64,000 bases of DNA from Candidatus Hodarchaeota archaeon. Its GTDB lineage: Archaea > Asgardarchaeota > Heimdallarchaeia > Hodarchaeales > Hodarchaeaceae. Where the stretch lies: the NCBI GenBank assembly GCA_016839815.1, contig JAEOTM010000032.1:32001-96000 (forward strand). Direction: 5' to 3'. Below, in pieces: positions 1-64,000 of this stretch (its first letter is position 1; every line of letters begins with the position of its first letter). The notes under the pieces are model-generated. The model saw nothing but the letters and a program-made list of their open reading frames with translations, made no database searches and was not told the DNA's origin. The position numbers were made by a program, and so were the translations under genes.

Positions 1-475
1 TAATCATTAACACGATCAGTCCAATTGTGAGCGGGAAGAAGAAAAGAAGCAAGGACTCATTAAGAACATCGGTAGACTCTATACTAGGTGCTAAGGCAAT
101 CAGGAGGATTCCTATTATTAATATTCCGACCCCAATCCATTCAATAATTGATAATCGTTCTTTAAATACAACTGCTGCAAAAATAAATGTGAATAATAAA
201 TTAGTATTGACCAGGGGTTTAACAATGGACACATCATAAGTGTTTAGAGCAATTGTATAAATAATAAAGCCTGTTAAGGCAGCTATGCCTCCGACAAACC
301 ACATGGGTGTGGTGAGTAAGTTCCACGCAGCTGGAAGAACATCTCGAAAGAAATCATTTAGTTTAATCCCTCCAGATCTGAAAATACCGATTTTCATAAT
401 GATTGCAGAACCCCCCGAAATAATCCCATATATGAGCATGAAAATCAATACACCAATATTACTATCCAACGTCAT
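1..475 (-). CDS. EamA/DMT-family membrane protein (runs off the left edge; not in the ORF track)
   Basis: Manual translation from the ATG at 475 (GAGGT RBS upstream) gives MTLDSNIGVLIFMLIYGIISGGSAIIMKIG...YTIALNTYDVSIVKPLVNTNLLFTFIFAAVVFKERLSIIEWIG, an EamA-like pattern. The frame is open to position 1. Confidence 0.75.
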   Translation of the reverse strand, partial: MTLDSNIGVLIFMLIYGIISGGSAIIMKIGIFRSGGIKLNDFFRDVLPAAWNLLTTPMWFVGGIAALTGFIIYTIALNTYDVSIVKPLVNTNLLFTFIFAAVVFKERLSIIEWIGVGILIIGILLIALAPSIESTDVLNESLLLFFFPLTIGLIVLMI

Positions 476-531
476 ACGTATACCTCTCTGTTAATTTTTA
501 TTCAGGGGTAATTAGGGGGAGGATTATACCT

Positions 532-1221
532 TTATTCTTCTTCTTCCAAACGAATTTCGGATAATTCCTTAATTTCGTCCTGAAATGGATTCGAACCATC
601 CTCTTGAAGTATTTCAGGGTTCTGTGTTAAGTAGGAAAGCTCATCGGGGGATAATTCCACAGGAGAATTAACAGAATTAGTTGGTTGTTCAGATTCAGTC
701 GACTCCTCTAAGGAAGGGGAAGAGGAGGATTCTTCGTTCACATTTTCTTGGATTTCTTCATCGATCTTTTCTTCACCAAGAGTGAGATAGCGTAATTCCT
801 GGGAAGAAAGTTGATGCGAAGTATCTTGCATAATCGGCTGTGGCAAATTTGTTATGGCACTAGGTTCATGAACTACAGGTTCCTTTCGTGTCTTACCTGT
901 AATTGATTCATAGGTTTCTTGGTCAACATAAGAAATTGTGGTCTCGTGAGTAACCCGATCATCTAGTAAATCATTATCTAATTCGATGTGAATAAAGAGT
1001 TTGCCATAATCCCGTAGAGGAATAACTGGTACGTGAACTTCCAAAAAATCACGATTAGAAGCCCCAGTATATTGGCTACGTACATGCTTTGTCTCATCAA
1101 AAATTTTTACGCGATATTTAGTAAGCCCTTCATTTAATTTGCAGCGAATGTAAAAAGGAATGGGGATATTCATAACAGAAAATTCGTCTCCCGCATCATC
1201 CACAATTTCTATCTTGGTCAT
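532..1221 (-). CDS. Hypothetical protein: N-terminal beta-rich domain plus acidic disordered tail
   Basis: 229-aa ORF with an E/S-rich C-terminal half containing two LSxxELxYLT motifs. Confidence 0.7.
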   Translation of the reverse strand: MTKIEIVDDAGDEFSVMNIPIPFYIRCKLNEGLTKYRVKIFDETKHVRSQYTGASNRDFLEVHVPVIPLRDYGKLFIHIELDNDLLDDRVTHETTISYVDQETYESITGKTRKEPVVHEPSAITNLPQPIMQDTSHQLSSQELRYLTLGEEKIDEEIQENVNEESSSSPSLEESTESEQPTNSVNSPVELSPDELSYLTQNPEILQEDGSNPFQDEIKELSEIRLEEEE

Positions 1222-1618
1222 GCCTTTCTACTTTCCAGAATTAGTATAATTTGGGTAATCACTCAGAAAAATACTAGGTTTACTTTAAAGATTAGTTTCG
1301 GTCAATCTATTAATTAATTATATGGAAGAATGAATCCCAGAGTACCCGTCTTTACGAGAAATGTCAAAAAAATCGTATTTTCAACAGGAAATCAATAAAA
1401 AATAACCTATTAATGCAAAACATCTATTATGGAGAATAGAAGGAAGGAGAAACCGAAATATCTCCTTCTTTCCATAAAATGGGTTGAATTATGGGTAGAA
1501 ATAGTTGGATATATCTAATTAACAATTGTGAATTTTGATTTAAAAATATTCCTAAAATCCATTCAAGGCTTGAAACTTGAAAAACTAGATTTTTATTCAG
1601 GAATTAGATAGAATAATC

Positions 1619-3334
1619 ATGAACAATTTTCTGAAAAATCCAAAACACAAATTTCTCTTAATTTTTAGTTGTTTCAGTATAAGCTTATTCATATGGACTC
1701 TTACTCCATCTTCTTACCCTATTACAGCAGATACATACGCACCAGATTTTAAAAATGCATCAACAAGTGTTTCAGATACTGTGAATCTCACACTCTTACA
1801 TATTAATGACCTTCATGGATGGTTGAATCCACGTGATGGTATAGGAGGCGTGGCTTCATATATGGGGTATTTTCAAGGGGAAGGATTTGACCCGAATGAA
1901 GAGAATACATCATTCATTCTTCTATCAGGAGGAGATCAAAATACAGGCCCTGCTACTGCGACCTTGAGTAAAGGTGAAGCGGTAATCGATGTAATGAATG
2001 CCATGGGATTTGATGCGGCGTGTATTGGTAATCATGAGTTTGATTATGGTGTAGAATGGATATATAAAAGAAAAACACAGGCTAATTTTCCAATTCTTTC
2101 TTCTAACATTTTTTATAAAGGTACATTAGACTTAGCGAATTTTGCTATCCCGTGGGTTATTCAGAATCACTCTGGAGTAAATGTAGGTATTATTGGGTTA
2201 ACTACTACCTCAACCTCGACTTCAGCTCATCCAAAGGTTACAGGTGACTTTGACTTTGGAGATTACGAAAATGCCTTAAGAGAATATACTCCAGTTGTTA
2301 AAGCTGCAGGTGCAGATATAATTATTATCCTTGCACATGTTCCTCCAACTGGATTAGAGAGTTTAGCTAGCGATACCTCTGATTTGGGAATAACCGTTTT
2401 TCTTGGAGGACATGGTGGTGGGGGTTCTATATCCCACGTAGGAAATTCAATCGTCGCTGCAGCAGAACATAAGGCTCAAGAATATGTGAAAATTGATTTA
2501 ATGATTAATAAGAGTACAAATGAAGTACTCTCAAGTCAAGGAACGCGTATTGATAATATTGACGGCGGTGTGACTCCTAATTCTAATATTCAGACAATTG
2601 TGGATCAATGGGATTCTTTAATCAACGCAGGAGAAATTCTTACTTATTCAAGTGAAGATATATACGATTCAGGTGTCAATTCAGGTATCAGCGCGCTGGT
2701 AACTGATGCTTTTATCCATTATTTTGATTATAAATTTAATTTTGGCATTACAAACCGTGGAGGGGGATTCCGGGATTATTTCAGGCAAGGCAGTATTTCC
2801 ATTTCCGATGTAGTATCAGTAATACCTTTTGAAAACAATTTAATGATCTTTAATATGACTGGTGAAGAGCTGGAGCAATTCAATTACTTTTCAGGGTATG
2901 CGCTCTCAGGGATTCAGCAAGTAAGTGATGAGTATTATATTCAGGAAAATGGAGTATATGCTCCTTTAAATCTCACTAAGAGTTATATAGGGATTATCTG
3001 TGATTATCCTTGGTATGTAAGTTATCAAAACGACTTTAATGTTACTGATACTGGAATACATTATCGAGATACAGTAATATCCTATTTTAGAAAACTTAAT
3101 GATCTCGCATTACACCATGATGTAAATCGAACCTTACTGCCATTAACTACAATTCCCAGTACAAGTACCTCTGACAGTACAAATACTCTTGACAGTAATA
3201 CCTCTATTACGACAGAAAACACAGAGAATACTAGTTCTTCTCTTTCGAGTACCAATGGTACAAGCAATTCATTACTTATGATCCTACTTTCCATACCTTT
3301 ACTCGCAGTATTTCGATATCAGAAAAAACAGTAG
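1619..3334 (+). CDS. Membrane-anchored 5'-nucleotidase/UDP-sugar hydrolase (metallophosphoesterase)
   Basis: HINDLHG, GGD and GNHEFD motifs; NxGGFR and PFEN in the C-terminal domain; signal peptide; S/T-rich linker; C-terminal TM helix and basic tail. Confidence 0.9.
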   Translation: MNNFLKNPKHKFLLIFSCFSISLFIWTLTPSSYPITADTYAPDFKNASTSVSDTVNLTLLHINDLHGWLNPRDGIGGVASYMGYFQGEGFDPNEENTSFILLSGGDQNTGPATATLSKGEAVIDVMNAMGFDAACIGNHEFDYGVEWIYKRKTQANFPILSSNIFYKGTLDLANFAIPWVIQNHSGVNVGIIGLTTTSTSTSAHPKVTGDFDFGDYENALREYTPVVKAAGADIIIILAHVPPTGLESLASDTSDLGITVFLGGHGGGGSISHVGNSIVAAAEHKAQEYVKIDLMINKSTNEVLSSQGTRIDNIDGGVTPNSNIQTIVDQWDSLINAGEILTYSSEDIYDSGVNSGISALVTDAFIHYFDYKFNFGITNRGGGFRDYFRQGSISISDVVSVIPFENNLMIFNMTGEELEQFNYFSGYALSGIQQVSDEYYIQENGVYAPLNLTKSYIGIICDYPWYVSYQNDFNVTDTGIHYRDTVISYFRKLNDLALHHDVNRTLLPLTTIPSTSTSDSTNTLDSNTSITTENTENTSSSLSSTNGTSNSLLMILLSIPLLAVFRYQKKQ

Positions 3335-3353
3335 AATATCTAATATTTAGGAA

Positions 3354-3782
3354 TTATGATCCTGGTTTAACTCGCTTGGAAAAATAACTTACCTCTTCCC
3401 AGTTAGTGTATCCAGCATTATGAAAGCATAACTTACTTGTGGTATTATCCTCAAAGATTAGGGCACTGTACACTTCTATCTGTTTATCATTAAGTAAATG
3501 TTCTTCTGCAGCCAGTACTAATTCTTTCCCTATTCCCTGATTTTGATTTGCTGGATGTACCGCTAATCGATTAATCCACCCTTTTCGTTCATCATGAGTA
3601 ACTAATACGACACCAATCAACTTATTGTTGTCAAATTTCCCCAGTAATGTGACATTTCCAGATTCTAATTGCTCTTTCACACGATCAGGATGATCACGTC
3701 CATCTACTCGTGGATTCAATCCAACTAACTCCCATAGTTCTAACACTTCAGGATAATTGGAGAGAGAAAGCTGCTGAATCAC
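3354..3782 (-). CDS. GNAT family N-acetyltransferase
   Basis: Acetyl-CoA motif A: RLAVHPANQNQGIG. Confidence 0.85.
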   Translation of the reverse strand: MIQQLSLSNYPEVLELWELVGLNPRVDGRDHPDRVKEQLESGNVTLLGKFDNNKLIGVVLVTHDERKGWINRLAVHPANQNQGIGKELVLAAEEHLLNDKQIEVYSALIFEDNTTSKLCFHNAGYTNWEEVSYFSKRVKPGS

Positions 3783-3799
3783 TGATATTTCCCTCTATA

Positions 3800-4624
3800 T
3801 TACTTCTTCCTCAATGATTTCCACTTAGACATGAATTCGCTAGCTTTTTCTAGATCAATGGGTGAATGCAGATTAGAAATATCGTATTTCAATGAACTTC
3901 CAATGATAACACCTGAAATAAGGGGAAATACCGTACTTACATTTTCCATGGTTACCCCACTACCTAAGAATGGCTTATGCTTAGTTTTTGCAACGAATTG
4001 TGTTAATGTGTCTAAAGGGAGAAGTGATCCTGTTTCCCTTCCAGATAATATAATTCCATCTGCACCTCCACGGTCCAACGCATTTCTAGCTGCTTCTTCT
4101 AAAGAAAACTGTCCAAGGGGTGTAGCATGCTTTACTCCGACATCTGCAAGAACTAATACTTCTGAATGTAATCTCTGTTTTTCGTGTATAACTTCCGATG
4201 CCAATCCTTCAATAATCCCTTGATCCGTCACGTATGCTCCTTCCCAAATATTACACCTAATGAAACTAGCGTGATTAAGTGTAGCAATAGTTAATGCCTG
4301 TAAACATGCATTACGAAGAATATTTACTCCAACAGCTATATCAGGAACGGACTCAATTATCTTATTGACAATTTTACTCATTATTAGAAATTTTGCATCT
4401 GAAATTCGTGTTTTGGTATATGGAATGTCGTGAAAGTTCTCTATAAGTAAAGCATCAAATCCTGCTTGTTTTAAGGTAAGCGCATCCGCAATACTTTTTC
4501 TGAATGACTCATTAAAATCGAAATCTGGAGAGAGAGAGCTTTCAAAAGACGGTAAATGTATCATTCCGATAGCTGGTTTCAGGTTCAAATCCAGAGGATG
4601 TTTCGAGATTGGCATATAGGTCAC
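3800..4624 (-). CDS. BtpA/SgcQ family TIM-barrel protein
   Basis: IGMIHLP, ENFHDIPY, GVNILRN, ADVGVKHA and GSGVT motifs. Confidence 0.9.
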   Translation of the reverse strand: MTYMPISKHPLDLNLKPAIGMIHLPSFESSLSPDFDFNESFRKSIADALTLKQAGFDALLIENFHDIPYTKTRISDAKFLIMSKIVNKIIESVPDIAVGVNILRNACLQALTIATLNHASFIRCNIWEGAYVTDQGIIEGLASEVIHEKQRLHSEVLVLADVGVKHATPLGQFSLEEAARNALDRGGADGIILSGRETGSLLPLDTLTQFVAKTKHKPFLGSGVTMENVSTVFPLISGVIIGSSLKYDISNLHSPIDLEKASEFMSKWKSLRKK

Positions 4625-4812
4625 TTCAGATATTTAATTCCATTCTAACCTCTAGCTGTTATAATTCTTAAGTACCCCCACATTAGAAAAGTTAAAACGA
4701 TCATCGTTAAAGAGAATTGAGTGAATGTGATGACGGTTTTACCGGCTGAACTAAGTAGATTACTATTTAGAGATGATGAGTACTGGCAACCTGATCATAT
4801 AGATGAAATTAA

Positions 4813-5748
4813 ATGAGCACGTGTACTTGTGGAGCATTAGTAGAGCATAATGATCCATTCAATCCATATTCTGGTAATAAGTGCTCTTCTTGCTTTATAG
4901 GATATATAGAGAAGAAAATTCTGAATGGTGTGCCTCGTAGGGTAAGAGGTCATCCAATCCTTGTTGCAGTTTCTGGAGGGAAGGATAGCTTAGCATTACT
5001 CAGTGTTCTATTTACTTTTCGGCAGGAACTCAAAATTCCTTCAATAACTGTTGTTATTCTTGAGGAGGAAATCCTGGATATTAAGCATGAAAGGCAACAA
5101 ACAATTCAATATTTAAAGAACCACTTTTCAGGATTACCGATTATTTATACGAATTACTCAAACCTATTCGGCTATAGCTTACCAGATCTTGTTGCCACAA
5201 ATGACGCTATAAAACTTGGTTATACACCATGTGCCATATGTGGTGTATTTCGTAAGCAGGCTCTTTTTAACTTGGCTCTTCAACACGGTATTAATTTCAT
5301 TGCTCTTGGTACAACCTTAGAAGATGAAACGGCTACCACATTGCTGAATGTAGTTAGAGGAATTTCTCGGACTAAAAAAAATCAGATTTCCACATCCAAT
5401 ATCGATGAACATTTTAAGTTTCCAGAAAGAATTAAACCCCTGGCACGTATTTCTGAAGATCTCATCCGTACCTATATAAAAATTAAGCAAATCCCTACGA
5501 TTTCAAAGCCATGTCCATATGCGAAACGGTCCTTAAGGTCAGAAATAACACCTTTTATTTCTTCATTGAAATCTCGCGATCCTCAAGGTTCATTCCTTTA
5601 CAATATTCTTAAAACTAGACATCTTTTAAAGGAAATGACAATACCTCAGCAGCCTCTTTATCAATGTGAGCGGTGTCAAATGATCTCTCATCAAATTCTT
5701 TGTCCAAGTTGTCGTATTATTGTGAAACTATTGAAGTCTGACAAATAA
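4813..5748 (+). CDS. tRNA 2-thiolation-like PP-loop ATPase (TtuA/NcsA/Ctu1 family)
   Basis: SGGKDS PP-loop, PCAICGVFRK, PCPY, and N- and C-terminal CxxC zinc-finger motifs. Confidence 0.8.
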   Translation: MSTCTCGALVEHNDPFNPYSGNKCSSCFIGYIEKKILNGVPRRVRGHPILVAVSGGKDSLALLSVLFTFRQELKIPSITVVILEEEILDIKHERQQTIQYLKNHFSGLPIIYTNYSNLFGYSLPDLVATNDAIKLGYTPCAICGVFRKQALFNLALQHGINFIALGTTLEDETATTLLNVVRGISRTKKNQISTSNIDEHFKFPERIKPLARISEDLIRTYIKIKQIPTISKPCPYAKRSLRSEITPFISSLKSRDPQGSFLYNILKTRHLLKEMTIPQQPLYQCERCQMISHQILCPSCRIIVKLLKSDK

Positions 5749-5874
5749 CTCCTTTGCCAAGATGTAATTAGTTTTATGGCGGGGATACGAATCTATATTA
5801 GCTTGTATTCTTCCTTCAAATTTATTCTAATCTATAGAAAAATGTCTTCAGAAGTAAGAAAAACGGTTTAAGTC

Positions 5875-7746
5875 ATGCCAGAACAACTTTTCTTAGAATT
5901 ACGAGATGCACTAGCCCATAGAAATATGGATAAGGTTAATCGTATTCATAATGGACTTTTATCAATAAAATCTGGTCATAATTTGGTAGAAAGCTTTTGG
6001 AAACTTCGTATCGAAGCTGAAATCTACCATTTCAAGCGTGATTATCCTCAAGCATCGTCACTTCTAAAAAGAGCACAGAAAATTGTTACAAAATTGTCCT
6101 TAACAGACTCTCAACTGGGAAGCTTGAATGGTAGATATGCCTCTTGTTTATATAATACAGCAAACTATGAAGAGGCGTTAAATTTTTATTCTACTGCAAA
6201 ATTATTAGCTCACAATGATATACCAAGGTCCTATTATTATAAAACAAAAATATTACAGTGTCTAATAAAATTAGAAAAGAAAACTGAATTTTTCGATTTT
6301 TTTGAGGAGACTCTTAATAGTCTTACTTCGGATCCCTTAAAAAAAGTATGGGATCACCATTTGAATTATTTATGGAACTTAGTATCAATCTTTCGACGAA
6401 ATTCATGGTTTTCTGAGATCAAACAGTATATATCTAATTATATTCCAGAAAAAACTAAGGATTATACACTTTCTTTCCTCCAATTCATATCTGCTCTAAT
6501 ATCAAGATCCGAACACAAATATGATGAAATGTGTGGACATATTGAACTTTGTCTCAAATACTTCCAAGACAGCTGGGATCCAGTCGATCACAAGAATTTA
6601 CTCCTAAATTGTGCTAGTTTAGTTAGATATCCATTTAGTGATTTTCAAACTGCAAAAAAATACTTAGAACAAGCTTTAATCCTAAGTCCAAATCCAGATG
6701 GTTGGCGAATCCATATTTTAAATTCATTAGGATCAGTACTTCGTTTTACAGGTGAATATTCTCGCGCTGTTCAAGTACTCAAAGAGTCCATAAATCTTAG
6801 TGTCCTTCCGAAGAATTTATGGCAGCTAGGGTTTGCATACAATACACTAGGGATGATCTATACTCTGTTAGGAAGAAATTCTCTGGCAAAAGATGCTTTT
6901 GACTCAAGTCTTGAATGTAATATTGAGGAAAGTAATGACACGGGGAAAGGATATACATATGGGTCAATGGGTTGGCGAGAATCTGTTTTAGGTAATTTTA
7001 AAGAAGCAGAAAAGTATTATACAAAGAGTATTGCTTCATTTGGAAAATTTGGATATATTCCTCCCATTATCTATTTAGCGAAAGCTGAAATCCTATCAAA
7101 TATTTCTGTAAGTACCTCTTCTGAAATAGATGGCCTATTAAAAAAAGCACATGAAATAATATGGAACCGTAACCTTAGACTCGACAAAGGTAGATATTTT
7201 ATCACCCTAGGAAATATTTCTTTCAATTACAAAGAATATCCGAAGGCTGAAGAGAGCTTTCTCAAGGCGCTTTATTTTGAGGATATCTATGAAGTCTACT
7301 CACAAGCTCTCTTAGGCACAATAAAGGTGAATGCTAGCCTTTATGTCAAAAATGAGGATAATAAATACTTGAATCGAGTAAGAACACATTTAACCTCCCT
7401 TAAAACAATTTCACATCGTAATTCATTATTGTGGGCGGAAATGAATCTGATTTCAGCCATCATAGATATGTCTGAGGGAGACCTCGTTCATGCATCAGAG
7501 TCTTTGTCTGTAATTCGTTCTTATTCTGAATCCCATCAATTATCTGATCTTTTTTCCCGATTAGAAAAACAAGAAAATAACTTAAAGATATATCAAAGGT
7601 ATAATAAGCTCCAAGACCAGATTAAGGATTTCTCTGAAAGAGAATATCTCAAATCACAATCACTGAAGGATATGATGCATTATCTGAAGACAATTTCACG
7701 TTTACTTAGCGCCTACTCCTCAGATACAAAATTAGACAAACAATAA
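5875..7746 (+). CDS. Large TPR-repeat protein
   Basis: Repeated TPR-like helices (LNSLGSVL..GEY..A, YNTLGMIY..LG...A, YGSMG). Confidence 0.8.
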   Translation: MPEQLFLELRDALAHRNMDKVNRIHNGLLSIKSGHNLVESFWKLRIEAEIYHFKRDYPQASSLLKRAQKIVTKLSLTDSQLGSLNGRYASCLYNTANYEEALNFYSTAKLLAHNDIPRSYYYKTKILQCLIKLEKKTEFFDFFEETLNSLTSDPLKKVWDHHLNYLWNLVSIFRRNSWFSEIKQYISNYIPEKTKDYTLSFLQFISALISRSEHKYDEMCGHIELCLKYFQDSWDPVDHKNLLLNCASLVRYPFSDFQTAKKYLEQALILSPNPDGWRIHILNSLGSVLRFTGEYSRAVQVLKESINLSVLPKNLWQLGFAYNTLGMIYTLLGRNSLAKDAFDSSLECNIEESNDTGKGYTYGSMGWRESVLGNFKEAEKYYTKSIASFGKFGYIPPIIYLAKAEILSNISVSTSSEIDGLLKKAHEIIWNRNLRLDKGRYFITLGNISFNYKEYPKAEESFLKALYFEDIYEVYSQALLGTIKVNASLYVKNEDNKYLNRVRTHLTSLKTISHRNSLLWAEMNLISAIIDMSEGDLVHASESLSVIRSYSESHQLSDLFSRLEKQENNLKIYQRYNKLQDQIKDFSEREYLKSQSLKDMMHYLKTISRLLSAYSSDTKLDKQ

Positions 7747-8190
7747 TTTCGAGGATTAATGAATCGTATCTTCGACGTAATAATTATTATCTTGGGTCTT
7801 CCCTCCCACTTTTCCCTATTTATCTCCCATTACACCTCTCTTCTCATGTTCTCCATGATTTGCATTCTACCTTAGCCAATTTTAGTAGAACGTCAGTAAT
7901 ATTAAATTTTGGTTTACCTGATCTAAGCACCTTTGCTTTCACTTTTTTTCATAGACCTAGTCATTTCTAGAGGGAATAACCAATAAACATCTGCAGACCG
8001 CCTAAAATATCTTTTGGTGACTTATATACCTCTTAAAAAGAACTGATAGAATCTTTATCTAGAATCACTAGATCCCAATTAAACATTAAGTAAGTGTTTT
8101 AGGGGTTAATTATTCGATTTGCTAGGTATAGATTCTTAATCAACCGTCTTCGTAAAGAAAAATTCTCAGCATCAACAAGAAATTATTAAA

Positions 8191-9390
8191 TTGTATATAG
8201 ATAGAGAAAAGTATTCAACTATAATTGGTGGGATTCTTATGAGAACAGATATCCGTGACTACTTCCCAGTAATTGAAAAAGCAATTTACTTAAATCATGC
8301 AGCTATTGGTCCATCGCCAAAACCCGTAACGGAGGAAGTCCAAAAGTGGATGGTTCATCACAAATCTTACGGAGATATGTATTTTTCGCCTTTAAATGTT
8401 ATGTACGAAGAAATAAATCGAGATCGTGAAGTATTAGGTAAGTTAATTAATGCTCGCTTTCCTACAGATGAAATATCATTCACCTACAATACAAGCTATG
8501 GTTTAGCAGCTATTGCTGAAGCAATACCTTGGAAAAAGGGTGATACGGTTATACTAAACTATTTAGAATATACATCAAACTCTTATACTTACCAAGCTTT
8601 AGCTCGCAAGTTTGATCTTAAAGTGAAGACTATTCCTCATGTTAATGGTAAATTACCTTTAGAAAAATTTCAAGCAGCGCTGGATCAAACAACTCGGTTG
8701 GTAGCAATCTCTCATGTCCAATTTAGTAACGGTTTTCGTAGTGATCTTGAAACTTTAACTTCTCTAATACATGAGGTGGGAGGAGAAATAATCGTTGATG
8801 GAATTCAATCCTTGGGAGCTGTTCCCCTTGATGTTCAGAAGACTAATATTGACTACTTAGCCGCAGGTGGATATAAATGGTTGTTAGCACCCATGGGAAC
8901 AGGATTTATGTATGTAAAACGAGAATTGGCAGATACTCTCCAGCCTTCCTTCGTTGGAAGTATGTCCGACTCTGCGCCTATGAATCTTTCTCATCATCAT
9001 TATGTCCCTGGCCCATCAGCTAAGAGGTTCCAAGCTTCTCTCGGTCCAAACTCTCATCTTCTTTCGGTAGCTGTAAACTTTCTCTTGGATATTGGTGTAG
9101 ATAATATATTTGAGCACTTACTTAGTCTTACTGATATTATTATAGAGTATGTTCAAGATAAGGCAAATTTTGAACTAAAATCTCCAGTAGATGATGTAAA
9201 AAACAGAAGCGGAATTATTAATTTCACCTGTCCGAATGCAGAGAGCATAATCCCTCGTTTACGAAAACTTGAAAAGCCAATTGCTGTTTCTTATCGTGAA
9301 AAAGGTATTAGAATCTCCCCACATTGTTACAATACTGCAGATGAAGTAAGAACCTGTTTAGAGACAATTTCTCAATTAAGTGTATCATAA
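8191..9390 (+). CDS. Class V PLP-dependent aminotransferase-fold enzyme (probable start ATG 8239)
   Basis: YLNHAAIGP, VDGIQSLG, AAGGYKW (PLP lysine) and RISPH motifs. Confidence 0.85.
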   Translation: MYIDREKYSTIIGGILMRTDIRDYFPVIEKAIYLNHAAIGPSPKPVTEEVQKWMVHHKSYGDMYFSPLNVMYEEINRDREVLGKLINARFPTDEISFTYNTSYGLAAIAEAIPWKKGDTVILNYLEYTSNSYTYQALARKFDLKVKTIPHVNGKLPLEKFQAALDQTTRLVAISHVQFSNGFRSDLETLTSLIHEVGGEIIVDGIQSLGAVPLDVQKTNIDYLAAGGYKWLLAPMGTGFMYVKRELADTLQPSFVGSMSDSAPMNLSHHHYVPGPSAKRFQASLGPNSHLLSVAVNFLLDIGVDNIFEHLLSLTDIIIEYVQDKANFELKSPVDDVKNRSGIINFTCPNAESIIPRLRKLEKPIAVSYREKGIRISPHCYNTADEVRTCLETISQLSVS

Positions 9391-9407
9391 GATTTGGAAT
9401 TGTGAAT

Positions 9408-10103
9408 TTACTCCATTTTCCATACACTTTCCCCATGCCAATCCCGGATCCTCTTGATAGGACTACCAGCATAAATTGAATTTGGTTCTAAAACCCTATT
9501 TGCTGGAATCACTGAATTACTGGCAACAATAACGTTATCCTTAATTGTAACACCTGGTAAAATGATTGTTCCAGCACCAATTGTGCAGTTTTTTCCAATG
9601 ACAATTCGTTTGCGGAAAAGTTCTCCTTGAGATATAGCATGTGCCCCAATAATACAACCAGTTCCGATAGAAGTATTTTCTCCAATTTCCATTAATTCAA
9701 CATCCCAGATTCGAGTATAAATGGCTGCTCCCTTACCAATTTTAGCCCCAAATAATTTATAGAAAAGTGAGGGGAACATCTGGTTAATAAACAGTTTATT
9801 GACAAAATAATAAGCAGTATCTGCAGCTGTCATACCGACTCCCCATAACAGTTGATCTCGACCCGTCAAGATTCCTTCTTCTTTCTTCATAAACAATCTC
9901 GCTAGCTTATGAATGATTGCTAAGATGAACAATCCTGTGAATAATGTTAGAGTAATTGCACAGATGATTGACAAATACAGATTATTTACGAATAATCCAT
10001 TGTAAAAGAGATCAAAATACCATACACCGATGAAAATTACTGATGCTAGTAACACAATCTGAAAGAAAACCCAGGTAACCATATTCATACCCTTAGATTT
10101 CAA
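9408..10103 (-). CDS. Membrane-anchored hexapeptide-repeat (left-handed beta-helix) acyltransferase
   Basis: N-terminal TM helices; GAKIGKGA, IGENTSIG, IGKNCTIGAGTIILPGV and YAGSP. Confidence 0.8.
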   Translation of the reverse strand: MKSKGMNMVTWVFFQIVLLASVIFIGVWYFDLFYNGLFVNNLYLSIICAITLTLFTGLFILAIIHKLARLFMKKEEGILTGRDQLLWGVGMTAADTAYYFVNKLFINQMFPSLFYKLFGAKIGKGAAIYTRIWDVELMEIGENTSIGTGCIIGAHAISQGELFRKRIVIGKNCTIGAGTIILPGVTIKDNVIVASNSVIPANRVLEPNSIYAGSPIKRIRDWHGESVWKME

Positions 10104-11838
10104 TGTTTGTTGAAGGAGATAGATGACCGAAGACCTCTTCTGCGATATCTACAGCTCCATCGAACACACTGCGTGCTCCATTCCAAGTCGCTAGGTGTTT
10201 ACCGTACTGAGCACAGAATTGAATTTGGAATTCATGCAATGCCTTTTTTAATTCCATATCATGTTTATTACAGAAAATGACGGTAGAAATTCCTGTATCT
10301 TTATCTTTATCAGTAATAATGAAGTGATTACCATGTCTGACCAGATTCAAGTTACCTTTTTCCCTCATCATTTCAGACATAAAGGAAGAAACAGCAGTAA
10401 GTGCTCCTGAAAGTAGTGTGAGCTCAATATCGGTATCTAGTTTTTGTTGAAATGCATAATCAAATAGTGGTAAGCCACCCTCTTCAATCACCATGAGTAA
10501 CGTGAAGTCTAATGGTTCATAACTATCAGTTGTCCAAAATAGAGGAAATGCAGCGAAAACCGCTAAGATAATCAAAATGTATGTCACGTAATCTAAATTC
10601 TCGAGGAGTGGAACTAAGAACCAATGGCCAACACCATACCCTGCACCAAGTCCTAAAGCTAGCGATATAAATCCTAGTGCAAAATATCGTCCTAAACCAT
10701 CACGAGGAGAAAGATCAGCCCACAAAGAAGAATCTAATGTAGGATGGATTAGTGCAAAAGAAAATCCGATCGTTAATGCTGAAATGAAGAAACTTGCTTC
10801 AGATTTTTCGAGACCTAGTATCATTGCGGAAAAAACAATGCCATATATCGCTAATACGATTAAATTCTTCCGACCAATTTTATCAGCTAGAAATCCAGCT
10901 GGTATAACTAACAGCAAATCACCAACTAATACCAAAACCCAAAAAAGTTGATCTACACTAAATTGCAGTTCCCCAAGGGCGGGAAATTTAAAGGTTTCTG
11001 TTATATCCAACACTGATCCTATTAAAGGGAATATAGCTATAGAGATTCCAAGCATACAGTACAATAAGAAATGAGTACTCAAATATGCTTGGACAGACCG
11101 ACGACCAACAATTTTCGTAAATTTGGTTGGCCATGCATCAGGTACCCAGTATTTCAAATCACGGGAGAGTAAAAAGAATACTAAAGTCAAGATGAGTCCC
11201 AATACCCCAATTCCTGGAATGATTACAACCCAGCTATTACTTAATGGATCAGTTTCAGCAAAATCAGAGGAAATCTCATTTCCAATTATAATACTCACAA
11301 GTACTAAGATAATAAATAGAAAAATTGCAGTAGAATATGTTTTTCCGCGTGAAGCTGAATTAGTTAATCCTGCAAATAGTGTCCCACTGCTTGTAAGGAG
11401 AATAGCAAAGGAAAATGCTAATCCGACCAGTGAAACAGAAAATAAGATAGCTGAATTAATAAAAACAATGAATAACGTTGAGGTTATTGATGCACCTAAC
11501 ATACCAATCATAATCCCCTTCTTCAGAAATTCAGGATGTGAATCAAGATAATGTCCTGTGAAATAAAGGACTAGAATCACGAGAAGAAGAAGAACGCCTA
11601 ATATTACTATTCCCAAACCCATAAAAGGATTATCATCAGATTGTTCGACATAATCTAATATTTCGAAAGAATAAATCAATAATAGAGTAGCTGCTAAGCA
11701 CCATGTGAATGTACTGGGTATTATAATGAGGAAAAATCGTTTTACATCCATTTTAACATATCCTGTAGAATTATACTTAGTTAGGGTGTGGATCTCAAGC
11801 TTTGGTAAGGATTTCAAAGCTCTAGCAATAATTATCAA
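10093..11838 (-). CDS. MFS transporter fused to a C-terminal longin-like domain (probable start ATG 11751)
   Basis: About 12 TM helices with MFS motif A (GFLADKIGRK). The soluble ~135-aa C-terminus has the Asgard longin-like pattern GGLPLFDY...LLSGALTAVSSFMSEM...F..QY...L..WNG...F. Confidence 0.8.
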   Translation of the reverse strand: MIIIARALKSLPKLEIHTLTKYNSTGYVKMDVKRFFLIIIPSTFTWCLAATLLLIYSFEILDYVEQSDDNPFMGLGIVILGVLLLLVILVLYFTGHYLDSHPEFLKKGIMIGMLGASITSTLFIVFINSAILFSVSLVGLAFSFAILLTSSGTLFAGLTNSASRGKTYSTAIFLFIILVLVSIIIGNEISSDFAETDPLSNSWVVIIPGIGVLGLILTLVFFLLSRDLKYWVPDAWPTKFTKIVGRRSVQAYLSTHFLLYCMLGISIAIFPLIGSVLDITETFKFPALGELQFSVDQLFWVLVLVGDLLLVIPAGFLADKIGRKNLIVLAIYGIVFSAMILGLEKSEASFFISALTIGFSFALIHPTLDSSLWADLSPRDGLGRYFALGFISLALGLGAGYGVGHWFLVPLLENLDYVTYILIILAVFAAFPLFWTTDSYEPLDFTLLMVIEEGGLPLFDYAFQQKLDTDIELTLLSGALTAVSSFMSEMMREKGNLNLVRHGNHFIITDKDKDTGISTVIFCNKHDMELKKALHEFQIQFCAQYGKHLATWNGARSVFDGAVDIAEEVFGHLSPSTNIEI

Positions 11839-11934
11839 AATAGGGTAAAGAGATTAAATCCTTTATTCAGCTTTCTCACATTATACTAACACCTTAAATA
11901 AACCTCATCGAAGCATATTAGGACAAGAATCTTT

Positions 11935-13035
11935 TTGGAAAAAGGATTTTTACTCAAGATAATTACAGGGATGCCGAATCAATTGACAATAAATAACTAT
12001 TTCACTCTACTCTCCGAACTTGTGAATATTCCAGGACCTGTTGGACGAGAGGAGAAAGTTCAACAGTTTTTAGCCAATAAATGGAAAGCTTCTGGTCTTG
12101 ATGTTGAATTAGATAGAATTGGAAATTTATATGGACGTCTGAATGGAGAAGGTCCGCATTGGGCAATTGTATCTCATGCTGACACAATTGGTTTTCTTGT
12201 GCAACAGATACTTTCTAATGGTTTCTTGAAAGTGGCATTTAATACTGCTGCAACTACACCCGATGCCCGTTTCCTCGCAGGATCCAAGATTCGATTCCTA
12301 ACCAATGAATCTCAAGATATATTCGGTTATTTTGGATTGAGAAGTGGTCATCTTGCAGGAATTGAGGGGAAGAAAAAACCAATATTATTTGATGAAATGT
12401 TTATTGATCTTGGAACAAACTCAATTGAAGAAGTGAAGAAATTAGGAATTGATATCGGGACCCCTGCTGTTTTTAACTCTCCTATATATCAAATTCAAAA
12501 CAATATTGTAGGCCCTTCAATGGATAACCGAATTGGAGGTACTATTCAGACTATTCTTGTCGCCAATTTGATGGAAAAAGGACTCCGCCCAAATTTGACT
12601 TTGATTTCAACTGTTCAAGAGGAGATTGGAATGAAAGGAGCTGCAGCAGCTGCAAAAAATGGAGAATATGATGGAGTGGTAAACCTAGATGTAGGATTAA
12701 CAGGAGATATCCCGCCTTCCAAGCAAGACTACGTACCAACTAAACTCGGACATGGACCTATTCTTGTTGTAAAAGACTTTTCAATCCATTATTCTCATTC
12801 ATTATTAACATCACTTGCTGAGGTTGCTTTACATGAGAAAATTCCATTCCAGAAAGCAGTGTTCAAAAATTATAACACTGATGGAATGCATTTCTTTATG
12901 AATGGATTCCCTACAATTACTGTTTCCATACCATGTAGATATACTCATACAAACTTCGAAACGATTAATCTTTCTGACGTTCAAAATACGTTAACTTTAC
13001 TAGAATCATTACTTTCATTATCAGTAAATGTGTAA
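11935..13035 (+). CDS. M42 family aminopeptidase (TET-like)
   Basis: Metal-ligand motifs HADTIG, MDNR, QEEIG, LDVG and RYTHT. Confidence 0.9.
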   Translation: MEKGFLLKIITGMPNQLTINNYFTLLSELVNIPGPVGREEKVQQFLANKWKASGLDVELDRIGNLYGRLNGEGPHWAIVSHADTIGFLVQQILSNGFLKVAFNTAATTPDARFLAGSKIRFLTNESQDIFGYFGLRSGHLAGIEGKKKPILFDEMFIDLGTNSIEEVKKLGIDIGTPAVFNSPIYQIQNNIVGPSMDNRIGGTIQTILVANLMEKGLRPNLTLISTVQEEIGMKGAAAAAKNGEYDGVVNLDVGLTGDIPPSKQDYVPTKLGHGPILVVKDFSIHYSHSLLTSLAEVALHEKIPFQKAVFKNYNTDGMHFFMNGFPTITVSIPCRYTHTNFETINLSDVQNTLTLLESLLSLSVNV

Positions 13036-14761
13036 ACAAGAATCGTGTGTGTCCACTGTGAATCAAAAAAACGTAATCCTTGTCAAACTGGGAGGAAGTC
13101 TAATAACCTATAAACAGGATGAGAATCGAATTAAAGAGTACATATTAGCTATTGAACAATTTCGCTGCGGTACGGCTTCATTAGAAGAATTAACTTCAAC
13201 AATATCCAACCTTCTAAATACAAGTACACTTAAAGAAATATTTAGAACCCTCAACATCTATATACAGAGTAATCCCTCCTCGAAAGTTATCGTTATACAT
13301 GGAGCTGGATCAATAGGCCATTCTCTTGTTTTACATCTCTTAAAGACTGAAACTGACCTAGAATTTGTCTATCCTCTAATCAAACTTGCTGTCTCCATTC
13401 AGAACCACTTAATTACTGGAATCGGTATACAACTAGGTCTAAATGCTATTTCACTCTCATCTCATCAGCTTATGCTTGGATATCCTACTGATAAAACATC
13501 TTCTCCTCGTATCGATGCAACTGATTTATCAACTTTGGAAACACTGATTCTGAACACTGACTCTGTTCCTATTTTCTTCGGGGATGTTGGACTTACCCAA
13601 AAATCACATGTGGATTTACCTGGTGAATGGAAAGTCTTTTCGGGTGATTTAATACCAACTGCACTTGTTCGGAGTTTTAAAACCTTACAAATTGATAAAG
13701 CAATCTTTCTAACTCAAGTACCAGGAAAAATGACTGGAATTTATTCAAAAGATCCTGATCTAGCTGATGCACAATTTATTAGACGCATCGAAGTTGGATC
13801 AAAAGCCAATCGGTATTATAATGTAGAGAATTCACAAATTCATTTTCACAAAGATGCTACTCAGTCAAAATATGATGTAACTGATGCAATGGAAGGAAAA
13901 TTAAGGAATTTGATTGATTTAGCGCATCAGAATGTTACTAGCTGGGTAATTGGATTTGAGGAGTTTGATAAAGCCCTACGGGGAGAACTCGTCGGAACAA
14001 GAGTTCTTCCAGAAAAAGATCTCAATATCAAGGCTGTTTTTCTAGGTAGAGGAGATGCATTTAGTTCAGGTGGATTTAAAAGTGCCTCTATTTTACTAGA
14101 ATTTCAAAATAAAACTATTTTGTTAGATTGTGGTCCTCATACACTGCAAGCTTTGAAAGCTTCTGGAAGAAAATCAACAGAAATTGATTGGATATTAATT
14201 TCGCACTTCCACGGAGACCATTTTGGAGGTATTCCATATTTTCTCTTAGAATCAACATTTCAACACCAGAGAAACAAGCCATTGACGATTATTGGCCCTC
14301 CAGGAATCGAAAAGGTTGTGAACGACCTTTTTACATCATTGTATAAGCGTGAATCATCAAAAACACGCCCATTTCCCATTAAATATAGGGAAATTACACC
14401 TGCTAAACCTTATGACGAAAATGAAATTATAATAACAGCGTATCAAATGAATCATACTCCCGAGGCACAAGGTTATAGAATAAAAAGTAATTCGAGTTTT
14501 ATTGCTTATACCGGGGATACTGGATGGACTGAAAACTTGATTCCTCTAATTTCTGATGCACAACTCGCAATTCTTGAGTGTAATTTCTACCAGAGTCAAT
14601 TTGAAACCCATTTGAATTGGCAGGAAATTCTGAATGTGTATCATCTTGCTGAAAAAACTGCAATAATACACCTTGGTGCAGAGATGGTTGCAGAAATTGA
14701 TAACCTAGTTGGTAAAAAGAATCTTTATATTCCCTTAGAAGGTCAAACTATCAGAATCTAG
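13028..14761 (+). CDS. Fusion of an isopentenyl phosphate kinase-like (amino-acid-kinase fold) domain and an RNase Z-like metallo-beta-lactamase
   Basis: N-terminal half: VKLGGSLIT, HGAGSIGH, GDV, SGD, GIYSKDP, DVTDAMEGK. C-terminal half: GDAF, DCGP, SHFHGDH, YTGDT. Confidence 0.8.
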   Translation: MCKQESCVSTVNQKNVILVKLGGSLITYKQDENRIKEYILAIEQFRCGTASLEELTSTISNLLNTSTLKEIFRTLNIYIQSNPSSKVIVIHGAGSIGHSLVLHLLKTETDLEFVYPLIKLAVSIQNHLITGIGIQLGLNAISLSSHQLMLGYPTDKTSSPRIDATDLSTLETLILNTDSVPIFFGDVGLTQKSHVDLPGEWKVFSGDLIPTALVRSFKTLQIDKAIFLTQVPGKMTGIYSKDPDLADAQFIRRIEVGSKANRYYNVENSQIHFHKDATQSKYDVTDAMEGKLRNLIDLAHQNVTSWVIGFEEFDKALRGELVGTRVLPEKDLNIKAVFLGRGDAFSSGGFKSASILLEFQNKTILLDCGPHTLQALKASGRKSTEIDWILISHFHGDHFGGIPYFLLESTFQHQRNKPLTIIGPPGIEKVVNDLFTSLYKRESSKTRPFPIKYREITPAKPYDENEIIITAYQMNHTPEAQGYRIKSNSSFIAYTGDTGWTENLIPLISDAQLAILECNFYQSQFETHLNWQEILNVYHLAEKTAIIHLGAEMVAEIDNLVGKKNLYIPLEGQTIRI

Positions 14762-14775
14762 AGCGTTACCTATTG

Positions 14776-15015
14776 TTACTTGAGAGTTTCCAAACGCCAA
14801 ACGATATTTTTCCTTTTACCAATTCCCATCGACTCAACACGATAAGAGATTTTTCCTTCCATTCTCATTTGTGTTAGAACCATAGGAATTCGATCCGCGC
14901 AGTCTTGATTGAACATACTAACACGATCAACTATTTCTTTTGTACTTGCTTCATGGAGTTCTCGTAAAACAACTTCTATCCATTTTTCTGTCCCAGAAGT
15001 ATCCGAGTTGTCCAT
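14776..15015 (-). CDS. Small winged-helix-like protein
   Basis: 79 aa with a helix-helix-helix-hairpin pattern (ASTKEIV...LTQMRMEGKI...VWRL); GGAG RBS upstream. Confidence 0.55.
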   Translation of the reverse strand: MDNSDTSGTEKWIEVVLRELHEASTKEIVDRVSMFNQDCADRIPMVLTQMRMEGKISYRVESMGIGKRKNIVWRLETLK

Positions 15016-15306
15016 TCTATATAAGTCTCCACTTTCTCCTTATTCAAAAGTAAATATGTTTCTAATCAGTGGTGTTATTCTTACCAGTCAGTAACTCGAA
15101 ATTGTCTTTATTTCAGTTACCTTTAATTTGAAATAATTTATCAGATTGATTGTATATTATCACACTAACCATGATATTATCATAGTAAGTATTACATTAG
15201 AAAATAATGAAGAGGGGAAAAAGTAGCTTAATACCGCTTTAGCTCCGTACAAACAAATCAAAATGCATCTAAATCAGTAAAAGGATTATTATCAGGAAGG
15301 AAAGTT

Positions 15307-15867
15307 ATGACAAGCAAAGAAATCAAGCATGTATTAAAAATACTGCTCCTTGGGGATGGAGCCGTCGGAAAAACTTCATTAATTCTAAGATTCATTGAAA
15401 ATAAGTTTAAAGATGAATATTCTGTAAGTTTGGGAGTGGATTTTCTCACCAAAACCATTAATTTCATTGATGAAGATGATATTAAGCGAGTGGTATCCTT
15501 ACAAGTGTGGGATATAGCAGGTCAAGCGAGACATGTGTCTTACTCACACCTCTACCTCAAAGGTGCATTAGGAGCGTTTTATGTATTTGATTTAACCAGA
15601 AAAGACACTTTGGCGCAGATTCAGAATCGCTGGCAACTCCAAGCTCTCAAGGCATCACCTAATCACATTGGTATTCTTATTGGAAATAAAGCGGATTTAA
15701 CTAAAGAGAGAGCGGTTCCTGAATCGCAATTGAAGCAGATTATTGATAGTATGCATGTTCTTGAATTTATAGAAACGTCTGCAAAGACAGGTAGAAATGT
15801 TAACAAGGCTTTTCAAAAATTAACCACAGAAATCCTGCGTGTGAAACCAAAAAAATTCCTGAAGTGA
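15307..15867 (+). CDS. Rab-like small GTPase
   Basis: G1 GDGAVGKT, G2 region SLGVDF, G3 WDIAGQ, G4 NKAD, G5 ETSAK; no C-terminal prenylation Cys. Confidence 0.95.
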   Translation: MTSKEIKHVLKILLLGDGAVGKTSLILRFIENKFKDEYSVSLGVDFLTKTINFIDEDDIKRVVSLQVWDIAGQARHVSYSHLYLKGALGAFYVFDLTRKDTLAQIQNRWQLQALKASPNHIGILIGNKADLTKERAVPESQLKQIIDSMHVLEFIETSAKTGRNVNKAFQKLTTEILRVKPKKFLK

Positions 15868-15871
15868 GCTC

Positions 15872-16642
15872 ATGTCCCCTTTAACCGAATTTAAAGCCGT
15901 GAAAGCATTTTTCATCTTTGAAAAAGATCAAGGCACTACATTATTCACCCGATCCTATGAACGGAGTTCAACTGCACCCGATGCTCATCTTGTTGTCGCA
16001 TTCTTAACAGCTATGTTTTCTTTTGCAAAAACAACATCACTTAGTGACTTAAGAGTTGTGGATATGACCGATATTCGATTCTCATTTATTGAAAAAAATA
16101 GATTAATCTTCGCAGTTCTAGTCTCCCCTCTTGTTTCACCTCTAGATATTCAGTTCAAGCTATCCACTATAGCGAGCTTGTTTTTCTCGGATTATGGAAA
16201 TGAGCTAGATTCAATTGATATTGTTGACACAGAAATGTTTGATGATTTCAATGACTCAGTTGATGAGATTTTTGGTGGAGAGACACGCCAAATGCTTAAA
16301 TCATCGAAAAATGCAGCTCTATTCTACTTGAAGAAATTAGTATCCAAAGAAGAGACAGGAGCTCGAGGTGCGATGATTTTATCTTTTACAGGTGATATTC
16401 TCCTTGAATATAAAATGGATCAGCCCCGAATGGCTGCTGCTATTCGTATTTTGAACGTAGGAACCTATATGACCAATCTTCGATACTTAGTTGTTGCTTC
16501 TGAGTCAACTCACCTTGTTGCATATAAAATCAGTGAGGGATTACTACTTGCAGTTGATGGCCACCCATCATACGGTCTTGAGGATCTAGTAGTGAATGTT
16601 TCCGAAACGGTGAAGCAAATAAAGGAAATTATTCCCCATTAA
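15872..16642 (+). CDS. Longin-like plus roadblock-like two-domain protein
   Basis: N-terminal GTTLFTRSY...LVVAFLTAMFSFA...F...Y..E (longin-like); C-terminal GAMILSFTGDIL...AAAI...beta-strands-helix (roadblock-like). Starts 4 bp after the GTPase. Confidence 0.7.
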   Translation: MSPLTEFKAVKAFFIFEKDQGTTLFTRSYERSSTAPDAHLVVAFLTAMFSFAKTTSLSDLRVVDMTDIRFSFIEKNRLIFAVLVSPLVSPLDIQFKLSTIASLFFSDYGNELDSIDIVDTEMFDDFNDSVDEIFGGETRQMLKSSKNAALFYLKKLVSKEETGARGAMILSFTGDILLEYKMDQPRMAAAIRILNVGTYMTNLRYLVVASESTHLVAYKISEGLLLAVDGHPSYGLEDLVVNVSETVKQIKEIIPH

Positions 16643-17540
16643 CTGGTTTACGGTCAGTTTTAAAATGTTCTCATGTGGAAAGCTTTTTTATCTGGAAAGA
16701 TCCAACAAAAGCAATTTATTTCGACTTCATAGATTTATTGTTTAATTAAGGAGGAAATTTAATGAAGAAAAAATTGCTTAACTTTTTACTGGTTTTTCTT
16801 GTCTTATTGACATTCAGCAACATGGAAATTGTTGCTGCACCTGAAACAACTATGGTTGCAACAACAGTCATAGATGAACCGATCCCAGGGATGGATCCCA
16901 ATCTTGAATGGAAAGTGTCTGTAGGTGATGTGAAGACCTTTACCTACACAAAAACCTATGATCTATACGATTTCGACGAGGACGGGAATCCAAATACTCA
17001 GAGAATGTACGTTGAAACAGAAAATGGAACTGAAATAGAAATAACAATTAAAGCTGGTTCAACACTCTCCTGTGAAATATTAGCTTTGGATGACTACGCA
17101 ACCATTCAGATCACAATTAATGGAGTAAAACTAGATCCCTCGGAAGGTGGAGGGGGTGGCATAGTGATGAAAACCACTGATAATAAAACTTATTGGGAGA
17201 CATATGCTAGTCAGGCATCGAATGAATACCAAAATGTTTCGGTAGAAGGTAATTTTGTGGTTTATAGTTCAGTTGAAGAATGGTCTGACGGAACTTACGA
17301 ATACAGATCTAAATTCAACTGGAGAACTGGGTGGCTTGAATCTATATATAACAAAGAAACAAATAGCACACATCTACTTAGAGAAATGGAAATATCCTCG
17401 GGAGGATATCCTGGCCTAACTCCAGGTTTTGAAATTTCCCCCCTGTATGCCTTTCTAATTATATTACCTGCCTATTCCTTAAGAAAACGAAAAAGGAAAT
17501 AATCTCTCCATAATATGAAAAAGTAAACAAAATTCTCAAC
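16568..17540 (+). repeat. Tandem duplication unit 1 (3' end of longin-roadblock gene, spacer, surface-protein gene, 3' flank)
   Basis: Begins TCATACGGTCTTGAGGATCT and ends TAATATGAAAAAGTAAACAAAATTCTCAA; homologous to 17543-18486. Confidence 0.9.
16762..17502 (+). CDS. Secreted surface protein with PGF-CTERM-like sorting signal (paralog 1)
   Basis: Signal peptide, DFDEDGNP acidic loop, C-terminal TPGF + hydrophobic stretch + RKRKRK; AGGAGG RBS. Confidence 0.8.
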   Translation: MKKKLLNFLLVFLVLLTFSNMEIVAAPETTMVATTVIDEPIPGMDPNLEWKVSVGDVKTFTYTKTYDLYDFDEDGNPNTQRMYVETENGTEIEITIKAGSTLSCEILALDDYATIQITINGVKLDPSEGGGGGIVMKTTDNKTYWETYASQASNEYQNVSVEGNFVVYSSVEEWSDGTYEYRSKFNWRTGWLESIYNKETNSTHLLREMEISSGGYPGLTPGFEISPLYAFLIILPAYSLRKRKRK

Positions 17541-17542
17541 CT

Positions 17543-17617
17543 TCATACGGTCTTGAGGATCTTGTAGAAAATGCTTCCGAAACAACGAAGCAAATAAAGG
17601 AAATCATACCCCATTAA
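17543..17617 (+). pseudogene. Orphaned copy of the last 24 codons plus stop of the longin-roadblock gene
   Basis: Encodes SYGLEDLVENASETTKQIKEIIPH* versus SYGLEDLVVNVSETVKQIKEIIPH* at 16568-16642; 66/75 nt identical by hand count. Confidence 0.85.
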
Positions 17618-17735
17618 TTAGTATGCATTCAATTTTGATGAGTTCACCTGTGGAAAGTTTTTTTTAGCTAAGAAGTCCTATCGAAACCGATTCATTTGCC
17701 TTCGTAATTTAATTAGTTATGTAGGAGGATTTGTA

Positions 17736-18473
17736 ATGAAAAAGACAATTATTTACACCTCATTATTTATTTTAGTCTTATTGAAATTAAGTACCATTAA
17801 TCTTGCAGTTGCATCGGTAGAAATAACTGATCAGTCTATTTTTGAGCCAAATCTGGAATGGAAAGTATCCGTAGGTGATGTAAAACAATTTACATACAGA
17901 AAAGTCTATGACTTGTATGACAGTGACGAAGATGGGAATCCAAATACCCAGAGGATGTATGCTGAGCTTGAAAACGGAACTGAAACTGAAATCACCATAA
18001 CTTCTGGATCAACCCTATCTTGTGAAATCTTAGCATTGGATGAGTATGCAACAATACAGATCACAATCAACGGAATTGAGTTGGATCCCCAAGAAGGAGG
18101 TGGGGGTGTACTGATGAAAACTACTGATAATAAAACCTACTGGGAGGAAATTGCTAGCCAAATCTCTGATGAACACCAAAATGTTTCTGTAGAAGGAAAT
18201 CTATTGGTTCACCGATCAAAAGACAGTTGGTCTGACAAGACTTTTGTAGGGATTACGAAAACGAATTGGAAAACTGGTTGGCTTGAATATGTGTACAGTA
18301 AGGAAACAAATAGCACACATATTCTTAGAGAAATGGAAATAACCACAGGAGGAACCCCAGGACTTATTCCAGGATTCGAAATTGCACCCCTCTATGTTCC
18401 ATTAATAGTATTGGCTACTTTATTTTTGAGAAAACGGAATAGGAAAGACTTCACATGTAATATGAAAAAGTAA
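17736..18473 (+). CDS. Secreted surface protein with PGF-CTERM-like sorting signal (paralog 2)
   Basis: Paralog of 16762-17502 (PNLEWKVSVGDVK, DEDGNPNTQRMY, MKTTDNKTYWE shared); IPGF + TM + RKRNRK. Confidence 0.8.
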   Translation: MKKTIIYTSLFILVLLKLSTINLAVASVEITDQSIFEPNLEWKVSVGDVKQFTYRKVYDLYDSDEDGNPNTQRMYAELENGTETEITITSGSTLSCEILALDEYATIQITINGIELDPQEGGGGVLMKTTDNKTYWEEIASQISDEHQNVSVEGNLLVHRSKDSWSDKTFVGITKTNWKTGWLEYVYSKETNSTHILREMEITTGGTPGLIPGFEIAPLYVPLIVLATLFLRKRNRKDFTCNMKK

Positions 18474-18573
18474 ACAAAACCCTCAAGAAATCGGATCAAT
18501 AGTCATTTATTTGAAGTAAACTCAGAGTTCTTAGTTAAATATTAAGATTAATTTATTTAATGAGTGTATTCAG

Positions 18574-19050
18574 ATGTCAAACGCGTCATTTTTTCTACAA
18601 CCTCCATTTAGCGAATTTCCCTTCAAAACTTTCCCCCAAGTAATAGACAAATTAGAATATCTTGGTCGAGATGAGGAGCAGACACCTTATGAAATTTCTC
18701 CAGGTACTGACCTTTGTATCAGTGATACTTATTATTCCTTGGGCTTTTTAACTTATTTACATTCCTATGGGAAAGTAGTCTCCAAAAATGGGGAATGGTT
18801 TCTAGGTCCCAAGGGAAATCCTGACTCTGATAAACCGTATAGGTTCGCTCTCATATCTGATGCCGCGCTAATTCTTGAACAACTATTTGAAGGTTCCAAA
18901 AATGTACAAGAACTTGATAAAAAGTTATCTGATCTTTCTTCTGAAGAAATAACCACCTATCTTAGCATTCTTTCCTTAATTACTCAGAAAGGGAAAGTGA
19001 CTCAAGAGGCAAAGGGATGGGATGCATCTTATGTGCTTAAAGATTGGTAG
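18574..19050 (+). CDS. Hypothetical protein, probably tandem winged-helix
   Basis: Two segments ending in L..L...GKV plus a hairpin. Confidence 0.55.
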   Translation: MSNASFFLQPPFSEFPFKTFPQVIDKLEYLGRDEEQTPYEISPGTDLCISDTYYSLGFLTYLHSYGKVVSKNGEWFLGPKGNPDSDKPYRFALISDAALILEQLFEGSKNVQELDKKLSDLSSEEITTYLSILSLITQKGKVTQEAKGWDASYVLKDW

Positions 19051-19157
19051 GTTTTCCTAGCAATATTTACAAGAAACATAATTTAGCTGTTTCTACGAAT
19101 ACCTACTCCTTCTACTTGGAACAAATTCATGTCCGATAGTCGAAATGAGGCGTTAGC

Positions 19158-20225
19158 ATGGCTAATTATGATTTAGAAAAAATAAAAAAGACCCAACGTG
19201 AATTATCCGAACTGATTGGCGTTTCAGGATTCGAGGCACCTGTAGTAAACTATGTAAAAGCTGAAATAGAGAAATTTGTTGATAAAGTATGGGTTGATCC
19301 TTTAGGATCATTACTAGCAATAAAAAAAGGAGAAAACCCTTCAGAGAAGCTTCTTCTTGATGCCCATGTTGATGAAATCGGTTTTATGATCAATTACATA
19401 GATCCCAAGGGATTCTTACGCTTTGTGCCAATCGGTGGATGGGATAATCGCATTTTACTTGGTCAATCCGTTAAAATAATTGGGAAAGATAATAAAATTT
19501 ATGACGGAATAACAGGATCTAAACCCCCACATTTAACAACGCAAAAAGAACGTCAAACAGCAGTTAAAGTTTCGGATATGTATATTGATACTGGAATGTC
19601 ATCCGAACAGATTATTGAAGCAGGGATTCATATCGGCTCTGTAGGAACATTATATGATCCATTTGTAGAATTTCCGAACGGTATGATCAGAGGTAAAGCC
19701 TTTGATGATAGAACTGGTGTAAATGTATTAATCCAAATAATTCGGGAGTTTTCACAAACTAGCCACATCGATGATCTTTTCTTCAGTTTTACAATGGGAG
19801 AAGAAGTAGGAGGAAGAGGAGCTGGTCCAGCTGCTTTTTCTCTTGATCCAACAATGGCTGTAGCCATTGAAAATACAACAGCTGCCGATGTTCCAGGAAT
19901 TCGCGATTCAGAGTGCCCAGCATACATTGGTCGAGGCCCCGCAATCTCTGTTGCAGATCGGTCAATGATCGCTCATCCTAGGGTAAATGAACGGTTAATT
20001 CAAAATGCAGAGTATGAAAATATCCCGTATCACATGAAAAAGCCCATTTTTGGCGGTACAAATGCCGGTATCATTCATAAATCACGAGCAGGAATTCCTT
20101 CCTCGGTTGTTTCTGTCCCATGTCGATACATTCACTCACCAACTTCCTTATTATCTTTGAAAGACATTTATCATACAGTACAATTAATTTCGGCATTTAT
20201 TAGAAACCCTAGCCTAGCTAGATAA
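19158..20225 (+). CDS. M42 family aminopeptidase (TET-like)
   Basis: AHVDEIG, GGWD, KAFDDR, EEVG and RYIHS motifs. Confidence 0.92.
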   Translation: MANYDLEKIKKTQRELSELIGVSGFEAPVVNYVKAEIEKFVDKVWVDPLGSLLAIKKGENPSEKLLLDAHVDEIGFMINYIDPKGFLRFVPIGGWDNRILLGQSVKIIGKDNKIYDGITGSKPPHLTTQKERQTAVKVSDMYIDTGMSSEQIIEAGIHIGSVGTLYDPFVEFPNGMIRGKAFDDRTGVNVLIQIIREFSQTSHIDDLFFSFTMGEEVGGRGAGPAAFSLDPTMAVAIENTTAADVPGIRDSECPAYIGRGPAISVADRSMIAHPRVNERLIQNAEYENIPYHMKKPIFGGTNAGIIHKSRAGIPSSVVSVPCRYIHSPTSLLSLKDIYHTVQLISAFIRNPSLAR

Positions 20226-20328
20226 ACAGATTAAGTTGATTAAAGGCATTAGCGAGAGTTTAATAAGATGCATAGGATCATAAATAGAAGAATCCAAGTA
20301 ATTTGGCAGTGAAAGGAGACTAAGGAGA

Positions 20329-22695
20329 TTGACTGAAGAATCAGTAATTTGGGATTTAAAGGATATTAAAAGTAAAGATACTGAAGTAAAGTGGACGGCT
20401 GTAAACAATCTTAGTAAGTTCCTCCAGAATAACCCAGAGAATTTTCGCACCCGGATGATCATTAAATCGTTCCTTACATTGATTAATGATCCACATGAAG
20501 GCATCCGAGAAGCAATTTATGCAACCTTAATCAAGAATCTCCAACCGAGTCAACTTGAAGGACTTATCAAACGAGGAATAGTGGATTCCAGTCCTAGCAT
20601 ACGCTCTATTAGTTTAGAATGGTTGAATTCCACGAATCATACTTCTGTCACTTCTCAAGCGGTCTCATCTCTGCAAGATCCAAGTGAAGCTGTCCGCAAG
20701 ATAGCACTCGATATTGTAGTTGCCAGAAATATTAGAGGGGTTGAGCAGAGGTTATTAGAACTACTTAAAAAGGAAAAAGGAGGCTTACGACGTACTGTTA
20801 TTTACGCGTTAGGAAAGATAAAAACCGCTACTGCAGTTGGCACTCTTATTGAAATAATGAGGGATCCAGAATTTGATGATTGGACTAGAAATCAAGCTAG
20901 TTCCGCATTAGAGCATTTAGGAGGGAAAGATTTAGTAATTCCTTTTCTTGAAAATTTAATTGATGATAATGATTATGTCCGACAAACTGCTGCAGCTTTT
21001 CTTAAGAAAAATGAAAGTGATGTCACCTCAGTAGTTTTAACAGAAGGAAAACTTGAATATGTAGCGCTTCTCCAATATGCTACTTCAACTACAAAACAGG
21101 ATTTTGGTGGTACAATTAATACCCTTATTAATCAAATGACTGAAATCATTCTTTCGTATTCTATGCAGCTACAAAATCGGGATAAATTCTCATTAACAGA
21201 ACTATCAGAAGAATGGGGAGCCTCCTCCATCGCCGCAGAAATTATGCTGAAAAATTTTATCGATCTGAGGTTTTTTCCACAACCTGGAGGCATTTATTAT
21301 ACCGATAAAGGATTAAAAGCTCTCCTTATAGAGAAATTTAATGAGAAAAACTCTCTCATATTGACTGATATTAATGAAGAATCACCATTTAATGAAATTG
21401 ACATCGAGGTAATAAAAGAATTACTGAGTACTCTTACTGGATTAAAGTGTGTTTTTTCTGATTTATATGTCCACGAACAAACCTTTAGTGAAATATCAGA
21501 GAAATTTACGATAAACGGACTCCTACCTTTGAAAGAAATAAGTACGTCACTTAAACAACCCTTAGAACTGGTCACTCTGGAATTTACCCAAGCATTTATT
21601 TCAACTGACGAAGGTTGGGTAAATTCCCAAGGTGAATATCTTACGTACAAGTTTATTAGCCAAAAAGCGAAAGATTTCCTTATAGAAAACCAAATAATTA
21701 ATTTAAAAGTGTTTTTGGCTAGCTTAGGAGATCCAAATATTGATATATCAGTCTTAAAACCAATTATTGAGAGTCATTCACCAGGTAAGTGGCTAGATGA
21801 CATCCAAGTATATATCACTCAGGAAGAATTCAATGAAATTGAAGAAAATTCCATCAGAATTGATGAAGATCGAGTAAAACATTTACTAGATCCAATAAAT
21901 ATGAACTTCCCACAGTTTCTCGAAAGTCTACAGAAAGTATTGGAAATTAGTACCTACCAATCTTCAGAGGGCCAATTAATTTCTCTAGAAAGTCTCTATC
22001 CTCTCATTAATCAGGAAATTGATGAAAAACAACATATCTCACTGGAGGAATTTCTCAAGAACAATGCTCTAGATTCCAGTGTAAAATCTGTGATATTGAA
22101 TTATATTAATCAGAATTATCAGGGGAGAGTTGATGAAAGTGCCCAATATTTCTTTACACACAATATATTAAATGATGTGAAAAAAGAATTTCAAAACCAA
22201 ACAAGAATTAATTATTCTGTTCTTGGATTCAAACTTAATATACAAATCGATATTTTGCAGAAGATTATTCAGGATATTCTAAAAATCTCCGGAATCCACA
22301 ACAATCTTGGTGAATTAATTACACTGGAAGGAGTTAAAAATGAGTACAGGCAAATTATTGCTCATAAAGCTGAATTTCCGATATTAACTCTACTCGAAAT
22401 CCTTGAGGTGATTGATAATCAAAAAGCAATTAATGTTATTGAAGACCAAATAAAATCTGATCCTGCTCTCTACTTATCAGTTAATGGAGATCAAGTATGG
22501 ACTCATCGTCGGGCAATCGAAATTGTGAATAGATTTGTGAAAAGCCCTCAAAGCTTAACAAAAAAGGCGATTTCTTTTTCTGATATAAGTCAAGAAACGA
22601 AAGTGTCTCAACCTGACATAGTTACTATTCTCAATACACTTGTAGACAAGAAACTTTTATCTGGAAGAGTTGAGAAGAAGAAATACGTTCAATAA
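20329..22695 (+). CDS. HEAT-repeat protein with C-terminal tandem winged-helix repeats (last repeat PCI-like)
   Basis: HEAT motifs (DPHEGIR, DSSPSIR, DPSEAVR, DDNDYVR), then ~57-60-aa repeats ending in G/QxY/LxT hairpins; terminal ISFSDIS...ILNTLVDKKLLSGRV. Confidence 0.7.
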   Translation: MTEESVIWDLKDIKSKDTEVKWTAVNNLSKFLQNNPENFRTRMIIKSFLTLINDPHEGIREAIYATLIKNLQPSQLEGLIKRGIVDSSPSIRSISLEWLNSTNHTSVTSQAVSSLQDPSEAVRKIALDIVVARNIRGVEQRLLELLKKEKGGLRRTVIYALGKIKTATAVGTLIEIMRDPEFDDWTRNQASSALEHLGGKDLVIPFLENLIDDNDYVRQTAAAFLKKNESDVTSVVLTEGKLEYVALLQYATSTTKQDFGGTINTLINQMTEIILSYSMQLQNRDKFSLTELSEEWGASSIAAEIMLKNFIDLRFFPQPGGIYYTDKGLKALLIEKFNEKNSLILTDINEESPFNEIDIEVIKELLSTLTGLKCVFSDLYVHEQTFSEISEKFTINGLLPLKEISTSLKQPLELVTLEFTQAFISTDEGWVNSQGEYLTYKFISQKAKDFLIENQIINLKVFLASLGDPNIDISVLKPIIESHSPGKWLDDIQVYITQEEFNEIEENSIRIDEDRVKHLLDPINMNFPQFLESLQKVLEISTYQSSEGQLISLESLYPLINQEIDEKQHISLEEFLKNNALDSSVKSVILNYINQNYQGRVDESAQYFFTHNILNDVKKEFQNQTRINYSVLGFKLNIQIDILQKIIQDILKISGIHNNLGELITLEGVKNEYRQIIAHKAEFPILTLLEILEVIDNQKAINVIEDQIKSDPALYLSVNGDQVWTHRRAIEIVNRFVKSPQSLTKKAISFSDISQETKVSQPDIVTILNTLVDKKLLSGRVEKKKYVQ

Positions 22696-22721
22696 CATGC
22701 AATCTTAGGACATACATAGAA

Positions 22722-23441
22722 ATGAGTCAACCTCTAAGCATAATAGTAGACCATAGAGAGCCTCCAGAAATTAAAAGAAGGTTGATTAAACTAGGTATGG
22801 AGATTAAGGAAGAACAACTGGATGTTGCCGATTATGTCTTATCTGATACCGTAGCTGTTGAAAGAAAGACAGGTGCAGATCTTATTTCATCTATCACAGA
22901 TAATCGGTTATTTGAACAAATAGATCGATTAATAGCAACTTATGAACAACCAATTCTAATTTTAGAGAATTTAGAAACAGCTTTTGAACGAACAGAATGG
23001 AAAAAACGTAAAAAACACGTTTTTGGAGCTTTAACCTATATATTTCTCCGAAGACAAGTACCAACTGTACCAACGACACGAAAAAGTGAAACAGCTATTC
23101 TACTAAATCGAATAGCCTCATGGACTCAAGAAGAAAAATCTGATCCCTTAATAGCAAGAAAATCACCTAAAAAACGTTCTCTGAGAGATGACCAACTCTT
23201 CTTTCTTCAAGGATTGTATAATACAGGGCAGAAAAAAGGGGAAATACTACTTGACTCCTTTGGTAATAGCCCAGAGAATGTGTTAAACTCAATTTTACAA
23301 ACAGAGGTAGTCTACACAAAAACAGGAAATCCAAAAGGACTCGAAGGGCCAATGAAAGCACTAGAAGGATTTGGCCCAAAGTATGTGATGAGTAACCAAC
23401 GACTACTTCGATCCTCAGAGACTCAAAACTCAAGAAAATAG
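22722..23441 (+). CDS. xpf: ERCC4/XPF structure-specific endonuclease (short form, no helicase domain)
   Basis: IIVDHRE, ADY, VERKT..DL..SI.D.RLFEQ motifs and a C-terminal HhH-like region. Confidence 0.9.
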   Translation: MSQPLSIIVDHREPPEIKRRLIKLGMEIKEEQLDVADYVLSDTVAVERKTGADLISSITDNRLFEQIDRLIATYEQPILILENLETAFERTEWKKRKKHVFGALTYIFLRRQVPTVPTTRKSETAILLNRIASWTQEEKSDPLIARKSPKKRSLRDDQLFFLQGLYNTGQKKGEILLDSFGNSPENVLNSILQTEVVYTKTGNPKGLEGPMKALEGFGPKYVMSNQRLLRSSETQNSRK

Positions 23442-23457
23442 TCATTTTCTTTCATAA

Positions 23458-23721
23458 TCAGTGCCAAAAGTACTGAATAGAATCAATTTTAGTGTTTAAA
23501 TCAGTATATTCCTGATTTGCTTCACGAATAACACTTATAACACATTCTAACGGTTGTTTTATTCTACAAATAGGTAACCATGGGCATTCCAACTCACAAA
23601 ATGGAAACGGAATGATTTTCATTCTTTTTCGAAGCTGTCTCAATTCATCTGTAAGAAGCTTACGAGTCGTACTATGTAGCTCATTTATTCCACCAGAATC
23701 AAGATTAAAATCGGAATGCAT
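23458..23721 (-). CDS. Small Cys-rich hypothetical protein
   Basis: 87 aa containing CELECPWLPIC...C. Confidence 0.45.
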   Translation of the reverse strand: MHSDFNLDSGGINELHSTTRKLLTDELRQLRKRMKIIPFPFCELECPWLPICRIKQPLECVISVIREANQEYTDLNTKIDSIQYFWH

Positions 23722-23846
23722 TTCAGAGTCAATACAGTAGAGACAACTAGGATTTATAAAAACTTCTATGGCCTTTAAATAGGATTTACCAGAGAGAGAA
23801 CATCGAAAATGACGAAAATGAAACCGTCGTTGAATAGATGATATGT

Positions 23847-24653
23847 TTACTTTGGCATTTCATAGCTATAACTAAGATCAGGAAATGATTCTTCTCGTAC
23901 CTCACGATTATATTCCTGAACTGCAGATAAAATATGCTTTTTGAGATCCGCATATCTCTTCACAAATTTTGCTTTAAAATCAAAATAACCCAACATGTCA
24001 TATGTTACTAGAACCTGACCTGAACAATGTGGGCCAGCACCAATTCCAATTGTTGGAATTGAGACCGCTTCAGTTATATTCTTAGCTACTTCCCACGGGA
24101 TAGCTTCTAATACCAGAGAGAAGATACCAGCTTCTTCTAAAACCCGAGCTTCTTCTATTAATTTCTTTGCTGTTTCCTCTGATCTACCTTGTACCTTGAA
24201 GCCACCAAATTTGTGAATTGATTGAGGGGTTAAGCCTAAGTGTCCCATCACAGGAATTCCTGCATCTAAAATTCCCTCTATTGCTGAAATACGCTCACTT
24301 CCTCCTTCTAGCTTAATAGCTTCTGCATTTCCTAATTGAATCAATTTTATTGAATTTCTAATCGCTTCTTCACGAGAGACCTGGAATGTGCCAAAGGGTA
24401 GATCCCCAACTACCATAGCGGATTTGGCACCCCTAGCTACAGCCTGTGTGTGTCTAATAGAATCCTCTAATGTGACACGAAGAGTAGTTTTTTGACCATA
24501 AACCACCATTCCCATAGTATCTCCTACTAGAAGAATGTCAGTTCCAGCTTCATCAAGAATTGAAGCCATTACATAATCATACGCCGTTAACATCGTGATC
24601 TTCTGATTTGAATCATATAATTCCATAATATCTAATACTGTTTTCTTTTTCAA
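23847..24653 (-). CDS. panB: Ketopantoate hydroxymethyltransferase
   Basis: MLTAYD, LVGDT.GM, KLEGG, GHLGLTPQ and IGIGAG motifs. Confidence 0.97.
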   Translation of the reverse strand: MKKKTVLDIMELYDSNQKITMLTAYDYVMASILDEAGTDILLVGDTMGMVVYGQKTTLRVTLEDSIRHTQAVARGAKSAMVVGDLPFGTFQVSREEAIRNSIKLIQLGNAEAIKLEGGSERISAIEGILDAGIPVMGHLGLTPQSIHKFGGFKVQGRSEETAKKLIEEARVLEEAGIFSLVLEAIPWEVAKNITEAVSIPTIGIGAGPHCSGQVLVTYDMLGYFDFKAKFVKRYADLKKHILSAVQEYNREVREESFPDLSYSYEMPK

Positions 24654-24662
24654 TCTTTCACC

Positions 24663-25442
24663 TCATATAGTCAACTTATCAGTCTCTGCTAGTGATTTTA
24701 ATCTCTCAGACATAAATATTAGAGCATCTTGTAATAATGATTCGTTATTAAATTGGTTTAATCGTTCAGTAAGTTCAGCTTTTGATAAATTTGAAAGTTT
24801 TTTAGCAAAATCGATCATCTCGGGAACTGCACGGATTATATTATTGGTGATTGAAACATTTGCAGTGAGGGAAGTTCGAGATAATGGATTAAGATCTACA
24901 GTTACAACATTCTTACCTAAGTGTCTTAATGCCTGAGTGCGATCTCCATCCTCTAATGGTACAAAAACACAATCTGAGATTGCTATTCCACGAGTATCCA
25001 CAATACGTCTCAAATGAGAAATTTCGTCTATGGTTTCTTGAAATTCTGGATCAAGACCTAATATCTTTTCAGCTCCAGCACCAATAAGTTTAGTTTTAAT
25101 TGCCTGTTCTCTTTCTTGCGATCGATAAAACAGATTAATTTCGAGGGGAGCACGGAGAAGTTTCCCTAAAGCCACAATCTCCTCCGGACACATGGCTGCA
25201 ACATTTCCGTTGACAGAAATAACAGGTTTCTTAGCTGCAAGCATTTTCAGAACTGCAAATTCCTCCTGTTTTAATGCAAACTCGGGAGTAACCTCACCTA
25301 GAATATAGTCAAATGCCTCTCCTCTCCCATGAGCAATAAGTCCTGCCTCTGCAACTACTTTTTGATGCATTCCACTTATTATAGCTTCTCGAACGGTTAA
25401 CGATAAGTATCTTGGATGATCTTTGGGAATTTCATGGTTCAT
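24663..25442 (-). CDS. pps: Archaeal phosphopantothenate synthetase
   Basis: IPKDHPRY.SL, GLIAHGRGEAFDY, VPLEDGDR and DLNPLSRT motifs. Confidence 0.95.
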   Translation of the reverse strand: MNHEIPKDHPRYLSLTVREAIISGMHQKVVAEAGLIAHGRGEAFDYILGEVTPEFALKQEEFAVLKMLAAKKPVISVNGNVAAMCPEEIVALGKLLRAPLEINLFYRSQEREQAIKTKLIGAGAEKILGLDPEFQETIDEISHLRRIVDTRGIAISDCVFVPLEDGDRTQALRHLGKNVVTVDLNPLSRTSLTANVSITNNIIRAVPEMIDFAKKLSNLSKAELTERLNQFNNESLLQDALIFMSERLKSLAETDKLTI

Positions 25443-25444
25443 AA

Positions 25445-26329
25445 TTAATTTAATCTCCTTACAGTCTGTTCACATATCTCTTCAGGTTGAATTGTACCAA
25501 ATGGTAACTGGACATCACTTAATTCATCAGAATTTGTATAAAATATGAACAATGCATCTCCTAACATTATTTGGGCCCCAATTATTTGCGTAGGAAGACT
25601 CTCCAAAATTGTTTGAAGTTGTGGGGAACATAATTGAACTCTATGTGTAAATTCTTTCACAGAATGTATGAATGTAGTAAAGTCTGGATTTTTAATCAGA
25701 TTTGCGATTAATTCAGAGCTGGTACGATTAATTATTTCCCGCTTTCTGGGATTAGATAGCACGGATGAGGTGGAAAGAGGCCCTAAAGATACTGTAGCAA
25801 CTTTCCAATCATCATTCTTTATCATGTTAATCGTTTCACCGTAACCAGGAGCTCCCCCTCTAATACGAATCTCCAATCCCCCCTGGAATAAGCCAATTAC
25901 ATCCCCCAAACCGGATTTTGTAAGTACCTCAGCTTTGTGAGCAACTTGAAATAGCTCGAGATCACTTAATCCAAGGTTAAAGAATTCATTAATACAGAAC
26001 GCCGTTCCTAATGCTCCAGCTGCTGAAGCTCCGAAACCACTACTAAGTGGAATTTCAAACTGATGATGAATCTCAAAATTCCATTGTTTACTCTCTGGAA
26101 GTAGTAATTTAATCGTTTTTTGGGTAATCAAAGTGCGAGATGCTGGCTGAGGGACGTCATCAAAGTGAACAACAACTGTCGATTTGTCAGTTTTCTGAAT
26201 AGAAGTTTTTACTCCTCTTTGAATGGAAAAACCAGCCCCTCTTGACCCAATTTCAAGCAAGCTATCATACTGATCGTTTATTTCGAAAAGACCTGTTAGA
26301 TGAGCAGCAACCCAAAATTCCGTTTTCAT
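25445..26329 (-). CDS. pok: Archaeal pantoate kinase (GHMP family)
   Basis: HLTGLF, GSRGAG, P.SSGFGASAA, AHKAEV..SGLGDV and MLG motifs. Confidence 0.92.
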   Translation of the reverse strand: MKTEFWVAAHLTGLFEINDQYDSLLEIGSRGAGFSIQRGVKTSIQKTDKSTVVVHFDDVPQPASRTLITQKTIKLLLPESKQWNFEIHHQFEIPLSSGFGASAAGALGTAFCINEFFNLGLSDLELFQVAHKAEVLTKSGLGDVIGLFQGGLEIRIRGGAPGYGETINMIKNDDWKVATVSLGPLSTSSVLSNPRKREIINRTSSELIANLIKNPDFTTFIHSVKEFTHRVQLCSPQLQTILESLPTQIIGAQIMLGDALFIFYTNSDELSDVQLPFGTIQPEEICEQTVRRLN

Positions 26330-26341
26330 TGCTACATTAAC

Positions 26342-27274
26342 TCAACTTATTAGTATTTTCTTTTCTTTTGTTTCAAGATGACGAATTACTTCTGTAATCG
26401 CCATATTAACAGGTGCTTTCATTCCATGAACTCGACTTTCTGTAGTAATATATCCGTTCATAAATTCAATCTCTGTACGACGTCCTCGCTCGATATCCTG
26501 AAGCATACTACATTTATTATCCTTTGTTTTATTAATCACTTCTTTTATAAATTCAGGAGAAGTAGAAAAATCTTCATCTGGAAGAAGCTGATTAGCTAGA
26601 GCTATTCCTTCTTTAAGAATCGCGTTAAAAATCCGTACAAAAGAAGGCCGTTTTAGAATCTCTCCATTCTTTGCATGAAGAATCGTACCAAGTGGACAGA
26701 TAGCAGCATTAGCAAGGAGCTTATACCACATTTTTAACTGAATATTTTGAGTTTCTTTTATATTGAAACCTGATGAGGATAGTATTTGCTCAACTTGGCT
26801 ACTAAATCCATTTCCTTTACCTGATACAATTCCGAAAGAAGTCTTTCCAAAAGCAACATGCTTCACAACTGCTGGTTGAAGGTGTTCTGCTGCCTCTGTA
26901 GTAACAGCACGATAAATTGGATTTTCCGGAAAATTTTCCTTGAATATGGTTTCATTTCCCATTCCATTCTGAATAATGAATATGGGTGTTTCTTTATTGA
27001 TCCGATTAGATAGCGAACTTGCTACAGTATGATTATCGTATGCTTTAGTTGTGACAAATAACGCGTCGGATTTTTGTTGTGTAGGATTATATTCGGTATT
27101 TGCAGGTAAGAACGAAACAATGTTTGATTCATCCTCTAAAATCGTGAGGCCTTTTTCTTGAATTTTGTTGACGTGATCTTTTCGTCCAACTACATCTACA
27201 TCAAAACCCGAATAAGCAACTCTACCAGCAAATAATGAACCGATACTTCCTGCTCCAATAACGGATATATTCAT
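26342..27274 (-). CDS. panE: Ketopantoate reductase
   Basis: GAGSIG, KAYD, QNG, WYKL..NAAI and SMLQD...GRRTEI motifs. Confidence 0.93.
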   Translation of the reverse strand: MNISVIGAGSIGSLFAGRVAYSGFDVDVVGRKDHVNKIQEKGLTILEDESNIVSFLPANTEYNPTQQKSDALFVTTKAYDNHTVASSLSNRINKETPIFIIQNGMGNETIFKENFPENPIYRAVTTEAAEHLQPAVVKHVAFGKTSFGIVSGKGNGFSSQVEQILSSSGFNIKETQNIQLKMWYKLLANAAICPLGTILHAKNGEILKRPSFVRIFNAILKEGIALANQLLPDEDFSTSPEFIKEVINKTKDNKCSMLQDIERGRRTEIEFMNGYITTESRVHGMKAPVNMAITEVIRHLETKEKKILIS

Positions 27275-28524
27275 TATGATGCCTTCCTCTTAGTGATTTC
27301 GACCGAAATTAGATTTACTAGCTCATTCCCGAGTGTTTCCTTGGATCCTTTCAATTCAAGAATCGCTTGTTGGTCACGAATTACAAATAATTCGTTCGAT
27401 TTCGTCATAAATCCCTTATCTGGTTCTCCTACCCAGTTTGCACAGACAATATCAACATTATTCTCTTTTAGATACTGAGTTGCCTTTGAAACCAACTCTT
27501 GTTCAGCAATTCCAACTTCAGCCTTAAAGGCAACAATAAATAAGGAGGGAAACTCTTTTTTTATTGCTTTAACAATCTTAATTGTGGGTTTAAGCTCAAT
27601 CGACATGTCTTCTTGGAGAGAAGGAATTTTCCCCTTTTGATAATTTGGTTGGTAATCCGAAATTGCAGCAACTGATATTAGCCCATCAACTCCCCCTTTT
27701 GATATCTGATCTCTGATATATTTATACATATCAGCAGTAGAGCGAACAATCGTTACTGATGGTATATCGAGATCTGTTTGTATCGTATTTCCTTCTCCCA
27801 AAACATATTTAACCTCAGCACCATTTTTCTGAAGCGCTCTCGCTATATACAGAGATGATAACCCACTTGAGGGATTGGAAAGGAATCTAACATCATCTAG
27901 ATACTCCCGAGTAGCTCCTCCAGTTACAATAAACTTGGTACCTTCTAAAGGACGAGAATGACTAAGTATTTTAATGATTTGATCCATCAGTAAATTTAGG
28001 GAAGGAAACTTATACTTTTTTTCTTCCTCCTCACTTGTCAGGAATTGTACACCTAACTGTTTGAGAAAATTCATACTTTTCTGGGTTATAGGATTGTCGA
28101 GTAAGACGCTATGGGCTGCAGGTACAACAATACAAGGAATTTTTGCTCCAATACACGCTAATGCAGTTAGAGGAACTGGACCGTCAGCAACTCCTGAAGC
28201 CAACTTAGAAATCGTATTTGCTGTAGCTGGGCACAGTAAATATAGATCTACTTTTTCCTCTGGATCTACACTCCATTTAATATGCTCCGATAGCCCGGAA
28301 ATCTCCGTATAAGGCGGTTCTCCCATTGACCAAGTTAATGCATCAGCAGTAACAAATCTCGAAGCTTCTTTAGATAGAACAACAAATGGTTTACCCGAAT
28401 AACGCAGAATTTCTCTTACTAAATGTGGAAGTTCGATTGCTGCGATAGAACCGGTAACACCGATTAGGATCCGCTTACCCTCTAGTAACTTACCTTTAGT
28501 TCCATAAATTTCGGCGATACTCAT
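27274..28524 (-). CDS. coaBC: Bifunctional phosphopantothenoylcysteine decarboxylase/synthetase
   Basis: GVTGSIAA, PATANTI, TGGATRE.LDDVRFLSNPSSG, AAISDY and FKAE motifs. Confidence 0.93.
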   Translation of the reverse strand: MSIAEIYGTKGKLLEGKRILIGVTGSIAAIELPHLVREILRYSGKPFVVLSKEASRFVTADALTWSMGEPPYTEISGLSEHIKWSVDPEEKVDLYLLCPATANTISKLASGVADGPVPLTALACIGAKIPCIVVPAAHSVLLDNPITQKSMNFLKQLGVQFLTSEEEEKKYKFPSLNLLMDQIIKILSHSRPLEGTKFIVTGGATREYLDDVRFLSNPSSGLSSLYIARALQKNGAEVKYVLGEGNTIQTDLDIPSVTIVRSTADMYKYIRDQISKGGVDGLISVAAISDYQPNYQKGKIPSLQEDMSIELKPTIKIVKAIKKEFPSLFIVAFKAEVGIAEQELVSKATQYLKENNVDIVCANWVGEPDKGFMTKSNELFVIRDQQAILELKGSKETLGNELVNLISVEITKRKAS

Positions 28525-28837
28525 TATAATAGGATCCTATCGTAATTTCGATTTCCTTCGGGTTCTAATGAAAATTTATCAACATTTTCTTTTAAGAATC
28601 AGGGTTATGCATGGAAAATATGAATATACAAAATATACTTGGATTCTGTCACAACGTATCTACAATTTAACATCTCAATAATGACGAGTTTTCGTCCAAA
28701 GAATAAAGCTAGGAGAGATGACTTTTTCTTACTAATTTCTCTCAACTAAGGGTGAAAGCTCATAAGTCCCATTTATTGACCGTTTTCTGAAAAGGAGTAG
28801 AAAAATAAATCTCACTTTCTTTATAGTTCTTAATGAG

Positions 28838-29677
28838 ATGAGTTTAATGGCCTTACTTCAATTTATTGGAGACAATATTATTACAGATCCATTCCAAGCA
28901 ATATTTGCAATCATTTTTTCATTTTTTGTAGGCATATTATCCTCTGCATTAGGCGTTGGAGGGGGATTCATAACTACTCCATCTTTAATGATCGCAGACA
29001 TTGAAGAAACTCATGCTATTGGTACAGTACTTTTTATGATTATTTTTACTGCTATTTCATCAACTATTGCTTATTCACGACAATCTGGATTAATTGAATA
29101 CCGTTCAGGATTATTAATTGCTACAACTACAATAATAGGATCTATTTCAGGGAGTATTACTAGTTCCATACTTGCTGTTGAGGATCCACAATTATTCCGC
29201 ATCGTTTTCGTACTATGTTTAATACCAATAGCTATAAAAATGATTCTTTATCCAAAAGAAAGAAGGAGAGGAGCATCGTCTGAAGAAGAAATCGAACACG
29301 ATGATGTGGTCTGGTATGGATATGAAAAACGAGAGATTTATTCCACTGTGTTCGGTTTAGTGGCAGGGTTCTCATCAGGATTGTTAGGTATAGGTGGGGG
29401 AGTTGTTATGGTTCCTATACTTGTAACACTGGGAAAAATACCAATGCATAAAGCAGTAGCAACATCGATGTTCATAATGATTTTCACAAGCCTTGCAGGA
29501 GCAGGGGTAAAAATCACCCAAGGATATTTTCATCCAGATCTGGCTTTATTTCTCATCATTGGTATTGTTCTAGGAGCACAAGTAGGTGCTAGGCTTGTGA
29601 AACGGGTTAATACGATTCATTTACAACGAATTTTTGGATTCATGATGATAATTGCCCTTATTTCCATAGTTCTATGA
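28838..29677 (+). CDS. TauE/SafE family sulfite/organosulfur exporter
   Basis: Duplicated GxGGG..P motif (GVGGGFITTP, GIGGGVVMVP), AVATS and multiple TM helices. Confidence 0.88.
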   Translation: MSLMALLQFIGDNIITDPFQAIFAIIFSFFVGILSSALGVGGGFITTPSLMIADIEETHAIGTVLFMIIFTAISSTIAYSRQSGLIEYRSGLLIATTTIIGSISGSITSSILAVEDPQLFRIVFVLCLIPIAIKMILYPKERRRGASSEEEIEHDDVVWYGYEKREIYSTVFGLVAGFSSGLLGIGGGVVMVPILVTLGKIPMHKAVATSMFIMIFTSLAGAGVKITQGYFHPDLALFLIIGIVLGAQVGARLVKRVNTIHLQRIFGFMMIIALISIVL

Positions 29678-29891
29678 GATAATTACCTCATCACGTTACA
29701 ATAAAGGTACATTTCTCATTATCTGCAGAAAATAGCCCAACTCTTGAAGTTCTAAAAGCCTATGAATATAAAGCTTCATTGTATACTCTAGATGGGAACA
29801 GAGTAAATCCGTATGTGATATGCTTCTCGATAAAACCGTTACATCTAGCAAACTTAAAGCAAACAATTCCTCGGTATATAGGTGTTATTAA

Positions 29892-30278
29892 ATGAAGGGT
29901 GACTCTATTTTAGTAGTGGATGATGAAGAGGATACTGTGGAATTAGCTAGAATGGTTTTAGAATTTGAGGGCTATCGGGTGTTTTCCGCTAATAATGGCC
30001 AAGAAGCTATCGATTTTTTGAAGGCAGAGAAAGAAAAACCAAATCTAGTTTTACTAGATGTACTCATGCCAAAAATGGATGGATTAAAAGTCTGTAAGTG
30101 GATAAAAGAAAATCCTGAGCTAAACAAAATTCCAGTTCTATTATTTACTGCAAAAGTAGGCAATAAAGACCGCAAAGAGGGGGAAAAAGTAGGTGCAGAT
30201 GCTTACATCGCAAAACCTTTCAGTGCTGACGACTTATTAAGCCTGATTCAGACGCATCTTGATAAGGCAAAATCATAG
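29892..30278 (+). CDS. Single-domain response regulator receiver
   Basis: VVDD, LLDVLMP.MDG, TA and KPF motifs. Confidence 0.93.
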   Translation: MKGDSILVVDDEEDTVELARMVLEFEGYRVFSANNGQEAIDFLKAEKEKPNLVLLDVLMPKMDGLKVCKWIKENPELNKIPVLLFTAKVGNKDRKEGEKVGADAYIAKPFSADDLLSLIQTHLDKAKS

Positions 30279-30295
30279 ACCTTATTCAGTTAAAA

Positions 30296-30619
30296 TTACT
30301 GAATGTTTCTAATATACATGGTGGAAGAGGGAAAGAATTTCGTGACAGATTGAAGAAATTCATTAGTTTCATATTTCACGTGGAAAGTTAATTGCAGGGC
30401 CCCTGCTTCATGAATATAGTAAAAATGGATAAGAATACTTGAGGGTTGTTTCTTTTCAAGAAAACGAAAGCGGAATTTCAGTGCAACTGGATGATTCAAT
30501 ATTTTTAGGAAATCGTCTTCAAAATAACTCAAAAATAACGTATCAGGAGTCTGTTGATAGCCTGTTAGAAGATGAATACCTTCAGGCAGATACATTAAGA
30601 AGGCATCCAAGGTAGTCAA
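30296..30619 (-). CDS. Hypothetical protein
   Basis: 107-aa ORF abutting the stop of the FAH gene. Confidence 0.5.
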   Translation of the reverse strand: MTTLDAFLMYLPEGIHLLTGYQQTPDTLFLSYFEDDFLKILNHPVALKFRFRFLEKKQPSSILIHFYYIHEAGALQLTFHVKYETNEFLQSVTKFFPSSTMYIRNIQ

Positions 30620-31414
30620 TCAATCAACTCCTACCGTCAAGGTTCCTATTTTTTCTATAGTAGCCTGTAGAATATCTCCGTGTTCAAATTTAGCTACTCC
30701 CTCTGGAGTTCCAGTTGCAATCACATCCCCAGGTTCAAGTGTAATTATACTACTACAATATTCTATGATTCGATCAATTTTATGAATCATACTCTGTGTA
30801 TTTCCATCTTGTCGTATTTCACTATTTACCTTGAGTCTAATAGAAAGCGAATGAGGGTCGTGGATTTCGTCAGAAGTGACTACTACAGGACCTAAAGGAC
30901 AAAATGTATCAAAGCCCTTTGCAACAAACCAAGGATGCCCTTTTTCCTTTGCTTTTGATTGAATATCTCTTGCTGTAATATCCAATAAGATTGTATATCC
31001 GAAAATATGCTCTTTTGCTCTTTCCTTTGTTATATTTTTTCCTTGTTTTCCGATAATTACAGCTAATTCAATCTCATGGTGCACTTCCTGAGTTTGTTCT
31101 GGAATGATAATATTGTCACCAGGTCCTATTACTGAAGAGGGAGGTTTCAAAAACAATGGGGGAAAAGGAGGTAGTTTACTTGGATCAATTCCCATTTCTA
31201 TAGCATGGGCTGAATAATTTCTAGCTAGGCATATAATTTTCACGGGAGTAAATGGTAACTGTAATTTCGGGGCATCAGTAAGGAGTAAACTTCCTGTTTT
31301 TTCTAACAGTCGGGGATCTGAAATCAACGGTAATATACTATTCAAAGTTGGATATTTTCTAATTTCATTATCTTTCCACACTACTACTGACCCTTCGCTC
31401 AATCCAACCTTCAT
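30620..31414 (-). CDS. Fumarylacetoacetate hydrolase family protein
   Basis: RNY..HA.EM, FLKP, HHEIEL, D.TARD, KGFDTF and TGTPEGV motifs. Confidence 0.92.
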   Translation of the reverse strand: MKVGLSEGSVVVWKDNEIRKYPTLNSILPLISDPRLLEKTGSLLLTDAPKLQLPFTPVKIICLARNYSAHAIEMGIDPSKLPPFPPLFLKPPSSVIGPGDNIIIPEQTQEVHHEIELAVIIGKQGKNITKERAKEHIFGYTILLDITARDIQSKAKEKGHPWFVAKGFDTFCPLGPVVVTSDEIHDPHSLSIRLKVNSEIRQDGNTQSMIHKIDRIIEYCSSIITLEPGDVIATGTPEGVAKFEHGDILQATIEKIGTLTVGVD

Positions 31415-31627
31415 AAAGTATCCTTCTGTTCATTCTAAACCTATTAGCTCTAAAATATTGTGAGTTAAACTTGAAATAATTAACTGCAATTTAATCCTGT
31501 CGATTGAAAAGTAATATGTAACTCATCCGGTTTTTCGGGAAAATAAAACAAGAAATCAATTAAAGAGCTTCCAAAACTAGTTCTATCAAGATAAAGTCTT
31601 TTGTGATAGCTTAAGTCAGGTGAAAAA

Positions 31628-32554
31628 ATGAAAGTTTTGGTTACTGGAGGAGGTGGCTTTGTAGGCAGTCATTTGATAGAAGAATTGCTTATTCAAGGTA
31701 ATGAAATCGTCTGTTTAGATAATTTCACTACAGGAAAAACCAGAAATCTAAAATCCTTTGAAGAAAGAATCACACTTATTGAAGGTGATATCTTAAATCC
31801 TAATGATATAAAAACCGCTCTTAAGGATGTGGAATCAGTATATCATCTAGCAGCACAGATTTCTGTATCTCATTCTGTCCGCGATCCACTCTACGACGCA
31901 TCAATAAATATCAATGGATTTATTAACATACTTAATGCGATCCTTAATAGGTCTGTGAAAAGAATTGTCTATGTAAGTACTGGAGGGGCAATATATGGGG
32001 AACCTAATCAGTTACCTGCTTCAGAAACAACCCTTGAAGATCCTATTTCACCTTATGGATTGAGTAAGCTTGTAGGTGAGAAATATCTAAAATGGTTTAA
32101 TTTAGCTCATGGCCTATCTTATGCAATAATTCGTCCCGCTAATATTTTTGGTCCGAGACAGGATCCTTTAGGAGAGGCAGGAGTCATTTCCATCTTTTTG
32201 GGTAAAATTTTGGAACAAGAATCTCTGGAAATATTTGGCAATGGAACTGACACAAGAGATTATGTTTATGTTAAGGATATAGCAACCATATGCACATCCG
32301 CAATGGGTTCAAAAGAAAATGATACTTTTAATGCTGGAACTGGGAAAGAGACGAGTTTAAACGACTTAGTAAGCGTTATCGAAAAAGTGACTTCATATAC
32401 TCCTAACATAAAATATTTGCCCCCACGTCCAGGAGATGTAAAGAAAATCGCTTTGGATATAAATAAAGCAAAATCCAAACTTAATTGGACACCCCAAACT
32501 ACTTTAGAAGAAGGAATTAAACACACGTGGAATTGGTTTAAAAATACAGACTAA
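31628..32554 (+). CDS. galE: NAD-dependent epimerase (UDP-glucose 4-epimerase-like)
   Basis: TGGGGFVG, STGGAIYG, YGLSK and GPRQDP.GEAGV motifs. Confidence 0.88.
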   Translation: MKVLVTGGGGFVGSHLIEELLIQGNEIVCLDNFTTGKTRNLKSFEERITLIEGDILNPNDIKTALKDVESVYHLAAQISVSHSVRDPLYDASININGFINILNAILNRSVKRIVYVSTGGAIYGEPNQLPASETTLEDPISPYGLSKLVGEKYLKWFNLAHGLSYAIIRPANIFGPRQDPLGEAGVISIFLGKILEQESLEIFGNGTDTRDYVYVKDIATICTSAMGSKENDTFNAGTGKETSLNDLVSVIEKVTSYTPNIKYLPPRPGDVKKIALDINKAKSKLNWTPQTTLEEGIKHTWNWFKNTD

Positions 32555-33558
32555 GTATCTATAAGAGATTGTATGAAATTCATTTTTCCTTGTAACCAAT
32601 CCTCAGTAATTTCTGATCCTCCAAACCATCTCCAGAAGGACGCAACTACCCATGGATCCAATTTTACGGCAAAACTAGGAGTTTGTGCTACAAGAAAGTA
32701 AGCCTGCCATAATTCCCCCACTGCTGTCTCGAAAAGTCTACTTGATATTGAAGATGTTGCATCTGTCTCTTTTACAGTAATACTCTGGTTTAATTTCCGC
32801 TCCGATTCATTAATGGAGACAAAGGCCGATAATATCCACATTTCTCGATCGGTACGCAAATTCCGCTGGTATAAACGATCAGCTAAGCGTTCTAATTCTT
32901 TTCGCGCATCAACTAATTTATCGTGAGTGAAGGTTGATATTCTTAGAAGTAAGTTAAAAAAATCATATAGATTCATATCTAGATTTCTAAGAGAATCGAG
33001 CAAAAAAGGAGCAGTACCCAATCCAAACGCGTTTTCAACCATCAATGGAACACAAATCGCTTCCTCTGCAGCTTTAATTAACCAAATAAAAGCATCTGCA
33101 ATCATATCTTCCTGGATTCGGTTTTTAACCCGATCCAAAAGCATCCTAGTAGTCTGTCTTTTTAGTTCAATTATCTCTGGTTGCCAAAATACTTGTTCAG
33201 CTTTTGATTTCCAATCATCTAGTTTTCCCCGAGGATCGTAGATGATTTCACCTGATTGTAAAAGTCTCATAACTGTTGCTACTTGCCAATAAGGTACATT
33301 TTTACCATTTAGGACATCCTCAAAAAATGTTCTAGGTGCCAATGTAAGTTTTACTTCAATATTCTGAAACTCAGGCAAATCTGTTATGGTAGTCTCTTTT
33401 AGATCACGAACTTTATCCCTGATTGCCCAAAAAGTGACTCTTAAATCCAACTGATCATACTGATCCCGTATTAATAATCTTCCAAGTTCCTGATCATCAG
33501 ATGATATGCGTGAAAGTAAAATTTCAACGATTTGAGTTAAAGTCTTTTGATCTACCAT
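32551..33558 (-). CDS. Hypothetical protein, possibly a degenerate nucleotidyltransferase with a helical C-terminal domain
   Basis: GEIIYDPRGKL motif followed by a helical bundle; no clear GS..DxD motif. Confidence 0.5.
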   Translation of the reverse strand: MVDQKTLTQIVEILLSRISSDDQELGRLLIRDQYDQLDLRVTFWAIRDKVRDLKETTITDLPEFQNIEVKLTLAPRTFFEDVLNGKNVPYWQVATVMRLLQSGEIIYDPRGKLDDWKSKAEQVFWQPEIIELKRQTTRMLLDRVKNRIQEDMIADAFIWLIKAAEEAICVPLMVENAFGLGTAPFLLDSLRNLDMNLYDFFNLLLRISTFTHDKLVDARKELERLADRLYQRNLRTDREMWILSAFVSINESERKLNQSITVKETDATSSISSRLFETAVGELWQAYFLVAQTPSFAVKLDPWVVASFWRWFGGSEITEDWLQGKMNFIQSLIDT

Positions 33559-33639
33559 TACTAATTCACCAATTTCAAGTTATATAAAACACAAGTCACT
33601 TCCGCATATAATTTCCTCGTTACCGAATTCTTTTAAAAA

Positions 33640-36051
33640 ATGTATTACCTCTGTACTAATCAACATATACAGGTGGACTCTATGCCCAAAGTGAATACGA
33701 TTCAATTAATGCTAATTATACTATGTTTCCCGATTTCAGTAGCTGCTGGTCAGTTACTTACCTCCAAAAATATGTCTGTTTCTACTCAAGAAGCGAAAAA
33801 TTACGAAATTGACGCAGATGTTACGCTGACTGTCTTAGTTGTCTTGATGGAGTTAGCTGATGATCCACACCATCCAACTCACACTGTTCAACATTTTACT
33901 GATTTATTTTTTTCTTTAAACTCCTTTAGTATACGCCAATATTACATAAATGTATCCTATAACTCAGTAGATTTAACTGGAGATGTACTTGGATGGTACC
34001 AAGCAACAGAACCACTTGCTTATTATGGTGCTGGTGAACGAATTCCCCCAGGTCAAGATGCAGCCCCTTATCTACTTGCAGATGAAGCATACCAGCATGC
34101 TGTTACCGAGGGAAAAGACCCACTCTTATATGATCTTTTTGTAATAATTCATTCGGGGGATGGTCAGGAATATTCTGGGAATTCAAATGATATCTGGAGT
34201 CATCAGTGGTATGTGAGTATCGACTCTGGATGGGTTGCTTACTCAATGAATCATGAATATGTAGATTATGGAACTCCTTCACACGAACTTGGTCATGCAT
34301 TGTACTTTCCAGATTTATACGATTACCGGAACTATGAACATATCTATGCTGGTCCTTACGGGATGATGGGACGCGGTGAAAGTCATTTTTCAATCTGGAA
34401 TAAGTATTATAGTCAACTTTCCCAACCGCTTTCTGCTCAATTTCTTTCTGCTGCCTATCGTGTTCAGGTTTCAGATTATTCGATAGATACTCATTCAACA
34501 GTCACTCCAATCGGAGTAGAAGCACCCCTAGGTACCATGTGGCTTGAAATTGGGTGGAATTCGACAGGATATGCTGATCCAAACCATGGAAAGGGTTGGA
34601 CTATCACGGTGCGAGAGGATATGGACTATGATAAAACATTACCGAAATTTGGTATGGTGATAGCGGAAATAAAACTAGGTCCACGATCTTATACACAAGT
34701 AGAAGCAGAATATCCTCCATGGAATGTAATTGACGCCCATCCAGAAACTGAAGAGAATAAGGATGATGCTCCTTTTTCATTAACTACACCAGGGGATGTT
34801 GCGACATTTGTTTCGGGTGCAGGTTGGGCTGCACAAATTTTGGAAGTATTTTCCAACAAATCCTATCATATTCGCATCACAAATGAAAGCAATATACCGG
34901 TGGTAAATTTAGAAAAGCCTGTTGAAGTAATTAAAGGAACTCATGAAATACGTTTTACTGTAAACCATCTCACCTCATCAAGTATAACTTCCACTGAGGT
35001 TTCCATTGACAACGGTCCATGGGAAGCAGCATCTCCTGACGTTCTTGTGACAGATGGGTATCTTTATTCTTGGGATTCAACATTAGAACGTGAAGGAAGT
35101 CATTTAATTCGTGCACGAGCAATTGATAACACTAGTTCTCCATATATCGGGTATTCTTCATTCATCAATGTTGAAGTTGATAACCTAAATGGGACAATCC
35201 TTGTAGTGGATGATGATCTGGGTCGTGATGCTGAAGTGAGTGTTCTAGAGGCATTAGATTCGTTAGATCTTATAGATAAATCTGAGATAATGCGTACTTC
35301 ATCCTTTACTGAAGCAGAAATTACTGCAGAAGAGCTTACTCAATATAACTCCATTATCTGGGTTGGAAATCCTGAAATATCTCCATTAAGTAATTCTCAC
35401 ATTAATTACAACGAATTTAGAGAAATTAAGAGATATTTTAATACTGATCTTGGAGAAGAACGATCCCCTGGTATTATCTTTATGTCTTCATATACAATTT
35501 TTGACTTTAGCAATCAAGGAGCCGAATATCAGAATGAGTATCGAAATATCTTCCAAGCTGAATCTGTGAAAAACTTTCGAGCACCAGTTGGTATGTTGCA
35601 GGGATCGCAATTCTTAGAAGATTTACCCCAGTTTACACTGGGAAATTCTGATACTCTCCGTGCAACAAGAGGAGCTGATGGTGAATTAGTCAACCTATTA
35701 GTAGGAGCTACTCCTATTCTTGTAGATATTGATCCACAATTTGCTTCCCATGACACAAAGGGATTTTTTGTAGATAATGGCCAATATAAACTTATAAATT
35801 ATCAATTCCAACCTGAAATGGTTCCAAAAGAGGTTTTACCAGAATTGCTTCAACGTTCTCTTGATTATCTGTACATTCCTGCCAATGGATCGGAATTTAC
35901 TACTACCACAACTCCTACTCCTTCAGTTATAGATCCTGTTCCGATTATAGGTTTTGCCACTGTAGGAGGACTAGGTGTTACAGTATTATTCTTAAAATTC
36001 AGACCAAAACCTCGCAAAGGAGAATCAATTTGGATTAAGAAGAGGGAATAA
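33640..36051 (+). CDS. Membrane-anchored M6 (immune inhibitor A-like) metalloprotease
   Basis: IHSGDGQE, IWSH, HELGH...PDLYD and Met-turn YGMMG; Ig-like domain; Thr-rich linker; C-terminal TM. Probable start ATG 33682. Confidence 0.85.
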   Translation: MYYLCTNQHIQVDSMPKVNTIQLMLIILCFPISVAAGQLLTSKNMSVSTQEAKNYEIDADVTLTVLVVLMELADDPHHPTHTVQHFTDLFFSLNSFSIRQYYINVSYNSVDLTGDVLGWYQATEPLAYYGAGERIPPGQDAAPYLLADEAYQHAVTEGKDPLLYDLFVIIHSGDGQEYSGNSNDIWSHQWYVSIDSGWVAYSMNHEYVDYGTPSHELGHALYFPDLYDYRNYEHIYAGPYGMMGRGESHFSIWNKYYSQLSQPLSAQFLSAAYRVQVSDYSIDTHSTVTPIGVEAPLGTMWLEIGWNSTGYADPNHGKGWTITVREDMDYDKTLPKFGMVIAEIKLGPRSYTQVEAEYPPWNVIDAHPETEENKDDAPFSLTTPGDVATFVSGAGWAAQILEVFSNKSYHIRITNESNIPVVNLEKPVEVIKGTHEIRFTVNHLTSSSITSTEVSIDNGPWEAASPDVLVTDGYLYSWDSTLEREGSHLIRARAIDNTSSPYIGYSSFINVEVDNLNGTILVVDDDLGRDAEVSVLEALDSLDLIDKSEIMRTSSFTEAEITAEELTQYNSIIWVGNPEISPLSNSHINYNEFREIKRYFNTDLGEERSPGIIFMSSYTIFDFSNQGAEYQNEYRNIFQAESVKNFRAPVGMLQGSQFLEDLPQFTLGNSDTLRATRGADGELVNLLVGATPILVDIDPQFASHDTKGFFVDNGQYKLINYQFQPEMVPKEVLPELLQRSLDYLYIPANGSEFTTTTTPTPSVIDPVPIIGFATVGGLGVTVLFLKFRPKPRKGESIWIKKRE

Positions 36052-36056
36052 AAGCT

Positions 36057-37049
36057 TCAGGAGATTTCCTCTGTTTCCTCAGTTAATACGGCTAAAACTA
36101 TACCAATTCCTATGAAAATACCTCCAATAATTGTTGAAATTGGTAGCTCTTGGGAAAGAAAGAGAAATCCTAAAAGCGAGGCACCTGCTGCTTCTCCTAA
36201 TACAGTCAACGATACAACCTGTGCTGAAAGCTTTTTCATCGAATATGTGTAGAGCGCATGACCTAATAGACTAGGCCCAATGGCTAACGCCAGAAACCAT
36301 GTCATATCTGATACTGGAAAATTCCATACATTTTCTGAAAGGTACAATGAATATAGAAATAGAAAAAATGCACAAAAAGCATTTACGAAATAAGTGTATG
36401 AGATATTAGAAACTTTGAACTGACTGCGCATTTGTTTACCAATTATAAAGTAACAGGCTACACACACTGCACCAAATAGCGCTAAAATAATCCCTTCTTG
36501 GAAAGAACCAATAAATTGATCCGAAGAACCTCCAGACGCAATGAAAATTATCCCAATAAAGCAGAAAAATAACCCAATAACTTGGTAGCGGTTGAGTGTC
36601 TCACGAAAAAGGAGAAAAGATAGAAAAATTACCCAGAGTGGAGAGGAATTGACTACAATCACTGAGGCGGCTACTGTAGTATATTCCAAACTCTGCATCC
36701 ATGAAAAAAAGTGTAACGAGAGAAAAAATCCTGCTAAAATGAAGTATTTCATGTGATCGATCGTTAAGACTTGATAAAACTGTGTTCGTATCTCGGTCAG
36801 AAACAATAGGGGACTAAGTAAAAGAACAACTAAAAACATTCTCCAAAATGCGTCAAGGATTGGTGGAGATTTACTAGTAACAATAAAGATCGAGGCTCCA
36901 GAAACAGCCAATGTAGCAATAATTAAAGCTAAATATTCGTATCTGACTGGAAATTTGTTTGTGATTTGAGATATTTCTTTCATCGTCTGATTTTTGGGAA
37001 TAAACACTAATAACTTTTCTGGAGTACGAAATTCATTGGACTTTGACAA
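36057..37049 (-). CDS. EamA/DMT family transporter
   Basis: About 10 TM helices; FWRM, SLEYTTVA.S and GH..Y motifs. Confidence 0.9.
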   Translation of the reverse strand: MSKSNEFRTPEKLLVFIPKNQTMKEISQITNKFPVRYEYLALIIATLAVSGASIFIVTSKSPPILDAFWRMFLVVLLLSPLLFLTEIRTQFYQVLTIDHMKYFILAGFFLSLHFFSWMQSLEYTTVAASVIVVNSSPLWVIFLSFLLFRETLNRYQVIGLFFCFIGIIFIASGGSSDQFIGSFQEGIILALFGAVCVACYFIIGKQMRSQFKVSNISYTYFVNAFCAFFLFLYSLYLSENVWNFPVSDMTWFLALAIGPSLLGHALYTYSMKKLSAQVVSLTVLGEAAGASLLGFLFLSQELPISTIIGGIFIGIGIVLAVLTEETEEIS

Positions 37050-37068
37050 TTCAGAGAGTTAAGTCGTT

Positions 37069-37941
37069 ATGTCAATGGATAATAATACCTTACCAAGAAT
37101 TGGAGCTCATAAATCCATTGCAAATGGCATAGATAAGGCAATTGATCGTGGATTACAGAGCACTTGTGAGTGTTTACAAATTTTCACAAGACCCCCAAGA
37201 CGTTGGGATGCAGGAAAAACTACTCTCAATGATAAACAGGTTGGATATTTTTTAAATAAATCTAAAAAGGCAAACTATTTCGATACCGCAATTCATATGC
37301 CCTATCTACCTAATCTTTCTTCCCCAGAAGAGAATCTATACTATAGATCTATTAAAGTCCTCCAAGAAGAGATAAATACTTCACACCTCCTCAAATGTCC
37401 ATATGTAATTACTCATCTTGGTAGTCCAAAGCTAGAAACCCGAAAATTCGCCGTGAAACGTGTAGTGAATGCGATTAACAAGATTAGCGAAACACAGATT
37501 TCTCCTACTATGATTTTATTAGAAAATTCTACAGCGAAAAAAAGGGAATGGGGAAAAAAGATTGAAGATCTTGTTGAAGTGATAAACACAGTTGACTCAC
37601 CTCAACTTGTTGGAATATGCTTAGATACAGCGCATGCGTATGCATCTGGATACGAAATTTCGATTCCTGAAACACTGCATGAGGTTTTTGATCAGATTGA
37701 CTCTCTAGTAGGAACCGATAAAGTCCGAATTATTCATGTGAATGATTCGAAAGGACAACATAATTCAGGAATTGATCATCATGAACATATTGGACGGGGA
37801 AATATCGGTCTTGAATGTTTTAGGGAATTAATGCAACACCCACGTTTTAAGAAAATTTCCATGATTTTAGAAACTCCTAAAGATAATCAAACCAATGATA
37901 AAGACAATCTCACCCTACTTAGGAGTCTAAGAAAAAATTAA
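37069..37941 (+). CDS. nfo: Endonuclease IV (AP endonuclease)
   Basis: IGAH.S, QIFT..P, HMPYL.NL, LEN, CLDTAH, HVNDSK, DHHEHIG and LETP motifs. Confidence 0.95.
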   Translation: MSMDNNTLPRIGAHKSIANGIDKAIDRGLQSTCECLQIFTRPPRRWDAGKTTLNDKQVGYFLNKSKKANYFDTAIHMPYLPNLSSPEENLYYRSIKVLQEEINTSHLLKCPYVITHLGSPKLETRKFAVKRVVNAINKISETQISPTMILLENSTAKKREWGKKIEDLVEVINTVDSPQLVGICLDTAHAYASGYEISIPETLHEVFDQIDSLVGTDKVRIIHVNDSKGQHNSGIDHHEHIGRGNIGLECFRELMQHPRFKKISMILETPKDNQTNDKDNLTLLRSLRKN

Positions 37942-37979
37942 ATTTATTGAAGGAATAGATGAATTAAGGTGGCTCGGAA

Positions 37980-38546
37980 ATGAAAGAATCTGAAATTGAC
38001 CTGAAGACAGCTTATCGATTTTTATATCCACGATTCACAATTGTTGTTTCATCAGGAACGCTTACTAACCCAAATGCATTAGCTATCGCATGGTCAACCC
38101 CTTTGTCGGCTGATCCTCCATTAGTTGGTGTTCTAATTTCAGAAAAACGGTATTCTTACGAGATAATAAAAAAAGAGAAGTGTTTTGTGGTAAATGTCCC
38201 AAATTTCAATCTTATTGATGAAACGCATTATGTAGGAAGAATCTCGGGGCGTGATGAACCAAATAAGGTTGAAAAAGCTGGTTTTACATTGGAAGTATCA
38301 AAAAAAGTCTCAGCACCAAGTATTAAAGAATGCAAAATTAATTTAGAGTGTACCCTTACAGATATCATAACCACTGGTGACCATGAAATGTTCATTGGAG
38401 AAATCATAGCAATTTCGGTTGATTCAGATATCCGTGACAGCTGGTCGTACAATATTGCCAAATATGAATCACTCTATTGGAGACAATCAAAGTTTAGGAA
38501 TGATGTCTATCGTCTAAAAGTATTGAATGAGGAAGAAAAGACTTGA
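37980..38546 (+). CDS. Flavin reductase-like (DIM6/NTAB) protein
   Basis: LYP, N..AIAW, PPLVGV, SGRD..K and GDHEMFIGE motifs. Confidence 0.88.
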   Translation: MKESEIDLKTAYRFLYPRFTIVVSSGTLTNPNALAIAWSTPLSADPPLVGVLISEKRYSYEIIKKEKCFVVNVPNFNLIDETHYVGRISGRDEPNKVEKAGFTLEVSKKVSAPSIKECKINLECTLTDIITTGDHEMFIGEIIAISVDSDIRDSWSYNIAKYESLYWRQSKFRNDVYRLKVLNEEEKT

Positions 38547-39568
38547 ACTCACTTTCTCACGAATTAACGGTGGAAGATCAAACTGTATTCTTTCAATCCG
38601 CAGAGAATATGGAAAATATTGAATCTAGCTCAGTAACCCTAGTTGTTACTTCACCTCCTTATTGGAATGTAAGAAATTATGGTTCAGAGCAAATCGGATT
38701 CGGTCAAAGTTATACAGATTACATTAAATCGCTTGAAAAGGTATGGAAGGAATGTGAACGAGTTCTTCAGCCAAATGGAAAGATAGCTATTAATGTTCAG
38801 CCACTACCGATTGATAGTAAACATTCTGGATTTGGTCGTCGCGTTATTTTGAACATAATGTTCGATATTGAACGATATTTTTGTAGGGAAAATCAATTTT
38901 ATTTATCTGGAATGCACTATTGGGATAAAGCACCATATATTTCAAATGTATCTTGGGGAAGTTATCCTAAACCCACTAATATTGCCTCTAATACAAGTTT
39001 TGAGCAAATATTCGTTTTTGTGAAGAAAGGAAAAACGCGCAAAGTCTCATCGAGTATTATGCAAAAGAGTTTATTATCAAAAGATGAGTGGAGACATTTC
39101 GCTGTACGAGGAATTTGGGATGATATCGCGCCTGTAATTAAAATTGACTCAAAGGGTGTAAACAAATTTGGTCATTCTGCACCATTTCCAGAAGAAATCC
39201 CCTATCGAATCATTAAAATGCATACTGCTCTAGGTGAAACAGTTCTCGACCCGTTTCTAGGCTCAGGAACAACATTGAAAATCTGTCGAATTACAGGAAG
39301 AAAAGGAATAGGATTTGAAATTAATCAGGAGTATAGAGAATTAATAAAAACCAGAATTCTTGAAGACTGGCCTATCCCTTCGATCGAAGGGCAGTACAAG
39401 ACAATAGGAACCACATTTTTTTATGAGACTCTACGTCATGTTCATCAGTGGATCTCTCACGATCCAACAATGTCATTAGGTGATGTAATTTCCAAAATTC
39501 AGAAAAAGTACCCCAAGAAATATACTAAATCTTGGGTATCACATTTAAAGACTTTAATGGAAGATTAG
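38543..39568 (+). CDS. Beta-class N4-C/N6-A DNA methyltransferase (orphan)
   Basis: TSPPY precedes HSAPFP and LDPFLGSGTT. Confidence 0.9.
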   Translation: MNSLSHELTVEDQTVFFQSAENMENIESSSVTLVVTSPPYWNVRNYGSEQIGFGQSYTDYIKSLEKVWKECERVLQPNGKIAINVQPLPIDSKHSGFGRRVILNIMFDIERYFCRENQFYLSGMHYWDKAPYISNVSWGSYPKPTNIASNTSFEQIFVFVKKGKTRKVSSSIMQKSLLSKDEWRHFAVRGIWDDIAPVIKIDSKGVNKFGHSAPFPEEIPYRIIKMHTALGETVLDPFLGSGTTLKICRITGRKGIGFEINQEYRELIKTRILEDWPIPSIEGQYKTIGTTFFYETLRHVHQWISHDPTMSLGDVISKIQKKYPKKYTKSWVSHLKTLMED

Positions 39569-39880
39569 TAACCACAAATGAAAATGGTGATATCTATATT
39601 AAGAATTTCTTACCAATTTTGTTCTAAAGACTGATTTTGATAAAAGAATTGGTAAATATAATCGATATACCAGAAATGTCAGAATCAAATCAGGTTAAAC
39701 TACTTAAAAACCCATTATTAATTTTTCATACGAATTTGAAAATCATTCTCCATATTGAGTACTATACACTGAGCTATCATCATCTAGTAAGCTAGTGAAT
39801 TTCTAAATTCCACTTCATTTCATGAAGACCCTATACAAGAATAGTAAACTTGCTAGGTAAAGTTAAATCCCAAAACAAAG

Positions 39881-39935
39881 GAATAACTTTATAAAGAGTG
39901 GAAAATTCAAAGTGAATGTCGAATAAATATCGACA
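39881..39935 (+). promoter_or_regulatory. Histone promoter: TATA box TTTATAAA (39888-39895) and TGTCGA-N7-TCGACA inverted repeat (39917-39935)
   Basis: Read directly from the sequence; an AAGGTGA RBS precedes the ATG at 39963. Confidence 0.55.
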
Positions 39936-39962
39936 GATTTTTCGAGAAAAAGGTGAAAAAAT

Positions 39963-40166
39963 ATGGCAGGATTTGCAAGTGCTCGCGTAGAGAAACTTAT
40001 TCGTAATGCTGGTGCACGTCGTGTATCCGCAGATGCAATTGCTCGTCTTAATGAGGTTTTAACCGATTATGGTATGAACCTCGCTAAATACGCAGTTGAA
40101 ATTGCCCGTCACTCTGGTCGAAAGACCGTTAAGGAAAATGACGTTAAATTAGCCGCAACCAAATAA
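39963..40166 (+). CDS. Archaeal histone (HMf-type, tail-less)
   Basis: ARVEKLIRNAGARRVS..A...A.HSGRKTVK..DV histone fold; CGT-biased Arg codons. Confidence 0.95.
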   Translation: MAGFASARVEKLIRNAGARRVSADAIARLNEVLTDYGMNLAKYAVEIARHSGRKTVKENDVKLAATK

Positions 40167-40192
40167 GGTTAACACTAATTACACGTTCTTAT

Positions 40193-40215
40193 ATCCTTTA
40201 TCCCCCTTTTTTTTA
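40193..40215 (+). terminator. Pyrimidine/oligo-T terminator after the histone gene
   Basis: ATCCTTTATCCCCCTTTTTTTT tract about 30 nt after the stop. Confidence 0.5.
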
Positions 40216-40254
40216 TACTAAACAACCTGACAGATAATAGTGAGCAATGAAAAA

Positions 40255-40668
40255 TTAGTTTTCAATCGGGCGTTCTTCCCGTGTAACCGATTTAAGTTTT
40301 TCAGTTTGAAGTTGCTGTATTCGATCTATTTCAGCGAGTAGATTGCGTATACTAGTTGGTTTAGTAAAAAAGCCAATAGCACCCGATTCCAATGCTTCTT
40401 TTTCAACACGTTTTTCCGCAGAAACAAACAAAACTTTAGCATGAGGATTTTTCTTTAATATTTCTTTCATAGCAACGAGGCCATCAAGAACTGGCATACG
40501 ATAATCCATGATAATAATATCTGGCTTAATAGGAAGTTCTGAGAATTTTTCAATCGCTTCTTTCCCGTTACTGGCACTATCTACAACATCGTGACCTTCC
40601 ATCATTAATAATTTGGAATAGATCATGAGTAAATCTCTTTCATCGTCTACTAAGAGAATCCGTGCCAT
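40255..40668 (-). CDS. Single-domain response regulator receiver
   Basis: LVDDE, IMDYRMP.LDG, SA and KP motifs. Confidence 0.92.
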   Translation of the reverse strand: MARILLVDDERDLLMIYSKLLMMEGHDVVDSASNGKEAIEKFSELPIKPDIIIMDYRMPVLDGLVAMKEILKKNPHAKVLFVSAEKRVEKEALESGAIGFFTKPTSIRNLLAEIDRIQQLQTEKLKSVTREERPIEN

Positions 40669-40906
40669 TATTAATCCTCAATCTGATAGAATATATCGAT
40701 TTAATGCGATTTTTTTTTTGAGAATAACATTTAGGGTGTCATGTTTAGTAATTTCTATATTGCGTCACTATATTTATTAAACTCACTATATAAATTCGAA
40801 GAATTATAAGAAAATACTGTGAAGGGATTCATTCTCTTTCTAATTATGATACTCACATTAAGCAAAAATGATTTTATTAAATTGAAGGAGTTACTAGAGT
40901 TTTAGC

Positions 40907-41536
40907 CTAGATTAAATCTAACGCATCTTTCAATTGATCTTTTTCTTTGTCTGTAAGGCCTTCCTTGCTAGGAATTAACAAATCAGATTCCCCTGTAAGG
41001 GACATAGAAATCTGGAGTGATTTATCAAGATAGTAAGAAGCTTTTTCTTCCATCTTTTTATGCTTATAAGCAGCTGAAATAATATATAAACTAGTAGCAA
41101 TTCCCTTTACATATCCGATATCCTGAGTGACTTCTAAAGCTTCCTCAGTGAAATCAAAGGCCTTTATGAAATCCTTTCTCTCCATAGCAAGGACCCAAGC
41201 TAAATTCAACAACGCCTCAGCCGTCCCACGTTTATATTTGTGCACACGAGCGTTTGTTAATGCTGTAGCTGTTACTTCCAAGAATTGCTCGAATGCGTTG
41301 TTCTTCCAATGAAGAATACCAAGAGCATTCTGAACATCAATTTCAGGGATAACACTTTCCAGTTTAGCTGCTTCTTTTAGTGTCTCTTCTAATAGTAAAA
41401 TCGCTTTTGAATAAGCTCCTTCTTCTGCAAGGGAAACAGATTTATTTAGTATCGCCTTGAACTTATCGATTACCTTGGGGTCGAGTTTTTTCTTCTGGTC
41501 GGCCATTTTGCTCACTTTGCGAGCTCTGAGAAGCAA
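40907..41536 (-). CDS. TPR-repeat protein (probable start ATG 41506)
   Basis: NALGILHW, ALLNLAW and ATSLYIISAAY TPR-like helices. Confidence 0.75.
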   Translation of the reverse strand: MLLRARKVSKMADQKKKLDPKVIDKFKAILNKSVSLAEEGAYSKAILLLEETLKEAAKLESVIPEIDVQNALGILHWKNNAFEQFLEVTATALTNARVHKYKRGTAEALLNLAWVLAMERKDFIKAFDFTEEALEVTQDIGYVKGIATSLYIISAAYKHKKMEEKASYYLDKSLQISMSLTGESDLLIPSKEGLTDKEKDQLKDALDLI

Positions 41537-41765
41537 TCTGTTCCTTACTTCTGTATTCCTTTGCTATTCAGCAGCGGTTTTCTGAATTCATTACTACGTC
41601 TTTTTCATATTGCACTACCTAAATAATATTTCCTATTAGAGTTCACTCTTTGATGACCAATACACATACACTTTTTGAGATCTAGTACAAAATGATGGAT
41701 TTCAACTATCATTATTGGGTGGTATGTTTAGTACCTGAATTCTAGGCCGTGGATGGTGTAAAATA

Positions 41766-42482
41766 GTGCAATGCTCAGGAAATTATGTGGTGGGAAAATT
41801 TCTTAACAGGCCAAATAGATTTCTTGCTGAAATTCAAATTTCTCCTTCAGAAGAAGTTCATTTAGCTCATGTCCCTGATCCTGGTCGTTTACGTGAACTA
41901 CTAATTCCAAGTGTACAGGTCCTTCTAGAAAAACATGATAATCCAAGAAGAAAAACTAGATTCTCTTTAGTAGGAGTGAATTATAATTCTACCTGGGTGA
42001 ATATAGATTCACAGCTCAGTAATCGTCTTTTCAAAGAGGAATATTATAAGATTAAGCGGTATCAGGGATTTAAGCTATTAAAATCAGAGTTCACTTTTCA
42101 AAAATCGAGATTTGACTTTCTGATGGAGGATCGAACTGACACACTAGATTCCAAGAAAGTATTGATTGAAGTTAAAAGTGCAACACTGGTAAAGGGAACT
42201 ACTGCGATGTTTCCTGATGCACCGACATTACGAGGAACTCGACATGTAAAGGAACTTATTGACGCTTTATCCTGTGGGTATAGTGCTGAGATAGTATTTT
42301 TAACAAAACGAAACGACGCTAAGAATTTCAAACCATATAAGGAGATGGATCCGCCTTTTTATGAGGCCCTAGTGCAAGCAAAAGCGGTAGGAGTTAATTT
42401 ATGCGCAATAATTTGTATTTACGACCCAATTGTATCAAAAACAATATCAATCTTAAAAGAGATTCCCATAATTGGTGTTTAA
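41766..42482 (+). CDS. sfsA: SfsA family nuclease-fold protein
   Basis: RPNRF, HVPDPGRL.ELL, SRFDF, EVKS.TL and FPDAPT.RG.RH motifs. Confidence 0.93.
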   Translation: MQCSGNYVVGKFLNRPNRFLAEIQISPSEEVHLAHVPDPGRLRELLIPSVQVLLEKHDNPRRKTRFSLVGVNYNSTWVNIDSQLSNRLFKEEYYKIKRYQGFKLLKSEFTFQKSRFDFLMEDRTDTLDSKKVLIEVKSATLVKGTTAMFPDAPTLRGTRHVKELIDALSCGYSAEIVFLTKRNDAKNFKPYKEMDPPFYEALVQAKAVGVNLCAIICIYDPIVSKTISILKEIPIIGV

Positions 42483-42666
42483 ACTTATATGGTTTTAAAA
42501 TGGGAATATTAATCCATTTTTAACTTTATTTTCAGGTTCTCCTCGATGAAGGTTAAAAATATTTCATTTTCTTGATTTCAGGAGCTTTGAAAACGAATAA
42601 ACTATGGAATATTACTTAAACGTAGGTTTTTCACACATTTATATTAAGTCATAGAAATCGCTAAGA

Positions 42667-43782
42667 ATGACGGTAACGAGAGTGTGGGAACATGTTATTG
42701 CCCATGTGGATCTAGACGCCTTTTTCGCGAGTGTACATATAAAAATTTCTCCTTTTTTAAAGTCTTATCCTGTTATAATTGGTTCAGATCCTCAAGCAGG
42801 GAAAGGAAGGGGTGTTGTATCTACATGTTCCTACGAAGCAAGAAAATTTGGGCTTCATTCTGGAATGCCAATTTCAACAGCATATAGACTCTGTCCAGAT
42901 GGAATATATGTCTGTTCAGGGAGAGAGGTTTCCTTTACTAATTATCATTCAGAATCTGAAAAAGTAATGGCCATTCTAAAGCATTATAGTCCTATATTCC
43001 AAAGTGCGGGTTTGGATGAGGCGTATTTAGACATAACTAATGAATGGACTAAGTATGGAGACACTCCAGAAGCAATCGCTCTAGATATTCAGTCAAGGAT
43101 CCAGAAAGAACTCGCACTACCAATTTCAGTAGGTATTTCAGAGACAAAGTCAATTGCAAAAATTGCTTCTGATCTAAACAAACCCAACGGAATCGCAATA
43201 GTGCCGAATGAAAAGATACCTGAAATTCTTTACTCCTTACCAGTAAGAAAAATTATTGGAGTGGGGAAAAAAACCGAACAGGTTCTTATCCGTAAGGGTT
43301 TAAAGACAATCGGAGATATCGCGCTTACTTCCCGAGAAAAACTCTTCCTCTTGTTAGGAGATTATGGTTTACATTTACAAAAAGTTGTTCATGGGAAGAA
43401 TTTTCGTCCTGTTGGTTACTTTAGAGGGGAGAGAAAATCAATAAGTTCAGAAAGAACCTTTCGAACAGATCAAAATGACTGGAATATTATAGATTCTAAG
43501 GTCAGAGAAATCACAAAGAAACTAGTGAATAGGTTACAGAAGTATCATCTTTTGACAAGAACAATTAGCATCAAAATTCGTTTCGAAGGATATGTCACAT
43601 ACACCCGTAGTTCTAGCTTTACGAATTATCTCAACGCTAAATCAGTTATTCTGAGAAAGACAAACTCTTTATTAGAAGAATTTAGAACATCACCCAAAAA
43701 AGTTCGTTTAATCGGAGTTAGAGTATCGAATTTAAAGAAACAAGGTGGTCAAAAGGAATTATCTCTATTTCTTCTCGAATGA
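42667..43782 (+). CDS. dinB: Y-family DNA polymerase IV
   Basis: HVDLDAFFASV, SYEARKFG..SGMP, LDEAYLD, KIASD.NKPNG and RLIGV motifs. Confidence 0.95.
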   Translation: MTVTRVWEHVIAHVDLDAFFASVHIKISPFLKSYPVIIGSDPQAGKGRGVVSTCSYEARKFGLHSGMPISTAYRLCPDGIYVCSGREVSFTNYHSESEKVMAILKHYSPIFQSAGLDEAYLDITNEWTKYGDTPEAIALDIQSRIQKELALPISVGISETKSIAKIASDLNKPNGIAIVPNEKIPEILYSLPVRKIIGVGKKTEQVLIRKGLKTIGDIALTSREKLFLLLGDYGLHLQKVVHGKNFRPVGYFRGERKSISSERTFRTDQNDWNIIDSKVREITKKLVNRLQKYHLLTRTISIKIRFEGYVTYTRSSSFTNYLNAKSVILRKTNSLLEEFRTSPKKVRLIGVRVSNLKKQGGQKELSLFLLE

Positions 43783-43905
43783 AGAAAATAAGTCAGATTT
43801 AACTCAAATTACTCCATCATCTAGCTCTGAGTATTCAAGAACCTTAAAAAAATTTAAGCACCTAGACAACATTATCTCAATGTAATTATACCGAGGTTTC
43901 CTACA

Positions 43906-45471
43906 ATGGTATACCGATTATCAAAAATGCGTTTTAAAACACAAATACTCTTTTTCTGTGTAATATGGATATTTTCAGCTATTCTAGCGATTTCAGGTGC
44001 AATGGTCATCACTACTGCAGCCATCCTACCAAGCACTCCTTATGATATCCGAGAAAACCCATTAGTTAGCGAGATTAGACAAGATATGGGTCCTTGGCAA
44101 AATTGGAATTATTATAATGAAGAATCTGGAATGTGGTATCAACATGTAACCGTTCAAGATCAGGAAGGAAAATTAGTGGCATATGAGTCAGGAGGAGATC
44201 GGATTCCTGACTTTCGGCCATATCGACTAGAAGAAGTGAGAGAGAATGGATTGGTAGTCTTTTTCACAGATGTAAAAATTCTTAACTTCTTTTACAATGA
44301 CCCTAACACAAATAATTTTACACACTATGCCGTGAATATCGGTTTTCGTGAAGCGATATGGGTAGATATTGTTAGACATGAGTTAATCCCCCACTATCAG
44401 CCTCATAAATCATTTCCAATTTTTCTTGCAGGTGCAGACGGAACAACAAGTGGAGCTGATCGTGCTGAAGAAGAGTCCCTAGGGAAGTACTACGTTGTCA
44501 GTAATCGACCAATTTTAGATTGGTTAAAACAAATAATTACTGAGATCAGTGAGAATTTTGTTAGAGAGTTCTTTTTTGTGGGAAATTTACTACTAATTAC
44601 AGTAGCAGTTGGTGGAGGAGCTAGTATTCTCACATCCTTTGCATTGATAATATTTCGTATCGTACGTCTTTTAGGAGGTAGGTTTTGGACATATACCGTA
44701 TTAAAAATGCTAAATGGTAGAACCGGTAAGATAATTGGATATATTCCTTTCTTTGACTTTGATGGTGAGACATACATTGAAGAAAGCTTTGTAAATACCA
44801 TCAATCTTTCAGGTGTTCGGTCTACACTTGGGGAATTATATAGACAGAGAGCTTATGATATCTTATTCTTTCCTACAGCATTAGCAGCTATTCTTACAAT
44901 ATTTTTTGTGCAAAATTCTCCCCTTGAAAATAAATCTCTTGCCCTTGCTTGGAGTCCTATTCTTTCTCCGTTTGTCTTACTTATTCTGATGTTTTATTTC
45001 CCAGTTATTTGGAGTTTTAATGAAGGTGGATTTAAACGTATTCAATCAAGTCCACAAGGAGATCTTATTGCCGTAAAACCTCTTGGGAAAATATTAAGAG
45101 ATGGATTAGGTATTATCTTTGGATTTTCTGGCTTAATATCACTTGGAGCACTAGCAATTCAAGTAACAGAGAGTTTTGCGGGTCAAGCTACTTCCTCTGA
45201 AGGTATTCAAGTAGCTGGATTCTCCTTGGACTTATTTGGAATCGCATTACTTGTACTATGGACAATTGGCCTTTTTCTGATTCTTCTTGCATCAGTACTT
45301 GTTGGTGCATCATTGATTGCAGTTGCATACCTTCAATCAACTCATCTAAACACCATTAAAGAACTAAGAGAAAGAGCTGAAAAAGATAAAGTGATAAGTA
45401 ACTTTGGATCTCTATCCACCCAATTCAAACCTAAAGGTATCGAAACGATCTATTCTATCGATAATGAATGA
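43906..45471 (+). CDS. Multi-pass membrane protein with a large extracytoplasmic loop
   Basis: One N-terminal TM, a ~180-aa soluble region, then about 6 hydrophobic helices. Confidence 0.7.
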   Translation: MVYRLSKMRFKTQILFFCVIWIFSAILAISGAMVITTAAILPSTPYDIRENPLVSEIRQDMGPWQNWNYYNEESGMWYQHVTVQDQEGKLVAYESGGDRIPDFRPYRLEEVRENGLVVFFTDVKILNFFYNDPNTNNFTHYAVNIGFREAIWVDIVRHELIPHYQPHKSFPIFLAGADGTTSGADRAEEESLGKYYVVSNRPILDWLKQIITEISENFVREFFFVGNLLLITVAVGGGASILTSFALIIFRIVRLLGGRFWTYTVLKMLNGRTGKIIGYIPFFDFDGETYIEESFVNTINLSGVRSTLGELYRQRAYDILFFPTALAAILTIFFVQNSPLENKSLALAWSPILSPFVLLILMFYFPVIWSFNEGGFKRIQSSPQGDLIAVKPLGKILRDGLGIIFGFSGLISLGALAIQVTESFAGQATSSEGIQVAGFSLDLFGIALLVLWTIGLFLILLASVLVGASLIAVAYLQSTHLNTIKELRERAEKDKVISNFGSLSTQFKPKGIETIYSIDNE

Positions 45472-45643
45472 GCATTAACTAGATTAATTATAGTTAACTT
45501 ATATCTCATTCTTTCTTTTTTTTTTAATTTTCAATCTAAAAACAGATTACGATTATCAAAAACAATCAACGATTGAGAATCTGCGATGCCCGAAAGAAAG
45601 TCATATTAAAAGATTAGTGAGTAAGGCCAGATAGGTAATATTA

Positions 45644-46174
45644 GTGGATAAAATACAGCTTCGTGAGTTTTTTGAAGAATATGAAACTATAGATGCAAAT
45701 AACTACTCCCATCTTTTTGATCTAATTAGGAGAATAGTGAGCAGAGTTCTAAGAAAATCACGACCAGGCATTTTATTAGGATTAGAAGATTTAGGTTTTC
45801 ATCCTCAGGGGTTTGTTGGAGGCTATCACCGAGTTGGTACAAACGAAATATATCTAAACAGAAATGTATTACAGATGATGCGAGAAGAAACTCCTAAAGA
45901 TCATTATAAAGCCTACCTATTTCATCTGCTCCTTCATGAGTACATTCACTCAATAGGAGTCATCGATGAGCATAAAACTAGAGATTTTACAGCAATAATC
46001 TCAAGAGCAATATTTGATACAAAGCATCCTGTGTATAAAATTGCAGCTTGGGGTCTTAACGCTCTCTTCCCCCATGAATTTTACGAGGGACACTTTGAAC
46101 CTGAAGAGCATACTCCAAGAAATATTGAATTCATACAACTAGAACATCATGATAGTCGATTAACATATATCTGA
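45644..46174 (+). CDS. Minimal zincin-type metallopeptidase
   Basis: GGYH..GTNEIYLN, LLHEYIHSIG and a downstream E. Confidence 0.75.
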   Translation: MDKIQLREFFEEYETIDANNYSHLFDLIRRIVSRVLRKSRPGILLGLEDLGFHPQGFVGGYHRVGTNEIYLNRNVLQMMREETPKDHYKAYLFHLLLHEYIHSIGVIDEHKTRDFTAIISRAIFDTKHPVYKIAAWGLNALFPHEFYEGHFEPEEHTPRNIEFIQLEHHDSRLTYI

Positions 46175-46327
46175 CGTCAAACTTCGGTAATAAATAGCCT
46201 AGTTCCTTCTAGGTGTCATTTTTTTGGTACTTCCCGATTTCCCTCAATAATCCACCCTTTCTGTTTGAAGCTTAACTTCATAGTAGAACAACTTTTAAAT
46301 TCCAAAAGAAATTACTGAGGTTGTGAA

Positions 46328-46576
46328 TTGGTTATTGTGAAAAAAATCGGCGGATTAGCAAAGGGAGCTACAAAGGGAGTAGTAAAAGAGGCAATGAGTA
46401 CTGTATTACAAACAGCTGTAAAAGAAATTATCGTAGAAACTGGTGCAAAAGACTTAGCGAAAGAACAACTACTCGATGCTGGAAAAAAGATTATGGGAGA
46501 TAAATCTATCCCAAATAAACAAAAAATTGAGAAAGAAATCTTAAAAACACTGATTAAAAAAGAATTAGGATTATAG
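46328..46576 (+). CDS. Small Lys-rich helical hypothetical protein
   Basis: 82-aa ORF with a GAGGT RBS and amphipathic pattern. Confidence 0.55.
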   Translation: MVIVKKIGGLAKGATKGVVKEAMSTVLQTAVKEIIVETGAKDLAKEQLLDAGKKIMGDKSIPNKQKIEKEILKTLIKKELGL

Positions 46577-46654
46577 AAGACATTAGAGACTTAATCCTAA
46601 AATAATCATCTGTTATCTATTTTTCATATAAATTCACTTTAAAACGAAGAGGAC

Positions 46655-48859
46655 TTATATACTGTTTTTTCCTGAATTAATGGGATTTGTAACCTTAGTA
46701 CCTGGTTGATTATTAGCTACCGTATTCTGTAATAGAGACATAGATTCATTTCTCCATTTTTTTCTTTCTAAACGGATTTTCAAAGACGAGAGTTCCATAT
46801 AAATAGCGAGAATAAGTACTATGACAATATTTATTGTTGCATAAATATCTCCACTAAAATTCTTGGTAATAGACCCTAGAAATAAGCAAAACAGAAGGAT
46901 TCGACTAACATTCACGAAGAAGACCATTATTATCCCTTCAGGTTTCTTTCGTATGAATTGAAACCATTGAATAACAACCAAAATGAAAATTTGCAATCCT
47001 AGTGCTGCTACCAAGTGTCCACTCCAGATTGTAAATCCCCCAATCTGATATACAATAGAACTGTCATTCACCGCGCTGATAGAGTAGATAGGAATGTTAT
47101 AAGACCCATCTATACTTAATCCAGTCAGCAAAATTAACACGAAAAGTAGAATTTCATAAACCAAACCCGAAAGTAATGTAAATGAGATGAAGACAGCAGA
47201 AAGAAAAGAAAAAATTGGGCTTAGAATGAGATACAATAGTGTCCAAAGGGTAGAAATTAATTGAAATAGTCCCGATCCATTTTTTTGAGACCTAGAATCA
47301 CCAGAGACGTCACCAGGATGAATATGGGAACGACTATTTTGTATAACTGAAGATTGCGGGGAAATTTGTGTTGAAGTAGATTTGATTTCAGCTCGGGAAG
47401 GAGATTTTGAAGCAGTAGATTTCTGAATCTCCAGATGTGAAGAAGGTGAAACAGAATCACGACCTAAATAATGTAATCCACTGATTATTGATCTTTTTAA
47501 GGCAAGATGTCGTTGAAATCCCACCGTAATTTCGAAAATAAGGTAAGTGCATGGTAGTAGTAAACTTAGAAACACTCCATATGACCCAAAGTAGTCCCAA
47601 AAGTAGTCGTAGCTATATGCAACAAGCATCATTAATGAGCGAATACCGAGTAATCTACCAATCCAGAAACTAGAGCTATTCAACTTAAAGGAGGATCCAT
47701 TAATCTCATCTTCGGATGAAAAGCTGATTACTATCAATGCTATAAGGATTCCACTAGCTAATAAAAGATGGATAGATAAAACTGGTAACAATCGTTCGGT
47801 TTCAAAATAATAAAATTCGCTGATGAAAATGATCTCTCCCCATCCATACCCCCAAGCAAAGAAGAAACTAATCAGGAGAAAAATTCCACTAAGAAGCAAT
47901 GTAAGTCGTTCACCTGTGGAATAATCTTGAAAAGTCCCACTCCACTTGTTTAGTTTATTGTTCATATCTGATATTATCTCATTATTTTCTATTGAGTTGG
48001 CTAAAGCAATCAGTGAGGGAGAAATTGTTTGAATCCATAGCTGACTTTTTAACTGTCTTTCAAGCAATAATTCTCCCGCAATTAATATTGGAACAGCTAT
48101 TATGGCTTCCCAAGGTAATGGTAATAATGAGCCTTTGAGGAGGAGGATAAGAAAACCTATTCGTGCAATTGTGATTATAACAGTATCATCAGAAACTCTA
48201 GAAAATTCTCTTATTGCCATTCTTCTCTTCCATTTCAAGATTAACCATCCTTCAAAGAAGAGGAAAACCAAGAACCATAATATCGAAATGGAGAGATATT
48301 CCTCTATTAAATACTGAATATTACCATAAGAGAAAGTAGTTTGCCCCATGTAACCAAAAGGTCGTATTACTACCATTATTATAGCTGAAATATAGATGAA
48401 AGCTGATATAATTCTAAAAAATGCGAATATTTTGTTTCTTCGAAGCTGAGATAAATAACTAGCAGATATTCGGGGGGTAGAAAAGGCCTTTTTATGAGTA
48501 ATACCTTTAAATTTCTGATTTTCTTTCTGTTTTAATGGAATTGTTGTCGTTAGATCAACTTCCTCATCATCGGATTCTAAATACTGATCACATATTTCAG
48601 AGGGAGAACCACACTCTTCCATAGCCTGTAAAACATTTGAATGGGTAATAGTGACTTCTGTAGCAAGTTCATTGCTCCTAATATACATAAAGTCATTAAT
48701 CTCAGTAAGTAAGGTATCAATTTCATTTGGATGCATTTTACAGGTCGATTTCATATATTCCTCAATATTATCAATGTAAGAGCGAATTAATTCCCTTGCA
48801 TCAGTATTCATTTCTTTCAACTTAACTACCTCTTTCTTGCTTATAAGTGTGAATTTCAT
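46655..48859 (-). CDS. HAAS-domain multi-pass membrane protein (probable start near 48811-48820)
   Basis: N-terminal LI..YI..IE...EI..LL.EI...GSPSEI..QY (HAAS-like); about 12 TM helices; directly downstream of PadR. Confidence 0.7.
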   Translation of the reverse strand: MKFTLISKKEVVKLKEMNTDARELIRSYIDNIEEYMKSTCKMHPNEIDTLLTEINDFMYIRSNELATEVTITHSNVLQAMEECGSPSEICDQYLESDDEEVDLTTTIPLKQKENQKFKGITHKKAFSTPRISASYLSQLRRNKIFAFFRIISAFIYISAIIMVVIRPFGYMGQTTFSYGNIQYLIEEYLSISILWFLVFLFFEGWLILKWKRRMAIREFSRVSDDTVIITIARIGFLILLLKGSLLPLPWEAIIAVPILIAGELLLERQLKSQLWIQTISPSLIALANSIENNEIISDMNNKLNKWSGTFQDYSTGERLTLLLSGIFLLISFFFAWGYGWGEIIFISEFYYFETERLLPVLSIHLLLASGILIALIVISFSSEDEINGSSFKLNSSSFWIGRLLGIRSLMMLVAYSYDYFWDYFGSYGVFLSLLLPCTYLIFEITVGFQRHLALKRSIISGLHYLGRDSVSPSSHLEIQKSTASKSPSRAEIKSTSTQISPQSSVIQNSRSHIHPGDVSGDSRSQKNGSGLFQLISTLWTLLYLILSPIFSFLSAVFISFTLLSGLVYEILLFVLILLTGLSIDGSYNIPIYSISAVNDSSIVYQIGGFTIWSGHLVAALGLQIFILVVIQWFQFIRKKPEGIIMVFFVNVSRILLFCLFLGSITKNFSGDIYATINIVIVLILAIYMELSSLKIRLERKKWRNESMSLLQNTVANNQPGTKVTNPINSGKNSI

Positions 48860-49217
48860 TATACCAGTTTTGAATGGACATATGATAAGTAAAATATGTT
48901 TGAATCATTGATTCAATCATCTGTTCACCAGTAGTAGTAATAGTATATATTCTACGGGGCATACCTGGAGATTCTATGTCTTCAGCAATTATTGATGTAA
49001 TTAAACCGTCGAGTTCCATTCGTTTGAGCAATGGATATACAGTCCCAGCCTTCAATGGAATTTTAGTCTCTCTAAGCATCTTAATTAACCCATAACCATG
49101 CGCTTCTTCAGTATGTAAACGGATTAGTAACAAGATCATCAATTTTAATAATCCACGTCGTAAATCACGTTCCCAATTTTGGATAATAGTGGGAGCATCT
49201 CTGGAATCTGTGTCCAC
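48822..49217 (-). CDS. PadR family transcriptional regulator
   Basis: LRRGLL, HGYGL, GTVYPLLKRME.DGLI and RRIY.IT..G motifs. Confidence 0.93.
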   Translation of the reverse strand: MDTDSRDAPTIIQNWERDLRRGLLKLMILLLIRLHTEEAHGYGLIKMLRETKIPLKAGTVYPLLKRMELDGLITSIIAEDIESPGMPRRIYTITTTGEQMIESMIQTYFTYHMSIQNWYNEIHTYKQERGS

Positions 49218-49437
49218 GTTGCTTCTGTTACTATTTGACAGCTTTCATGCCCCAATGACGTTTTCTAATTAAATACTACTTATGTGAACCATTGGTTCTT
49301 GTGAGTATGTCTCTGTCAGTACACCTATATATATTGTACATCTATATTTAAGCTTAGAAAATGCGGCAAAAACAACCGTAATAAATTTTAAGAAACTTCT
49401 CATAATGTACTTAGATAAATCCTAAGAGAGGATTAAA

Positions 49438-50001
49438 GTGGTAAGATGCTTTGTATGCGTAGAAATCGCTGACTCAACAAATATTCAGACTATTGAGGAA
49501 GTTCTCATGAAATTAAAGCTGATCAGAGGGATCAGACCTGTTAAAACTAACCAGCTCCACCTTACTCTCAAATTTCTGGGTGAGATAGCAGAAAAAAAGC
49601 TTCCAAGTATCATTCAACAGCTCAAGACTATAAAAATTCCAACTTTTTCGTTAAAATTCTCCAGCATTGGTAGTTTCCCCAATAATGTAAGACCCCGAGT
49701 TATATGGACAGGATTAACGTTTGGTAACCAAGAATTAACCACATTGGCTAAAGAAGTTGACCAAAAACTTATGCAAATCGGCTTACCTAAAGAAAAAAGA
49801 CGCTTCTCACCTCATTTAACTCTTGGACGGGTTAAAAAGTTAACTAATGACACAAAACTGGAGTTAACTACATTTTTTCAAGAAATGAAAGAGCTTACAG
49901 GAGAGGAAGAGAAAATCACTCGATTTGTCTTTAAAGAAAGTATGTTAACTCCCTCTGGTGCAGTCTATAAAGACCTGGCGACATTCTCCCTAATCGAATA
50001 A
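49438..50001 (+). CDS. thpR: RNA 2',3'-cyclic phosphodiesterase (2H phosphoesterase)
   Basis: Two HxT motifs (HLTLKFLG, PHLTLGR), PRVIW and S.LTPSG.VY. Confidence 0.93.
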   Translation: MVRCFVCVEIADSTNIQTIEEVLMKLKLIRGIRPVKTNQLHLTLKFLGEIAEKKLPSIIQQLKTIKIPTFSLKFSSIGSFPNNVRPRVIWTGLTFGNQELTTLAKEVDQKLMQIGLPKEKRRFSPHLTLGRVKKLTNDTKLELTTFFQEMKELTGEEEKITRFVFKESMLTPSGAVYKDLATFSLIE

Positions 50002-50012
50002 CTTCTAGTTTT

Positions 50013-50201
50013 TCAGACCATTCGTCGGTTATCTTTTTGTTTAGCAATTACAGAGATATTTTCGAAATACACTTCTTGTTTACAGGGGTCACATAAATGT
50101 TTGTTCTTCTCTGTTGGATGGTCATATATCTTCAGACTTTCCGATTCTACCCGTCCACAGGTATCACAAACGGTTCTTCTACCTAACTTCAATGAATCCA
50201 T
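50013..50201 (-). CDS. Small zinc-finger protein
   Basis: 62 aa with CDTC...CDPC. Confidence 0.6.
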   Translation of the reverse strand: MDSLKLGRRTVCDTCGRVESESLKIYDHPTEKNKHLCDPCKQEVYFENISVIAKQKDNRRMV

Positions 50202-50449
50202 CTCTCAACTCGGTGAAATTAATTACATTGTGCATGTAATTACTTTGTGTTACATAAATTAACCAGAGGTTAAATAAAAGTTTATCTAACAAATTTCTTC
50301 GTATGATAGGAATTAAATCTGAATTCAGTCAATCGTGGGGATCCATGCACAGGATACAGATTTTTGCAATTCATATGTATATATAATAACTTATGAAAGG
50401 GATGTGTCCGAAGGCCTGGTGAATACGACCAAGTACAATGATGCGAATT

Positions 50450-50797
50450 TTATAAAACTTTTTTGAGTTTTAGTAAATCCACCATTTTACCCTTGATTTT
50501 TAGATCGCCTGCTGTAAAAGCACTCATGGCCTTAATTTCTTTATTGAGTACTCCGAGCCACGTTTTAGAGTCAGTTATTAATAAAATGTCATACTTCTTT
50601 GATTTATCAATCGGTTCTTCTGTGAGTTCTCCAGGTAAACCAGCTGTTAAAGTGGTCGTCCACGTTTTATTAAACTCTTTAAAAGAAAAAGCAACGGTTT
50701 TGTTCCATTTCTTAAAGCGTTTTTTATTTTCTTCTTTAGAAAGCTTCCCTAGTACTTTATTTATCCCGTTCACTACTTGACCTTCCGTATCAGACAT
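50450..50797 (-). CDS. SCP2 sterol/lipid-carrier domain protein
   Basis: TDSKTW..VL......MSAF.AGDLKIKG..DLLKL SCP2 signature. Confidence 0.85.
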   Translation of the reverse strand: MSDTEGQVVNGINKVLGKLSKEENKKRFKKWNKTVAFSFKEFNKTWTTTLTAGLPGELTEEPIDKSKKYDILLITDSKTWLGVLNKEIKAMSAFTAGDLKIKGKMVDLLKLKKVL

Positions 50798-50880
50798 AAT
50801 TCTACCAACTCATGGGTATTCGTTGAATTCAAGATATGCACTTTTATCTGTATCCAATGTGGGATCTAGAGGAAGTGGAG

Positions 50881-52188
50881 TTACGTGGCTTTGGCAACTT
50901 TTGCTGCAGCTCTAGCTTTCTTTTTTCGCGCTTTTTCACGTTTTAATGCAATGTCAAGTTTATTTTTTCGTGCTTGGAGTCCATAATGAATCCATAATCC
51001 AAACGCTCGATACCAAACGTGAGCGAATTTTCCGAAAGGGGCTAAGATCATTAGCTCCATTATGGTAATTACATGGATAACAAAGAACCAATAACTCCAG
51101 ATTGAGGGGATGGAGGTTAGATAGTATGTCAGTGTGATTAAAAATCCAGTTAACCCAACAAGAAATAGATTTGTTAGAAATAACCAATCACAAGTAAGAC
51201 TATGACTTGCATAACGACTATTTTTCTGTACACGAGACCGCACAGCCATAACTACACCGATCATTAATGAAATCCCACTAAAAATCCCCAATAAACGAAT
51301 AGGGTGCGTAATCTCAACCAATTGATTGGCATCTGGTTTTAAAAACATATTCAAAGTTGTAGCTATACCTAAACCAAAGAAACCCCATAATATAAAGAGA
51401 TGCATTAACCAACGGTTTCTAATAAATTGTGATTTAAATTCTGGACGGTGCGGGGGAAGTGCACACTCAAGCTGCCTGTATTGTAGAAAAACTTCTTTGA
51501 AGATTACTATAAATGCCTGTTTGGTCATGATAAACGGAGAAAATAGTAAATGGTAGGCGGTATTGAGCTTCAGATCATTTCTTCGAGTCTTAAAAGCTGT
51601 TTTTACCCCGTTTCGTAGATTTGAATCATACTCCTTCGAAATTTGCCTATACATATTGAGGATAGATAATCCAATTATAAGGAAAAGTACCCCTGCAATT
51701 GCTATCCCCACAATCTCGACAATTTCTTTCGACACAACGTCAAAAAGCCTAACTGGCCTTCCTTCAACAATTTTTTCAGGATTGCCTAGAAGGTTAAAGA
51801 GCACTATTGCAAAAAGAGCTACAAAACCCATAAGGAAGAACCCACCAAATCGGTTCTGGTTAATAATACGAGATAAACCTGTAACTTCATATTGGCCCAT
51901 CGCCCACCTTCGAGATGCCATTACAAACTCTCCAGGTTCTGCATCACGAGGACATGTATCAGAACAATCGTTACAATATGAACATAACCACATCTGGTCA
52001 CTTCCGAGAATCTTTTCCTTTAATCCTACACTCGCATAACGAATGAGATTTCGTGGAAAAGGATCCGCATCATCGGATAAGGGACAAATTGCTGTGCAAT
52101 TGCCACAATTAAAACATGCACTGACATTAAAATCACTGGTGGAATAATTCTTGATTTCGTCAATTAAATCTGGATCAATAATGGTCAT
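50881..52188 (-). CDS. QmoC-like subunit: 2x[4Fe-4S] HdrC-like domain plus cytochrome b-type membrane domain
   Basis: CFNCGNCTAICP and CSYCNDCSDTCP; TM histidines in RWLMH, VIHV and KFAHVWYR. Confidence 0.85.
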   Translation of the reverse strand: MTIIDPDLIDEIKNYSTSDFNVSACFNCGNCTAICPLSDDADPFPRNLIRYASVGLKEKILGSDQMWLCSYCNDCSDTCPRDAEPGEFVMASRRWAMGQYEVTGLSRIINQNRFGGFFLMGFVALFAIVLFNLLGNPEKIVEGRPVRLFDVVSKEIVEIVGIAIAGVLFLIIGLSILNMYRQISKEYDSNLRNGVKTAFKTRRNDLKLNTAYHLLFSPFIMTKQAFIVIFKEVFLQYRQLECALPPHRPEFKSQFIRNRWLMHLFILWGFFGLGIATTLNMFLKPDANQLVEITHPIRLLGIFSGISLMIGVVMAVRSRVQKNSRYASHSLTCDWLFLTNLFLVGLTGFLITLTYYLTSIPSIWSYWFFVIHVITIMELMILAPFGKFAHVWYRAFGLWIHYGLQARKNKLDIALKREKARKKKARAAAKVAKAT

Positions 52189-52201
52189 TCATTCTCACAT
52201 C

Positions 52202-52480
52202 CTATGAGGGGACTCTCGAAACAAGAGCCCACTTGTGATACTGTCCCTCACGATTAGATGTTTCTACAACAAGACTGTACTTTCTCATACTGGTCAGATA
52301 CCAATGAACGACATGCTTGGGCTGACCAATTTCTTCAGCAATTGCTGGAATAGTCTTTTCTTTTGAAGTATCAACATCACTACCCAGTAAAGCTTTACGT
52401 ATGTGATTCTTAATTACGCTGGCTTCAAGAACGCGATTAAAGCGATTCTGAAGTACATTTAGTGGTTTAGAATTACTCAT
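52202..52480 (-). CDS. Small winged-helix protein inside the hdr/qmo operon
   Basis: TIPAIAEEIG...V.WYL.SMRKYSLV.E; ATGA overlap with the upstream hdrA. Confidence 0.7.
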   Translation of the reverse strand: MSNSKPLNVLQNRFNRVLEASVIKNHIRKALLGSDVDTSKEKTIPAIAEEIGQPKHVVHWYLTSMRKYSLVVETSNREGQYHKWALVSRVPS

Positions 52481-54525
52481 ATGTCAACCTCCTGCACAAA
52501 TCCATCAATCATACCTTCCAAAGCTGCTAATGAATACCCTTGAACATCAATTGCTCCTGGAGTGGGACACACTGCAACACAAGCACCACAACCTTTGCAT
52601 AGTGCAGGATTTACTTGTGCACAAGAAACAATTTCATTATTGATAGTTGTTTCAACCATTTGTATTGCATCAAGATATTCACATTCATTTACACATAGAC
52701 CTGTCCCTGTACAAATCTCGGGTTTTACTTTAGCCACATAGGGTTCGAGTTCTGTAAATTCCTTACCCAAAATAATAGATGCTTTGGAAGCTGCGGCAAG
52801 TGCTGCGGAAGTTGCTTCTGTAATATCAAAAGGTGCTTGAGCGGTGCCCGCTAGCATAATACCACTGTTAGCCACCTCAACAGGCCGTAATTTCGGATGT
52901 ACTTCCAGAAGAAAACGATCAGCTCCAATAGGAAGATTGAGCTGTTCGGTTAGATTTTTTTGATCTTTCGCTACCATTCCTACTGCAAGAACAACTAAAT
53001 CAACAGGAATCTCAATTTCTTCTCCGTAAGTTAAATCGTCCTTTACTTTCATATGGAGACGGTGCCCTTCTTCAGGTTTATAAACAGATGGTAAATCATT
53101 GGAAGTATATTTAAGAAAAATAGCTCCAGACTTGGAAGCAACCTCATAATAATCTTCTTCATGAAAACGACCATAAGTTCGCATATCACGATAAAGATTA
53201 TACGTTTTTACGTGAGGAAAACGTTCTTTAAGTTCATTAACGGATTGAAGACTAGCAGTGCAACATACGCGAGAACAATACTCGTTCAGTTCCCCATTGC
53301 AATTCTGACCAGGTTTAAAGTTCTTTCCAGCTTGTCTACTTCCCACACAGTGAATGAATCCAACCGATTTGATTGGATGTCCATCCCACTCTAATTTCTC
53401 TTCAAATTCTCCGCTAGGGGCTGTCATTCGGATGAATTGGGGTAATGTGATTACATTTGGATATTCATTCCATCCATATTCCCCTTCAAATGGAATATAT
53501 GTATCAAAACCAGTGGCTAATATTATTACTCCTACGGTGATATCAGTAAATGTAGGATCAGCGGCTACTTGAAATCGATTTGAATCATCAAGAGCTGCTT
53601 TACATTCTCCACAACTCGTACATGAATTCCAATCAATTGCGGGAGCTTGAGGATAATGACCTGGATGTGGACGGAGAATTGCTTTTTGATCATACTCTCC
53701 GTTGGGGGTAAGTTCCCCATCAACAACTACAGGACAAGCATTCATTGCTATCCGAAGTTCTGCATCACTAATATGACCAACAATTCCTCGTGAAACATGT
53801 CTTTTCAGAGATAATTCAAAATTACCAATATAACCTTTAGCTTTATCAATTTGAGTATTTATATAAACAGTAATTAATGGATGCTTAATAACCTCACTAA
53901 TCAGAAGAGCTAAAGATTCACAGGCAACCTCATTTGTAGGAAAAATTCTATCTAATGATGCCATACGACCTCCTAAATAGGGAGATCTTTCTATTAATTC
54001 CACAGCAAGACCAGAATCAGCTAGGTCTTTAGCTGCACGTAAACCAGAGACACCACCTCCAACAACAAGGACTCTTTTCGTTGTTTGAATCTTTATAGTT
54101 TCTAGTGGATCAAAATTAACTGCTTTATTGACTGCAGCACGAATCAGAGAGATGGCCTTTTCGGTTGCTTTCTCAGGAGTGTGAGGATGAGCCCACGAAA
54201 CTTGTTCTCGGATATTGGCGTGTTCATAGAGAAATACATTCATTCCACCACGATCAGTAGCTCCTCGAAAGGTTGTTTCATGTAGTTTAGGGCTGCAAGA
54301 TGCTACTACAACTCTATCTATTATACCATCTTGGATATCTTTTTCAATAAGTTCTTGTCCTGTTTTAGAACACATAAACATATTACGACGGGATACAACA
54401 ACTTTGGGGTCCTCCTCTAGAGCGTTACGAACCGTTTCTACATTTACAACATCACTTATATTTCCACCACAGTGACAAATATAGACTCCTGCCCGCGGAA
54501 AGTCATTTTTTTCTTCATTGGTCAT
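52477..54525 (-). CDS. hdrA: HdrA-family flavoprotein (large, QmoB-like)
   Basis: GVYICHCGGNI, MCS, ASCSP.LHE.TF, GGGVSG, HCVGSR, YCSRVCC and a C-terminal ferredoxin CKGCGACVAVCP. Confidence 0.9.
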   Translation of the reverse strand: MTNEEKNDFPRAGVYICHCGGNISDVVNVETVRNALEEDPKVVVSRRNMFMCSKTGQELIEKDIQDGIIDRVVVASCSPKLHETTFRGATDRGGMNVFLYEHANIREQVSWAHPHTPEKATEKAISLIRAAVNKAVNFDPLETIKIQTTKRVLVVGGGVSGLRAAKDLADSGLAVELIERSPYLGGRMASLDRIFPTNEVACESLALLISEVIKHPLITVYINTQIDKAKGYIGNFELSLKRHVSRGIVGHISDAELRIAMNACPVVVDGELTPNGEYDQKAILRPHPGHYPQAPAIDWNSCTSCGECKAALDDSNRFQVAADPTFTDITVGVIILATGFDTYIPFEGEYGWNEYPNVITLPQFIRMTAPSGEFEEKLEWDGHPIKSVGFIHCVGSRQAGKNFKPGQNCNGELNEYCSRVCCTASLQSVNELKERFPHVKTYNLYRDMRTYGRFHEEDYYEVASKSGAIFLKYTSNDLPSVYKPEEGHRLHMKVKDDLTYGEEIEIPVDLVVLAVGMVAKDQKNLTEQLNLPIGADRFLLEVHPKLRPVEVANSGIMLAGTAQAPFDITEATSAALAAASKASIILGKEFTELEPYVAKVKPEICTGTGLCVNECEYLDAIQMVETTINNEIVSCAQVNPALCKGCGACVAVCPTPGAIDVQGYSLAALEGMIDGFVQEVDI

Positions 54526-54527
54526 AT

Positions 54528-55928
54528 TTAGCTCTCCGAATTAGCCTCTTCGGCCGTAACAGGAACAATAGTGGATTCCAAAGATGAAAATTCAGTTCGT
54601 TCTTTGTGTTTAGCTTTTAGAAATTTTACAACCTTCATGCTAGCTGCGGAACCCTCTACAATTGTATCAACAATATCTTTGGGGCCCATAGCAGTTCCAG
54701 CACCAAATACACCTTCCAAACTGGTCAAAACAGGATTAAGTTTAAGGTCGACAGCTTCAATAAATCCATCTTTATCAACCTCAACTGGAAAATGACTCGT
54801 AGCACACGAGGCTTGGGTTAATCCCAGACTTAACACTACCATGTCATACTCTTCTTTTGATTTACCACCATTACTACCAATATTTTCGATAGAAAGAATC
54901 AAATTATTAGTTTCAGGATCCTCTTGAATATCTCCAACCTTACCTTTGATAAATTCAACACCCATAGCTTTGGCATTCTCAAAAAATTGCTCGTAACCCT
55001 TACCAAATGCGCGAATATCCATGTAATAACAAGTAACTTGTACAATCGGCAACGCACCAGTAATCAGGATCGCCTGTTTTATTGTATACATGCAACAAAC
55101 TCGACTGCAGTAAGTACGATCTAATGAAGCATCACGGGAACCAGCACAATGAATGTATGCAATATGCATTGGAACTCGACCATCTGATGGACGACGAATT
55201 CCACCGTAAGGCCCATTCGGGGCAAGAAGTCGCTCAGCAGTCATTGAAGAAATAACATTTTGAAATTCGCCACCACCCCACTCTTTCTTTTCACCCACAG
55301 GGGTTAGCTCAAATCCAGTAGCTAATACAACTGACTCAGCTTCTACCTGAACCTGTTCATCTTTTTGAAAATAATCAACCGCGTCTGCTGGGCAAATTCG
55401 AGAACAACCAAGACAAGCAATACAATGTTGCATATCGATTAACGCTACTTGGGGAAGAGCAGTTTGGAATGGAATGTAAATTGCCTTCCGTGTTCCAATA
55501 CCCATTTCAAATTCGGAGGGAACATCGACTGGACACTGAAATTCGCACTGACGACAACCTGTACACTTTTCAACATCTATAAAGCGAGCTTTCTTTTTGA
55601 TATCAACTACAAAATTACCTTTTTCATTTTTATGATACCCAGTCACTTCCGAATATGTCCAAGAATCGATCTTCTTGTGGTGGGAAGTGCTACTCATCTT
55701 GGGAGTGGTAATACAACTCGCGCAATCAAGAGTAGGAAACACTTTTGAAAGTTGGATCATTTTACCGCCGATACTGGGTTCTTTATCCACCACAAGCACA
55801 TCATAATCTTGATCCGCAAGATCTAATGCCGTTTGTAAACCAGCAATTCCCCCACCTATAACTAAAGTAGAATAGATTGTCTCTTCTTCGTCTTTAATCA
55901 TCACTAGTTCCTCCATGGGTTTACCCAT
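54528..55928 (-). CDS. hdrA: HdrA-family flavoprotein (short, QmoA-like)
   Basis: GGGIAG, KVFPTLDCASCI, two CxxCxxCxxxCP motifs, HCAGSRD, YCSRVCC and GPKDI. Confidence 0.9.
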   Translation of the reverse strand: MGKPMEELVMIKDEEETIYSTLVIGGGIAGLQTALDLADQDYDVLVVDKEPSIGGKMIQLSKVFPTLDCASCITTPKMSSTSHHKKIDSWTYSEVTGYHKNEKGNFVVDIKKKARFIDVEKCTGCRQCEFQCPVDVPSEFEMGIGTRKAIYIPFQTALPQVALIDMQHCIACLGCSRICPADAVDYFQKDEQVQVEAESVVLATGFELTPVGEKKEWGGGEFQNVISSMTAERLLAPNGPYGGIRRPSDGRVPMHIAYIHCAGSRDASLDRTYCSRVCCMYTIKQAILITGALPIVQVTCYYMDIRAFGKGYEQFFENAKAMGVEFIKGKVGDIQEDPETNNLILSIENIGSNGGKSKEEYDMVVLSLGLTQASCATSHFPVEVDKDGFIEAVDLKLNPVLTSLEGVFGAGTAMGPKDIVDTIVEGSAASMKVVKFLKAKHKERTEFSSLESTIVPVTAEEANSES

Positions 55929-56397
55929 TCGCTTCTACTGCTACAGACGAAGGTGATTTATTCAAAATGTCTTTAGCAGGTTGAAGACTCCGTAAATACT
56001 CATCCATTTCCTTGATTTCCTTTACAACATGTTTTGCACAAACAGTACATATTGCAGTCAATTTTAAACGCTTAGATTCTAAACCGTACTCATGCTTCAT
56101 TCGTTTCATCACTTTGTTAACTCGTAAGCTAAGACGCTTGAATGCACCAGAATAAGGACATTCCTCACCACAGGACATGATGATTATACCATCAATTCCC
56201 TTACGAAAAGAATCAATATAGAATTCTTCAGGAAAAATGACCGGAGAGGGAACGCGCATTACATATGAATTTGGCGGATACTCCAAATGTTGTTGTCCTG
56301 CATTATCCACCCCAGGATATGAACACATGATTGTAGTCAAAACAAGGATTTTTGGAGTATATTCAACTGTCGCAGACATGGAACGTTTTCCAACCAA
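55921..56397 (-). CDS. MvhD/FlpD-like [2Fe-2S] subunit (variant)
   Basis: KILVL...CSYPG.D.AG..HLEYP, GIDGI...C..ECPY, G....RL and ICTVC. Confidence 0.8.
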   Translation of the reverse strand: MVGKRSMSATVEYTPKILVLTTIMCSYPGVDNAGQQHLEYPPNSYVMRVPSPVIFPEEFYIDSFRKGIDGIIIMSCGEECPYSGAFKRLSLRVNKVMKRMKHEYGLESKRLKLTAICTVCAKHVVKEIKEMDEYLRSLQPAKDILNKSPSSVAVEANG

Positions 56398-56413
56398 AAA
56401 GAATTTATTAAAA

Positions 56414-56692
56414 TTATTTCTTCCTGATCACGTAAAAACGATCGTATCCATCATCTTCTACGAAACCAAGATACTGATGTTTGGCAAAATTAGCCCATGC
56501 AGGGATATCTTCACGTGTACCGGGGTCGGAAGACCAAATTTCCAAAACTTCATCAATATCTACTTTACCGACTGCTTTCTTGGTTTCAAGTAGTGGGCCA
56601 GGACAAGCAGATCCACGTGCATCTACAATATGATCTGATTCTTCAGGGACTTCATTACCCAAATCTGTTTCTTCACTCATTTTTTTAACCAC
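56414..56692 (-). CDS. tusA: TusA family sulfur carrier
   Basis: DARGSACPGP and SDPG...DIPAW motifs. Confidence 0.92.
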   Translation of the reverse strand: MVKKMSEETDLGNEVPEESDHIVDARGSACPGPLLETKKAVGKVDIDEVLEIWSSDPGTREDIPAWANFAKHQYLGFVEDDGYDRFYVIRKK

Positions 56693-56941
56693 TTTTTTAC
56701 TAATTAGTTTTATCTACAGATAACTTTTCAAGAGGATATTTAACGATTGGTTTAACAATTGTAAATTATGATATGAAATGCTATAACATATATAAATATG
56801 AATAACAAAAATACTCATTTAATTTATATAGCATAGATCAAAATGTAGAAAACCATATAAACTTTTTACGAAAAAGAGATTTTTGAAAAGCTTCGATCAC
56901 AAAAATTCGCTTAAATCAAGTTTACAAGTGGAAGATCTAGA

Positions 56942-57478
56942 ATGTTTAGTCGTGATCAAATTAAACGGTTGTTTGAACTCAGTAAAGACCAAATTGTAGA
57001 CGAAACCGATTTCTACATCGTTTGTCTATTAGAACATCATGGAGAAAAAAAAGTACCAGAAATCGTTGAAGCTCTAGAGGAAGAGGGAATCCACCTAAAA
57101 CCTGTTTCTGTCACCCGTCGCATTAAACGTTTAAAAGAAAAAGGTGTATTAGTAAAGATGGTTCCTTTAAGCCGTCTTTGGAAACTTGGATTCTCCCGAG
57201 ATCTACTTCTTATGATTCAAACTGAACCTGGTAGAGATATTGACAAAATAATTGATCAAATAACTCCTATTGAAGGAGTGAAGCGGTTATATCAGATTTT
57301 TGGTGAATATGACTTGCTAGTAGAATTATGTTGTCTAGGAGATGAAGGACTGCAGGAAAGTCTCGCAGCTATTAATTGTGTACCTGGTTTGTCTCGAATA
57401 TCGAAATCTCCTATTCAACATCGAATCAAAGAACATTACTACAATCTACAAGAAAATAAGGAAGAACTAACAGTCTAG
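56942..57478 (+). CDS. Lrp/AsnC family transcriptional regulator
   Basis: D.TD..I, V.RRIKRLKEKGV and RAM-domain GEYDL; divergent from the tusA-hdr operon. Confidence 0.85.
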   Translation: MFSRDQIKRLFELSKDQIVDETDFYIVCLLEHHGEKKVPEIVEALEEEGIHLKPVSVTRRIKRLKEKGVLVKMVPLSRLWKLGFSRDLLLMIQTEPGRDIDKIIDQITPIEGVKRLYQIFGEYDLLVELCCLGDEGLQESLAAINCVPGLSRISKSPIQHRIKEHYYNLQENKEELTV

Positions 57479-57561
57479 GGGTTGGTAAATTCTAATTACT
57501 TCATCGAAAAACAACTCCAGAAAAATCCCCCTAGTATCAAAAAAGGAAAGTTGAAAAAAAA

Positions 57562-57918
57562 ATGGTAAAATTCGTAATTGTCTCCACTCATGGAAATGAC
57601 AACTTTGAACGAGCAAGTATGGCTTGGGCAGTAGCAAACGCTGCACATGTGTTAGATGCAGAGGTTATGATGTTTTTACAAGCTGAAGGCGTTAATGTAG
57701 TCCGAAAGGATTTCTGTAAAGGTTGGGTATTCCCTCCATTCACTCCTCTCGAGGATTTGATTAAAAATTTCATGGAAATGGGTGGTCAGGTATATGCATG
57801 TGTTCCTTGTGTTGAAGCCAGGGAGATTAAACAGGAAGATTATATTGAAGGTGTAAAGCTCGCTGGTGCTACTAAACTTCTGGCTGAGTCAGTGGATGCC
57901 AAAGTCTTCACCTACTAA
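57562..57918 (+). CDS. DsrE family sulfur-relay protein
   Basis: FLQAEGV and YACVPCVEAR motifs. Confidence 0.88.
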   Translation: MVKFVIVSTHGNDNFERASMAWAVANAAHVLDAEVMMFLQAEGVNVVRKDFCKGWVFPPFTPLEDLIKNFMEMGGQVYACVPCVEAREIKQEDYIEGVKLAGATKLLAESVDAKVFTY

Positions 57919-57928
57919 ACAACACTCA

Positions 57929-59047
57929 CTAGACTTCATCTAATAGCGTTTTTGTAAAATCCACGAAACTTCCATTGTCCTGGATGTGTTCCATTTCCTT
58001 ACTCTGGAGAACTGGATCCCAGTTCTTCCATCCTCTATTTTGTGCTTCTCTGAGATTTCGTAATGCTTTGTCTACCTCATACTGAGTAGCATAGGATCGA
58101 GCAGCCAATACATAAACCCATATAGGAACTTTACCTAGTTTAAAAGCTCGCTCAAAATCCTCTATTGCTTTTCCATACTGACTCTGATAGAAATATCTCA
58201 TTCCTTTCTCTGCATAGTGTTCTGCCTCATCAAACATGCATATATAGTGAACATAATCACGTTCTTTCGTAAAACCTACTTTTTCTGCAACAGCTATTGA
58301 ACCATAATTGAGATTATCACAATGCCAGCCTACTGTTTTAAACCCTATAGATAGACAATGATCAATAGTTGCTGCCGCGGTAAGTGCCCCTAAACCTTTC
58401 ATTCGATAAGATGCTGTTGTGATTATTCCGATTTCACATTCATCCCCACTCTCACAATCAGCATTAATCCAGACAACCACTTTATTTCTGTGAACTAAAC
58501 ACTTTCCAAAGCCCATTCTAACTTGATCTTCCAAATTTGATTCAATCCACTCTTGAATGTCATCAGGAAATTCAAAGGATTCGGTAGCAAAAGTTGAATC
58601 AATTTGATGAAGATCATAGCCGTTAGGGATTTTGTTTTTCCATTCAAGTGAAATTTTGTTGCAGGAAAAGTGAATCCGATGAGAGGGGAGAGGAGTTCTA
58701 ATATCAAATATCTCTGGGAAAGTTTTTCTCCATTCATCGCTGTCTATATGAAAGAAAAGGTATGAAAGAAAGTTTGGATTGACAGGAGAGTAAAACTGTT
58801 TTTTTAGAATCATATCTTGAATTAAGACCTTAAGTCCCTGATTAAACTCCTCATTATGTGAATTTCCAGCCAGAAACCAACCCTCGGTTGAAGCCATGAA
58901 GCCACTCGTAGGATTATCACTATCATTGACCCAAATTTTCCCCTGGGAAGGCCCTTCGATTACAGCTCTAACTACTACTTGATAATCAAATCCCTTGAAT
59001 AAAACTCTTGTATTAGGGTAAAACTGTCTTTTCAGTTCGTGGAATAT
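57929..59047 (-). CDS. GNAT acetyltransferase with C-terminal TPR (track start 58897; likely true start ATA at 59047)
   Basis: EIGI.T..YR.KGLG, W.C...N.GS..VAEK.GF and a TPR-like tail. The frame is open for 50 more codons up to an ATA behind AAGGTG. Confidence 0.8.
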   Translation of the reverse strand: MFHELKRQFYPNTRVLFKGFDYQVVVRAVIEGPSQGKIWVNDSDNPTSGFMASTEGWFLAGNSHNEEFNQGLKVLIQDMILKKQFYSPVNPNFLSYLFFHIDSDEWRKTFPEIFDIRTPLPSHRIHFSCNKISLEWKNKIPNGYDLHQIDSTFATESFEFPDDIQEWIESNLEDQVRMGFGKCLVHRNKVVVWINADCESGDECEIGIITTASYRMKGLGALTAAATIDHCLSIGFKTVGWHCDNLNYGSIAVAEKVGFTKERDYVHYICMFDEAEHYAEKGMRYFYQSQYGKAIEDFERAFKLGKVPIWVYVLAARSYATQYEVDKALRNLREAQNRGWKNWDPVLQSKEMEHIQDNGSFVDFTKTLLDEV

Positions 59048-59290
59048 GGTACAACACCTTTAGAAGTTAATTTTCGTATCTCTTCTAAAATGAATTTATA
59101 AAACTATGTCATACGGCAAGAACTCATTTACAGAAGACTTATAAGATTATTCAACTAGTTTCTAGCAACAGTTTGTAGTACAGACCGTTAAGATATTATT
59201 AAAAATGAAAAAAGGAGGAGATCATCTATCCTGATCAATGAGATTATTGCTTTGCTTCAGCTTGTATCTGAGAAATAACACCGCTTGTAA

Positions 59291-59698
59291 TTAGCTATAA
59301 CAATACGTGCCCAACAGTAGTAATGCTTGAACACCAGCCAATGAGAGATGTCCAATGATATCGTTCAATGGTAAAAATTGTGCTACAAATAACACCCAAA
59401 ATATTCCCAAAATTAACCCTATTTTTATGAATACACCTTGATTGAGAATTAAGTATCCCATTACTACTTCTAATACCACAATTAAGAGTATGACTAACTT
59501 TTCATTGGGAATAATGAGTTTTTCTAAAAATTCTCTTTGGATCGGAAGACGTGTATTTTCTAAGCAAACGGCCCATAAATATTCGGTATTATTGATTGTA
59601 TGAAACAAATTAAAAACTGCTGAAATTAAGTAAAACAATCCTAATAGAACCCGACTCACAGTTAATATAGTTACGATTTCACCTTCAAACAAGGACAA
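59291..59698 (-). CDS. Small DoxX-like membrane protein
   Basis: RVLLGLFY...E...G hydrophobic helices. Confidence 0.55.
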   Translation of the reverse strand: MSLFEGEIVTILTVSRVLLGLFYLISAVFNLFHTINNTEYLWAVCLENTRLPIQREFLEKLIIPNEKLVILLIVVLEVVMGYLILNQGVFIKIGLILGIFWVLFVAQFLPLNDIIGHLSLAGVQALLLLGTYCYS

Positions 59699-59999
59699 AC
59701 TATCAATCCTTCAATATACCGTTAATTAAAGGCTTTAATGATAGGATTTTAAGAATTTCTTCATGAGATCAGCTTGAAAATGTGAAAGATTGATTCTTAT
59801 CAACCCTAATCATATTGGAATGCTATTCGGATAGATGTAGTCCATATTAGTTTATAAAGTTCGCGTGTACGCTGAATGGTACTGTTTACACCTGGTTTCA
59901 CTTGAATTAATGCGATTTTAGTTTCAACATTGTATACATTTTACCAGAAACAATTTTGAGTTTAAAAGAAAAAAAAGAAGAATCAAAGATTCTTGATTA

Positions 60000-60563
60000 T
60001 TAATCGTGACTGATCGCTTTTTTCTGTATCAGAGAAATAACCCCACAAGCACCACAGCGGTTCTGACAAGAATGATCATCGAAAAGTTGCTTTACAGAGT
60101 TTGGATGATTGAATAACCAGAAGGGTTTGTCAGCAAATCCTTCTGTTTCTTTAACGAAGAAGCTATTCCGTCTTTTTACTCCTGGAAGATGACTAAGGGG
60201 AAAAGTATCGATAAATTTACTAATTTTCTCCCTCGAATCAGCTACTAAACAGATAACAAGATTATACTCAAAACCTGAAACAGAGAACATCGCGGTAACC
60301 AAAGGACAATCTTGGAAATATTCCAAGATTGCTTGTTCAGTATCGGGATTTGTTATTTCAATAAAGGATAGAGCATGACTAAATTTGAGCTGTGTGATAT
60401 TAATTCCAATACCTGGAGAAATCAGATTTTTTTCCTCAAGATCATCAAATCTCGCTTTAATAGTTCCTTTAGCATAGCTTAAGTCTTTTGCAGCTTGATT
60501 AAAAGAACAACGTGGATGCTTTTGAAAATAATCAATAATTTTCTTGTCTTTTTCGTCTATCAT
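60000..60563 (-). CDS. Lrp/AsnC family regulator with Cys-rich C-terminus
   Basis: IDEKDKKII HTH, CPLV...SG.EYNL and C-terminal HSCQNRCGAC. Confidence 0.85.
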   Translation of the reverse strand: MIDEKDKKIIDYFQKHPRCSFNQAAKDLSYAKGTIKARFDDLEEKNLISPGIGINITQLKFSHALSFIEITNPDTEQAILEYFQDCPLVTAMFSVSGFEYNLVICLVADSREKISKFIDTFPLSHLPGVKRRNSFFVKETEGFADKPFWLFNHPNSVKQLFDDHSCQNRCGACGVISLIQKKAISHD

Positions 60564-60603
60564 GCTCTAGAAACCTCTATTTATAACGTTCCCATTTTTT
60601 CTC

Positions 60604-61776
60604 TCACATTCGACCTGATAGGAATCCATAGAAATATAGAAACCGTTGGTACTTCTTAAAATAATAGAATAACCGATTTGAGATATAACCCAAACCAAAG
60701 GGAGGACGATTGTAATTAAAATCGAAAAACATAGCGGAAGTTAGGGAAGTCATCACTAAACAGGTTGCGTGTCCATTATATTTCTCTTTAACCTCAGAAA
60801 TATCAATCTTTCCTTTGAGTACATCAACTAGGTTATGAGCTACCGCCATAGCCTGATAGTGGGCTGAAGAACCCGCTTTAGATACAGGTAGGTTTGCAGT
60901 ATCACCAAGAGCGAAAATAAAGGGAAATTCCTCATTTTGAAGAGTTTTTGTATTCACATTCACCCAACCAGATTCATCTGCGATCGGACTACCCTGGAGG
61001 TAAAGCTGCCCCGTATGAGGGGGAACCATAAGAAGAAGATCATATTCAATTTCATCACCTTCAAGTGATTCAACTACCTTCTTATCAGCATGAATTGTTT
61101 CTGTATTGAAGAAAGTATGTAAATTAATGTTTTTCTTGGCAAATTTCTTCTCTATATGAACATTCGCCTTTTCAATTGAAAAAGCACCACCAATCGGGCT
61201 CAAGTAATGTAAATTCGTTTTATTACGTAATTTTTTTCGTCTTAGGAAATGTTCCATCATAAATATTCCTTCGAGAGGAGCAACAGGACATTTGAAGGGG
61301 AGATCGGCAATACCAACAACAACATTCCCGCCTGTACCCTTTTCTACAAAATCATCAAGGCTTTTGCGTAATTCATGAATTCCTTCTTCGTTATAATAAT
61401 GATTAGCGCCTTCTTTGAAGCCAGGAACACTATCATAGTCATAATGAGCTCCTGTAGCAATAACTAGATAGTCGAAGGAAAGATTGTTTCCACTAGCAAA
61501 GGAAACAGATTTGTTCTCAATATCTAAGCCAGTAACCTCTTCCTTAAGTATGTTAACTCGCTTATTAACGACTTTTCGAACTGGTTTATACATAGAATTC
61601 AGTGATTTCTTATCAAAGATCCTAAAAGGTAGATCCGCCTCATAAAAAACATTATCTTGTTTTGAGACTAATGTAACGTCAGCTTGTTTTTTAGCTTTAC
61701 GTCCTAGAAGGTTTGCAACAATTACTCCTCCAGTACCTCCTCCTAGTATAACAACTTTGGCTTTTTCTTGACTCAT
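60604..61776 (-). CDS. sqr: Sulfide:quinone oxidoreductase-like flavoprotein (type III-like)
   Basis: GGGTGG, DYLVIATG, KCPVAPLE, ALGD..LPVSKAG and YNGHATC (both active-site Cys present). Confidence 0.85.
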   Translation of the reverse strand: MSQEKAKVVILGGGTGGVIVANLLGRKAKKQADVTLVSKQDNVFYEADLPFRIFDKKSLNSMYKPVRKVVNKRVNILKEEVTGLDIENKSVSFASGNNLSFDYLVIATGAHYDYDSVPGFKEGANHYYNEEGIHELRKSLDDFVEKGTGGNVVVGIADLPFKCPVAPLEGIFMMEHFLRRKKLRNKTNLHYLSPIGGAFSIEKANVHIEKKFAKKNINLHTFFNTETIHADKKVVESLEGDEIEYDLLLMVPPHTGQLYLQGSPIADESGWVNVNTKTLQNEEFPFIFALGDTANLPVSKAGSSAHYQAMAVAHNLVDVLKGKIDISEVKEKYNGHATCLVMTSLTSAMFFDFNYNRPPFGLGYISNRLFYYFKKYQRFLYFYGFLSGRM

Positions 61777-61807
61777 ATGATCACCAAAAAAATAGGAATA
61801 AGGAAAA

Positions 61808-62050
61808 CTATCGTGCTTTCCTTACTTGAAATCTTGTGTACCCGTTTTCTTCAACAACGGCTACCATCTCATGTTTAGCTTTCTCAACCCACTTAGGGAT
61901 GTCTTTTATTGAGCCTGCGTCTTTAGACCAGACTTCGTATACTTTCCCAGTCTCTCCTTTTTTGATGGATTTAATCAATTCCATTAAGGGACCTGGACAA
62001 AAAGCATTTCTTGCATCCATAACTTTGTCTGCTTGTACTTCATTACTCAT
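61808..62050 (-). CDS. tusA: TusA family sulfur carrier
   Basis: DARNAFCPGP and D.GS..DIPKW motifs. Confidence 0.92.
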   Translation of the reverse strand: MSNEVQADKVMDARNAFCPGPLMELIKSIKKGETGKVYEVWSKDAGSIKDIPKWVEKAKHEMVAVVEENGYTRFQVRKAR

Positions 62051-62078
62051 ATTAATACACCTTTTGTTAAAATTTAAT

Positions 62079-62489
62079 TTAAAGAAACATTACCCGATCA
62101 GCAAGCATTGCCTCTTCAGCAAGAGTATTGACTCCTGCGATTTTATCAACCATAGGAAGAAGATCTTCTTTTTCTAATCCTAAGATTTCTGTGATTTGAA
62201 CACAGGCTACAATTGTTACTTCTCCCAGATCTTTCAAATCTTCGAGCAGCTCTTTCCAATGCAGCAAATTTCCAGCCTTTCTTGCCTGATTGACTTTTTC
62301 TACCACTTCAGGGTAGATACTAGTGACATCTGGTTCAGGAGGAGCATCCTTTTTCAAGGCATAAACCGCATCGTGCATGAAGAAAATAAGTACTTCATGG
62401 TCACTGGTTACCGCTCCAGATGCTATAATTGCTAAGGTCTGCAGTTTATCAGTAGCCGCAGAATCACAAACCATAAGAAATTTTCCCAT
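62079..62489 (-). CDS. DsrE family protein
   Basis: FFMHDAV, IVAC and AGV motifs. Confidence 0.8.
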   Translation of the reverse strand: MGKFLMVCDSAATDKLQTLAIIASGAVTSDHEVLIFFMHDAVYALKKDAPPEPDVTSIYPEVVEKVNQARKAGNLLHWKELLEDLKDLGEVTIVACVQITEILGLEKEDLLPMVDKIAGVNTLAEEAMLADRVMFL

Positions 62490-62523
62490 CTAACTCACCT
62501 AGAAAAAATAAGAAAAGAGAAAA

Positions 62524-63012
62524 TTACATGAAAAGGGTGATATCAGCATCTTTCGCAAATTCAAGGAATGTTGCTGCACCACCAGTCTCGACACCATCAA
62601 TAATATCGGATTTTTTAATGCCCATGACATCCTGGGTCATCTGACAGGCGATCATACGAACTCCACCTTCAATACAGGCTTCACGGAGTTCCTCAAATTT
62701 TGCGACATTAGCCTTTTTCATCCAGCTTTTCATCATCATCGTCGCAATCCGGGTCATTCCAGGCAACATTCCCATCCAATTTGGAACGGGTATTAGTCCG
62801 AATGCTTTCGGTGCTGCAGGATTAGCTATGGGGCTAACTTTGAGGTCCTTACTACGTTTTTTGTGAATTAGATCGAAACCATAGAATGTAAAGAAAATCG
62901 CGACTTCCATATCCATGGCCACACCTGTTGAAGCTAGGAGAACAGGGGGATAAGCTGCATCAAGAGTTCCTTGGGATGCAATAATTGCCATACGTTTAGG
63001 TTTTTCACTCAT
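62524..63012 (-). CDS. DsrE2-type sulfur-relay protein
   Basis: GTLD.AYPP, FFTFYG, IACQMT and GAATFL motifs. Confidence 0.9.
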   Translation of the reverse strand: MSEKPKRMAIIASQGTLDAAYPPVLLASTGVAMDMEVAIFFTFYGFDLIHKKRSKDLKVSPIANPAAPKAFGLIPVPNWMGMLPGMTRIATMMMKSWMKKANVAKFEELREACIEGGVRMIACQMTQDVMGIKKSDIIDGVETGGAATFLEFAKDADITLFM

Positions 63013-63025
63013 AATGTCGCATCCT

Positions 63026-63262
63026 TTACTTCATTCGTTTGACTAAATATCGATAATCTTTTGGACCTAACTCTTCAGAAGAAAGAAGATCTTGTCCAGT
63101 GGTACGTGTCCAAGCAGGAATATCAGCCATACTTCCAGGGTCAGTTGATAGTATTTCTAAAATTTGACCGATTTCCATTTCTTTCAAAGCTTTCTTTGAT
63201 TTTAGAACTGGCATTGGGCAACTCAAGCCGCGCGCATCTAAGGTTTTATGTACTTGACTCAT
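63026..63262 (-). CDS. tusA: TusA family sulfur carrier (true start probably ATG 63262; track starts at 63388)
   Basis: LDARGLSCPMP and TDPGS.ADI.AW motifs; AAGGATGA upstream of the ATG. Confidence 0.92.
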   Translation of the reverse strand: MSQVHKTLDARGLSCPMPVLKSKKALKEMEIGQILEILSTDPGSMADIPAWTRTTGQDLLSSEELGPKDYRYLVKRMK

Positions 63263-63444
63263 ATTATTTTCATCCTTAAGTGTTTGATTAAGTGTTTCTT
63301 TGTTATTACCATTATTTGTAGTGAATAGTTCCAAAATCTTTGAATCTTTGGCTAGGAATTCCGAACTAAGGATGGTTTGAGGTTTCAAACCACCGTTTGG
63401 ATTGTTAAGAGTGGTTATGTGCGTTGAAACTATTCAATGTACAG

Positions 63445-63478
63445 CTTTGCCAATGAGTTTATAAATCAATTGGCGAAG
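63445..63478. promoter_or_regulatory. Imperfect 34-bp dyad centred on TTTATAAA upstream of the tusA-dsrE-sqr operon
   Basis: CTTTGCCAAT-GAG-TTTATAAA-TCA-ATTGGCGAAG; 13 of 17 symmetric pairs match. Confidence 0.5.
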
Positions 63479-63677
63479 TGGACACAAAGGCATCTATTGC
63501 CGTAATTTCTCTATTTCTTAACTATAGAAGAGATTTTTTGTAATAAATTACTCTATATACTGGAAAATGGGAAAAAAGAGGGATTAAGTCTAATTTAATT
63601 TTTACTCCATGCAAAAAAAATTACCCCGTAGATACCTCTGATGGTATCTTTAAGTTGATTAGACTTCTTTTTCAATC

Positions 63678-63695
63678 ATTGACCAATTGGTCAAT
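63678..63695. promoter_or_regulatory. Perfect 18-bp palindrome, candidate operator
   Basis: ATTGACCAATTGGTCAAT in intergenic DNA. Confidence 0.45.
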
Positions 63696-64000
63696 TAGCC
63701 TCTACTTCAAATTAAAATTCTCTTTTTGGTAAAACAATGATAAAACTCGAAAAATTATTTCCTTCTGGATATTTTCCTTCCTATTTAAAATTAAACTCTA
63801 ACTATTCAATAAAAAGGCTGTATCATATCCTTTAGGGAAATTCTTGAGATTGGATTCAATAATTTGTTCTGAAATTTCCTTTCGATCTCTTCACGTTTTG
63901 GTGTTGAAAATTTTTGATATTTATAACCATATACTCACTGTTGTCAGAATATTGAGAGGTCAGAGATATAAACCTTTATCTAATCTGGTATACAGAGAGC

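Follow-up and report, generated by a model that had tools for sequence, protein, structure and literature searches.

A TusA-headed operon of a Hodarchaeota archaeon encodes a predicted type II Qmo-like HdrA complex that may couple sulfane sulfur to the quinone pool

A second class of Qmo complexes, type II, has already been catalogued, which is present with or without Apr/Dsr and whose function is unknown; its HdrA-like subunits resemble typical HdrA more closely than they do bacterial QmoAB, and its QmoC falls outside type I (Neukirchen et al, 2023, PMC10504309). Members of this class occur in Ca. Vulcanisaeta moutnovskia and Ammonifex degensii (Neukirchen et al, 2023, PMC10504309; Chernyh et al, 2020). 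It had been overlooked in the initial annotation of the gene cluster described here, according to which the cluster fits none of the known systems: all three large subunits match the uncharacterised type II Qmo, as judged from its published description (PMC10504309) rather than from reference sequences. No published paper on a linkage of TusA to type II Qmo was found.

The cluster is located in a metagenome bin of Candidatus Hodarchaeota archaeon (GCA_016839815.1; 89.5% complete, 7.8% contamination), within the stretch of 64,000 nt that was analysed as a whole (contig JAEOTM010000032.1, positions 32,001-96,000; hereafter, the window). Six genes on the minus strand (56692-50881) were assigned with Pfam and NCBIfam profiles, in the order tusA, mvhD-like, short hdrA, long hdrA, winged-helix gene and qmoC-like (Table 1). 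The successive junctions, from tusA to the qmoC-like gene, measure +16, -8, +2, -4 and +13 bases and thus define a tight operon, just as originally described, with all six ORFs in place. Additional tusA copies near the operon were located by tblastn. Altogether, the window contains three tusA, three dsrE-type genes and one SQR-like gene.

Table 1. Genes of the operon and of its sulfur-related and regulatory neighborhood (positions within the window).
Gene	Position	Strand	Description
tusA	56414..56692	-	92 aa; sulfur-carrier protein; PF01206 E 1e-20
MvhD/FlpD-like gene	55921..56397	-	158 aa; free-standing; PF02662 E 4e-21
short hdrA	54528..55928	-	466 aa HdrA-like flavoprotein; 398 bits to 5odc_A
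long hdrA	52477..54525	-	682 aa HdrA-like flavoprotein; 461 bits to 5odc_A
winged-helix gene	52202..52480	-	92 aa; predicted fold
qmoC-like gene	50881..52188	-	435 aa; NF038018 185 bits + HdrC TIGR03290
lrp/asnC-type regulator gene	56942-57478	+	divergent from operon; PF01037
dsrE after lrp/asnC-type gene	57562-57918	+	PF02635
neighbor tusA	63388-63026	-	Pfam match
neighbor DsrE2-like gene	63012-62524	-	Pfam match
neighbor dsrE	62489-62079	-	Pfam match
second neighbor tusA	62050-61808	-	Pfam match
SQR/FCSD-like flavoprotein gene	61776-60604	-	Pfam match
neighbor lrp	60563-60000	-	Pfam match

The two HdrA-like flavoproteins aligned to residues 145-561 (short) and 3-650 (long) of methanogen HdrA (5odc_A); against type I QmoA and QmoB, the scores were 180-240 and 120-143 bits. 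The short protein consists of a thioredoxin-reductase-like FAD core with an inserted ferredoxin domain carrying two full CxxCxxCxxxCP motifs, and it retains the CxxC pair (C69, C72), E232 and K284 of methanogen HdrA. The latter two correspond to E356 and K409 in the numbering of the methanogen enzyme, which we take to be the flavin-site residues of bifurcating HdrA; the latter is further characterised by distinct cluster chains of high and low potential. Across the 71 sequences used for counting, the E232 position was E or D in all 68 without a gap there, and K284 was present in 69 of 69. Of the two ferredoxin domains of the long protein, one is inserted and degenerate and the other is C-terminal; the protein also has an N-terminal 4-Cys domain and an FAD core and possesses neither the CxxC nor the E/K pair. 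Such complementary asymmetry, found family-wide, fits an obligate heterodimer. In the HdrA tree, the two proteins belong to small-subunit (support 100) and large-subunit (support 99) clades with mirrored topologies, evidence of a separate lineage. QmoA and QmoB together form a clade of their own (support 100), outside of which both HdrAs of the operon fall. Short HdrAs of other lineages contain an inserted NfnB/GltD-like NAD(P)H module, which suggests that a third redox partner is served by this position.

The QmoC-like protein scored well below the cut-off of the QmoC profile NF038018 (185 vs 300 bits), and in the QmoC tree it was placed outside the type I clade. Its architecture is nevertheless that of QmoC: an HdrC-like N-terminus with eight cysteines in two 4-Cys motifs is followed by six predicted transmembrane helices of a NarI/HdrE-like membrane domain, in which conserved histidines are putative heme ligands. 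His263, His372 and His390 were invariant in 87 sequences, type I included, and type I QmoC also possesses Cys242, D334, K387 and R394. A MenA homologue scoring above its cut-off was encoded in the genome, which makes quinone plausible. By homology, the subunit would bind heme, react with quinone and form part of a complex with the other gene products.

For the operon-head TusA (PF01206, 73.5 bits), translation from GTG 56692 yields the 92 aa listed in Table 1; the alternative start, ATG 56680, yields 88 aa, the length of the closest orthologue. The protein has the TusA fold and an active-site cysteine (Cys30) in a CPGP motif, in accordance with the CPxP signature of sulfur carriers, and all 60 operon-head TusA sequences compared share Cys30-Pro-Gly-Pro without exception; the protein is a putative persulfide carrier. 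The MvhD-like protein resembles the MvhD portion of HdrA2 and VhuD and is a putative [2Fe-2S] electron-transfer subunit, with a conservation of 94% for C117 and C120 and of 80% for C80. No Pfam match was obtained for the 92-aa ORF upstream of qmoC, the start of which overlaps the stop of the long hdrA by 4 bases. Its AlphaFold model (pLDDT 88.8; H-H-H-strand-strand topology) was most similar to the winged helices of ArsR/SmtB, MarR and Z-alpha proteins (TM about 0.5-0.6), and the nearest Atlas clusters were ArsR- and MarR-like, so that the product is a predicted winged helix-turn-helix protein free of cysteine. Homologues occupy the same operon position across phyla in at least 36 loci.

A survey of 80 loci, 56 of which were informative because they included enough upstream sequence, confirmed the linkage of tusA to the operon in 52 of 56 cases; the order tusA-mvhD-hdrA-hdrA-(small ORF)-qmoC was kept in 51. 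The complex is by no means an Asgard speciality: carriers belong to about 14 phyla, including Chloroflexota, Bacteroidota, Acidobacteriota, Desulfobacterota, Armatimonadota, Actinomycetota, NC10, Ignavibacteriota and Spirochaetota in addition to Bathyarchaeia and Asgard archaea, the latter with a patchy distribution (a match in 19 of 301 sampled genomes). Many carriers are ordinary heterotrophs without known sulfur energy metabolism, fermenters among them. Recurrent neighbors in the 80 loci were regulators, DsrE and hemerythrin. DsrE homologues are encoded next to the operon in 23 of the 56 informative loci, and an upstream ArsR-type regulator with two conserved cysteines, whose solved relatives include HlyU, YgaV, SqrR and BigR, was observed in 29; YeeE/YedE and rhodanese genes also occur in related loci. 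In many bacteria, moreover, the TusA orthologue at the operon head carries a fused ArsR DNA-binding domain of the persulfide-sensor type; such fusions make up about 25 protein clusters, and some of the operons concerned have no other TusA.

The complex is also independent of Apr and Dsr. Neither AprA, DsrA and ATP sulfurylase (Sat) nor the sulfite-reductase domain NIR_SIR was found in the 89.5% complete genome, which agrees with the absence of an Apr partner claimed in the initial annotation, as the scores and trees described above agree with its placement of the complex outside canonical Qmo. Among 50 carrier genomes, 43 lacked AprA and 41 lacked both AprA and DsrA; the 80 loci have no apr gene in their 10-kb flanks, judged by the lack of any recurrent Apr-like family among the flanking genes. 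Three sulfate reducers encode a canonical QmoC (435-498 bits) and, separately, an operon-type QmoC (207-250 bits).

Because the complex does not appear to serve APS reductase and because TusA and DsrE partners and, in bacteria, persulfide-sensor-type regulators are conserved, coupling of sulfane sulfur to quinone is the most likely function. With moderate confidence, we therefore propose a quinone-linked HdrA heterodimer complex of the type II Qmo family that serves sulfane-sulfur metabolism, possibly by quinone/ferredoxin bifurcation. The QmoC-like subunit, with its cytochrome-b-type six-helix anchor and HdrC-like di-[4Fe-4S] domain, would provide the connection to the menaquinone pool, the short and long HdrA-like flavoproteins would pair, and the free MvhD-like [2Fe-2S] protein and the winged-helix protein would complete the set. 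In this way, carrier-bound sulfur in its zero-valent (sulfane) state would exchange electrons with the quinone pool, with conversion of persulfide or polysulfide to H2S, or the reverse. The ferredoxin-type domain of the short HdrA may be the port for a low-potential third partner, ferredoxin here and NAD(P)H in HdrL-like variants, which would permit flavin-based bifurcation or confurcation. In favor of the proposal, the mean of the textbook potentials of menaquinone, about -75 mV, and of ferredoxin, about -450 mV, is about -260 mV, near that of S0/HS- (about -270 mV).

Whether sulfur is the substrate at all has to be weighed against a role of the complex as ferredoxin (or NAD(P)H):menaquinone oxidoreductase in general anaerobic energy conservation, with TusA, DsrE, ArsR and the winged-helix protein sensing sulfane sulfur and switching the complex or its operon. 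No subunit contains a recognisable S-S or persulfide site (no CCG/HdrB domain, no invariant cysteine beyond the cluster ligands), as one would expect if sulfur were only sensed, and the HdrA-type electron-input domains, the NAD(P)H module of some variants and the many fermenters and heterotrophs among the carriers are in line with this explanation. Since TusA-ArsR fusions, some of them the sole TusA, head otherwise identical operons, TusA may sense rather than be a substrate; it may thus act either as substrate carrier or as sensor relay. On the other hand, a free TusA co-transcribed with YeeE, rhodanese and often one to three DsrE is beyond the needs of a sensor, and two flavin-containing HdrAs plus MvhD, where a third partner docks and feeds in electrons in known Mvh-Hdr structures, are elaborate for a simple two-partner reaction. 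Overall, a function in which sulfur is only sensed is rather unlikely, albeit a serious contender. Given the heterotrophic carriers, the role of the complex could also lie in assimilation, in detoxification or simply in passing electrons between ferredoxin and quinone.

A more far-reaching version of the sulfane-sulfur proposal, a new flavin-based bifurcating enzyme with the sulfide/protein-persulfide couple on TusA or DsrE as mid-potential substrate, is tentative and, on balance, doubtful. Oxidation of sulfide to carrier-bound sulfane sulfur would drive the reduction of menaquinone and ferredoxin (or NAD(P)+) together; in reverse, ferredoxin and menaquinol would jointly reduce zero-valent sulfur. 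If this were true, it would represent an unrecognised, widespread form of sulfur-dependent energy conservation that also exists among the relatives of the archaeon ancestral to eukaryotes.

It is improbable that a catalytic partner encoded in trans—a CCG-type HdrB/HdrD, an Mvh hydrogenase or an LbpA-like protein—makes the complex a membrane-linked heterodisulfide or sHdr-type system. Such proteins do exist in this genome on contigs C25 and C189 (about ten CCG-domain proteins, which account for 19 domain matches; a [NiFe] hydrogenase of the Mvh type; and four GcvH-like matches, of which two adjoin hdrBC), and in one paralogous cluster hdrD lies beside a fused hdrA-mvhD-qmoC. However, all 19 PF02754 (CCG) matches were on contigs other than the operon's own contig C45 (131 kb), on which GcvH-like and hydrogenase matches were likewise missing, and in the 80 loci none of the recurrent neighbors of the operon belongs to a CCG, hydrogenase or GcvH family. 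The statement that CCG-type HdrB/HdrD, AprAB, hydrogenase and lipoate-binding protein are absent thus holds for the window and the entire contig, whereas for HdrBC, LbpA-like proteins and hydrogenase it does not extend to the rest of the genome. Least tenable is an ordinary QmoABC for APS reductase whose aprAB/sat are merely missing from the incomplete and partly contaminated bin: despite the type I architecture and invariant residues of the QmoC-like subunit, and one non-type-I QmoC in an aprBA-qmoAB-qmoC-sat cluster (L110), it is already largely refuted by the Apr independence, the separate canonical QmoC of sulfate reducers and the phylogenetic position of QmoC and HdrAs.

Compared with known systems, the operon shares with the sHdr-LbpA system associated with DsrE3/TusA (Hyphomicrobium, Metallosphaera) the coupling of HdrA genes to TusA/DsrE and an ArsR-type regulator. 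The sHdr system, however, is soluble and comprises HdrB1B2, HdrC1C2 and LbpA, whereas the operon lacks HdrB and LbpA and encodes a quinone-linked membrane subunit, and the one-cluster sHdrA of about 350 aa (349 aa in 6tjr) differs from the multi-cluster HdrAs of the operon. An assignment to sHdr-LbpA was rejected, as neither hdrC1B1A-hyp-hdrC2B2 plus lbpA nor a CCG or GcvH match was present on C45. With MvhAGD-HdrABC and related methanogen complexes (5odc, 7bkb, 8rvu), the operon has in common the HdrA fold with FAD and cluster motifs, the MvhD electron-entry module, the HdrC-type di-cluster relay and, in the short HdrA, the E/K pair near the flavin. HdrA is a homodimer there, but probably a heterodimer of two unlike HdrAs here; in the operon, HdrC is fused to a membrane-bound cytochrome-b-like domain, a hydrogenase gene is lacking and, because HdrB is absent as well, there is no non-cubane disulfide-reducing site. 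HdrABC heterodisulfide reductase was rejected accordingly, since no two-CCG HdrB is encoded with HdrA and HdrC and PF02754 is absent from C45.

Type I QmoABC (Desulfovibrio, Archaeoglobus, Chlorobaculum) likewise combines short and long HdrA-like flavoproteins, an MvhD module and a QmoC with HdrC-like di-cluster domain, six-helix anchor and identical invariant His/Asp/Lys/Arg, and a link to quinone is presumed for both. In contrast to the separate 158-aa ORF of the operon, MvhD is fused to QmoB in type I; the operon moreover has no AprAB or Sat, a TusA at its head and a winged-helix gene inserted before qmoC, its QmoC scores below the profile cut-off (185 vs 300 bits), and its small and large subunits fall into clades apart from QmoA and QmoB. 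With type II Qmo, the operon agrees in that its HdrAs score higher against methanogen HdrA (398 and 461 bits) than against type I QmoA/QmoB and in that its QmoC is placed outside the type I clade; the type II publications consulted name no TusA, DsrE, free MvhD or winged-helix gene.

The six-gene operon of the initial annotation was recovered in full, with all six open reading frames (ORFs) in place on the minus strand and with matching family assignments. They are arranged head to tail, with junctions of +16, -8, +2, -4 and +13 bases, as expected of a single transcription unit. The protein of 92 aa encoded before qmoC had been labeled a winged helix, and an AlphaFold model (26 homologues; pLDDT 88.8) bore this out: the topology is helix-helix-helix-strand-strand, the fold is closest to winged helices of the ArsR/SmtB, MarR and Z-alpha types, and in the Atlas the protein lies nearest to ArsR- and MarR-like clusters. 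DsrD was discarded as a model for this protein, as there was no Pfam match and DsrD was absent among the 50 fold matches listed. On the same strand, 83 bases 3′ of qmoC, lies a gene of the SCP2 fold (50450-50797), and beyond it a PadR regulator and a 734-aa ORF without Pfam match (46655-49217, minus strand); PadR genes also recur near bacterial versions of the operon.

Genes of the TusA-headed operon and their family assignments
Gene	Coordinates	Strand	Product length	Family assignment
tusA	56692-56414	-	92 aa (88 aa if the start is ATG 56680)	PF01206, E 1e-20
mvhD/FlpD-like	56397-55921	-	158 aa	PF02662
HdrA_s (short HdrA)	55928-54528	-	466 aa	HdrA family
HdrA_l (long HdrA)	54525-52477	-	682 aa	HdrA family
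small ORF	52480-52202	-	92 aa	no family match
qmoC-like	52188-50881	-	435 aa	NF038018, 185 bits (cut-off 300)

Upstream of the operon, the window contains genes for an Lrp-type regulator and DsrE (56942-57918, plus strand), followed at 60000-63388 (minus strand) by a second lrp, an SQR/FCSD-like flavoprotein, tusA, dsrE, a DsrE2-like gene and a further tusA. The closest homologues of the operon proteins are annotated as Hodarchaeales or Promethearchaeota, and orthologues with 61-87% identity are present in four genomes of the same genus, which indicates that the operon belongs to the Asgard lineage and rules out contamination as its origin. A search of the whole genome (4.24 Mb, 89.5% complete, 7.8% contaminated) found no AprA, DsrA, ATP sulfurylase or NIR_SIR sulfite-reductase domain; a MenA homologue scored above the cut-off. 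CCG (HdrB/D) domains, Mvh-type hydrogenase and GcvH-like proteins are encoded in the genome, never on the 131-kb contig carrying the window (C45); contigs C25 and C189 bring together the hydrogenase, two GcvH-like genes and several of the CCG proteins. These two contigs also carry further tusA-mvhD-hdrA-hdrA-small ORF-qmoC operons (C25:2731-8053 and C189:10774-16088), each within a larger island of mvhAG-hdrABC, a fused double HdrA, hdrD and GcvH-like genes. On both, a fused 1040-aa (double) hdrA is followed by mvhD, and on C189 qmoC comes next. The proteins of the two operons are 81-87% identical to each other and each ∼43% identical to the window copy; they are either true paralogues or, at 7.8% contamination, from two strains in one bin.

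Scanning the genome collection with a QmoC alignment yielded 80 loci, and synteny was counted on the 56 with at least 6 kb upstream. The linkage to tusA claimed in the initial annotation is conserved: tusA stands at the operon head in 52/56 loci, and the full order tusA-mvhD-hdrA_s-hdrA_l-qmoC is kept in 51, usually with a ∼100-aa winged-helix gene before qmoC. The hosts (∼14 phyla) include Chloroflexota, Bacteroidota, Acidobacteriota, Desulfobacterota, Actinomycetota, Armatimonadota, NC10, Ignavibacteriota, Spirochaetota, Bathyarchaeia and Asgard archaea. The HdrA tree puts the short and the long subunits into separate, well-supported clades of mirrored internal topology, meaning that the operon is inherited as a unit. 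In three loci from Nitrososphaeria and Bathyarchaeia (L067, L076 and L084), the order is inverted to qmoC-hdrA_s-hdrA_l-mvhD, without a leading tusA; linkage to TusA thus has exceptions within the QmoC tree's deepest archaeal branch. A QmoC-like match (E ≤ 1e-40) was obtained in 19 of 301 sampled Asgard-phylum genomes and in 5 of the 21 further genomes of the genus, so within Asgard archaea the operon is an accessory module of patchy occurrence rather than a hallmark of the lineage. One QmoC orthologue from the genus (61% identity; G181:C11:229169-230476) has an in-frame TGA, which a sequencing error, pseudogene decay or selenocysteine might explain.

Among 50 genomes carrying the operon, AprA was above the cut-off in 7 and DsrA in 7, and 41 had neither. 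Three Desulfobacterota genomes, of sulfate reducers, encode a canonical QmoC (435-498 bits) plus a TusA-type copy (207-250 bits); in the loci inspected for two of them, qmoAB lies beside the canonical QmoC gene, and a gene for an AprA-sized flavoprotein lies upstream in one. This coexistence indicates that the two systems are not interchangeable. In the QmoC tree, the three references for type I (the canonical QmoABC serving APS reductase) split from all 84 other sequences with a branch support of 100, and in the HdrA tree QmoA and QmoB form a clade of their own, apart from those of HdrA_s and HdrA_l. The latter two score only 180-240 and 120-143 bits against type I QmoA and QmoB, compared with 398 and 461 bits against methanogen HdrA. 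The earlier view that the operon is non-canonical and independent of APS reductase therefore stands, with AprA and ATP sulfurylase not found in the genome and both HdrA and QmoC outside type I. Trees and bit scores agree fully with type II Qmo as defined in the literature (Neukirchen et al, 2023; PMC10504309), and under that definition the operon is best filed as a member of this catalogued, uncharacterised lineage. TusA goes unmentioned in the text and supplement of that survey. A Desulfobacter-labeled bin contains a second cluster, aprB-aprA-CxxCxxCC protein-qmoA-qmoB-qmoC-sat (L110; G001:C40:1-12000), the QmoA and QmoB of which group with type I and the QmoC of which (250 bits, below the cut-off) groups with the non-type-I clade; a mixed-type Qmo like this one is listed for Ca. 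Acidulodesulfobacterales in the published supplement (PMC10504309).

HdrA_l aligns over the whole of methanogen HdrA (5odc_A residues 3-650), whereas HdrA_s aligns to the flavin core and the inserted ferredoxin domain only (residues 145-561). HdrA_s retains both CxxCxxCxxxCP motifs of that domain, the CxxC pair that follows the FAD fingerprint (C69 and C72) and the flavin-adjacent Glu/Lys pair (E232 and K284), all of which are lost in HdrA_l; conversely, a four-Cys domain at the N-terminus and a ferredoxin domain at the C-terminus are present in HdrA_l and missing from HdrA_s. The structural roles of the CxxC, Glu/Lys and cluster residues are presumed to be those seen in the Mvh-Hdr structure. 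Across the family (71 HdrA_s and 75 HdrA_l sequences), the Lys is found in 69/69 ungapped HdrA_s sequences, E or D in 68/68 and the CxxC pair in 61/62; the equivalent positions of HdrA_l are variable. Because of this complementary asymmetry, we infer that HdrA_s and HdrA_l would form an obligate heterodimer mimicking the methanogen HdrA homodimer. In Bacteroidota and Chloroflexota, the short HdrA measures ∼920-970 aa (L088:4948-7713, L020:4961-7873) and resembles HdrL, as an NfnB/GltD-like NAD(P)H module (Fer4_20 plus Pyr_redox_2) occupies the position of the inserted ferredoxin domain. This marks the site as a port for a soluble low-potential partner and suggests that NAD(P)H takes the place of ferredoxin in these versions.

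An HdrC-type di-cluster domain with its eight Cys and six predicted transmembrane helices make up the QmoC-like protein. His263, His372, His390, Cys242, Asp334, Lys387 and Arg394 are conserved in 87 QmoC sequences, genuine type I included; because these residues are common to both, its membrane/quinone module looks functionally equivalent to that of QmoC. The carrier cysteine of TusA (Cys30 of the CPGP motif) is invariant (60/60 sequences). Family alignments contained no invariant cysteine beyond the cluster ligands in any subunit; an extra one that could mark a persulfide-handling site was looked for in MvhD and both HdrAs and not found, and no site for persulfide chemistry could be recognised. 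A PDB sequence search returned no solved Qmo structure; the matches were HdrABC-type complexes and sHdrA only.

Clustering of the flanking genes revealed only two other frequent families: DsrE, adjoining the operon in 23/56 loci, and an ArsR-type regulator, upstream of it in 29/56. LysR, PadR, sigma-54 activators, Crp and hemerythrin recur more rarely, and none of the Apr, Sat, CCG, hydrogenase and GcvH families was recurrent among the flanking genes in the survey of 80 loci. The ArsR proteins have two conserved cysteines, one in the motif AExCK and the other in the C-terminal helix, and their solved relatives include HlyU, YgaV, SqrR and BigR, which we take to be the reactive-sulfur-sensing branch of the ArsR family. 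A search for longer TusA relatives yielded ∼25 protein clusters in which TusA, 57-62% identical to that of the operon, sits behind an ArsR helix-turn-helix domain; both sensor-type ArsR cysteines and the CPGP cysteine are retained. Such fusions head mvhD-hdrA-hdrA-small ORF-qmoC-dsrE operons (L121:8001-8585, L122:8001-8612 and L123:5057-5668; proteins P0152 and P0159), in some of which they are the sole TusA. The fusion resembles a persulfide-sensing regulator that brings its own sulfur carrier, and its position at the operon head raises the possibility that the head TusA may supply sulfane sulfur to the repressor instead of, or besides, the complex. Two candidate TusA-MvhD fusions (P0161 and P0162) were considered as a sign of physical contact and rejected as artefacts: their sequences and contexts show genes broken up by frameshifts in error-prone assemblies of long reads.

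Complexes of the Qmo and Hdr types have a central place in anaerobic bioenergetics. The literature searched neither described nor tested a TusA-headed Qmo- or Hdr-like operon; a description may exist in the principal review on HdrA modules (Appel et al, 2021; BBA 1862:148379). The closest proposal comes from a preprint on the Asgard archaeon Nerearchaeum, whose model has TusA- and DsrE-bound persulfides reduced by a cytosolic Hdr (10.1101/2025.07.22.663070). The published Qmo survey left the role of the type II form without Apr/Dsr open (PMC10504309); a self-contained TusA-headed operon, usually with DsrE and persulfide-sensor-type regulators, offers a concrete, testable answer. If the complex coupled carrier-bound zero-valent sulfur to the quinone pool, with or without bifurcation, it would close a gap in sulfane-sulfur processing for anaerobes devoid of persulfide dioxygenase, Dsr and Sox. 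Heimdall-group Asgard archaea, which are central to hydrogen-sulfur syntrophy models of eukaryogenesis, would also gain a sulfur-dependent membrane redox module in the picture of their metabolism.

Sulfur carriers are the only non-redox proteins linked to the operon throughout, and its regulators belong to the persulfide-sensing type; this conserved context of TusA, DsrE and persulfide sensors suggests a role in sulfane-sulfur metabolism connected to the quinone pool. The standard potentials of menaquinone (∼-75 mV) and ferredoxin (∼-450 mV) symmetrically bracket that of S0/HS- (∼-270 mV), so bifurcation or confurcation would be thermodynamically natural, which is an argument from textbook potentials rather than evidence. 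In the complex proposed here, MvhD would be the electron entry or exit module, a flavin pair would occupy the centre, an HdrC-type relay would lead to the membrane cytochrome-b-like domain, and the ferredoxin-type domain on HdrA_s would complete the electron-transfer set. These parts map onto the same logic as Mvh-Hdr, except that the membrane cytochrome-b-like domain takes the place of HdrB at the end of the HdrC-type relay.
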